From Archaeoglobus fulgidus DSM 4304 (GTDB lineage: Archaea; Halobacteriota; Archaeoglobi; Archaeoglobales; Archaeoglobaceae), in the NCBI RefSeq assembly GCF_000008665.1, contig NC_000917.1, positions 1,860,001 through 1,892,000 of the forward strand: 32,000 bases of DNA, read 5' to 3'. The position numbers and the translations under genes were made by a program. Below, one piece after another: positions 1 through 32,000 of this stretch; the first letter of the stretch is position 1; every line of letters starts with the position of its first letter. Below the pieces are notes generated by a model that saw only the letters and a list, made by a program, of their open reading frames with translations, did no database searches and was not told where the DNA came from.

Positions 1-337
1 CCATTTCAGGGTTGGCAATCCCACCCCTATCGTTTATCAGCAGATTGTTTCCGAAGCAGGTCATTGGAGTCTCAATCACCAGCACATCAAGACTCTTCTC
101 AAGCTCCCTGAGCTCACTGGAGAGGACCTGATCACTAACCACTGCCCCCCTGCTGTTCAAAGCCATCATCGCCCCAACAAGCTCGGAACCGGCTATTTTT
201 GTAACGATAACATCAACATCAAGCTTCTCCTGAATGGCGTCAATCAGAGGCTCGTGGTTTACCCCCACTACTGCATACTCCTCAGACACCTTGGCGTAGA
301 GTCCAATCAGCGGATTGCCGTTAACAGCAACTTTCAT
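1..337 (-). CDS. eif6: translation initiation factor 6 (aIF6/eIF6), N-terminal part; gene runs off the window start
   Basis: Own minus-strand translation from ATG (335-337): MKVAVNGNPLIGLYAKVSEEYAVVGVNHEPLIDAIQEKLDVDVIVTKIAGSELVGAMMALNSRGAVVSDQVL...NDRGGIANPEM. This is the typical aIF6 repeat pattern. It starts 1 nt after the rpl31e stop. It is open-ended, so it is absent from the ORF track. Confidence 0.85.
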   Translation of the reverse strand, partial: MKVAVNGNPLIGLYAKVSEEYAVVGVNHEPLIDAIQEKLDVDVIVTKIAGSELVGAMMALNSRGAVVSDQVLSSELRELEKSLDVLVIETPMTCFGNNLLINDRGGIANPEM

Positions 338-613
338 TCACGCGAGCTCAACTTCCACTATTCCGTCGTCGAACTTCACAGCCCTTACTCTTATCTTTGT
401 TGGTGGTTTTTCCGCTCCTCTCTCCCAGATTTTCTCGTTAACAGCGGTGTCAATTTTCACGTTCTCTGGCTCTACCTTCATGTGCCTGCTGAGGAACTTC
501 CTGACGTACTTTGCAGCTTTCTTCGCCCTAAGCCATCTCGGATACCTCTTCATCTTGTGCCTGAGCCTTATTGAATAAACCCTCTCAACGACAACCTTGG
601 CCATTGCCCTCAC
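338..613 (-). CDS. rpl31e: 50S ribosomal protein L31e
   Basis: 91-aa [49 protein letters not shown]..., a basic protein with the L31e signature. Sits in the conserved archaeal neighbourhood with L39e and aIF6. Confidence 0.95.
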
Positions 614-614
614 C

Positions 615-767
615 TCACACCTTCAGCTTGCTCCTCCTCCAGTGCCTCCTCTTGGGGCTTCCGAAGACGCTCCTCTTGGTCTTCACAGTAATCCAGACGG
701 GAGCTCTTCTGTTTTGCTTGTAGGCCTTCGCCAGCCTCTTCTTAACGCCAACCGTCTTCTTACCCAT
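615..767 (-). CDS. rpl39e: 50S ribosomal protein L39e (50 aa; below the ORF-track length cutoff)
   Basis: Own translation of the minus strand from ATG (765-767) to TGA (615-617): [50 protein letters not shown]. Classic L39e sequence. Confidence 0.9.
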
Positions 768-771
768 AATA

Positions 772-1107
772 TCACTTCCTTATGATTCTCGTTTCCCTCT
801 TCTTGGGCTGAACTCTCTTCAAAATTTCAACGAGCATTTTATCAGTTATCTTGCTCTGAATTCTTCCAGCCTGAGCCAGATAAATAAGCTGGTTCTCAAC
901 TGCCTCAGCAATTTCAGGATGAGCGAGCTTTAAGCGTGAAAGTCTCTCCTTAGCTTCGGGCTCAAGAATTGCCCTCAAAATTGCCTTCTTCTGTGCCTCA
1001 ACCTGTCTCCTCATCTCCTCCTTCTGCAGCTCCTCAAGCTCCTTCTGCCTCTGCAACTCCATCAGCTTCCTGCGCCTTATTTCCTCCAGATCATCCATAA
1101 AAACCAC
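772..1107 (-). CDS. PDCD5/TFAR19-like DNA-binding protein
   Basis: 111-aa ORF with a charged helical N-terminus ([45 protein letters not shown]) followed by [17 protein letters not shown]. This is the pattern of the archaeal PDCD5 homologues usually found in this ribosomal cluster. Confidence 0.8.
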
Positions 1108-1109
1108 CC

Positions 1110-1553
1110 TCAGTACTTTTCGAGGGCAGGTATCTCGGAAACGAGTTCAGATTTTAGCTCTGTTGCAACTTTGTCGAGGAAAGACCTCCCCATCGGAGTT
1201 ACAACTCTGCCCTCCCTTGTTTTCTTCACAAAACCAAGCTGCTCAAGCTGATGGAGCGCGTTTCTCACTATAGCCCCGCTTCCCTTTCTGAACTTCGGAG
1301 GCTTTGAACCCCTCCTCTTTCTCCCACCGTAGAAGGTTCTGAGCCTCTCGATGCCCACAGGACCGTCAATGTAAACTCTTCTGAAAATTGATGCGAGCCT
1401 CAAATACCACCAGTCATCCTGCTCTGGACTCCTCTCCTTGTGAACTCCCGTTTTAACATACTTTGCCCACTCTGGAGGGGCAACCATGTCCTTCAGCCTT
1501 TCGGCAACCCTCTTGATCAGCAAATCCGCCGGAACATCATACACTGTCGCCAT
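1110..1553 (-). CDS. rps19e: 30S ribosomal protein S19e
   Basis: 147-aa [25 protein letters not shown]...[56 protein letters not shown], matching S19e. Confidence 0.93.
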
Positions 1554-1557
1554 ATCT

Positions 1558-1788
1558 TCACCTCTCGAAGGTTAGCACGAACCCTCTGAAATCAACGAGC
1601 CTGCCCTTAACCTTTGAAGCTATTTCCCGGGCAAGCTCCTTTTTATCCTTACCCGATGACTCTCTGAAGTTGCGGAGCATTCTAACCTTAACTGCCCCGC
1701 GCTTCTCAAGCAGGAAATTTATCTCGTTTATTAAGCTTTCCGTCACACCGTTTTTTCCAACATTTATCGTTACCACGTCCTTCACCAT
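1558..1788 (-). CDS. CRM-domain (YhbY-like) RNA-binding protein
   Basis: 76-aa ORF with the pattern [31 protein letters not shown] typical of the YhbY/CRM fold. A GGTGAGAGGAG Shine-Dalgarno-like sequence lies upstream. Confidence 0.75.
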
Positions 1789-1848
1789 GCTCCTCTCACC
1801 GATGCCTGCCCTACCATTTCCTTTTGGTGGGGCTGTGTAAAAAATTTT

Positions 1849-2847
1849 TCATGGGAAGAGTGGTGGAGTTCTGAGTCCAAGGGTTTCGTCGAACCCCATC
1901 ATCAGGTTCATGTTCTGAACCGCCTGCCCCGAAGCCCCCTTCACGAGGTTGTCGATTGCGGAAACAACTACAACCCTGTCTTCTCCGGGATGGATGGAGA
2001 TGTCGCAGAAGTTGCTCCCCCTCACCTGACTGAGGGAGACACTCTCCTGAATTCTGACAAAGAAGCTGTCTTCGTAGAATTCCTCGTAGATTCTGTAAAG
2101 CTCCTCCCTTGTAAGCTCTCCCCTCAGAAAGACGTGGGCGTTGGTCAAAATACCCCTTGAGCCGGGATAGACTTGGGGGGTGAAGGAGATTTTGATGTCG
2201 CTCTGAAACCTGCCCAATTCCTGAACCATCTCGTAGTAGTGGCGGTGCTCTGTGATTTTGTAGGGCACTATTGACTCGTGCAGGTTGGGGTAGTGCGTGA
2301 AGGCGGAGGGAGACTCTCCAGCTCCCGTTATCCCGCTCTTACAGTCAAAAACAACCCTCTCAATCAGCTCAAGCTTTGCGAGGGGTGATGCTGCGAGGAT
2401 TGTGCCAGTGGGGTAGCAGCCGGGATTTGCCACAAGATTTGCCTTTTTGATTTCCTCTCTATGCAGCTCCGTCAAACCATACACCGCTTCTACATAACCC
2501 TCATGCTTTTTTCCATAGACTCTTTCGTAGGTCTCCTTATCCAGCCTGTAGTCTGCGGAGATGTCCACAACCTTTATCCCGCTGTCAAGAAGCTGGGGGA
2601 CGTACTTCATCGCCTCTCCGTGAGGGACGGCTGTAAAAACCAAATCGCAATCACCGAAATTGCTCAGCTCAGGGCTGCAGAACTCAAGGTCGTAAAATCC
2701 CTTCAGAAAGCGATGAACCTTCCATATCTTCTGCCCCTCATACCTTCTGGATGATGCTGCTATCACCTCCGCCTCGGGGTGGTTAGCGAGAATCCTGAGG
2801 AGTTCGGAGCCCGTGTATCCGCTCGCTCCAATTATTCCAACCTTCAT
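1849..2847 (-). CDS. argC: N-acetyl-gamma-glutamyl-phosphate reductase
   Basis: MKVGIIGASGYTGSELLRIL NAD-binding N-terminus and the active-site motif NPGCYPT. The start is placed at ATG 2845-2847 (MKVGIIG) rather than the ORF-track extension to 2868. Confidence 0.93.
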   Translation of the reverse strand: MKVGIIGASGYTGSELLRILANHPEAEVIAASSRRYEGQKIWKVHRFLKGFYDLEFCSPELSNFGDCDLVFTAVPHGEAMKYVPQLLDSGIKVVDISADYRLDKETYERVYGKKHEGYVEAVYGLTELHREEIKKANLVANPGCYPTGTILAASPLAKLELIERVVFDCKSGITGAGESPSAFTHYPNLHESIVPYKITEHRHYYEMVQELGRFQSDIKISFTPQVYPGSRGILTNAHVFLRGELTREELYRIYEEFYEDSFFVRIQESVSLSQVRGSNFCDISIHPGEDRVVVVSAIDNLVKGASGQAVQNMNLMMGFDETLGLRTPPLFP

Positions 2848-2886
2848 GAGGAAAAGGTTAAGAGGCAAAATAAAGAGTTTTCTGAG

Positions 2887-3144
2887 ATGGCGAAAGTTGA
2901 GGATGCTGTGAGGGAAGCTAAGGATGGAGTTCTCATTTCAGTGCACGTTTCTCCGGGTTCAAAGGAGGTTTCTTTCAGCTATGATGAGTGGAGAAGGGCG
3001 GTGGAGGTGAGGATAAAAAGCCCCGCCAAGGAGGGGAAAGCGAACAGGGAGCTGCTTGGCATATTCAGACAGATATTCGGTGAGGTTGAGCTCGTAAGCG
3101 GTGAAAAGTCGAGGAGCAAAGTTCTGAAAGGTAAAAGGGAGTAA
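2887..3144 (+). CDS. DUF167/YggU-family protein
   Basis: MAKVEDAVREAKDGVLISVHVSPGSKEV...VRIKSPAKEGKANRELLGIFRQIFG...SGEKSRSKVL shows the YggU pattern (P..GKAN......G..SR.K). The ATG at 2887 is used; the upstream part of the ORF-track frame overlaps argC antisense. Confidence 0.75.
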   Translation: MAKVEDAVREAKDGVLISVHVSPGSKEVSFSYDEWRRAVEVRIKSPAKEGKANRELLGIFRQIFGEVELVSGEKSRSKVLKGKRE

Positions 3145-3203
3145 GGAGGAAGCTGTTGAGAAGCTAAGAGGATTGATTGAAGGCAGATAAGGAAAAAAGA
3201 AAA

Positions 3204-4109
3204 TCAGGAGTACTTCTCAATCAGGTCCTTAAGGTAAATCTTGTGCTGGCCGAGCTTTCCTTCGTAGTTGCCTGCAGAGATTCTCACAACGCCGTCGATT
3301 TTGCTGACAACATCCATGCAGACGAACATTGCCTTCTCAACCACCTCTCTTTTAATGCCATTGATGACGATTTCTGGAATCGATTTAACGCCATCAGGAA
3401 CCTTTGAATCGGGGATTTTGCCTTTAAGTGTGGGACAGAAGTAGTGGTTCGTGCTTGGACCCATCTCCGGATACTTCGTTTCCGGCTTGCTTCCAGCGGA
3501 ACAGATGTCGAAGGACGTTATCACACCATCCAGCTGCTTTAGCGCCTCAACCGCGGCCTCTCCCGCCTCTAAAGCGGCCTCCTCGCTCTCGCAGAAGTAC
3601 CAGATGTTTCCACCAGCGATGCCCTCAGCGTAACCAATATAGCGCTCGATTATGAACTCTCCGAACATTATGGGGACTCTGATAACCTTCCTTCCCCACA
3701 TCTCGTCCTCCCACTCGTAGCCGTCACCGCACCTCCCAACGTTTATTTCAGCATCAAACTTCGTTTCGCTTTCGGTAGCATTGAAAACCCTCGTAGTGGG
3801 GACGACGAGAATTCCCTGCCTTATCCTCTTCCCCATCTCCCTCATCAAAACGTCAAGGAACTTCTTGGACTTCTGAACCCAAATCTGGCAGATGGCTCCA
3901 AGCCTGCCATCGGGAGTCTCCTGAGGTGAGAGCCATTTTTCAACACCACCCTCAGCTTCACCAAAAACGGTTGAGGGCAAGGCTGTTGCGGAGTATGCGG
4001 CCTTCTTAAGCAGCCACTTGTGCTTTGCCGTTACGATAATTCTCGAATATATCCCATCAAAAGCCTCGCAGTATGTATCATCAACCGGCACACCGTTCAG
4101 TTCGAGCAT
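3204..4109 (-). CDS. ftr: formylmethanofuran--tetrahydromethanopterin N-formyltransferase
   Basis: MLELNGVPVDDTYCEAFDGIYSRIIVTA... matches my recollection of Ftr N-termini (for example MEINGVEIEDTFAEAF in Methanopyrus). The start is set at ATG 4107-4109 because the TATA box at 4130-4137 lies 25 nt upstream. Confidence 0.9.
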   Translation of the reverse strand: MLELNGVPVDDTYCEAFDGIYSRIIVTAKHKWLLKKAAYSATALPSTVFGEAEGGVEKWLSPQETPDGRLGAICQIWVQKSKKFLDVLMREMGKRIRQGILVVPTTRVFNATESETKFDAEINVGRCGDGYEWEDEMWGRKVIRVPIMFGEFIIERYIGYAEGIAGGNIWYFCESEEAALEAGEAAVEALKQLDGVITSFDICSAGSKPETKYPEMGPSTNHYFCPTLKGKIPDSKVPDGVKSIPEIVINGIKREVVEKAMFVCMDVVSKIDGVVRISAGNYEGKLGQHKIYLKDLIEKYS

Positions 4110-4129
4110 GTTATAAGTTTTCATGATAC

Positions 4130-4137
4130 TATAAAAA
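4130..4137 (-). promoter_or_regulatory. TATA box (TTTTTATA on the minus strand) for ftr, implying a leaderless mRNA
   Basis: The plus strand reads tataaaaa. Its centre is about 25 nt from ATG 4109 and only about 10 nt from the alternative ATG 4124. Confidence 0.5.
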
Positions 4138-4158
4138 TTCTGCGACTGTGCTTGAAAG

Positions 4159-4791
4159 CTACAACCCGGATTTAAATCGTCTGACAAGCTCAACCAGCTC
4201 TCTTGCAGCCCTCTCAGGGTCATCCGCCGCAGCTATGGCTGATATTACAGCAATCCCGGCCACACCGGTTTTCAGAACTTCGATGGCATTCTGTTTATTT
4301 ATTGAGCCGATGGCCACAACTGGGACACTCACGCTCTCAACTATTCTCCTCAACCCTTCAATACCGATTGCCTCCCCCGCATCTTCCTTCGTTTTTGTTG
4401 GAAACACAGGCCCGACTCCGAGGTAATCAGCGAACCTCTCATCCTTCTTCGCCTCCTCAACGTTGCCGGCTGAAACGCCAATGTAGCCGGGAAAGATTTC
4501 CCTTGCCGCAAAAGCAGGCATGTCATCCTGCCCGATGTGGACTCCGTCCGCATCAACGGCCAGGGCAACATCTATCCTGTCGTTTACGAAGAAAAGAGCG
4601 TCGTAATCTCTTGTAAGCGCCCTGAGCCTCTTTCCTATTTCGTACATCCTTTTCGTGCTGAGCTTCTTCTCCCTGAACTGGATTGCTCTCACTCCAGCCC
4701 TCAAAGCCATTTCGGCAAGCTCCTCGTGCGTTCGGCCGAATTCGGAATCCGTTATGAAGTAAACGCTCAAATAATCCTCAAGCCTGCTCAT
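4159..4791 (-). CDS. thiE: thiamine-phosphate synthase
   Basis: 210-aa ORF with YFITDSEF...IQFREK...VNDRIDVALAVDADGVHIGQDD...GVGPVFPTKTK...VVAIGGI-like pattern, typical of ThiE. Start overlaps the thiM stop by 1 nt. Confidence 0.92.
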   Translation of the reverse strand: MSRLEDYLSVYFITDSEFGRTHEELAEMALRAGVRAIQFREKKLSTKRMYEIGKRLRALTRDYDALFFVNDRIDVALAVDADGVHIGQDDMPAFAAREIFPGYIGVSAGNVEEAKKDERFADYLGVGPVFPTKTKEDAGEAIGIEGLRRIVESVSVPVVAIGSINKQNAIEVLKTGVAGIAVISAIAAADDPERAARELVELVRRFKSGL

Positions 4792-5597
4792 CAGACCACC
4801 CTCTCAAGGTTCAGCCTTTCAATAACCTTCTCCGCGGTTATTTTTGAAATTTCATCTATAAGGTTTGAGCGAAAGCTTGCCGTTCCGGAGCTTTTCTCAG
4901 CCGCAAGCTCTCCGGCAACGTTGTAGCATGCCAGCCCCTCAAGTGAGGCGAGGAGAAAATCCTTCTGAACAGCCATGAAGCTGGCTATAACGCTACCGAG
5001 CATGCAGCCGCTCGCCGTAATCCTGCCGAGCATCTCCGTGCCGTTTCTCATTACGTAAACGCTTCTACCGTCGCTAATCAAATCCTCCTTTCCGGTTGCC
5101 ACAACCACCAAGCCGAACTTCCTGGCAACCTCCTTAACATCTGCAGCTTCGGCCGTAACTTTTGAATCAACACCCCTAACAACCCCCTCCTTTCTCAGAA
5201 GGCTAAGAATCTCCCCTTGGTTGCCCTTAATAACATCAACACCCTCCTCCGCAACCGACAAGGCTGTGGATGTTCTCAGCTTTGTTGCTCCAGACCCAAC
5301 TGGGTCGAGCAGAACCGGCACCCCTTTGCTTTTTGCCGATTTGACTGCCAGCATTACCGCCTGGATTATGTACTCGTCAAGGGTTCCGATATTTATCAGG
5401 AGAGAAGATGCAATCGAAACAAGCTCATCGATTTCCCCGTGAGCGAAGCTCATTATCGGTGATGCGCCGATAGCTATGGTTATGTTGGCAGAATCGTTCA
5501 TCGCCACGTAGTTCGTGATGTGGTGCACTACAGGCTTAAATTCCGCGATACGCGCAATGTCTCTTTCCAGCTCTTCTTTCAGCCTCTGGAGGTGCAT
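4791..5597 (-). CDS. thiM: hydroxyethylthiazole kinase
   Basis: 268-aa ORF with PVVHHITNYVAMNDSANITIAIGASPIM, VLDPVG and IKGNQGEI, which are ThiM hallmarks. Confidence 0.92.
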   Translation of the reverse strand: MHLQRLKEELERDIARIAEFKPVVHHITNYVAMNDSANITIAIGASPIMSFAHGEIDELVSIASSLLINIGTLDEYIIQAVMLAVKSAKSKGVPVLLDPVGSGATKLRTSTALSVAEEGVDVIKGNQGEILSLLRKEGVVRGVDSKVTAEAADVKEVARKFGLVVVATGKEDLISDGRSVYVMRNGTEMLGRITASGCMLGSVIASFMAVQKDFLLASLEGLACYNVAGELAAEKSSGTASFRSNLIDEISKITAEKVIERLNLERVV

Positions 5598-5644
5598 GAT
5601 TGAAGTTGCGTCAAGGATTAAGAACTTTTGCTCACTGATTGTGC

Positions 5645-5651
5645 AAAAAAA
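5645..5651 (-). terminator. oligo-T (T7) archaeal terminator candidate closing the fibre operon
   Basis: The plus-strand aaaaaaa run begins 8 nt downstream of the stop of the 5659..6570 gene. An AT-rich promoter-like stretch for thiM follows. Confidence 0.45.
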
Positions 5652-5658
5652 TTGAAAA

Positions 5659-6570
5659 CTAAATTTCTCTGTACTCGTAAACCACTCCTTCTGCTGCTAT
5701 TGAGTAAACTGCCTTTCCGTCAATCTCTGTCTTCACAACGGGACTGTCTGACATTGCAAAGACCTTTTTGAGGTCTTCCTCGCTTTCCAGTATGATTTTT
5801 GCACCCTCTCTCCTGCCATTAATGACGTGGGGATTTCTCCTTTCTCTCTTGAAAGCATCTCTGTTCAGAATCGCTACCGGCACTGCAGCGAAAACCGCCA
5901 TCGCCGCATAAACTATTCTGGCGCTGTTTACACTCAATCCACCAAAGCTGTTCTCTGTGACTTCTTTCGTGCTGTAAACCGTTCTTATACTCTTAGAATC
6001 ATCTGAAAAGCTGTAAAGGTCGCTCCCTTCCTTCAGCGTGATTGTGTGGTTGAAGCTCTCGTTTTCGGCTTTAGCTGTGAAGGCTATCTCCGTAATCCTC
6101 GTTAGTCTCGGCAGCGCTGTGCCATCTTTCACCGCAGCAAGTCTTTCGCCCATCTGGGTGAAGTTAAACGCAATCGGAATGCTCAAACTACCAGCGAACT
6201 CACCCTGCTCGTCCTTTAGCGTGTCCTCCCAAATCTGAACCTTGTCTCTCCCATCCTGAACGAAGTAGGTGGTTCTGACAGTCATTCGATACTCTCCAGC
6301 CCTTTCAGGGCTTATGGAGTAGAGATACTCGCCCTCTATGCTCCCTGTAATTCCGGCAGGGTAGTAGTCGAGCGATGCCTTACTGCCGTAAATTGATTCA
6401 TTCGAAAGCATTGCATGATGCTTAAACTCTCCCTTCTGCTCCACCACCTCATTAATAACACTTCTCACACTCTCAGCCGGAGTTGAGAAGGCGTAAAGGG
6501 CCATGACAGCCAGCAATGCTGCCGCAACAGACAGCACAACTGTCGTCAATTTTTTATATTTAGATTCCAT
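5659..6570 (-). CDS. bitopic membrane protein of the fibre operon: N-terminal TM or signal anchor, about 190-aa external domain, C-terminal TM, about 70-aa cytoplasmic tail
   Basis: Hydrophobic segments LTTVVLSVAAALLAVMALYAF and IVYAAMAVFAAVPVAIL, followed by a basic stop-transfer RDAFKRERRN. A GGTGAT SD sits in the 6-nt gap after the upstream gene. No family recognised with certainty. Confidence 0.7.
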   Translation of the reverse strand: MESKYKKLTTVVLSVAAALLAVMALYAFSTPAESVRSVINEVVEQKGEFKHHAMLSNESIYGSKASLDYYPAGITGSIEGEYLYSISPERAGEYRMTVRTTYFVQDGRDKVQIWEDTLKDEQGEFAGSLSIPIAFNFTQMGERLAAVKDGTALPRLTRITEIAFTAKAENESFNHTITLKEGSDLYSFSDDSKSIRTVYSTKEVTENSFGGLSVNSARIVYAAMAVFAAVPVAILNRDAFKRERRNPHVINGRREGAKIILESEEDLKKVFAMSDSPVVKTEIDGKAVYSIAAEGVVYEYREI

Positions 6571-6576
6571 ATAAAA

Positions 6577-7389
6577 TCACCTCACTGCTTTAACGATGAT
6601 GGGGTTGCTCACAATTCCAAGCCCCTTGATTTCCGCACCATCGTTGAGATTGTAACTTCCCGGACTTGTGAACTCCTGTTTTCCCGCAGGATTGTGCTTT
6701 GTTGCGATTGTTACATCCATGAACTCTGTTCCCTCAACATAGACATCCCAGACTATCTTGGTTGTACAGCTCCTCCCCGCTCCGGGGTGGTGGGTTGCGA
6801 AACTGCCATCTGAAGCTGCTATGCTCAGAACCTCAAACTCTGCAGGAATCGTGTCAAGGATGGTGTAATTGTCACCAGCATCGCTCTCGACGAGAATTCT
6901 GAACTTCCATACCTCTCTCGTGAAGAGCGGGACAGTTGTGTTACCGCTGAGTAACACTTTGCTCATCCTGACAGCTGGGTCAACAACTTTAACGCTGCAT
7001 GCAGGGATTTTGGCTGAACCGTTATCCCAGAAAGCCTCGATGTCAATCGGTATCGTGTACTCTCCCTGACTTCCTCTGAATTCAGCCTCAACGAGCTTTT
7101 CCTCACCTGCATACAGAAAAGTCGGGTTGCTGAATGTCAGGATGTCATTTGGTGTGGAGAAGTACAGCTCAACATCCTCCCCAAGGTTGTTTTTCACGCT
7201 AATCACACCTGTGCTATCGCCATTGGCAAGGTAGAGAGTCATTTCGGGGCATTCAAAGCCTATGTAGGAGCTGTTGTTATCAGCTATGTTGACAGCAACT
7301 CCCCTCGCCCCGTAATACTCTCTGAAATTACCACTCGAACCCAGAACGAGCACGAGCGTGGCGGCAAGGATTATTAACAACTTTTTCAT
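6577..7389 (-). CDS. secreted two-domain protein (putative tip or adhesin subunit)
   Basis: Signal peptide MKKLLIILAATLVLVLGSSG. The mature N-terminus NFREYYGARGVAVNIADNNSSYIGF is homologous to that of the 8887..9420 product. The C-terminal half (YTILDTIPAEFEVLSIAASDG...TKIVWDVYVEGTEFMDVTIATK) resembles DUF11/Cna-B-type adhesin repeats. ATGA overlap with the upstream peptidase gene. Confidence 0.75.
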   Translation of the reverse strand: MKKLLIILAATLVLVLGSSGNFREYYGARGVAVNIADNNSSYIGFECPEMTLYLANGDSTGVISVKNNLGEDVELYFSTPNDILTFSNPTFLYAGEEKLVEAEFRGSQGEYTIPIDIEAFWDNGSAKIPACSVKVVDPAVRMSKVLLSGNTTVPLFTREVWKFRILVESDAGDNYTILDTIPAEFEVLSIAASDGSFATHHPGAGRSCTTKIVWDVYVEGTEFMDVTIATKHNPAGKQEFTSPGSYNLNDGAEIKGLGIVSNPIIVKAVR

Positions 7390-8423
7390 AATTTCAACCT
7401 CCTTCTTTTACTCAATCTTATAACCTCCTCCTCTCCAGCCCTCGTGGCGTAGTATATCACGCCCAGAACCGCTGCTAGCTCCACCGCAAAGGCAGCGAGC
7501 GGCAGGAAAGGATTCAAACCGTACATTCTGATTATCAAATCTGATGGTAAAATGAGCGGATAAGCGTGAACCTTTACCTCCTCATAATAAATTCTTGTTT
7601 CTGACGGAACTCTAACGTGAACGCTTAACTCTGCCCTGTCCCCTCCTGAAAGTATTTTGCTCTCATCCTTCAGCTCCACTCTCTCACTTTCTGAGCTGAA
7701 AAGGTAAAGGAGTGGAAAAAGGGCGTTGTTCTTTATCTCAATCTGCCTGTCAAACTCCGATTCGGGAAGATACCACCCCTCTTTCTGCCCACCTGCCAGC
7801 GTTGATGCATAGTTGAACCCAACAACCCCCCAAGTGGCGATAACCGAAAGAAGGAGCATTGCAATTGATATTGTTGAGACTGCAACGTAGGCAGTTTTGT
7901 ATCTCAGCCTGTAAACCTTTCTCTCCTTCTTCCTCCTCTCTTCTTTTCCCGTCAAAAGCATAGCTCCACCTACTATCATGAAAACTGCAAGCAGAATGTT
8001 CATTGTTGTGCCCGAAAGTCTCTGAATGTAGTTTCCCACCTCAGGGATTTTTATGGGATTTCCAAGCAAAACCAAAACTACTCCCGCAACGCTCTCCCTT
8101 TTGACAACACTATTAGACCCCTGCTGGTCTGTGGCGATGTTGTGGTCTCCTTTGGTTATGTATCCCCCATCCGTCTCCGCCACAACTCTGTGGACCGTCC
8201 AGTGGCCGTTGAGGTTGAACACGATTATGTCGTCCGGCTTCGCCTCTGCCAGCGGATTTATGAGGAAAAGGTCTCCTCTGTTCAGCGTTGGAGTCATGCT
8301 GTCTGATGTAACGTAGGAAAGCAGAACCGGCCTGTTAAGCAAAAATCCTGCCGTTGATGCAAGCAGAAATACTGCAAGAATAAGCATGAGAAGGTCAGAC
8401 AGCTTCATCGCACTCACCTTCAA
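7386..8423 (-). CDS. type I signal peptidase, Sec11/SipW (Ser-His) type, fused to a roughly 195-aa polytopic C-terminal extension
   Basis: N-terminal TM followed by SDSMTPTLNRGDLFLINP (catalytic Ser box), WTVHRVV (His box) and GYITKGDHNIATD (GD.N..D box). No catalytic Lys box. Extra TMs are NILLAVFMIVGGAMLLTG, VAVSTISIAMLLLSVIATWGVVGF and LPLAAFAVELAAVLGVIYYA. Confidence 0.85.
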   Translation of the reverse strand: MKVSAMKLSDLLMLILAVFLLASTAGFLLNRPVLLSYVTSDSMTPTLNRGDLFLINPLAEAKPDDIIVFNLNGHWTVHRVVAETDGGYITKGDHNIATDQQGSNSVVKRESVAGVVLVLLGNPIKIPEVGNYIQRLSGTTMNILLAVFMIVGGAMLLTGKEERRKKERKVYRLRYKTAYVAVSTISIAMLLLSVIATWGVVGFNYASTLAGGQKEGWYLPESEFDRQIEIKNNALFPLLYLFSSESERVELKDESKILSGGDRAELSVHVRVPSETRIYYEEVKVHAYPLILPSDLIIRMYGLNPFLPLAAFAVELAAVLGVIYYATRAGEEEVIRLSKRRRLKL

Positions 8424-8853
8424 ACGTCTTAATGCTGTAACTTTCCTCCATCAGCCCGAGCTCGGTTGAGCTGAACTCAACGCCCACTGAAATGCTTTCG
8501 TTAACTGCCAGGGAGAAGCTGATGGTTTGCAAAGCCTCACCGCTGGTGTAAAACCTAATCAAGTCACTCTGCGAGTGAAGGACAACACAAACAGGAAAGC
8601 CGTTGCCGTTCTCTATTCTCAGCAAATCGTCAAATCTGTAAGTAGAGCCGGGGCTTAATCCCTTGCCGTATCCCGGATAATTCGGGTTGTTTTCGGTGAT
8701 GTCTATTGTAAGATTTTCCTCATTGCTGCCGTATGGTGAGGGAGAGTAAAGCAAAACTCCGTTTATGGTCTCCGCAGCTATAGCAGAGATAGCCGGAGCT
8801 CTCCATCCGAGAGCTATGAGAAGTAGTGTTATCGCAATTACGAGCTTTTTCAT
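8395..8853 (-). CDS. small secreted protein, NPNYPGYG-motif family (DUF1102-like from memory), short N-terminal variant
   Basis: Signal peptide MKKLVIAITLLLIALGWRAPAISAIA, then the motif ITENNPNYPGYGKGLSPGSTYRFDD. Paralogous to the two upstream genes. An SD (GAGGAAAG) lies upstream. Confidence 0.8.
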   Translation of the reverse strand: MKKLVIAITLLLIALGWRAPAISAIAAETINGVLLYSPSPYGSNEENLTIDITENNPNYPGYGKGLSPGSTYRFDDLLRIENGNGFPVCVVLHSQSDLIRFYTSGEALQTISFSLAVNESISVGVEFSSTELGLMEESYSIKTFEGECDEAV

Positions 8854-8886
8854 TTACTTTCCTCATAAAAAATTAAATTTGAGAGC

Positions 8887-9420
8887 TTACTCGCAAGCTC
8901 CCGCATCTGCACTTACACTCATCTGCGCTTCATTGCTTCCCAGATCCTTGTTCGTGTTGTCGAATATGAATCCAACTGGAACCGGCTGGTTGTGGTAGAC
9001 GGTGAAGTGTATCTGTGTTCCCGGACCGCTTATCGGGCTATCATAGTCTCCAGCAAAGAACGAGATGCCATCTCCCTGGTTAAGCGATATGTGGACGCAA
9101 ATCGGGAAGTCCGCATCTTCGTTCTCCCAGAGCTCGTTGCTCACGTTGAACATCTCCTCAAACACGTAGGTCGTGTTGACGCTCATTCCATCGCCATAAC
9201 CCGGATAATTGGGGTTGTTTGGCGATATCTCAATGGTCAGCTTTCCGTTGTTTAGGTAGGCGTAGGGCTGAATTGGAGTTAGATCAATAAACTCGTTGTC
9301 ATCTGATGTTATATTAACCGTCACGCTCCTCTCTGCCTCGTAATACCTGAAGTTTGCTCCCGCTCCTATTGTTAGGGTTAAGCCAACAATAAGAAGCAGA
9401 AGTCCCGCTAACTTTTTCAT
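8887..9420 (-). CDS. small secreted protein, NPNYPGYG-motif family (putative fibre subunit)
   Basis: Signal peptide MKKLAGLLLLIVGLTLTIGAGA, then the motif ISPNNPNYPGYGDGMSVNTTYVFEE. TAATG start/stop overlap with the upstream paralogue. Confidence 0.85.
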   Translation of the reverse strand: MKKLAGLLLLIVGLTLTIGAGANFRYYEAERSVTVNITSDDNEFIDLTPIQPYAYLNNGKLTIEISPNNPNYPGYGDGMSVNTTYVFEEMFNVSNELWENEDADFPICVHISLNQGDGISFFAGDYDSPISGPGTQIHFTVYHNQPVPVGFIFDNTNKDLGSNEAQMSVSADAGACE

Positions 9421-10010
9421 TATCTCACCTGTCCACAGTTATTCAGCTCTGCAGGCTCTGTTCCAAGCCTGTAGGCCTTGACTGTCATCGTCTCATCCCA
9501 CACATCTCCCGGACTGTCACCGTTAGCGCTGAGGTCCATTCCAATTCTCTTTTCCGAGTTTGGTCCAAGAGTAAAGCAAACATCATCTCTCGCACTGTCT
9601 GATGCTGTTGCTGCAGCACCGCCATCCACCGCATAAACTCCACCCTCGTGGCTGTAGAATTCCACATGCGTATCGGATGAAGTAACTCTAACAACTATCC
9701 ACATGTCTTCCCACAGATGGTTGCTAACCGCAAAAACCTCGTCGAAGTTATACTCGCTGGCAGGGCTTATTCCATCACCGTATCCCGGATAATTTGGGTT
9801 TTCAGGTGAGAAGTCCACTACAAGCTCTCCGTTGTCAGCGATGTAGGCGTAGGGCTGTATCGGCTTAAGGTCGATAAGCTCTGTATCGTCAGTTGTAATG
9901 TTCCAGTGAACGCTTCTATCTGCGTTGTAGTCACTAAAGGTAGCGCTTACGCCTATGACAAGGCTCAAAGCCACCATTGCTCCCAATATGCCCAAAGGCA
10001 TTTTTCTCAT
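9420..10010 (-). CDS. small secreted protein, NPNYPGYG-motif family (putative fibre subunit), TasA-like ATFSD N-terminus
   Basis: MRKMPLGILGAMVALSLVIGVSATFSDYNADRSV..., with the motif FSPENPNYPGYGDGISPASEYNFDE. The start is set at ATG 10008-10010, which is preceded by GAGGTGA. The ORF-track extension to 10043 (MSAECRVRGEK) lacks an SD. Confidence 0.85.
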   Translation of the reverse strand: MRKMPLGILGAMVALSLVIGVSATFSDYNADRSVHWNITTDDTELIDLKPIQPYAYIADNGELVVDFSPENPNYPGYGDGISPASEYNFDEVFAVSNHLWEDMWIVVRVTSSDTHVEFYSHEGGVYAVDGGAAATASDSARDDVCFTLGPNSEKRIGMDLSANGDSPGDVWDETMTVKAYRLGTEPAELNNCGQVR

Positions 10011-10061
10011 TTTTTCACCTCTTACTCGGCATTCTGCCGACAAGGAATATTGGTCGAAATG

Positions 10062-10076
10062 TTATATATAATATTT
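10062..10076 (-). promoter_or_regulatory. TATA-like box (AAATATTATATATAA on the minus strand) for the fibre operon
   Basis: This is the only strongly AT-rich box between the operon start and the upstream gene. It lies about 58 nt upstream of ATG 10010, predicting a leader of about 30 nt carrying the SD. Confidence 0.45.
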
Positions 10077-10121
10077 GAAAATAAAATCAGAAGCCAAAAT
10101 CAGGGTAAAAATTAAGGAGGA

Positions 10122-10298
10122 TTACTCAGTAGGAAGGTTCAGAAACCTCTCTCCTCTCTCTGTAATTACAAGTTTTCCGTCTTTCAGCTCTGCAAGTCCC
10201 AGTTCAAGCAAAACTTTGAGCTCCCTTTCTGACAAATCCTCTTTTGACAGCTTTCCGTCTTTTATCATTTCAAGGAGTTTGTCAATATCTCTTAACAT
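10122..10298 (-). CDS. 58-aa helix-turn-helix-like protein (below the ORF-track cutoff)
   Basis: Own translation: [58 protein letters not shown]. The ELGL....G....T.RG..FL pattern is typical of small wHTH proteins. A TATA (TCTTTAAATATT on the minus strand, 10318-10329) sits about 25 nt upstream of the ATG. Confidence 0.6.
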
Positions 10299-10358
10299 AG
10301 TGAAACTACTGCGTGAGAATATTTAAAGAATTCGAAGAATGGCTACTGAGGCAAATCA

Positions 10359-10610
10359 CTACTCAGTCATTTCCTGCAGTTCGCCATATTTTTTCACAAA
10401 ATCTCTCCCCTTATCGGTGGTGCTGTATGTTTTCTTCCCATTTTTTGAATCCAAAACGAGAAAATCGTTTTCAACAAGCTCCTCAAGATAACTCTGAGCC
10501 ATCTTGAAGTTTATGTTCGCACCGTAAACGATCTTGGTCATGTTGGCTCCGCTGTTTGTGATTTTTAAAATAGCAACAAAAATTTCGAAACGTGACCTTT
10601 TATCTCCCAT
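10359..10610 (-). CDS. small winged-helix DNA-binding protein (HTH_45-like archaeal regulator)
   Basis: MGDKRSRFEIFVAILKITNSGANMTKIVYGANINFKMAQSYLEELVENDFLVLDSKNGKKTYSTTDKGRDFVKKY is the characteristic pattern of 80-90-aa archaeal wHTH proteins. A TATA (10630-10639) sits about 24 nt upstream of the ATG. Confidence 0.8.
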   Translation of the reverse strand: MGDKRSRFEIFVAILKITNSGANMTKIVYGANINFKMAQSYLEELVENDFLVLDSKNGKKTYSTTDKGRDFVKKYGELQEMTE

Positions 10611-10694
10611 AAGATGAATTATCTTTAGCTATATTTATAGATTTCCTCTACTCTTATTGTTATTATTACAATATTTCGAAATTCGTGAATAAAT

Positions 10695-10701
10695 AAAAAA
10701 A
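10695..10701 (-). terminator. oligo-T (T7) terminator candidate after the decarboxylase beta-subunit gene
   Basis: The plus-strand aaaaaaa run lies 31-37 nt downstream of the stop at 10732, within a 120-nt AT-rich spacer. Confidence 0.45.
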
Positions 10702-10731
10702 GCAGATACGCCTCAAAATGCGATGATTAAC

Positions 10732-11796
10732 CTACCCAAGAATCTGAATCAAGACTCCTGCCGCAACGGCAGAACCGATAACTCCAGCTACATTTGGCCC
10801 CATTGCGTGCATCAGGATGTGGTTGTGGGGGTCTTCCTCAATTGCAAGCCTCTGAACAACTCTCGCCGACATCGGGACTGCAGAAACCCCCGCTGCACCG
10901 ATCATGGGGTTGATTTTTTCTTTCAGGAAGAGGTTCATTACCTTCGCAAGCAGCACACCGCCGGCAGTTGCTGCAGCAAAAGCGACAACACCAAGAGCGA
11001 GGACAAGCAAAGTTTTCTGCGTCAGAAAGCTCTCCGCCCTCATTGTGCTTCCCACGGACAGGCCAAGAATTATCGTCATGATGTTCATCAGCTCCTCACT
11101 CGCCCCTTTCGCCAGTCTGTCGGTAACACCGCTCTCCCTGAACAGGTTGCCTGTCATGAGCATTCCGACAAGAGGGAGTGCTTTGGGGGCGAGAAAACCG
11201 GAAATAATTATGGTTGCAATAGGGAAAAGAATCTTCTCTTTTTTAGACACTATTCTTAGCTGCCTCATCTTGATTTTTCTCTCCCTGCTCGACGTTAGAG
11301 CCTTGATGATTGGTGGCTGGATAATCGGAACGAGGGACATGTAGCTGTATGCTGCGACGGCAGTTGCAGCGAGCAGATGAGGAGCGAGAATTGTGGTGGT
11401 GTAAATTGTTGTGGGCCCGTCAGCCCCGCCGATTATGCCGATTGAAGCTGCCTCCTGCGGTGTAAAACCGAGGAAGAGCGCGGCAATGAGAGCGGCAAAA
11501 ATTCCAATTTGAGCTGCAGCACCAAGCAGAAACGTTTTGGGATTGGCAAGCAGCGGAGAGAAGTCAGTTAAGGCTCCAAGACCGAGGAAAATCAGGAGAG
11601 GGACTATTTCGGTGTGGATCAGATACTTTAAAAAGAGATCGAAAATGCTCCCTTCTTCAGCCAGCCCACCGCCGGGAATGTTGACGAGAATGGCTCCTAT
11701 ACCGATGGGGACGAGGAGGAGGGGCTCCATTTTCTTGACTATACCGAGGTAAACCAGCAGTAATCCGACACCAATCATCACGAGGCTTCCGAGCAT
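10732..11796 (-). CDS. Na+-transporting decarboxylase beta subunit (OadB/MmdB/GcdB family)
   Basis: 354-aa polytopic membrane protein with [25 protein letters not shown] and [16 protein letters not shown]. This matches the OAD_beta family. Confidence 0.9.
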
Positions 11797-12233
11797 CAGC
11801 TCACCGGCTGGATTATGGCAACGATATCCCCAGCTTCTATCCTCTGCCCCTCCTTCACGAGAATTTCTGCAACAACCCCCTCAGTAGGACTCACAATCTC
11901 GTTCTCCATCTTCATCGACTCAACAATCACAACCGGCTCTCCCGCCTTTACTTTGTCCCCCGGCTTGACAAGGATTTTCAGAACCACCCCCGGAAGCATG
12001 GAGGTTACAGCGTTCTCCGGTGCGGTAAGCTCCTCTTTTACCTCCGAAAGTAAAGCGGATGGAGCAACTGGTTCAAACGATGGCCTCTCAGCCCTTTCGT
12101 AGATGTCCTCAACGACCACCTCGGCCTCTTTATCTCCTACCCTCACCCTGTAAACTCCTTCTCTCAGCTTCTCCACACCCACTTTGAAGTCGGCTCCGTC
12201 AACCCTAATTCTGTAAAACCTCATTCGACCCAC
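11796..12233 (-). CDS. biotin carboxyl-carrier subunit of the decarboxylase (MmdC/OadA-C-terminal-like)
   Basis: The C-terminal biotinyl domain has [33 protein letters not shown] (biotin attachment MKM). The N-terminal YRIRVDG..FKVGVE pattern is typical of gamma subunits. Confidence 0.88.
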
Positions 12234-12502
12234 CTCATCGCATACAGCCTGGCAACCCTTTTCCAGTTCTGGGGTGCGCTTATCTCAACAACCTGCAACC
12301 CCTCATGCCTTGATAGGGCTGCAACAATTGCAAAAATCTCTTTTTCACTAAATCCGGTAGAATCCGAGCTTATCTCAATTTTCTCTTTATTCGCACTTCC
12401 CGCCACCTTTCCCATAAGCCACATAAAGAGCGCTAAAATGGACAGAACGAGAAATACAACACCCATTCCCTCTACAGTGAGCATTATGGCCAAATCTATC
12501 AT
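12221..12502 (-). CDS. small single-TM decarboxylase subunit (OadG/MmdD-like)
   Basis: MIDLAIMLTVEGMGVVFLVLSILALFMWLMGKV... is the typical OadG-like N-terminal TM. The start is set at ATG 12500-12502, preceded by GGAGGAG. The ORF-track start at 12547 would overlap flpA. Confidence 0.7.
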   Translation of the reverse strand: MIDLAIMLTVEGMGVVFLVLSILALFMWLMGKVAGSANKEKIEISSDSTGFSEKEIFAIVAALSRHEGLQVVEISAPQNWKRVARLYAMRWVE

Positions 12503-12543
12503 CCTTCTCCTCCTAAACTTTATGATTAAAAAGCTTTGGTTTT

Positions 12544-13176
12544 TCAAAACCTGTAAGCGTGGATGAAGATGTGGTCCCTGTGGTAGGGCATCAAGCTTCC
12601 GTGCTTAACAATTTTGAAATCCCCCTCCATTTCCTTCAAAACCGACTTAAAGACTTCCTCAGGTTCTGCCGTTGAGTCGATGCTCCTCGCCTTTACCATG
12701 ATGACCACCTCTCCTTTCTCTTTCAGGAAAAACTCCGCATTGGCCTTTAAAATTTCAATCTGGTTCTTCTGGGCTATATCTTGGTAAATCAAATCGACTT
12801 TCTCCACAATCCCGCTGTACTTCCACGGCTTGGATGCGTCAAAGAGAAGAGGGATTATATTATTCCTCTCTCTCACCAGCTCAAGGAGCTTTTCAAAGGG
12901 CTTTGCGGAGTATTCGACAGCGTAAATTATCCCCTCATCCACTATGTCCGCCAGATGACTTACAGTCGTCCCGCTCGCCGCCCCAAGATAGAGGACTCTC
13001 TCGTCCCCTCTTAGCTTGAGCCTGTGCCCCTTTAAAATCATCGCCGCAAGCTTGCTCCTCCACGGAACCCACTCCCTGTATCCGTCAAAGACCTTCTCTC
13101 CATAGTGGCTGCCGTATTTGCTTTTCGTCACCAGCGTGTCATCAAGCAGGTAAACGTTCCTCATCAGCTCCTTCAT
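12544..13176 (-). CDS. flpA: fibrillarin-like rRNA/tRNA 2'-O-methyltransferase
   Basis: YREWVPWRSKLAAMILKG, VLYLGAASGTTVSHLADIV and DVDLIYQDIAQ are fibrillarin SAM-MTase motifs. ATGA-type 4-nt overlap with nop5. Confidence 0.95.
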   Translation of the reverse strand: MKELMRNVYLLDDTLVTKSKYGSHYGEKVFDGYREWVPWRSKLAAMILKGHRLKLRGDERVLYLGAASGTTVSHLADIVDEGIIYAVEYSAKPFEKLLELVRERNNIIPLLFDASKPWKYSGIVEKVDLIYQDIAQKNQIEILKANAEFFLKEKGEVVIMVKARSIDSTAEPEEVFKSVLKEMEGDFKIVKHGSLMPYHRDHIFIHAYRF

Positions 13177-13958
13177 TTCCTCCTCAACTCCTCGTAGCGC
13201 CTTCTTATGCTCTCGTAAAGGCTTTCATCAATTTCACCCCTGAAATAGTCGATTTTCGCCGCAATGGCGAGCTTTGCAGCCAGAAACCTTGCCATCTTGC
13301 CCCTCTTGGCCTTGGGCAGAGTTCTTATGAAGGGGTGAAGGAAAATTATGCCGTGCTTCGGAATTTTTGCCTTCTTGCCCTTTTTCATCCTTGCAAAGGC
13401 CTTGTAAAGGCTCTTTTCGGCCCCTATAACTTGAATCTTGCTTGCAGGCAGTCTCACAAGCCTTTCCATGCTCCCAGCCCTTTCGAGGAGCTTTGCTGCG
13501 ACCTTCGCCCCTACTAGTTCAGTCATGTTCGGCGCAATCTTTTCCATTACCTCCTCAATCTCCCTCTCCACGTCTCTCCTAAGCTCCCTCAATTCTCTAA
13601 TTTTCTTCTCAAACTTTTCCGTTATCTCAGACTCCTTGACAGCCCTTATATCCTCAAGCTTCTCGTTCAGCATGTTTATTGACTCGTCGATCTCCTCCAG
13701 AGCCTTTACAAGCGCTACGACGTATCTGTCTTCCCTCCTCAACTCTTTCTCGACCATTTTCTCAGACACGGCCAGGGCAGTTTTTCGCAGAATCCGGTAG
13801 TAGTCCTTCCCCAAGGCTTTCGCTCCAACTTCAGAAACATTGAACGGCAGTGGAGATGGGTTTTCGGCTTTTAAAAACGACTCCTCAAAGTTTTCACTGA
13901 GCTTTATCTCTTTACCATCGTAAACCCCAAACCAGAGATTATACCTCAATTTCGACAC
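13173..13958 (-). CDS. nop5: Nop5 (Nop56/58) box C/D sRNP core protein, short form
   Basis: Coiled-coil middle region, then the NOP domain APNMTELVGAKVAAKLLERAGSMERLVRLPASKIQVIGAEKSLYKA...PKHGIIFLHPFI. Confidence 0.93.
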   Translation of the reverse strand: MSKLRYNLWFGVYDGKEIKLSENFEESFLKAENPSPLPFNVSEVGAKALGKDYYRILRKTALAVSEKMVEKELRREDRYVVALVKALEEIDESINMLNEKLEDIRAVKESEITEKFEKKIRELRELRRDVEREIEEVMEKIAPNMTELVGAKVAAKLLERAGSMERLVRLPASKIQVIGAEKSLYKAFARMKKGKKAKIPKHGIIFLHPFIRTLPKAKRGKMARFLAAKLAIAAKIDYFRGEIDESLYESIRRRYEELRRK

Positions 13959-14880
13959 CCCTGTTCCTCGCCTTGGTTACTATGGTTCTGCATTCGTAAC
14001 CTTTTTCGGCGAAGTAATCTCTTAAGCTCCTCTCAATCCCCCCCGCATTTGAGTCGGTAATGGCATAAACCGTCGGGCCGGTGGAGCTCATTCCAATGCA
14101 GTCGGCAAGGTCAAAGCAGCCCTTAATCAGTTCACCGTACTGCTCAACCTCTGCCTTCTTGAATCCTAGCTCCTGGATTCTCTTCAAAGCCTTTCCAAAC
14201 TCGTCGAGGTCAGCTTCGACAACAGCAGGAAGCATTTTCATGAGAATGAGGTGACAAATCTCCCTCACATCCTCAAGAGGGACAGGACAGCTTTTCTGAA
14301 AGAGGTTAACCTCCCTCTCCCCAAAAAATCCCTTCAGGTCGGGTATTGCCAGAACCACATTCCAATCGGGAAAGTCGAGCCTCGCTATCATTGGAGCGGG
14401 CTTTGCCCTGCTGGCTGAAGAGGGCAGGAAGCTCTTCTTTTCTTTGGTGGAATGCCCTCCATCCACAACCAATCCTCCGTGGTCGAAGACAGCAACACCG
14501 ATGCCCGAGGTTCCACCCCTGCCCATTATTTCGGCAATCTGCCTTGTAGTGAGATTTAAACCGTAAAGCTCGCTGAATGCCCTTCCTACAGCAAGGCTTA
14601 TCTGCGTCCCGCTGCCGAGGCCAACATGTGCATCATAATCTGAAACAACCTCTATCTCTGCACCTCTGCCGCAGTATTCGGCCATTTTTGCCGCTGCAAT
14701 CTCGAACCTTTCTCTGTTGATTGGTTCACCTTTCAGGACAAATGTCTCGCTCTCCTTAGCTTTTATTTCGATATGGGGCTCCTCCAGAGCCAGACCAACT
14801 CCGCCATCAACTCTACCAATCGAACCGTTTAAATCAATGAGCGTGATGTGGATTCTTGAGGGTGTCCTTAATCTAAGCAT
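13939..14880 (-). CDS. mptG: beta-ribofuranosylaminobenzene 5'-phosphate (RFAP) synthase, GHMP-kinase fold (methanopterin biosynthesis)
   Basis: 313-aa ORF with RIHITLIDLNGSIGRVDGGVGLAL, the GHMP motif GLGSGTQISLAV, and GMSSTGPTVYAI. Assignment is from memory of the MJ1427/AF2089 family. Confidence 0.8.
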   Translation of the reverse strand: MLRLRTPSRIHITLIDLNGSIGRVDGGVGLALEEPHIEIKAKESETFVLKGEPINRERFEIAAAKMAEYCGRGAEIEVVSDYDAHVGLGSGTQISLAVGRAFSELYGLNLTTRQIAEIMGRGGTSGIGVAVFDHGGLVVDGGHSTKEKKSFLPSSASRAKPAPMIARLDFPDWNVVLAIPDLKGFFGEREVNLFQKSCPVPLEDVREICHLILMKMLPAVVEADLDEFGKALKRIQELGFKKAEVEQYGELIKGCFDLADCIGMSSTGPTVYAITDSNAGGIERSLRDYFAEKGYECRTIVTKARNRGVEIEV

Positions 14881-14900
14881 AGCCGGATTTCGATTTCAAG

Positions 14901-14908
14901 TTTAAAAA
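14901..14908 (-). promoter_or_regulatory. TATA box (TTTTTAAA on the minus strand) for mptG, leaderless
   Basis: Centre lies 25 nt upstream of ATG 14880. Confidence 0.4.
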
Positions 14909-14956
14909 CGCTTTTCAAAAGGTTGCCTTATAACTATTATGGTCATTAGCTAAAAG

Positions 14957-14966
14957 CTTTAATATA
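14957..14966 (+). promoter_or_regulatory. TATA box (CTTTAATATA) for the giant surface-protein gene
   Basis: About 30 nt upstream of ATG 14992, with a GGGAG SD-like element in between. Confidence 0.4.
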
Positions 14967-15399
14967 GCGTAATTACTTTTAAGGGAGTTGGATGAAAGTC
15001 AGCGCTTTGCTCGCACTCACGGTTGTTGTATTTCTCGTTTCCAACTTAGCCGGTAGTGTGGAATTTTCAGGCAATATAGGCAACGAAACAGTCAATAAAA
15101 CAATTTCTGTTGAGAAAGTTTACTTTCCGGGAGATAAAGTAATTCTAAAGGCAAATTTCATGCCCTTAAAGGCAAAGCTGGTTGACCCGGCAGGCAAGGT
15201 TATCGGACTGGAATTCAGAAAAAGCGAAGGGGGCTTTGAGGCGGAGCTTGAGCTGAAGAAGGATGTTGTACTAGGTAAGTATCTTCTTTTTGCGGACAAC
15301 GTTTCAGCAGAATTCTACGTGGACAGCTACTCAATTGAAGCTGCCTACTTCAATGGCAAGGTTGTTGGAAACGTCAGCTACTACTTTGCTGAGCCCGAG

Positions 15400-15514
15400 T
15401 ACGTTTACTACAAAGCCGGGAAGGAAGAGGGAAAGGCAAAGGTGGCTGAGGACGGGAGCTTTGAGATTTTGCTGAAGAAGGCAGCTAAAGAAGTCGAGCT
15501 GAGATGCGGGAATG
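15400..15514 (+). repeat. 115-bp near-identical intragenic direct repeat, copy 1
   Basis: tacgtttactacaaagccgggaaggaagagggaaaggcaaaggtggctgag... differs from the copy at 16537..16651 at 6 of 115 positions (manual alignment). Encodes YVYYKAGKEEGKAKVAEDGSFEILLKKAAKEVELRCGN. Confidence 0.9.
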
Positions 15515-16536
15515 CCGTTGAGAGGGTAAAGCTGAAGGCTGAGCTGAGCATCGTGCTTGACAGGGTTGAGGTTGTAAATGAAACGGCCTTTGTTGAGGGC
15601 AGAGTTCTGCTTAATGGTGTCGAAACTGAGGCGAACCTGAGCTACTGGTTTGATGAAGGAGAGGAGAGGGTTCTGGAGGTTAATGGAACCTTTAACCTCA
15701 GCTTCAGCAACGTCAGCGGGATTCTGCATTTGATCGCTGAGAATAACGGGCTGAGGGCAGAGGAGAGCGTTGAAATAGAGGCGATAAAGAAGGTTGTTGA
15801 GGTTGGCGGAGTTTACTTTGCGGGCGATACGGTTGAGGTTGTTACCAACTTCAAGCCTAAGAAGGGGCTGATTGTCGGGCCCGATGGAAAAAAGGAGGAG
15901 CTTGAGTTCGTTGAGGAGGACGGAAAGTATTTGGCGAGATACGAGCTGAAGAAGGACGTCGTTCTGGGTAACTACACCGTTCTGGTTGATGGAATTGTGA
16001 AGCAGTTCGTTGTCGATTTTTGCGAGGTTTCAGCCGAGTTCGGGGATGGGGCGATTTGGGGTGAGGCGAGGAGCTTCTACACCACCCCAAAGGTAAGGTA
16101 TCTTATTGCTGGAGAGAACTTTTCCGAGGAAGGGGTTGCTGGGGGGAATTTCAACATTCCCGTAAACAGGACTGGAGATTTCAGGGCTGTTTTTGAGTGT
16201 GGAAACTCCCGCTATGAGATGAACTTCAGCGTTGCGGAGGCGAGGAACGTTGAGGTGGACGATTTCAGCTTTTTGGGAGAGATTGTTGAGGTGAGAGCAA
16301 CCTTCATGCCCGAAGAGGCCTACATAGTTACTCCCTCTAACGAGACTGTTCGGCTGAACTTCTCGGAGAGGGAGGGGGCGTTCATCGCTGAGATTGGGGC
16401 AGAGGAGATTGGGAGATACAATTTGAGGGTGGATGAGTTCAATCTGAGCTTTGTGGTTGACGATTACTCGATAAATGCGAGCTTTAATGGTTCGGCTGTT
16501 GCTGGTACAATAAAATGGCATTTTGTTAAGCCCGAT

Positions 16537-16651
16537 TACGTTTACTACAAAGCAGGGAAGGAAGAGGGAAAGGCAAAGGTGGCTGATGACGGAAGCTTCG
16601 AGATTTTGCTGAAGAAGGCAGCCAAAGAAGTTGAGCTGAGATGCGGGAATG
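16537..16651 (+). repeat. 115-bp near-identical intragenic direct repeat, copy 2
   Basis: See copy 1. Encodes YVYYKAGKEEGKAKVADDGSFEILLKKAAKEVELRCGN. The flanking repeat sequence is far more diverged. Confidence 0.9.
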
Positions 16652-19600
16652 TTCTTAAGATCGTGAAAGTCACCCCCAAACCGCCAAAGGAAGAGAAAGG
16701 GGAGATTGTTGCCTTTGACCCGGTAAAAAAGGTCATTGTGATTAAAAAGCTGGAGGAGGAACAGGACGGAAAGTTTAAGATAGCTTCAACCGAGGAAAGA
16801 AAGAAAAAAGTCAAACTTGTTGAACTTGAAGTTCCCGCAACTGAGGAAAACATCAAAAAATTCAATTTAACGCCTGATGTTTTGAGCACAGAAATCAAAA
16901 CTAAAAGGGTAAAGAAGGACATGATAAGGCTGGAAGTTAACAACAAGCTGGAAACGTGGTACAGGTTCAGCGTTGAGATTCCTGAAGGTTACAGGGTTAA
17001 GGGGATTATAGGAGATGACGGGAGGAGGATTGTCAACACCGTCCATGTTAACAGGAGCACCGGCGAGTTGGAGGGAGATTTGAGGTGGTATGTTAAGAAC
17101 AATACCCTTTACTTCTACGACGATCCCATTTGGGGGTACGACATCTCCCTCTACCCACCAAGACCGAACAGGTCGATAGCGGTTGAGCTGGCTTACTCTG
17201 GACCTTATTCAGAGGGTGGACAAATTTCGGCCATTATTTTCCCTTACTCCGAAGGAGATGACGATGCAACAATAACCTCCTACGACCACGCTGGAAGAAC
17301 TGAGGATTATGGATATGCTTATGATTTGGATATTGATGCCGGTTCTAAAATCGCTATTAGGTTCTCTTCTGGCGGGAACACGAGAGAGTTTGGAAATTGG
17401 TGGGATCACTTAAATGGAGCTGAGCCGCTCGGTGATGACCTAATTAACCAGATAAGCAGAGAGGACACACCGCTAAACACTGCTCCAAACGGAGTTGTTG
17501 AAAGTGTAATCACCACAAAAATGCAAACCCCCCTCTGGCAGAACTCTCAGGTTAACATCACCCAGAAGGTCATAATCAGAGACAACAGCAGATGGTTTGC
17601 TACAATTTACTACATTGAAAACATTGGAAGTACAACCATAACGAACCTAAGATTCTTTCAGGGAATGGACTGGAACTTTAACGGAGATTTTAGTGATGAT
17701 TATGGATTCTACAATTCAAGTGTAGATACTGTCTATGGTTATGATTCAAATGCTGCACCGGGAGACATTCAGTATGGTGGTTTCTCCTCAAATATTCCGA
17801 GCTCTGCACATGACGTTGGAAATTACTACAGTGACATATGGACAGGAATAGACCAAGACAATCTTCAAAATCGGAATTCCTACTATCGAGACGCAGGAGT
17901 CGCTCTGGCATGGGATAAACCCTCTCTCGCTCCGGGAGAGATGTGGATTGTTCCGGTCATCTGGGGACTCGGATTCACTAAGGAGGACATGGTCGCACAA
18001 ATAAACGACGGAAAGTCAAAGCTCTACGATACCGGAATTCTATCCATAGACGCTCCAGCAAACAACTCAAATCTGAACCCCTCGCAGGGAGTTGTTTACT
18101 TCAACGCCACCGCAGCTCTCTTCGGGATAGTTGATGCCTACAACCTTGAGGTCATCTTCAACATTACAAAGGTCGGTGGAGGTTACAGCTATCAGGGCTC
18201 AAAGACTGTCAACCTCTCCGTCCCCGATGCAGAAACAGCCAACGTTTCCTTCCCGCTCGACATCTCATCGCTTGGCTACGGAACATACAAAGTCAGCTTC
18301 AGAACGAATCTCTCCAACGACCAGAACACTACTAACGACGAAAAGTGGATTTACGTCAACATTGTTGGATTCACTGTCGAGCCTGACAAACCATTAACTG
18401 CAAATCCCGGCGAAGAAGCGTTCCACAATCTAACCGCAATCAATGGTCTTTCCTCCCAGAGGTTCGATGTAAGGATTGAGGGCACTTCAGAAGGTTGGCC
18501 CACGGCAATATATGTAAGCGGGGTGAAAATTGCAGAAGATGCAGATGGAGACTCCTTCTGGGATTTTGTTGATTCGAATTATGACACCAACTCCAACGGC
18601 ATACCCGACATACCAATCCCACAGGGGACGAGCTACATCAACGTATCTAAGGAAATACCATCCTCCGCAGAGCTGGGGGTAAGCGACTTCACCCAGCTCA
18701 ACTTTACCTCCACAACTGACGCATCAATTTTCGATACTGCAACAATCCAAACATCCACCCCACCCCCTCCAACAGAGATTAAGACCTTCTATCTCCACGG
18801 AGATTCTGTTTTGAACACATCTGCAGAGTCCACTCCATCTCAAATACAGATCGTGGCCAACTCTCTCCACTCGTGGTATCAGAACCCGGTTTTCGCAGAC
18901 AATTTCAGGATTTACGATAACGTGACCGTAAACTTATGGCTCAGCAGTTCAACCTCATCAACTCACGAGGTTAGAGTACAGGTTCTGTCAACAACCGGAA
19001 CCACGTCATACCTTATCGGCGCAAACTCGACCACTCTCACTCTAACCACCACACCCACACTCTACACCTTCAAAATCCCTCTCACCTCCCCATTTGAGTT
19101 CCGGAGAGGAGATTACATTGTATTGAGAGTTGAAAATATCGCATCCAGCGACATGACGGTATCCATGTCCCAAACTTATTCATCGAACATTACTCTCCAC
19201 ACATCAACCTACGTTAACGTTGAAGAGATTCAATCGGTTGTTTCGGGAAACGATGTTACAGTTTACGCTAACGTAACAGACCCCATAGGCTCTTACGACA
19301 TATCTGAAGCGAGAATTGAAGTCTTCTACCCCAACGGAAGCCTTCTAATCTCAACAACCATGAACCTCAACACCACTGACCCTTCAAGCCCCTCACTCTG
19401 GAAGCTCTTCGACTTCACCTTTACTGCACCTGTGCCCGGATTTTACAGGGTAAATGTAACTGGAGTTGAGTCGAATGGTGTGACCTCAACATCCACAGCT
19501 TACGTTGCGGTGGGGAAGATAGTAACAGGGAGAGTGCTTGAAGACCTGTTCCCTCTTGGGAAGAACAATGGGGAGGATATAGGGCTCTCAAACGTGCGCG

Positions 19601-20739
19601 TTGCCCTTTATGAGGACAATGGAAACGGTTTGCTGGATGAAAACGATAAGATTGTGGGCATTGACACGACAAACTCTACCGGCTATTTCAGACTCTCTCC
19701 AGTTAATGTCTCTGCCACCTACTTCATAGTGGTTGATTCAAGAACGCTGACATCCTTCAGAGGATTAAATTCAGGTTATAAGGTGGAAAGCACTTGGGCA
19801 GAGCAAACATATCAGACTGAATGGGATGAGAGCAGCTGGGTTGTTGTTCAGAAATTTGGCGGGCAGGATCCGGAGGAAAGCGACTCCTTCGGGCTGAACT
19901 TTGAGCACTATACAGCCTTAAACCTCAACAACTACAATGGAGAAAGTATAGACTTTGGATTCAGCTTTGAGGTCATCGTTAACATCGAAGACAAAAAGGA
20001 AGAGAGTTTGAAGCCCATTGGGGAGGTATTTATAGTAGAGAACGTTGGCGAGAGCTGGAAGACGGTTTACCTTCACAACTACTATGAAAGTCCCGTTATA
20101 GTGTGCACCTACAACCTCCCGAGCAGTTCTGATCCACCAGCAGTTGTAAGGATAAGGAATGTTCAGCATTACAGCTTTGAGATAAGGATTCAGAATCCCG
20201 GAGATTCTGCGACACCAACACCATCAGACGTGCACTGCATCGTGATGGAGGAGGGGAACTGGACTCTAAGCGATGGAACAAAGGTTGAGGCTCACAGGGT
20301 GGTGAGTGATGAGACAAATCGTCGTGGAAGCTGGAATTCAGGATTGGAGCACCTAACTTACAACTGGAGCTATGCAAACCCAGTAGTTCTGGGGCAGGTT
20401 ATGAGCTACAACGATCCCGACTGGTCGGCTTTCTGGTGCAGTAATGGAACAAGGCAAAACCCTCCAGATTCTTCAAACCTTTACGTCGGAAAGCATGTTG
20501 GTGAGGATACAGACATAACGAGAAATCCCGAAGTTCTGGGTGTGATAGTCGTTGAAGCCGGAAGTGGGGTTGTTAATGGCATGAGTTACGAAGCGGATCT
20601 CGGCGCCGATTCCATCAGGGGAGTTGATGACGGCCCACCCTTCAGCTACTCCTTAGGCGGTGATTACTCAGTTGCGATAACCACTCAAAATGCTATGGAT
20701 GGTGGAAACGGAGGTTGGGCTGTATTATACGGTTCAAAT

Positions 20740-20749
20740 CCTGTTAGCA
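20740..20749. repeat. target-site duplication, left copy (cctgttagca)
   Basis: Identical 10-mer at 21964..21973, immediately outside the IS inverted repeats. Confidence 0.85.
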
Positions 20750-20769
20750 GGTTTTGGGACAAAATTCCT

Positions 20770-20943
20770 TTAATCCCTGACAACAATCACATACGCTCTC
20801 CACCCAATATACCTCTTGGGCACATCAACCTTTGCTGAATTACCGAAAGGCGTGACTCTCTTCTCGAAAACAACCTCAACCTCCTCTTTCAGAACAAAAT
20901 CTCCCTTCTTCACTTCAACCCTCCTCATGTTAAGTATATCCAT
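20770..20943 (-). CDS. small IS-encoded protein, 57 aa (AbrB/SpoVT-like; DUF2080-type 'transposon-encoded protein' from memory)
   Basis: MDILNMRRVEVKKGDFVLKEEVEVVFEKRVTPFGNSAKVDVPKRYIGWRAYVIVVRD. The FGNSAKV.VPK...G pattern fits a swapped-hairpin barrel. Divergent from the transposase across a 36-nt AT-rich spacer. The longer 136-aa track ORF is an upstream extension antisense to the transposase. Confidence 0.6.
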   Translation of the reverse strand: MDILNMRRVEVKKGDFVLKEEVEVVFEKRVTPFGNSAKVDVPKRYIGWRAYVIVVRD

Positions 20944-20979
20944 AGAAATACTTAAATACTTTTTGGTTGGAATCAGAAC

Positions 20980-21948
20980 ATGAACCTTGGATTCAGAGTG
21001 ACAGGGAAGTTTGTAAGGGAACTTCTGGATGTTTTGGATGAAATTGCAGAGGAGATAAGACAGGAGGAGAAGGAAAAGTATCCGTACACAGAATGGGAGA
21101 GGAAGAGAGAAGTTGTTAAGGAAAGGCTGAGAAAACTCCCTGAATACGTTAGAGAGGCTATTTCTGTGATAACCGTGCAAAAGAGGGTGGGAAGACCAAA
21201 GAAAGTTGATCTGGAGAAGAGAGTTATGCTCTTTCTGTTTGCAAGGCTGATGGACAAATCAAACAGAGATATTGAGGAGCTTTTAGAGCTGTTTGAACCT
21301 TTATTCGGGATAAAGGTTAGCTACAAAACGATAGAAAGATTATACTCGGATGAAGAAGTTAGAATGGCTTTACACAACCTCTTCATCCTTCTGCTTAGAG
21401 AGGAAGGAGTTTCAGGAGATTTTTCAGGAGATGGGACAGGATACAGCCTAACCATCACTAAGCACTATAGAAGCAATCCTAAAAGGAAAGGTAAAGACTT
21501 CAGATACGTTTTCAGGATAATTGACATCGATACGGGAATGTACGTTGGCTTTGGCTATTCTGACAGATCTGAGAAAGATGCCTTTGAGAAGGCTTTAGGA
21601 ATGCTCAAAAGCATGGGGGTGAAGGTAAACTCGATTTCTCTGGATAAGTATTACAGCAGTAGGAAGACTCTGAGGCTGTTTGATGCTGAGACAGCTGTCT
21701 ACGTCATTCCAAAGCGAAATCTTGCCAGAATAGGATTTGACTGGTTGAGGGTTATCGAGAGGATTGTTGAAGCTCCTTATAGGTTTCTGAAGAGGTACTT
21801 CAAGAGGAACTTAAGTGAGGCAGGATTTTCTGCTGATAAGAGGAGATTTGGATGGTTGATAAGGCAGAGGAGGGAGGACAGGAGAGAGATGGCTTTGTTT
21901 GCTGTTGGGCTGTGGCACAATGTGTTTGCTGTTAGGGTGGTGAGGTAA
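20980..21948 (+). CDS. IS transposase (DDE-type)
   Basis: 322-aa ORF with GDGTGYSL, SLDKYYSS and a C-terminal RNLSEAGFSADKRRFG (the N..E..FS..KR.FG pattern common to IS4/IS5/ISH3-like DDE transposases). The stop codon lies inside the right inverted repeat. Confidence 0.85.
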   Translation: MNLGFRVTGKFVRELLDVLDEIAEEIRQEEKEKYPYTEWERKREVVKERLRKLPEYVREAISVITVQKRVGRPKKVDLEKRVMLFLFARLMDKSNRDIEELLELFEPLFGIKVSYKTIERLYSDEEVRMALHNLFILLLREEGVSGDFSGDGTGYSLTITKHYRSNPKRKGKDFRYVFRIIDIDTGMYVGFGYSDRSEKDAFEKALGMLKSMGVKVNSISLDKYYSSRKTLRLFDAETAVYVIPKRNLARIGFDWLRVIERIVEAPYRFLKRYFKRNLSEAGFSADKRRFGWLIRQRREDRREMALFAVGLWHNVFAVRVVR

Positions 21949-21963
21949 TTTTGTCCCAAAGTC

Positions 21964-21973
21964 CCTGTTAGCA
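21964..21973. repeat. target-site duplication, right copy (cctgttagca)
   Basis: Identical to 20740..20749. Confidence 0.85.
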
Positions 21974-23886
21974 ATAAACTTAATCTTTCAATTGATGAAG
22001 ATCAAATCAGAGATGGTGAAAGAAGCCATGGTACTGAACAGGTTGCGTATTGGGTTTTCAACAAATCCGGCACACTTACAACAAAAGTTGATTCAGAGAG
22101 GTACTGTCAGGGCTGCTTGAGACAGTTCATAGCCAACTCCAACGCCATTGCAGGAAAGCAGCGTTCGTACTTCGTAATGGCTGTTGAGCCAAATAACAAG
22201 GTTTCTGACAGCAAATGGTGGAGCATAACAGTCAACTCCACCCTCGGCTCTCTACCAAATTTCAACGATGAGGTGGAGCTCAACGGAACCGTTTTAAACG
22301 CTGACATGACCGTAAACAACTCCAACCCAGACTGCCTGCTCTACAACTACTCCACCAACACCCTCGAAAGCGTAGCGTGTAGCAAATCAATCCCCGTTGG
22401 TGTTGGAAGCGATGGAGTGCCTTTCAGCGGTGACGAGCCGAGGTTAAATGCAATACCAAAGCCAGAAATCGAGATTATTGGTGTTGCTGGCTCTCCAGTG
22501 CTCAACTTTACTGCTAAGGCTCATGTAAGCTCCGTCAGCGTTTTCAGTGGTTCAAACGGAATAGAGGTTTATGGAGATGATTCTCAGCTCGATAAAGTCT
22601 TTGCTGGTTTGAGGGCGGATGGTTCTGACCCTTCGGATTCAGGCTTCCCAAGGATTTCAAGTCACGGAATCAGAATTCTTTCAAATAACACCACAGTTAA
22701 CTCTTCAATTGCCGCTTACAACGGAGGTCTGGGAATTCGATTCGAGGGTTCAGGAGTTAACTCTGGAAAGGCGGTGAACAGTATTGCATACTACAACGCC
22801 TTAAGCGGAAGCAATCTTGACGGTTTCATTGCTGTGAATGGGGCCTCAAACGTCATCTTCGAGAACTGCGTTGCGGCAAACAATTCAGGTTCAGGGATCG
22901 ACAACTACAATGGAGGCAGGATAACGATAAGGAACTGCTCTGTGGTCAAGAACGGGTGGGGGAATGCTGAGCCGAGCGGAATTAGAGTTTCGGGCAGTGG
23001 GAGCGAGATAGTAAACAACCTCGTTGCTGAAAATGTTGGAGATGGGATACTCGTCACACCTACTGGCAGCACAAGTACGCCAACCGGCATCAAAATTTCA
23101 AGAAACTCCATTTTCAAGAACGGCTATGTCGGTATCGACCTGAATGTTGAAGACACATCGAACAACATGGGAGACAATGTAACATTAAACGACGGCCAGC
23201 TCGACTGCTCTCAACCAAACTGCGGAATAGACTACCCCGTAATAACCGCAGCACAGCTTATCGGCAGCTCACTCCACATTGAGGGGTTCATAAACGACGA
23301 GAACGCTGGAAGTGGAAGCTCCAGCTTCGCCGGCGCCACCGTGGAAATCTACATGGTCAACAACTCAACTGATGGAGATGACCTTGCGGGCAACAATGTC
23401 CTCTCAGGTGGTTCCACATCCTCAAAATTCTACGGAGAGGGCTGGATTTATCTTGGGTCCTTAACAGCAGACTCAAGCGGTAACTTCCGGGGAGAGTTGA
23501 ACGTAGCGGGCAAAGGTGCAGAGGTTGGCTCCCTTATAACCGCTTTAACAATACTCAACGGAAACACTTCAGAGTTCGGTCCAGATGCCCGCGTAACGAC
23601 AAAACCCGTTAAAGTGAGAGCCGAGATGGCTATAACTTTCCGTGGTGCAAACATCACAATCACGGCTCTTGAGGAGGCGAACAACGTCAAACTTTACTGG
23701 ATAAAACCATCCGGCCTCGTTTTAACGGCAGAAGGTGATTTCGATTCAAGCGGCAATGATGGCGACATCTACTGGTGGGAGTTTGGCAGCATCTCTGCTG
23801 GAGAAGTTAGGCACGTTAACCTGACGTTCGGCGGAGATTTCTCCCTCATCGAGACATTTAACATCGGAGTTGACCCTCTGCAATAA
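21964..23886 (+). pseudogene. 3' fragment (about 640 codons) of the IS-disrupted giant surface-protein gene
   Basis: The frame is open from the IS end onward: (PVS)NKLNLSIDEDQIRDGERSHGTEQVAYWVFNKSG... It contains parallel beta-helix (PbH1/NosD-like) repeats at about 22657-23145 (GIRILSNNTTVNSSIAAYNGGLGIRF...NNSGSGIDNYNGGRITIRNCSVVKNG...) and a C-terminal beta-sandwich-like tail. No signal peptide or credible start of its own; the track start at 22117 is a TTG. Confidence 0.85.
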
Positions 23887-23926
23887 ACCACGAAAGTGAT
23901 ATATTAACCCCCAGAAACTCTATTTT

Positions 23927-24664
23927 ATGGATGTTGAAATTGTAGAGGAACTCTCAAAAATGCTGGCCGGAAGAAAGGCGGTTACTGAGGAAGAGATAAG
24001 GAGAAAAGCGATTAGGTGCGCTTTGAAAATTATGGGGGCAAGGCTCGTCGGCATCGATGCTGAATTGATTGAAGATGTTACATGCAGCCTTATTGATTGC
24101 CCGATCACCCTCAAAAGTCTCCACTTTTCGGAAAAGGTTAAGATCGGAGACGTACTGTTTTACCACCCCCACGTAATAAAGCCTGAAAAGGAGGATTTTG
24201 AACAGGCTTACTTCGAATACAAGCAGTCAAAGAAGTTTCTCGATGCTTTTGACATTATGAGGGAAGTGACCGACCGCTTTTTTGAAGGCTATGAGGCTGA
24301 AGGAAGATACATGAGAAAGTACACAAAGGACGGGAGAAACTACTACGCGTTCTTCTCCACCATTGATGACACCTTTGAGGATGTCGACATCCACCTGAGA
24401 ATGGTGGATGAGGTGGACGGGGACTACGTGGTGATCGTGCCGACTGAAAACGAGCTCAACCCGTTCCTGAAGTTCTTCAAGCAATACTCCGAGGATGCAA
24501 AGAGGGCCGGACTAAAAATCTGGGTTGTCAATCCGGACGAGAAAACTATAGACCCCTTCATAGGTTATCCAAAGGACTTCAGATTGCTCAAGGGATTCAA
24601 GAACCCCAAAGCTGCGGCTCTGGTCAGCGCATACTGGAGAGTTACAGTTACAGATCTGGACTGA
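23927..24664 (+). CDS. hypothetical cytoplasmic protein, 245 aa
   Basis: Long ORF with normal codon usage and no TM or signal peptide. No family recognised by eye. Confidence 0.7.
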
Positions 24665-24672
24665 AGGTAAGC

Positions 24673-24680
24673 TTTATAAT
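24673..24680 (+). promoter_or_regulatory. TATA box (TTTATAAT) for tRNA-Ala
   Basis: Centre lies about 27 nt upstream of tRNA position 1 (24704). Confidence 0.6.
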
Positions 24681-24703
24681 CCCATTTAGAGCAACTCATC
24701 CAA

Positions 24704-24777
24704 GGGCCGGTAGCTCAGTCTGGTAGAGCGTCGCCTTGGCATGGCGAAGGCCTGGGGTTCAAATCCCCACCGGTCCA
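24704..24777 (+). tRNA. tRNA-Ala, anticodon GGC
   Basis: Manual cloverleaf: acceptor GGGCCGG/CCGGTCC with the G3:U70 alanine identity pair; D arm GCTC-AGTCTGGT-AGAGC; anticodon stem TCGCC/GGCGA with loop TTGGCAT; T arm TGGGG-TTCAAAT-CCCCA; discriminator A. CCA is not encoded. Confidence 0.95.
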
Positions 24778-24933
24778 TGCCATATTCTGCGTGTAACCGT
24801 TCTTTAGAACTGCTAAGTATTGCCTTAGCTGCAATATTCACTTTTTACTCCCATACAACTCTATAGCTGCATCCTCAAGCCAACTGAAAAACCGACCGGA
24901 GCAAAGCTTTTAAGATTGCAGAGAACATTGGGC

Positions 24934-25206
24934 ATGGATTTAATATGCATGTACGTTTTCAAAGGTGAGGAGAGCTTCGGGGAGAGCATAGACGTTTATG
25001 GCGATTACCTGATCGTGAAAGTTGGGACGGAGTTTCTTGCGGTTCCGAAGAAGAGCATAAAATCCGTAGAGGACGGTAGAATAGTCATCGGGGAATTCGA
25101 CGAGGAGGAGGCAAGAGAATTGGGAAGGAAGTGGCTGGAGGAAAAGTCAAAGCCCGTAACCCTCGAAGAGTTGAAATCCTACGGTTTTGGTGAGGAAGGG
25201 GAGTAA
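24934..25206 (+). CDS. small acidic protein (about 85-90 aa), possibly PRC-barrel-like
   Basis: (MDLIC)[59 protein letters not shown]... A TATA-like CTTTTAAGA (24907-24915) lies about 23 nt upstream of ATG 24934. TAATG overlap with pth2. Start is uncertain (24934 or 24949). Confidence 0.6.
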
Positions 25207-25553
25207 TGACTCTGAAGCAGGTGATTGTAGTCAGGGATGACTTGAAGCTATCGAGAGGAAAGCTTGCGGTTCAGGTTGCCCATGCAGCGATTATTGGCTA
25301 CCTCAAGTCTGACAGCAGTTTAAGGAGGAAGTGGCTCGATGAAGGGCAGAAAAAGGTCGTTTTGAAGGTCAAGAGCCTCGAAGAGTTGCTGGGGATCAAG
25401 CACAAAGCGGAATCGCTTGGCCTTGTAACCGGGCTCGTGCAGGACGCCGGGCTGACTGAAGTCCCTCCCGGAACGATTACCGCTGTCGTCATAGGCCCAG
25501 ATGAGGAGAGGAAAATTGACAAGGTTACGGGCAACCTACCTCTGCTGAAGTAG
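25206..25553 (+). CDS. pth2: peptidyl-tRNA hydrolase, archaeal/eukaryotic Pth2 type
   Basis: [25 protein letters not shown]...GQKKVVLKV...[19 protein letters not shown] is the Pth2 signature. Confidence 0.93.
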
Positions 25554-26210
25554 TTAGGGCTCTATACCCCTGTCGGTAATCCTGTAAAAGCAGCTTTTTC
25601 CCTCCTTCATCCACCTGTGCTTGATAAGCGTGGCTTTTCTCAGCTCATTACTTCTTTCAAGGGCGATTATGACCTTTGAAAGGTGCTCAAGGCTCGGCCC
25701 GCCGAGGGGGCGGTCAACTCCAGAGCCAACATCTGTAAACATCTGGTTGGTTATCACCACGGCCACATCGTATTTCCTCGCCATTCCGAGGAGGAAGGTT
25801 AGCTGTGACGTTAGCTCCCTCTTTATCTTTATTTGCTTCCTGTCATCCTCAAGCTCGCTCCTGTAGAGGGAGGTGAAGCAGTCAACGATAACTAGCTTGA
25901 CCTTCTCGCTTCTGCAGAGCTTTTCCGCCTCCTGAATCGCCACTCCCTGCTGCCTGAACCTGTAAACCTCGTAAACGAAGACGTTGGAGAAAAGCCTCTC
26001 ATCACCGAAAATCTGCCTAACTCTCTCCCCCGAAAGACCTTCCGTGTCGATGTACGCAACTTTGAACTGCTCTGCTGCATTTTTTGCCAGCATCAAGCAC
26101 AAAGTGGTCTTCCCCGTACCTCCGTGGCCGTATATCTGAGTAACCGTTCCGGTTTCAACTCCTCCTCCGAGAAGAGAGTCTATGCACTTACTGCCCGTTG
26201 GAATCAGCAT
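25554..26210 (-). CDS. radB: DNA repair/recombination protein RadB
   Basis: MLIPTGSKCIDSLLGGGVETGTVTQIYGHGGTGKTTLCL (Walker A) and a short RecA core of about 218 aa without the N-terminal HhH domain. ATG 26208-26210 is preceded by GGTG. The track start at 26225 is a TTG. Confidence 0.88.
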   Translation of the reverse strand: MLIPTGSKCIDSLLGGGVETGTVTQIYGHGGTGKTTLCLMLAKNAAEQFKVAYIDTEGLSGERVRQIFGDERLFSNVFVYEVYRFRQQGVAIQEAEKLCRSEKVKLVIVDCFTSLYRSELEDDRKQIKIKRELTSQLTFLLGMARKYDVAVVITNQMFTDVGSGVDRPLGGPSLEHLSKVIIALERSNELRKATLIKHRWMKEGKSCFYRITDRGIEP

Positions 26211-27378
26211 TCTCTGCACCGACAATCTTCCTTACAATCTCTCTGTACACGACATGCGGCGGAATGTTCAGCTCATCCGCTATCACCGCAATGTCATCGA
26301 ACTCCGGCTTGAGATGTCTGAATCCCGGGTAGGACCTTTTCACCCTCACATCAAACTCCTTGCCGCTAATCTCAACCTTCACTACCTCCTCCATCCTTTC
26401 CGAAATCAACCTGTGGTGAACGGGTATTATTCTTATCCCAAGGCTACCGGTGAGCCTCATGACCTCCGCAGCAACCTCCTCTGACCTGTGCGTAGGAGAG
26501 ATGACCTTTAAAATGCTTGCAGGTCTCATTTTCTTGCCGTAAGCTGGGATTATCACAGCATCGAGCACGTCATCTCTTTCGAGCAGCTTCTTCATCGCGT
26601 AGCCAATCATCTCCCCGCTCAAATCGTCCACACTTGTCTCGATAACTACAATGCTGTCGTGAAAGGCAGTTTCACCGAGAATCAATCTCAGCACGTTTGG
26701 CACGTCAGTCTCCCTCTTTCCGGCGCCGTAAGAAACCTCCTTTACCCTGATGGGGAAGGGCTTGAGCGGTTTGCAGTAGTGGGAGAGGATTGCCGCGCCG
26801 GTAGGAGTCAAAAGCTCCCCCTCACCATCCATCACCACCTCCAGATTTGAGCTCTTGAGTATTTCAAGCACAGCCGGAGGAGGAACGGGATACTTCCCGT
26901 GGGAAAACTCGACGAATCCTGACCCCGCCCTAACCGGTGTGGCAAAGAATTCGTATCCAGCAGTCTTTAAATTTTCAAAAGCCTTTACACAGCAAACCAC
27001 ATCAAAAATTGCGTCATCAGCCCCAACCTCATGAAAAACACCTTCTCTGTAGTCTCTTCCGTGCACCTTTCCTTCAGCTCTGGCAATTAGCTCGAAAACT
27101 GCGATGGCATTTTTCTTCACTCCCTCCTCCAAATTTGAGCTCCTTATAATTTCCAAAACCTCCTTAAAGCTCCTCTCTCCATCTCTCTCTTCAACCTCAA
27201 CCCTCCTCGCGCTTATCCCCCTAACACTGACGGTAGTCATACTGTAATTCACATCAATACCGAGAGCCTTCACAACTTCATCTATTTCCTCCTCACTAAT
27301 ACCAACGCCGAGCAGTGATGCGAGAATCATGTCCCCGCTCGCCCCGTTGAAGGCATCGAATATTGCAACCTTCATCAA
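26188..27378 (-). CDS. larC: LarC-family nickel insertion protein (DUF111)
   Basis: MKVAIFDAFNGASGDMILASLLGVG N-terminus, HEVGADDAIFDVV, and a C-terminal ferredoxin-like domain. Family assignment by motif. Confidence 0.85.
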   Translation of the reverse strand: MMKVAIFDAFNGASGDMILASLLGVGISEEEIDEVVKALGIDVNYSMTTVSVRGISARRVEVEERDGERSFKEVLEIIRSSNLEEGVKKNAIAVFELIARAEGKVHGRDYREGVFHEVGADDAIFDVVCCVKAFENLKTAGYEFFATPVRAGSGFVEFSHGKYPVPPPAVLEILKSSNLEVVMDGEGELLTPTGAAILSHYCKPLKPFPIRVKEVSYGAGKRETDVPNVLRLILGETAFHDSIVVIETSVDDLSGEMIGYAMKKLLERDDVLDAVIIPAYGKKMRPASILKVISPTHRSEEVAAEVMRLTGSLGIRIIPVHHRLISERMEEVVKVEISGKEFDVRVKRSYPGFRHLKPEFDDIAVIADELNIPPHVVYREIVRKIVGAENADSNGQ

Positions 27379-27434
27379 ATCACCACAAGCCTTTTTTATC
27401 TCTAAAATAAAAACTGTTTAGGTGTAAAAGATTG

Positions 27435-29870
27435 ATGGGTGATAATATGGAAATCACGCTAAAGGTAAATCAGGCGTATCCGAGTGATTCAGGAAGAGGA
27501 ATAGCAAGATTGGACCCGGACACAATGTTAAAGCTTCAAATCTCCCCCGGAGACATAATAGAAATAGAGGGGGCCAGAAAGACCGTTGCAAAGGTCTGGA
27601 GAGCTCCGAAGAGGGACTGGGGGAAGAACATCATAAGGATTGACAGATTCATAAGGGAGAATGCCGGAGTTGGTGTTGGGGATGTCGTCAAGGTTAGGAA
27701 GGTTGAGTACCAGCCCGCAAAAACCGTAATCCTCGCCCCCCTCAAGAAGATGGATTTGAGGATTTACGGAGTCGATATTGGGGAGTATCTCAAGCACCAG
27801 TTTCTGAAAAGACCGGTTGTTGAAGGAGATTTAGTCCCTCTCGTTGGCTCTCCGGCCCTTTCGGGATTTGGAAGGTACAACCAGCAGAACCAAGCTGTGG
27901 TTTTCGTTGCAGTCAAGACCGAGCCCAAGGGCCCTGTGGTCATCGACGAGACAACCAAGGTCGTTTACAGGGACAGACCGGCAAAGGGCTTCGAGAGGTT
28001 CGGAAAGGCCGGAATCACTTACGAAGACATAGGAGGTTTAAAAGAGGAGCTTCAGAAGGTAAGAGAGGTCATAGAGCTGCCTTTAAGGTATCCGGAGCTC
28101 TTCCAGAGGCTCGGAATCGAGCCGCCGAAGGGTGTGCTGCTCTACGGTCCGCCGGGAACTGGAAAAACGTTGATTGCCAAAGCTGTGGCGAACGAGATCG
28201 GGGCCAGCTTCTTCACCATCAACGGTCCGGAAATCATGAGCAAGTTCTATGGAGAAAGCGAGCAAAGGCTGAGGGAGATTTTTGAAGAGGCGAAGGAGAA
28301 CGCTCCGTCGATAATCTTCATAGACGAAATCGACTCAATCGCTCCTAAGAGAGAAGAGGTCACCGGAGAAGTTGAGAGAAGAGTCGTCGCTCAGCTTCTG
28401 ACTCTGATGGACGGGCTTGAGGAGAGAGGGCAGGTTATAGTCATCGGCGCAACGAACAGAATTGACGCTGTCGATCCAGCGTTGAGAAGGCCGGGAAGGT
28501 TCGACAGGGAGATTGAGATCGGAGTGCCGGACAGAGAGGGCAGATACGAGATATTCCAGATACACACGAGGAACATGCCACTGGAGGCTAAGTACAGCAG
28601 AGAGTTCGTCCTCGATGCGATTGAGAGATTCAAGAGGCAGGTTGACGACCCTGAGCTGATAAAGAATCTCGATTTCCTCTACGACGAGATAAAGAACTCA
28701 GAGACGGAGGAGGAAGTGAAAGGAGCTGTGAAAAATCTCCTCCCGCAGGAAGTAATCGACGAGCTTGAAGTTGAGATAACTAAGGCGATGCTCCGCAGCC
28801 TTGCTGATCAAACCCACGGATTTGTTGGGGCAGACATAGAGGCTCTCTGCAAGGAGGCTGCAATGAAGGCTCTTAGGAGGTACCTGCCGCAGATTGACCT
28901 CAACGAGGACGAGATTCCGATAGAGCTGCTCGAATCGATCAGAGTGACATGGGACGACTTCATGGATGCTCTCAGAGAAATTGAGCCCTCTGCGATGAGG
29001 GAAGTTTTCGTTGAGATACCCAAGGTCACCTGGAACGACGTTGGAGGGCTTGAGGACGTTAAGAGGGAGATAATTGAGGCTGTGGAGTGGCCGCTGAAGT
29101 ACCCTGAGAAGTTCAAGAAGTTCGGAATTAAGCCGCCGAAAGGTGTGCTGCTCTACGGTCCGCCGGGAACTGGTAAAACGCTGATTGCCAAAGCTGTTGC
29201 CAACGAAAGTGAGGCGAACTTCATAAGCATCAAGGGAGGGCAGATTCTAAGCAAGTGGCTCGGAGAGAGTGAGAAGGCTGTGAGGAAGATATTCAGGAAG
29301 GCGAGGCAGGTTGCACCCTGTATAATCTTCTTCGACGAAATCGATGCAATAGCCCAAATGAGAGGCATAGACGAAGGAAGTAGAGCAGTTGAGAGGGTGC
29401 TCAACCAGCTTCTGACTGAGATGGACGGTCTCGAGGAGTTGCACGGAGTTGTAGTTATTGGCGCAACCAACCGCCCGGACATTCTCGACCCCGCATTGCT
29501 CAGGCCGGGCAGATTCGACAGAATGGTTTACGTCCGCCCACCGGACAAAAAGAGCAGACTGGCAATATTCAAGATTCACACGAGGGACATGCCCCTCTCC
29601 GAAGACGTTGACCTCGAGGAGCTTGCTGATTTGACCGAAGGGTACGTTGGAGCGGACATCGAGGCGATTTGCAGAGAGGCTGTGATGCTGGCAATCAGGG
29701 AAAACATCAACGCGGAGAAGGTGGAGATGAGGCACTTCCTTGAGGCTCTGAAGAAGATAAAGCCGAGCGTCAACGAGGCCATGCTGAACTTCTACGAGAG
29801 ATTCGAGGAGAAAATGAGGACCGAGAGAATGCAGGTTGCAGCAACAAAGCCCTTCATGGGCTACGGTTAA
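27435..29870 (+). CDS. cdc48: Cdc48/VAT-like AAA+ ATPase (double-psi-barrel N domain plus D1 plus D2)
   Basis: N domain ([25 protein letters not shown]). Two Walker A motifs GPPGTGKTL (D1 and D2), two Walker B motifs ([18 protein letters not shown]) and SRH regions ([38 protein letters not shown]). Confidence 0.95.
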
Positions 29871-30976
29871 GCAATTCTGAATTTTTTCATTTTCTCCTCA
29901 TCAGGCTCAAAGCCGAGGCCGGGTTGCTCAGGAAGCTTTGCATAGCCTTTCTCCAGCTCAACCTCACCATTAAGCACACCAAACATCACTTCGTTCCACC
30001 AGAGGGGGTCGAGCGGTGTTTCGATGTAGGGACATAGCTTCTCCGGAAGGGAAGCGGCGAGGTGCAGGTTAGCGAGCCATCCCAGTCCCGGGTCCCACGC
30101 ATGGGGCATAAACTTGAGGTTGAAGGCCTCAGCAAGAGCGGCGACCTTTCTGCACTCTTGTATTCCGTTCGAATAAACCGCATCTGCCTGAACGATGTCA
30201 AAAGCTCCCCCTTCAATGAGCATTCTGAACCTCTGGATGCCATGCTCCAGCTCTCCTCCAGAAATCTCAATGCTGGTGTTTTCCCTGAGCCACCTGTATC
30301 CCTCTACGTCATCCTTCCAGAGCGGCTCCTCAAGCCAGAGAACTTCAAAGTTTTCAAGCTCCTTGGCAACCTTCATTGCTTTTTTCCTGCTCCAGTAGGG
30401 TGGTGTGTAGCTCCAAGCCTGATTTGCATCAACTGAAATCTTAACATCGGAAAACTCCCTCGCTACGGCTTTCAGCACCTCCAGGTCCTCATTGATCCTT
30501 TCTCTCCTGAACCTCAGCTTCACCACATCTATTCCGAGCTCGGCGTACTTTTCAACCATTTTCACGGTTTCTTCTGCTGAAAGCAACCTGCCTGTGCTTG
30601 CGTAAACCTTGACTTTCCTTCTACCACCACCGAGCAGCCTGTAAAGCGGCAAACCTTCCCTTTTAGCAATCAGGTCCCATATGGCAACCTCCAGTGCTCC
30701 AAGCCTCTGAATCGCCCAGCTGCCCACCTCAAGCAGCCTTGCATCAACGTCTTCAATTTCAATGTCTAAGCCTTGAATCGTAAGCTTGACCGTCGTTTCG
30801 AGAAAGTGCTTGTAGGCTGCACCAAACTCAATCGCAGAGTATCCCTTGAATCCACCCGCCTCAACCTCTACTATGCTGAAAACGTAAACGGGATGTGGGA
30901 AAGGCTCCCACGAAAACTGGATTGGTTCGCGAAGTGGAATTGCAAGAGTGTGAACCTTCAAATCGCCCAGTTTCAT
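29867..30976 (-). CDS. enolase-superfamily enzyme (mandelate racemase/muconate lactonizing enzyme family)
   Basis: [16 protein letters not shown] and DIVQADA look like the three metal-ligand strands (D, E, D) of MR/MLE enzymes. ATG 30974-30976 is preceded by AAGGAG. Substrate not assignable from sequence. Confidence 0.8.
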
Positions 30977-31100
30977 GCTCCTTTTCCTCAGCACGATTAT
31001 TTATTCTTTTTGATTAATCGTATTCGATGGGTTTTAAACTCTTGCAGCCTGACAAAATCAACCTTAGCAAACTTTTTAAAATTATAATCATAAATCGAGT

Positions 31101-32000
31101 ATGGCGCAGATTTCTGGAGGAGAGTTGCTTGTGAGGTGTTTGATAAAGGAGAATGTCAGGTACATCTTTGGAGTTCCGGGAGGGCAGCTTCTCACCTTCC
31201 TCGATGCGATAAAAAGGGTTGGGGAGAAGCACGGAATGAAGTTCGTAAACTGCAGGCACGAACAGGCTGCGGCGAGCATGGCAGATGCTTACGCAAGAGT
31301 TAGCGGTGAGATTGGGGTTTGCGTTGGCACGATAGGCCCGGGTGGGGCTGATTTGGTTCCGGGAGTTTATCCTGCCTTTGCGGACAGCGTTCCCATGCTC
31401 GTAATCACAGCTCAAAACCAGACGTGGAAGAGCTACCCTGACCACGGCTCAATGCAGGCTTTAGACCAGTACCACCTCTTCAAGCCAATAACGAAGTGGA
31501 ATGCGGTGGTTTCACACTGGGAGAGGATTCCAGAACTCGTTCAGAGGGCCATAAGAATTGCCCTTTCGGGCAGGCCGGGGCCTGTGCACCTTGATTTCCC
31601 ATCTGACGTGCTCTACAACGGTCAGGAGGAGAGCTTTGCGAAGGTTTACGGGCCTGAGCGCTACAGACCGATGAAGCCCCCTGTGGGGCATCCTGAGCTG
31701 GTGGAGAAGGCTGCTGAAATGCTCTACAACGCTGAGAGACCGCTCATTCACGCAGGGACAGGGGTTCTGAGGGCTAAGGCTTGGAATGAGCTTAGAGAGC
31801 TTGCCGAGTATCTTGGAGCTGTTGTAACAACCACAATGGGCGGGAGGGGAGCAATTCCGGAAGACCACCCGCTCTGCATCCTCCCTGCAAGTCCGGCAGC
31901 AATCACAGCCCAGAACGAGGCTGATGTTATTCTGGTTGTTGGAAGCAAGATGGGCGACTTGGATTTCTGGGGAAAGCCACCAGCATGGGGTGACCCTGAG
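31101..32000 (+). CDS. thiamine-diphosphate-dependent enzyme (acetolactate synthase large-subunit-like), N-terminal 300 aa; runs off the window end
   Basis: Own translation from ATG 31101: MAQISGGELLVRCLIKENVRYIFGVPGGQLLTFLDAI...RHEQAAASMADAYARVSGEIGVCVGTIGPGGADLVPGVYPAFADSVPMLVITAQ..., the ThDP pyrimidine-binding domain with its catalytic Glu (HEQ). Open-ended, so absent from the ORF track. A TATA (AAATTATAAT) sits about 15-25 nt upstream. Confidence 0.88.
   Translation, partial: MAQISGGELLVRCLIKENVRYIFGVPGGQLLTFLDAIKRVGEKHGMKFVNCRHEQAAASMADAYARVSGEIGVCVGTIGPGGADLVPGVYPAFADSVPMLVITAQNQTWKSYPDHGSMQALDQYHLFKPITKWNAVVSHWERIPELVQRAIRIALSGRPGPVHLDFPSDVLYNGQEESFAKVYGPERYRPMKPPVGHPELVEKAAEMLYNAERPLIHAGTGVLRAKAWNELRELAEYLGAVVTTTMGGRGAIPEDHPLCILPASPAAITAQNEADVILVVGSKMGDLDFWGKPPAWGDPE

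Follow-up and report, generated by a model that had tools for sequence, protein, structure and literature searches.

The AF_2076–AF_2081 locus of Archaeoglobus fulgidus DSM 4304, a Sec-dependent tafi-like cluster predicted to encode a surface fibre

Introduction

The closest described systems to the locus analyzed here are the Tafi (tat-fimbriae, named for their twin-arginine signal peptides) of Haloarcula hispanica (TafA–TafG) and the TafE bundling pilus of Natrinema sp. J7-2. Tafi are lost upon deletion of either tafA or tafD, TafA remains unprocessed when TafD is absent, and TafD has been described as a protein with four transmembrane helices (PMC11821415). Cryo-EM of the homologous Natrinema TafE pilus revealed strand donation between subunits, and the solved TafE fold, a sandwich of 3+5 strands, is expressly set apart there from the AbpA-type jelly-roll (PMC12337348). 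The clusters of archaeal bundling pili and of Sulfolobus threads contain no tafD or tafG homologs (PMC11821415).

The same study (PMC11821415; 2025) lists the locus tags AF_2076–AF_2081 and AF_2083 of A. fulgidus as members of a Sec-dependent tafi-like cluster, which it draws as the Sec-type counterpart of Tafi (its Figures 7B and 8B). AlphaFold heterotetramers of AF_2077 with AF_2079–AF_2081 display donor-strand exchange in that work, which is a prediction. The searchable literature contains no report of a filament, a transcript or a processed protein from this locus, either in A. fulgidus or in any member of the Thermococcales. The original prediction, made from the DNA sequence, knew of no characterization of this locus and is out of date in this respect; the cluster is already known, and its nature had been inferred correctly.

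Results

Gene organization of the locus

The analyzed window is a stretch of 32,000 nucleotides of the A. fulgidus DSM 4304 genome (NC_000917.1:1860001–1892000). ORF reading showed that its minus strand holds six tightly coupled genes (positions 5659–10010), all of which had been predicted as a co-directional unit. Since the six products (including that of AF_2077) gave exact matches in protein databases, the genes correspond to AF_2081–AF_2076 of this strain. In the direction of transcription these are AF_2081 (9420–10010; 196 aa; exact match AAB89178.1), AF_2080 (8887–9420; 177 aa), AF_2079 (8395–8853; 152 aa), the signal peptidase gene AF_2078 (7386–8408; 340 aa), AF_2077 (6577–7389; 270 aa), encoding a two-domain secreted protein, and AF_2076 (5659–6570; 303 aa), encoding a membrane protein.

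The start codon of AF_2081 is an ATG preceded by GAGGTGA (10015–10021); an upstream extension to the TTG at 10043 is unlikely because the database copies of the protein are 196 aa long. For AF_2078, the 340-aa form starting at the ATG at 8408 has a database entry of 100% identity, and a TTG at 8423 is an alternative start. The junctions agree with those originally described: a TAATG between AF_2081 and AF_2080, a 33-nt gap between AF_2080 and AF_2079 (8854–8886; containing GAGGAAAG), an overlap of AF_2079 and AF_2078 of 14 nt (29 nt if the TTG is used), an ATGA between AF_2078 and AF_2077 (7386–7389) and a 6-nt gap before AF_2076 (6571–6576). Only the placement of the Shine-Dalgarno-like GGTGAT had to be corrected: it was assigned to the last of these gaps, the letters of which are TTTTAT, and is located at 6576–6581, overlapping the AF_2077 stop codon.

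Both proposed boundary elements are present on the minus strand. The AT-only 15-mer AAATATTATATATAA (10062–10076), a candidate archaeal TATA box, lies approximately 55 nt upstream of the AF_2081 ATG. A T7 run (5645–5651), preceded by a T4 run, begins 8 nt past the TAG stop codon of AF_2076 and is a candidate oligo-T archaeal terminator; the start of thiM lies only 61 nt downstream of the same stop codon. The putative roles of the 15-mer as promoter and of the T7 run as terminator were deduced from these letters.

Two further minus-strand ORFs, each with an exact database match, are situated upstream of the six genes. AF_2083 (10359–10610) encodes an 83-aa winged-helix regulator (Pfam HTH_45, E 7e-26), named as the TafB analog in PMC11821415. 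Genes of this type adjoin the cluster in many of the surveyed Archaeoglobi loci, and AF_2083 is probably a TafB-like transcription regulator of the cluster. AF_2082 (10122–10298; 58 aa), located between AF_2083 and the operon, is conserved (67–81% identity in the close Archaeoglobus loci L001–L004 and 37% in L008), matches HTH_45 weakly (E 0.0036) and is possibly a second small winged-helix-like protein.

DUF1102 proteins AF_2081, AF_2080 and AF_2079

The three small secreted proteins had been predicted to be paralogs, and translation and alignment bore this out: each carries the NPNYPGYG(D/K)G motif, and all match Pfam DUF1102 (PF06510) above its gathering score of 22.2 bits, with 200.8 bits (E 1.4e-59) for AF_2081, 210.5 bits (E 1.4e-62) for AF_2080 and 86.9 bits (E 1.9e-24) for AF_2079. 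In their n-h-c layout the signal peptides are of the classical Sec type: an extended hydrophobic core precedes the predicted cleavage site, which is formed by small residues. The first 35 residues of all six products of the locus are free of twin arginines, in line with the published Sec-type description (PMC11821415; PMC12337348). AF_2081, with a single N-terminal hydrophobic segment (residues 6–24), has the predicted mature N-terminus TFSDYNADRSV, and that of AF_2080 is NFRYYEAERSV. The alignment shows that AF_2079 is missing approximately 13–20 residues, the segment that provides both longer paralogs with their N-terminal donor strand; in 4 of 5 scanned third genes of Archaeoglobi the motif is found at residues 54–58, compared with 69–71 in the longer proteins. 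AF_2081 is treated below as a candidate TafA/TafE-type filament or adapter subunit, AF_2080 as a candidate filament subunit, and AF_2079 as a candidate chain-ending subunit, able to accept a strand and unable to donate one. The latter has been called a TafF analog (PMC11821415), though, unlike TafF, it has no membrane anchor.

A search of 1.84 billion representative sequences with the DUF1102 profile identified 477 relatives. In a sample of 80 distant ones, the consensus N-terminus of which opens with a twin-arginine motif, matches were obtained to NCBIfam TafE (79/80), TafA (67/80) and Pfam DUF1102 (77/80). Comparison of the DUF1102 family profile with the TafE-like set using hhalign gave a probability of 99.8% (E 2e-30). 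These profile comparisons place the DUF1102 proteins in one homologous superfamily with TafA and TafE, the Tafi pilins of haloarchaea. They are not equivalogs: AF_2080 scored 14.7 bits with TafA (NF052520; cutoff 190 bits) and 12.8 bits with TafE (NF052522; cutoff 155 bits), in both cases at the N-terminus only, and AF_2081 and AF_2079 matched neither model. The three proteins are a separate clade within the TafA/TafE superfamily. The best sequence match among solved structures, a weak one (9p0a_C, “Pilin”; E 0.26), extends over the GAF..EADR.V.V donor-strand region.

The suggested kinship with the TasA/camelysin family did not hold at the sequence level. Pfam Peptidase_M73 matched residues 2–57 of AF_2081 below threshold (E 0.13; 12.5 bits versus a cutoff of 22.5) and matched neither AF_2080 and AF_2079 nor any of the 80 TafE-like relatives. 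TasA is regarded as an analog in mechanism or, if structurally related at all, only very distantly so.

The AlphaFold2 model of AF_2080 (pLDDT 82) is a pilin-like beta-sandwich, in which the N-terminal strand of the monomer itself (residues 31–39) is folded as a beta-strand. Its structural matches in Foldseek are weak (TM 0.34–0.49). They are led by FimA entries 6r74, 2m5g, 5nkt and 6r7e (E 7e-4; TM 0.41–0.49; 7–9% identity), the same as those reported for TafE (PMC11821415). The Pyrobaculum archaeal bundling pilin AbpA (7ueg) ranked sixth (E 3e-3), and no entry described as TasA was present in the top 50 PDB matches.

Signal peptidase AF_2078

The identification of a Ser-His peptidase of the Sec11/SipW type was upheld. 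AF_2078 matches TIGR02228 (62 bits versus a cutoff of 51.85) and Peptidase_S24/S26, its best solved relatives are SEC11A/C, and residues S37, H73, R74 and D88 are invariant in 36 homologs. Four transmembrane segments (residues 6–24, 136–154, 173–191 and 301–319) and a second extracytoplasmic domain (about residues 192–300) were recognized. The SipW model (NF046067) gave E 7e-7 and 29 bits versus an equivalog cutoff of 190 bits, which indicates that AF_2078 shares the S26B class with SipW without being its equivalog. These matches identify AF_2078 as a dedicated signal peptidase I of the archaeal/ER (Sec11/SipW, S26B) type and as a homolog of TafD.

AF_2077 and AF_2076

AF_2077, described at the outset as a two-domain adhesin-like secreted protein, does consist of a DUF1102-like N-terminal domain and an Ig-like (DUF11-type) C-terminal domain. 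The former resembles AF_2080 (BLASTP E 2e-6) and aligns with DUF1102 over residues 1–120 at the family level (hhalign 97.8%, E 1e-12). It lacks the NPNYPGYG loop, and the N-terminus carries the donor strand NFREYYGARGVAV, which corresponds to the disordered residues 19–38 of the monomer model (AlphaFold2, pLDDT 85). Foldseek matched this model to tandem Ig-like adhesin or integrin-leg domains, and some homologs are annotated as DUF11. AF_2077 is a candidate tip or initiator subunit, with a role like that of TafC or TapA.

The AF_2076 product is a membrane protein, as predicted. Its description as bitopic is uncertain, as two hydrophobic segments (residues 10–28 and 217–235) are present and the more N-terminal one may serve as an anchor without being cleaved; the extracytoplasmic domain measures approximately 190 aa, the cytoplasmic tail approximately 68 aa. 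Pfam DUF5305 matched below threshold (E 0.0017; 18.2 bits versus a cutoff of 29), and UniRef names the protein DUF5305. Its position after the AF_2077 homolog is conserved in most of the surveyed loci. We propose that this weakly DUF5305-like protein is a TafG analog and a partner of the peptidase.

Conservation of the gene cluster

Gene order is kept across 57 loci of Archaeoglobi and Thermococci. The peptidase gene lies beside the DUF1102 genes in 54 of these; the remaining three contigs stop right after the DUF1102 genes, so that the synteny, on which the original prediction had staked itself, held in each of the 54 loci with enough DNA. Domain searches of the six products and their immediate neighbors detected no secretion ATPase and no PilC/FlaJ platform, and neither a periplasmic chaperone nor an outer-membrane usher domain was found in the locus.

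Discussion

We consider that AF_2076–AF_2081, with the regulator gene AF_2083 upstream, is a Sec-dependent tafi-like fimbria cluster (probability of about 0.78). The secreted subunits it encodes most likely interlock by strand swapping into a thin surface fibre, which is still a prediction. The earlier reading as Sec export combined with a dedicated peptidase and donor-strand polymerization is supported by the homology to TafA/TafE, the synteny and the beta-sandwich model of AF_2080, and agrees with what has been published on homologs.

We infer fibre formation, the order of subunits, the specificity of the peptidase and the anchoring of the fibre, as follows. AF_2081, AF_2080, AF_2079 and AF_2077 would be exported by Sec via their classical signal peptides, which AF_2078, probably jointly with AF_2076, would clip. 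This may bare the N-terminal strand (T/N)F..Y.A.R.V.V.I on AF_2081, AF_2080 and AF_2077. AF_2077, at the distal tip, would start the chain by lending its strand to one of the DUF1102 subunits; AF_2081 and AF_2080 would then add head to tail by donor-strand exchange. AF_2079, a beta-sandwich core without a donor strand, would take the last strand and, with none of its own to give, end the chain at the cell-proximal side.

An unlikely alternative is that the DUF1102 proteins assemble into a small complex at the surface or in the pseudo-periplasm without making filaments (for instance a capped oligomer, an accessory of the S-layer or an assembly that binds substrates), and that the peptidase simply processes them. 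The searchable literature reports no experimental filament from any Sec-type organism, some Sec-type TafE homologs are predicted to be non-filamentous or non-oligomeric (PMC12337348; these AlphaFold results are only predictions), and the AF_2080 monomer model takes up its own N-terminal strand. However, the set comprising a tip-like protein with a donor strand, two full subunits and a strand-less one is what an end-defined polymer needs, the homology to experimentally proven pilins revealed by hhalign is strong, and the whole cluster is kept in two orders.

We regard as still less probable that the small proteins are true TasA/camelysin (Peptidase_M73) members and the locus an archaeal tapA-sipW-tasA operon by strict homology. 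The S26B peptidase within the operon with its SipW match, the TFSD start of mature AF_2081 (like that of TasA/camelysin) with the sub-threshold Peptidase_M73 hit, and the rank of the TasA-like pilin AbpA would fit such an origin. It is opposed by the scarcity of Peptidase_M73 matches, the low score with the SipW equivalog, the lead of FimA-type pilins over any TasA-described entry and the 3+5-strand sandwich of TafE, which is not a jelly-roll of the AbpA type (PMC12337348). Nothing was found in favor of a type IV pilus or a relative of the archaellum, a reading of negligible probability: Haloarcula Tafi are reported to be unaffected by deletion of the prepilin peptidase PibD (PMC11821415), and the signal peptides of the A. 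fulgidus proteins are classical and not class III. As the original prediction had stated of the operon, it encodes no secretion ATPase or polytopic platform, nor do its immediate neighbors, and the type IV reading is refuted by gene content.

Comparison with known systems

FimA, a chaperone-usher type 1 pilin, has an incomplete Ig-like fold that is completed by the N-terminal strand of a neighboring subunit. It is the best, albeit weak, structural match of the AF_2080 model, and shows no sequence similarity to it. The A. fulgidus system differs in having no chaperone, usher or outer membrane, and its inferred polarity is opposite, since the tip protein would donate a strand rather than only accept one.

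AbpA of Pyrobaculum calidifontis and the Sulfolobus threads (Saci_0406) are Sec-dependent archaeal donor-strand pili, as is predicted for the fibre considered here. No sequence homology to either was detected, and AbpA has a jelly-roll topology, in contrast to the 3+5 sandwich of TafE (PMC12337348).

With Bacillus subtilis tapA-sipW-tasA the locus shares export by Sec, a Sec11-type signal peptidase encoded within the operon and the logic of a major subunit that polymerizes through exchange of an N-terminal donor strand, with an accessory protein supplying the first strand, as well as a short resemblance of mature N-termini (TFSD/NF...). Sequence comparison with the TasA/camelysin family gave nothing significant, and AF_2078 adds to the SipW plan a hairpin of two helices, a fourth helix and an extracytoplasmic domain. 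The A. fulgidus operon also encodes a weakly DUF5305-like putative partner and several paralogous subunits, one of them strand-less.

The comparison with Tafi reveals differences in export (Sec signal peptides without twin arginine, compared with Tat for Tafi), in the arrangement of the genes in a single co-directional operon, in the chain-ending subunit, which has no transmembrane anchor, and in the tip candidate, whose C-terminal domain is Ig/DUF11-like and not laminin-G-like. The putative subunits of the A. fulgidus fibre also miss the NCBIfam TafA and TafE equivalog cutoffs by a wide margin. The cluster shares a homologous pilin family with Tafi and the Natrinema pilus. Like Tafi, it encodes a TafD-like four-helix Ser/His signal peptidase, for which the weakly DUF5305-like AF_2076 may be a TafG-like partner, a TafC-like tip candidate whose pilin-like N-terminal domain bears a donor strand, a candidate for ending the chain and, next door, a small regulator.

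Organization of the operon

The six ORFs predicted on the minus strand between positions 5659 and 10010 (G1 to G6, in order of transcription) were all found in the sequence. Of eight proteins queried, seven gave exact Archaeoglobus fulgidus matches (all operon products but one, plus two ORFs located upstream), and G6 to G1 therefore correspond to AF_2076 to AF_2081. The database name of G5 is “Uncharacterized protein AF_2077”, and the exact sequence of G3 is recorded on one genome only, that of strain DSM 4304. Database copies of G1 are 196 aa long; its start codon is most likely the ATG at 10010, behind GAGGTGA.

Inspection of the gene junctions revealed that TAATG joins G1 and G2, ATGA joins G4 and G5, and the 33-nt spacer upstream of G3 contains GAGGAAAG. 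G3 and G4 overlap by 14 nt (start of G4 at ATG 8408) or 29 nt (TTG 8423). The 340-aa form of G4 starting at the ATG is 100% identical to a database entry; the form starting at the TTG was absent from the protein collection searched. The 6-nt gap preceding G6 was also confirmed, but it reads TTTTAT and does not include the predicted SD-like GGTGAT, which is located at 6576–6581 and overlaps the stop codon of G5. An AT-only 15-mer (10062–10076) and a T7 run (5645–5651) are both present and may serve as the promoter and terminator, respectively.

The neighbouring genes are unrelated and have housekeeping functions: thiM and thiE follow the operon downstream, and the gene for the oxaloacetate decarboxylase beta subunit lies upstream. 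The two small ORFs upstream of the operon are AF_2082 and AF_2083, the latter encoding a winged-helix (wHTH) protein (HTH_45, E 7e-26). AF_2082 (10122–10298, minus strand; 58 aa), lying between AF_2083 and the first gene of the operon, belongs to a database cluster represented by a 48-aa entry of that name; it shows 67–81% identity in close Archaeoglobus loci and a weak HTH_45 match. This ORF, which is not discussed in the text of PMC11821415 consulted here, may encode another small regulator.

Elsewhere in the window, three plus-strand ORFs could constitute a giant surface-protein cluster approx. 5 kb from the operon: a 1948-aa ORF (14992–20838) almost devoid of Pfam signal (sub-threshold Big_6 Ig-domain match only), a 322-aa ORF (20980–21948) lacking Pfam matches, and a 589-aa right-handed beta-helix protein (22117–23886). 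The GC skew changes sign in this region. The only tRNA gene of the window is located at 24704–24777 on the plus strand (Rfam RF00005, 69 bits).

DUF1102 proteins and their relationship to known pilins

The three small secreted paralogs, G1, G2 and G3, are all DUF1102 proteins (E 1e-59, 1e-62 and 2e-24, respectively) carrying the predicted NPNYPGYG(D/K)G motif. Each has a single N-terminal hydrophobic segment without a twin arginine, as well as exactly two cysteines. Alignment showed that the 13–20 residues making up the donor strand of G1 and G2 are missing from G3. Among the five third genes of Archaeoglobi found by a motif scan, four have the motif at residues 54–58, compared with 69–71 in the longer paralogs. 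NPNYPGYG was rejected as a motif defining the whole family, since its strict form (regular expression) is kept mainly in Archaeoglobi and part of the Thermococci genes; the invariant loop positions in an alignment of 50 sequences are two glycines only. AF_2080 (G2; 8887–9420) shares 57–67% identity with its Pyrococcus and Thermococcus orthologs, a high value across archaeal classes, which fits the horizontal exchange suggested in PMC12337348.

When a profile built from 50 DUF1102 proteins was run against 1.84 billion representatives, 477 relatives were identified. The N-terminal consensus of 80 more distant ones is M.RR...GLG...GTGAF, and most of these proteins match the NCBIfam models of TafE (79) and TafA (67), pilins of the Tat-dependent fimbriae (Tafi) of haloarchaea, as well as Pfam DUF1102 (77). 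Comparison of the DUF1102 set with the distant TafE-like set by hhalign gave 99.8% probability (E 2e-30, 169 columns). Peptidase_M73 was matched by none of the same 80 proteins, so the sequences do not support membership in the TasA family. Nor was any entry described as TasA present among the top 50 Foldseek PDB matches of the G2 model. This model (pLDDT 82) is a beta-sandwich, whose best matches are the FimA entries 6r74, 2m5g, 5nkt and 6r7e (E 7e-4 to 1.4e-3, TM 0.37–0.49), the same as those reported for TafE (PMC11821415), followed by the Pyrobaculum bundling pilin 7ueg (E 3e-3). The topology of TafE is unlike the jelly-roll of AbpA-type pilins (PMC12337348). G2 alone gave chance matches only against sequences of solved structures; the family profile gave a weak N-terminal match to 9p0a_C, named “Pilin” (E 0.26), which, going by its sequence, we take to be a putative Tafi-type pilin. 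Two further readings, a type IV system (already dismissed in the original prediction) and a chaperone-usher system, are ruled out by gene content. The locus is assigned to the Sec-type branch of the DUF1102/TafA-TafE superfamily.

Peptidase, tip candidate and membrane protein

G4, predicted to be a Ser-His peptidase of the Sec11/SipW type, proved to be an archaeal/ER-type signal peptidase I (TIGR02228, above cutoff), with SEC11A and SEC11C as its best solved relatives and with S37, H73 and D88 invariant across 36 homologs. Its four hydrophobic segments, along with a second extracytoplasmic domain, give it the published architecture of the Tafi peptidase TafD (PMC11821415). A word-index search with G4 did not reach haloarchaeal TafD, the relatives found being confined to Archaeoglobi and Thermococci; the link between the two proteins is therefore drawn from architecture, catalytic residues and PMC11821415, and not from homolog searches. 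The idea that the second external domain of G4 is a DUF1102-like strand acceptor was discarded as lacking sequence support (hhalign of the G4 family against DUF1102, 13% probability).

The two-domain organization predicted for the secreted protein G5 is reproduced in its AF2 model (pLDDT 85), which consists of two beta-sandwich domains with a disordered N-terminal strand. Homology of the G5 family to DUF1102 extends over the whole of that domain (residues 1–120; hhalign 97.8%, E 1e-12), and the N-terminal strand NFR.Y.A.R.V.V.I is common to G5 and G2 (BLASTP E 2e-6). The Foldseek matches of G5 are Ig-like domains in tandem, from integrin legs and from adhesin stalks of Gram-positive bacteria. 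In G6, two hydrophobic segments were identified, and its match to DUF5305 is weak and below the threshold.

Distribution of the cluster

Scanning one genome per species revealed 57 loci, nearly all in Archaeoglobi and Thermococci. The usual gene order is two DUF1102 genes, an optional third one and the peptidase gene, followed in most loci by G5-like and G6-like genes. The peptidase gene was found in 54 loci, and the contigs of the remaining three end directly past the DUF1102 genes; the synteny of peptidase and pilin genes, on which the original prediction depended, is therefore retained.

Several loci depart from this layout. In nine from Archaeoglobaceae/Archaeoglobales MAGs (L043, L045–L052), the AF_2083-like wHTH gene is divergently oriented and located approx. 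1.7 kb upstream, and tblastn detected no G6-like gene after the G5-like gene; either this partner is too diverged for detection or the cluster functions without it. No G5-like gene was detected by tblastn in L012, L026, L027, L029 and L030, where approx. 400–670 nt without a match separate the peptidase and G6-like genes; this stretch may encode a small single-domain analog of the tip protein TafC, like the one reported from Pyrococcus (PH0562). A variant layout occurs in L054, L055 and L057: three tandem DUF1102 genes, all best matching G1, precede the peptidase gene, with one or two AF_2083-like wHTH genes located 2–3 kb downstream. Locus L044 (JACIXO010000449.1, 1094 bp), from an Actinomycetota MAG bin, carries two DUF1102 genes 44–45% identical to G1 and G2, and is most likely a binning contaminant of archaeal origin, not a bacterial homolog.

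Predicted fibre assembly and comparison with Tafi

The original prediction named no characterization of the locus, but the cluster was described by locus tag in 2025 (PMC11821415, iScience), and thus it is not a discovery. That study explicitly names the A. fulgidus cluster as Sec-dependent tafi-like, with AF_2076 as a TafG-like DUF5305 protein, AF_2077 as a TafC-like tip, AF_2078 as a TafD-like peptidase, AF_2079–2081 as DUF1102 proteins and AF_2083 as the regulator, and presents predicted AlphaFold heterotetramers linked by donor-strand exchange. In Haloarcula, Tafi require tafA and the peptidase gene tafD, and TafA is left unprocessed without TafD (PMC11821415). The TafE pilus of Natrinema has been solved by cryo-EM and shown to have a role in biofilm formation (PMC12337348, PNAS 2025). 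Apart from these two, none of the papers searched names the A. fulgidus locus tags or the corresponding ones of Thermococcus.

The most likely mechanism is that four secreted proteins leave through Sec and have their signal peptides removed by G4, probably together with G6, which would uncover the N-terminal donor strands. We infer that G5 would then donate its strand to start the chain and remain at the tip, G1 and G2 would polymerize by donor-strand exchange, and G3 would accept the last strand and, unable to donate one, end the chain. The presence of strand-carrying and strand-less paralogs independently fits the published model. The proposed logic of a Sec-exported, peptidase-linked, donor-strand fibre is thus supported, the fibre in Archaeoglobus being a predicted one, and reading the sequence alone led to the correct biology for this locus.

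Since G3 has no transmembrane segment, the model does not explain how a fibre ending in it is anchored. One possibility, which we consider unlikely, is that the Sec-type cluster is the ancestral form of Tafi and differs at the base of the fibre: instead of TafF, which is anchored in the membrane, the soluble, strand-less DUF1102 paralog AF_2079 would close the chain. Retention or release of the fibre would in that case fall to another component, e.g. the TafD-like peptidase, through its second external domain, or the DUF5305 protein as a platform for assembly. If so, these two proteins would constitute a minimal, usher-like machine that assembles donor-strand pili in single-membrane organisms. 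Donor-strand fibres formed without chaperone-usher or type IV machinery have recently been recognized as a class of surface structures of archaea with a link to biofilm formation; within it, the Archaeoglobus and Thermococcus clusters are thought to represent the Sec-dependent and probably ancestral counterpart of the Tat-dependent Tafi of haloarchaea.

What the first reader, a model, noticed from the sequence alone, without database searches (positions are those of the whole stretch)
14992..23886. Giant (reconstructed 2556-aa) secreted multi-domain adhesin-like gene split by an IS; precise excision restores the frame
Reconstruction:
- Deleting 20750..21963 plus one copy of the 10-bp duplication joins ...GGNGGWAVLYGSNPVS directly to NKLNLSIDEDQIRDGERSHGTEQVAYWVFNKSG...
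- There is no stop codon across the junction. The total is 5758 + 1913 = 7671 nt, or 2556 codons plus stop.

Ancestral protein, in order:
- A signal peptide.
- Three N-terminal repeats of about 190 aa with MG/Ig-like YFPGD.V motifs.
- A K/E-rich linker.
- A CARDB-like domain.
- A D-rich Ca-binding-like motif.
- A PPPP linker.
- An SdrD-B/Cna-B-like domain.
- An unnamed module of about 330 aa, which the IS hit.
- A parallel beta-helix (PbH1) domain.
- A C-terminal beta-sandwich.
- It carries dozens of N-x-S/T sequons, indicating heavy N-glycosylation potential.

State today:
- The 5' fragment keeps its promoter and signal peptide. It would be made as a 1948-aa truncated protein with a 29-aa IS-encoded tail after the junction codon.
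- The beta-helix part has no start or export signal of its own.
Basis: partly seen in the sequence, partly recalled or inferred. Interest (0 to 1): 0.65.

Follow-up and report, generated by a model that had tools for sequence, protein, structure and literature searches.

The report
Giant surface-protein gene split by ISA1214
In the Archaeoglobus fulgidus type strain, a jumping-gene copy (ISA1214) recently landed inside one 2,556-residue secreted surface-protein gene that is still intact in a sister strain; this is an ordinary insertional knockout, but the piece it hit is a widespread protein domain that no database names.

Summary
Window 14992-20749 plus 21974-23886 forms one 7,671-nt frame of 2,556 codons. 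It is interrupted by a 1,214-bp ISA1214 copy (20750-21963) flanked by a 10-bp target duplication, CCTGTTAGCA.

The predicted intact allele exists:
- An ENA metagenome protein (P0030) is identical to the reconstruction.
- A. fulgidus DSM 8774 (AIG99079.1) has the gene intact at the syntenic site, with 1 nt different in 7,671.
- A JGI contig also has it intact, again 1 nt different.
- Each holds a single copy of the target sequence.

Five orthologues read straight through the junction, so "two genuine genes" is refuted. A second public assembly carries the same insertion.

The domain list is only partly right:
- Confirmed: the signal peptide, three N-terminal repeats (about 145 aa, not 190), the beta-helix, the C-terminal beta-sandwiches and sequon enrichment.
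- Probable: MG2-like and SdrD-B-like domains.
- Not supported: CARDB.

The "unnamed module" the IS hit (aa 1674-1958) is a widespread domain: 3,293 cluster representatives, mostly in bacterial giant extracellular proteins. It has no Pfam or NCBIfam model and no PDB fold match, yet folds confidently (pLDDT 96.6).

The locus is positionally conserved in Archaeoglobus but carries different module sets.

Verdict: an ordinary, recent IS knockout of an uncharacterised modular surface protein. Adhesin function is inferred, not shown.

The parts
14881..14991 (+). Intergenic region upstream of the gene. It holds an A/T-rich TATA-like element (CTTTAATATAG) and a GGGAG Shine-Dalgarno-like motif just before the ATG. 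This is the putative archaeal promoter and 5' UTR.
   Evidence: Read directly from the sequence. Not tested; the promoter tool covers only sigma-70.
14992..20749 (+). 5' fragment of the giant gene: codons 1-1919 plus the first base of codon 1920. As it stands, the ORF runs on to 20838 (1,948 aa).
   Evidence: 1919/1919 identical to intact protein P0030.
14992..15060 (+). Sec-type signal peptide (MKVSALLALTVVVFLVSNLAGSV). It is the only hydrophobic stretch in the whole protein.
   Evidence: Kyte-Doolittle scan. The cleavage site is inferred.
15085..16677 (+). Three homologous N-terminal repeat units (aa 32-177, 263-407, 418-562), each MG2-like plus Ig-like, with a spacer domain of about 85 aa (aa 178-262) after unit 1.
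   Evidence: Pairwise blastp 30-49% identity, E 1e-17 to 1e-49. MG2 and Big_6 are subthreshold here. MG2 hits 8 of 22 homologues, best E 3.3e-8.
16678..19521 (+). Middle module (aa 563-1510): a K/E-rich start, an unassigned beta-rich region, the D-rich motif DADGDSFWDFVDSNYDTNSNGIPD (aa 1183-1206) and PPPP (aa 1257-1260). It is an exchangeable cassette; other alleles carry a 'choice-of-anchor U' cassette instead.
   Evidence: No Pfam family at E<=1, including CARDB.
19522..20010 (+). SdrD-B-like / transthyretin-like beta-sandwich (aa 1511-1673).
   Evidence: SdrD_B E 0.038 here. E 3.6e-6 in 2 homologues. PF17210 is precomputed for P0017.
20011..20749 (+). First 246 residues of the 285-aa unnamed all-beta module (aa 1674-1958), the part upstream of the IS.
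20740..20749 (.). Left copy of the 10-bp target-site duplication CCTGTTAGCA.
   Evidence: The intact alleles hold a single copy.
20750..21963 (+). ISA1214 insertion sequence, 1,214 bp, with 17-bp imperfect terminal inverted repeats (20750-20766 and 21947-21963).
   Evidence: The ends are identical in 8-9 independent copies. Another copy (L005) has 0 mismatches over 1,214 bp.
20770..20943 (-). Small IS-borne ORF (57 aa) of family DUF2080, 'putative transposon-encoded protein', antisense to the interrupted gene.
   Evidence: Pfam PF09853 E 1.7e-17. Called in every copy.
20980..21948 (+). ISA1214 transposase (322 aa), in the same orientation as the interrupted gene.
   Evidence: Same 90% cluster as the Ferroglobus 'ISA1214-5 transposase / ISNCY-like element ISA1214-1 family transposase'. 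Distant IS5-family match, E 6.4e-12, below cut-off.
21964..21973 (.). Right copy of the target-site duplication CCTGTTAGCA.
21974..23886 (+). 3' fragment of the giant gene: the last two bases of codon 1920, codons 1921-2556 and the stop. Gene callers start an artificial 589-aa ORF at TTG 22117. It has no signal peptide.
   Evidence: 636/636 identical to P0030.
21974..22089 (+). Last 39 residues of the unnamed module (its final three predicted beta-strands), separated from the rest by the IS.
   Evidence: Strands E248-254, E270-275 and E279-283 of model mbd554037062e.
22516..23022 (+). Right-handed parallel beta-helix core (Pfam Beta_helix, aa 2101-2269). The confidently modelled helix spans about aa 2039-2310, up to the low-confidence stretch at 2311-2334.
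   Evidence: PF13229 E 3.7e-9, 36.8 bits against cut-off 25.9. AF2 model. Foldseek hits to phage tailspike depolymerases.
23233..23883 (+). C-terminal beta-sandwich domains (aa 2340-2556), ending in the family-wide conserved NIGVDP motif. There is no transmembrane or known sorting signal.
   Evidence: Model strands. Ig-like Foldseek hits. G2551, D2553 and P2554 are invariant in 22 homologues.

Best explanation
The window comes from the chromosome of Archaeoglobus fulgidus DSM 4304 (VC-16).

Shown:
- A single gene for a 2,556-aa modular protein with an N-terminal hydrophobic signal-type sequence was interrupted by transposition of a 1,214-bp ISA1214 copy into codon 1920, with a 10-bp target duplication.
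- The insertion is recent. The two halves carry no further defects and are protein-identical to an intact allele.
- The IS copy is identical to another copy elsewhere.
- The gene is intact and syntenic in strain DSM 8774.
- The insertion point lies inside a compact 285-aa all-beta module and cuts off that module's last three predicted strands.

Inferred:
- The type strain can at most secrete a 1,948-aa product with a broken module. This product lacks the beta-helix and the conserved C-terminal domain.
- The 3' part has no export signal and is functionally dead.
- The intact protein most likely works as a heavily N-glycosylated, cell-surface or secreted glycan-recognising protein. It would have a stalk of MG2/Ig-like repeats presenting a lectin-like module and a tailspike-like beta-helix that binds, and perhaps cleaves, polysaccharide. 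The conserved NIGVDP-terminated domain may serve attachment.
- The locus behaves as a hypervariable cassette site. Positional orthologues between the GHMP-kinase gene and the DUF6846 gene carry different module sets, and one does so in a 99.9%-identical strain background.
For: Frame reconstruction:
- 7,671 nt, 2,556 codons, no internal stop.

Intact alleles:
- P0030 matches 1919/1919 and 636/636, with Asn at position 1920.
- DSM 8774 CP006577.1 (L015) and the JGI contig (L001) each differ by 1 nt in 7,671 and hold one copy of CCTGTTAGCA.
- Synteny is conserved.
- blastn shows the window is collinear with L001 except for the IS.

Source: the 1,948-aa product sits on a 2,178,400-bp contig.

Junction: it lies in the motif GGNGGWAVLYGSNPVS-x-LNLAIDEDxIxDxERSH, which is invariant or near-invariant in 5 orthologues.

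IS:
- It has inverted repeats, a target duplication, a transposase and a DUF2080 ORF.
- Other copies have 9- or 10-bp duplications.
- One other copy is identical over the full 1,214 bp.
- The same insertion is present in a second assembly, GCA_900069765.1.

Protein features:
- Beta-helix: Pfam above threshold, modelled, Foldseek to tailspike depolymerases at E 5e-5 to 1e-3.
- Sequons are 2-fold enriched, and the only hydrophobic segment is N-terminal.
- The module model has pLDDT 96.6.

Variable locus.
Against: - Nothing contradicts the IS-split reading.
- The functional part is weak. No homologue is characterised (all are 'hypothetical' or named by domain).
- There is no anchor signal.
- Catalytic residues in the helix were not examined.
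- Lectin similarity is only subthreshold: H_lectin in 6 of 41 members, best E 2.8e-4. There are no H-lectin structures among the top 50 Foldseek hits.
- Whether the insertion arose in nature or in culture cannot be told.
- Expression of either fragment is untested.
Confidence: 0.9

Rival explanations
1. These are two genuine neighbouring genes, a 1,948-aa secreted protein and a separate beta-helix protein, that merely flank an IS. The in-frame join is coincidental.
For: Gene callers and RefSeq list the 1,948-aa and 589-aa products as separate proteins.
Against: - Exact uninterrupted 2,556-aa alleles exist in three independent sources.
- Orthologues at 44-57% identity read through the junction.
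- The junction splits a compact domain that is found whole in thousands of proteins.
- A target-site duplication flanks the IS.
Confidence: 0.01
2. The insertion is an assembly or laboratory artefact of the reference genome and is not a property of the organism.
For: - IS copies are identical repeats that can be misplaced in assemblies.
- Very closely related sequences lack the IS.
Against: - A second assembly, GCA_900069765.1, has the same junctions on a 98-kb contig.
- A clean 10-bp duplication is a signature of real transposition.
- An origin during laboratory passage of the strain remains possible. It would still be a real insertion.
Confidence: 0.04
3. The intact protein is primarily an extracellular polysaccharide-degrading enzyme (a depolymerase with carrier and binding modules) rather than an adhesin.
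For: The best structural matches of the C-terminal half are beta-helix enzymes: 8wm1_A (annotated as a DHS dehydratase) and the phage capsule/LPS depolymerase tailspikes 9qrm, 6w4q, 5w6p and 8iq9. In bacteria the unnamed module co-occurs with CBM6 and PKD domains.
Against: - TM-scores are low (0.1-0.44) because the model is multidomain.
- No catalytic residues were identified.
- Shorter positional orthologues lack the helix altogether (P0005, 1,610 aa), so the helix is an optional cassette and not the core function.
Confidence: 0.3
4. The IS insertion is a reversible on/off switch (phase variation by precise excision) for this surface protein.
For: Precise loss of the IS plus one duplication copy restores the exact wild-type protein. 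Intact and interrupted alleles coexist among near-identical strains.
Against: No evidence of excision was found. Intact alleles are equally explained as never having been hit. Precise excision of DDE-type IS elements is generally rare (established knowledge).
Confidence: 0.05

Closest known systems
IS-generated insertional pseudogenes; specifically ISA1214 of Archaeoglobus fulgidus (ISNCY group)
   Same: - A 1,214-bp element with terminal inverted repeats and 9-10-bp target duplications.
- The transposase clusters at >=90% identity with proteins named ISA1214 transposase.
- It is multicopy with identical ends.
   Different: Nothing unusual. The only particular point is the target, the largest modular surface-protein gene of the region. 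I found no paper describing this disruption.
Archaeal and bacterial giant modular surface proteins ('choice-of-anchor U/X' proteins of Archaeoglobi and Methanococcales; bacterial Big/cadherin-like adhesins)
   Same: - Signal peptide.
- Tandem MG2/Ig-like repeats.
- Swappable cassettes.
- Shared N-terminal repeats and C-terminal NIGVDP domain with proteins that NCBI names choice-of-anchor U/X.
   Different: - This allele has no choice-of-anchor U domain.
- It has no LPXTG, PGF-CTERM or transmembrane anchor.
- No member has been studied experimentally.
Right-handed beta-helix proteins: pectate-lyase-like enzymes and phage tailspike depolymerases
   Same: Pfam Beta_helix is above threshold. The AF2 model shows a regular beta-solenoid. 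Foldseek hits include CBA120 TSP2 and the Klebsiella phage depolymerases.
   Different: Sequence identity is about 10-14%. It is embedded in a 2,556-aa chain and is not a trimeric tail protein. No catalytic site was identified.
H-type lectins (Pfam PF09458; Helix pomatia agglutinin type)
   Same: The only recurrent Pfam signal in the IS-hit module is subthreshold H_lectin. The module shows weak three-fold internal repetition, reminiscent of the trimeric assembly of H-type lectins (own knowledge).
   Different: It is below the Pfam cut-off in every member. No H-lectin structure appears among the top Foldseek hits. It is a 285-aa single-chain unit, not a domain of about 70-100 aa.

Membership tests
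IS-interrupted gene (insertional pseudogene) | A mobile element with terminal inverted repeats and its own transposase lies inside the coding sequence | tested here: met
IS-interrupted gene (insertional pseudogene) | A target-site duplication flanks the element | tested here: met
   The 10-bp CCTGTTAGCA lies on both sides. Other copies have 9-10-bp duplications.
IS-interrupted gene (insertional pseudogene) | An empty-site allele with a continuous reading frame exists in relatives | tested here: met
   P0030 is identical. DSM 8774 and JGI L001 each differ by 1 nt and hold a single target copy.
ISA1214 (ISNCY-like) | The transposase belongs to the ISA1214 protein family | tested here: met
   Same 90%-identity cluster as the Ferroglobus 'ISA1214-5 transposase'.
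ISA1214 (ISNCY-like) | Element length and ends match other copies | tested here: met
   1,214 bp. The 20 terminal bases are invariant in 8-9 copies. One copy has 0 mismatches.
Right-handed parallel beta-helix (Pfam PF13229) | Score above Pfam gathering threshold | tested here: met
   36.8 bits against 25.9, aa 2101-2269
Right-handed parallel beta-helix (Pfam PF13229) | Beta-solenoid fold | tested here: met
   In the AF2 model most 10-residue blocks over aa 2039-2310 have mean pLDDT 65-93 (two dip to 55-57). Foldseek E 3e-7 to 1e-3 to beta-helix enzymes.
Polysaccharide depolymerase / pectate lyase | Catalytic acidic or basic residues in the helix groove | not tested
CARDB (PF07705) | Pfam match in aa ~1005-1135 | tested here: not met
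   No hit at E<=1. None in 22 homologues at E<=1e-3.
SdrD B-like / Cna-B-like (PF17210) | Pfam match in aa 1505-1675 | tested here: inconclusive
   E 0.038, 14.6 bits against cut-off 29.7 here. 2 homologues reach E 3.6e-6.
MG2 (alpha-2-macroglobulin-type) domain (PF01835) | Pfam match in the N-terminal repeats | tested here: inconclusive
   17.6 bits against 32.8 here. 8 of 22 homologues at E<=1e-3, best 3.3e-8.
H-type lectin (PF09458) | Pfam match above threshold in the IS-hit module | tested here: not met
   0 hits in the query. 6 of 41 members are subthreshold, best E 2.8e-4. P0046 scores 23.2 bits against 24.
H-type lectin (PF09458) | Structural match to a solved H-type lectin | tested here: not met
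   None in the top 50 Foldseek PDB hits; the best hit overall is E 4.5e-3. Sub-domain searches were not possible.
Anchored cell-wall adhesins (LPXTG / PGF-CTERM / TM-anchored) | C-terminal sorting signal or transmembrane helix | tested here: not met
   There is no hydrophobic segment beyond aa 1-26. The protein ends ...FNIGVDPLQ.
Adhesin (functional class) | Demonstrated binding to a surface, cell or glycan | not testable with these tools
   No characterised homologue was found.
N-glycosylated archaeal surface protein | Sequon enrichment plus export signal | tested here: met
   65 sequons against 30.3 +/- 4.8 expected, and an N-terminal signal-type hydrophobic segment. Actual glycosylation is not testable.

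The most novel reading that the evidence does not exclude
The 285-aa module that the IS hit (aa 1674-1958) may define a large, so far unnamed extracellular domain family.
- It has at least 3,293 50%-identity cluster representatives.
- It often occurs in 2-4 tandem copies.
- It sits in giant bacterial proteins with PKD, cadherin-like, CBM6, FN3 or T9SS modules, in a few Archaeoglobi and in at least one virus.
- It has a confidently predicted compact all-beta fold with no Pfam or NCBIfam model and no counterpart in the PDB.
- It is possibly a single-chain pseudo-trimer of H-lectin-like units that binds glycans.

In parallel, the Archaeoglobus locus would be a hypervariable surface-protein cassette site.
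Probability: 0.45. Interest if true: 0.55.

Novelty: new member of a known kind. Interest (0 to 1): 0.32.

Why it matters
Practical points:
- The A. fulgidus type strain used in most laboratories lacks the intact form of its largest modular surface protein at this locus. Strain 7324 (DSM 8774) has it with a single-nucleotide difference.
- The two strains therefore form a natural near-isogenic pair at this locus for testing the protein's role in attachment, biofilm or virus interaction.
- Annotation should mark the 1,948-aa and 589-aa products as fragments of one pseudogene.

Broader points:
- The interrupted module is an abundant, unannotated and well-folding extracellular domain that deserves a family definition and a structure.
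- The locus shows cassette exchange of surface modules between closely related hyperthermophilic archaea.

Tried and rejected
- PDB sequence search with the whole protein: no hit at E<=1. With the module profile: only a chance-level hit at E 1.5.
- NCBIfam on the protein and on 41 module copies: nothing.
- Pfam on nine separate segments at E<=1: no CARDB, no TSP3, nothing for aa 563-1510 or for the C-terminal 217 aa.
- First AF2 job (aa 1505-2556, 6-sequence alignment): the lectin-like module came out unfolded (pLDDT 20-30), so it could not be used for that part. It was redone with a 41-sequence alignment.
- hhalign of the module's thirds: only weak support for a three-fold repeat (E 1e-4, 1.6e-4, and not significant). 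This is reported as suggestive only.
- Downstream 245-aa DUF6846/DUF6834_C gene as a possible anchor partner: rejected. It is always adjacent, but it has no signal peptide or hydrophobic segment by inspection of its translation. The P0002 orthologue lies in a different context.
- Literature: the one paper mentioning ISA1214 was not opened, the DSM 8774 genome paper does not mention this gene, and guessed locus tags AF2090-AF2093 gave no relevant paper.
- The sigma-70 promoter/terminator scan was not used because the organism is an archaeon.

Full report
**1. What is in the sequence**

- A 1,948-aa ORF runs 14992..20838. A 322-aa ORF runs 20980..21948. A 589-aa ORF ends at 23886.
- Between 20750 and 21963 lies a 1,214-bp element. 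Its ends are imperfect inverted repeats: GGTTTTGGGACAAAATT and the reverse complement GACTTTGGGACAAAATT.
- The element is bracketed by the 10-bp direct repeat CCTGTTAGCA, at 20740-20749 and 21964-21973.
- Removing the element plus one repeat copy gives 7,671 nt, which is 2,556 codons plus stop, with no internal stop. The junction reads ...GGNGGWAVLYGSNPVS|NKLNLSIDEDQ....
- The insertion splits codon 1920 (AAT Asn becomes AGG Arg). The present 5' product is therefore 1,919 native residues plus 29 IS-encoded residues.

**2. The predicted intact allele exists**

A search of 5.8 billion proteins with the reconstruction returned a 2,556-aa protein at about 100% identity and 100% coverage, and a 2,595-aa orthologue at 49% identity and 99% coverage.

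The cluster look-up gave these results:
- The 1,948-aa fragment sits on a 2,178,400-bp contig. Together with A. fulgidus being the only organism named for the members of its 90% cluster, this points to A. fulgidus DSM 4304; the strain assignment is my inference.
- Full-length members include AIG99079.1 / WP_052358804.1 of A. fulgidus DSM 8774, a JGI metagenome protein and an ENA metagenome protein.

The comparisons are as follows.
- The ENA protein P0030 is identical to the reconstruction: 1919/1919 on the 5' part, Asn at position 1920, and 636/636 on the 3' part.
- At the DNA level the DSM 8774 gene (CP006577.1, L015) differs from the reconstruction by one nucleotide in 7,671 (A968V).
- The JGI contig gene (L001) also differs by one nucleotide (V1288L).
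- Both read TCCTGTTAGCAATAAAC, with a single copy of the target.
- The flanks are 99.93-99.97% identical and collinear, with the same neighbouring genes.

The two halves have therefore accumulated no disabling change since the insertion, which is evidence that the event is recent.

**3. Not two genes, and not an artefact**

Five orthologues (P0002, P0003, P0004, P0011, P0012; 44-57% identity) read straight through the junction. The junction lies inside a motif that is invariant or nearly so: GGNGGWAVLYGSNP..(L)NLAIDEDxIxDxERSH..EQVAYWVF.

A second public assembly (GCA_900069765.1, contig FJNF01000194.1) has the same IS at the same junctions.

**4. The element**

- Its transposase falls in the 90%-identity cluster of proteins named 'ISA1214-5 transposase / ISNCY-like element ISA1214-1 family transposase'.
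- It has only a distant, below-cut-off match to IS5-family transposases.
- The element also carries a 57-aa ORF of family DUF2080, 'putative transposon-encoded protein', on the opposite strand (20770..20943; E 1.7e-17).
- Independent copies share invariant terminal 20-mers and have their own duplications: GGAGGAAGC (9 bp), CTCAAGGGG (9 bp) and ACATCAAACC (10 bp).
- One copy is identical to the window copy over all 1,214 bp.

This is an active, multicopy IS. The name and its occurrence in the A. fulgidus genome paper (Klenk et al. 1997) are from my own knowledge. Of the open-access papers I opened, none discusses this disruption; the one paper mentioning ISA1214 (PMC5473848) was not opened.

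**5. Architecture of the intact protein**

- Signal peptide: the only hydrophobic segment is aa 1-26, a signal-peptide-like N-terminus. There is no C-terminal anchor.
- N-terminal repeats: three homologous units occupy aa 32-177, 263-407 and 418-562. They are 30-49% identical pairwise (E 1e-17 to 1e-49). An 85-aa spacer domain follows the first unit. The units are therefore about 145 aa, not 190. MG2 and Big_6 are subthreshold here, but MG2 is found in 8 of 22 homologues (best E 3.3e-8).
- Middle region, aa 563-1510: this has no database family at all. The proposed CARDB domain has no support. The D-rich motif and the PPPP stretch are present as sequence. NCBI names one homologue 'thrombospondin type 3 repeat-containing'.
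- aa 1511-1673: this gives a weak SdrD_B match (E 0.038), which is stronger in two homologues.
- Beta-helix: it passes the Pfam threshold (aa 2101-2269). It is confidently modelled, together with C-terminal beta-sandwiches, over about aa 2039-2544, broken by two low-confidence stretches (aa 2311-2334 and 2384-2407). It resembles beta-helix enzymes, notably the phage tailspike depolymerases 9qrm, 6w4q, 5w6p and 8iq9. The C-terminal domains resemble Ig-like modules of integrins, RspB and alpha-2-macroglobulin.
- C-terminus: the extreme end, NIGVDP, is conserved throughout the family. That includes short homologues without the helix and Methanocaldococcus 'choice-of-anchor U' proteins.
- Sequons: there are 65, against 30.3 +/- 4.8 expected.

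**6. The module that was hit**

The module spans aa 1674-1958. The junction falls at module residue 246/247 and cuts off the last three predicted strands.

Distribution:
- HMMER against 1.84 billion cluster representatives found 3,293 proteins at E<=1e-3 and 1,048 at E<=1e-30. Many have 2-4 tandem copies.
- The carriers are large extracellular proteins with Big_9, cadherin-like, He_PIG, PKD, FN3, CBM6, Calx-beta or T9SS sorting domains.
- They come from Planctomycetota, Chloroflexi, Desulfobacterales, Bacteroidota, Sumerlaeia and others. All are annotated as hypothetical.

Database coverage:
- No Pfam or NCBIfam model covers it.
- The only recurrent signal is subthreshold H_lectin, in 6 of 41 copies.

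Structure:
- With a 41-sequence alignment AlphaFold2 gives a compact all-beta model: pLDDT 96.6, pTM 0.94.
- Foldseek finds no PDB structure at E<=1e-3. The best is a phage receptor-binding protein at E 4.5e-3 with TM about 0.2.
- Foldseek finds one clear viral predicted structure with the same module, at E 4e-18 and TMq 0.80.
- Profile comparison of the three thirds gives weak evidence of a three-fold internal repeat.

I therefore describe it as an unnamed, widespread, probably glycan-binding domain. It is not a member of the H-type lectin family.

**7. A variable locus**

The giant gene sits in the same position in four Archaeoglobus lineages: after the divergently transcribed GHMP-kinase gene and before a 245-aa DUF6846/DUF6834_C gene. 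Its module content differs between them:
- 2,556 aa here and in DSM 8774.
- 2,408 aa in P0003, with a choice-of-anchor U cassette in place of the middle module.
- 1,995 aa in P0008, with no lectin-like module.
- 1,610 aa in P0005, with no SdrD-like module, lectin-like module or helix.

The P0008 contig is 99.9% identical to the window downstream and 99% identical over the first 1.6 kb of the gene. The interior is too diverged for blastn. That is cassette replacement within an almost identical background.

**8. Interpretation and verdict**

Shown: this is one gene, recently inactivated by ISA1214 in the type-strain lineage, and intact in DSM 8774 and in environmental sequences.

Inferred: the intact product is an exported, N-glycosylated, glycan-recognising surface protein, either adhesin-like or a depolymerase carrier. 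The truncated product is probably non-functional for whatever the helix and the C-terminal domain do.

The finding is real and correctly interpreted, but it is an ordinary kind of event. Its added value lies in three things: the natural intact-versus-knockout strain pair, the unannotated domain and the variable locus.

Noticed in passing
window 5659-10043 (minus strand): A taf-like fimbrial gene cluster. It comprises a DUF5305-like 303-aa protein, a 270-aa ORF (no family match), an S24-type signal peptidase (7386..8423) and three DUF1102 proteins (8395..10043). It corresponds to AF_2076-AF_2081, already described as a non-halophilic analogue of haloarchaeal tat-fimbriae in PMC11821415. It lies 5 kb from the giant gene but is separated from it by housekeeping genes.
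   Followed up: partly
window 14992-23886 versus L002 (SRR23823820), L016, L018: The same chromosomal position holds alleles of 1,995, 1,610 and 2,408 aa with different module cassettes. One allele sits in a background whose flanks are 99.9% identical to the window. This indicates recombinational cassette exchange at a hypervariable surface-protein locus.
   Followed up: partly
window 20011-20749 + 21974-22089 (aa 1674-1958): The domain interrupted by the IS has thousands of relatives, mostly bacterial and often tandem. It has no Pfam, NCBIfam or PDB counterpart, and its AF2 model is very confident at pLDDT 96.6. One viral predicted structure (UPI001E6AE1CA_1) shares the fold.
   Followed up: yes
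window 23866-23883 (protein C-terminus ...FNIGVDPLQ): The extreme C-terminal motif NIGVDP is invariant or near-invariant (G, D, P) across 22 family members, including Methanocaldococcus 'choice-of-anchor U' proteins. In longer homologues it is followed by DUF11 repeats and a transmembrane tail. It may be an attachment or processing signal; this is unexplained.
   Followed up: no
window 20770-20943 (minus strand, inside the IS): ISA1214 carries a second, small ORF (57 aa, DUF2080 'putative transposon-encoded protein') divergent from the transposase. It is present in every copy examined.
   Followed up: partly
window 15385-15514 and 16522-16651: A 130-nt stretch is repeated at 93% identity inside the gene. 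It encodes YVYYKAGKEEGKAKVA(E/D)DGSFEILLKKAAKEVELRCGN in N-terminal repeat units 1 and 3. This is much more similar than the rest of the units and suggests recent intragenic conversion.
   Followed up: no
window 24704-24777 (+): A tRNA-Ala (GGC) gene lies just downstream of the DUF6846 gene.
   Followed up: no
L005 / L009 and other loci: Identical ISA1214 transposase proteins occur on at least 22 contigs, including oil-production-facility metagenomes. Close relatives exist in Ferroglobus placidus. This indicates recent activity and possibly transfer between Archaeoglobaceae.
   Followed up: no
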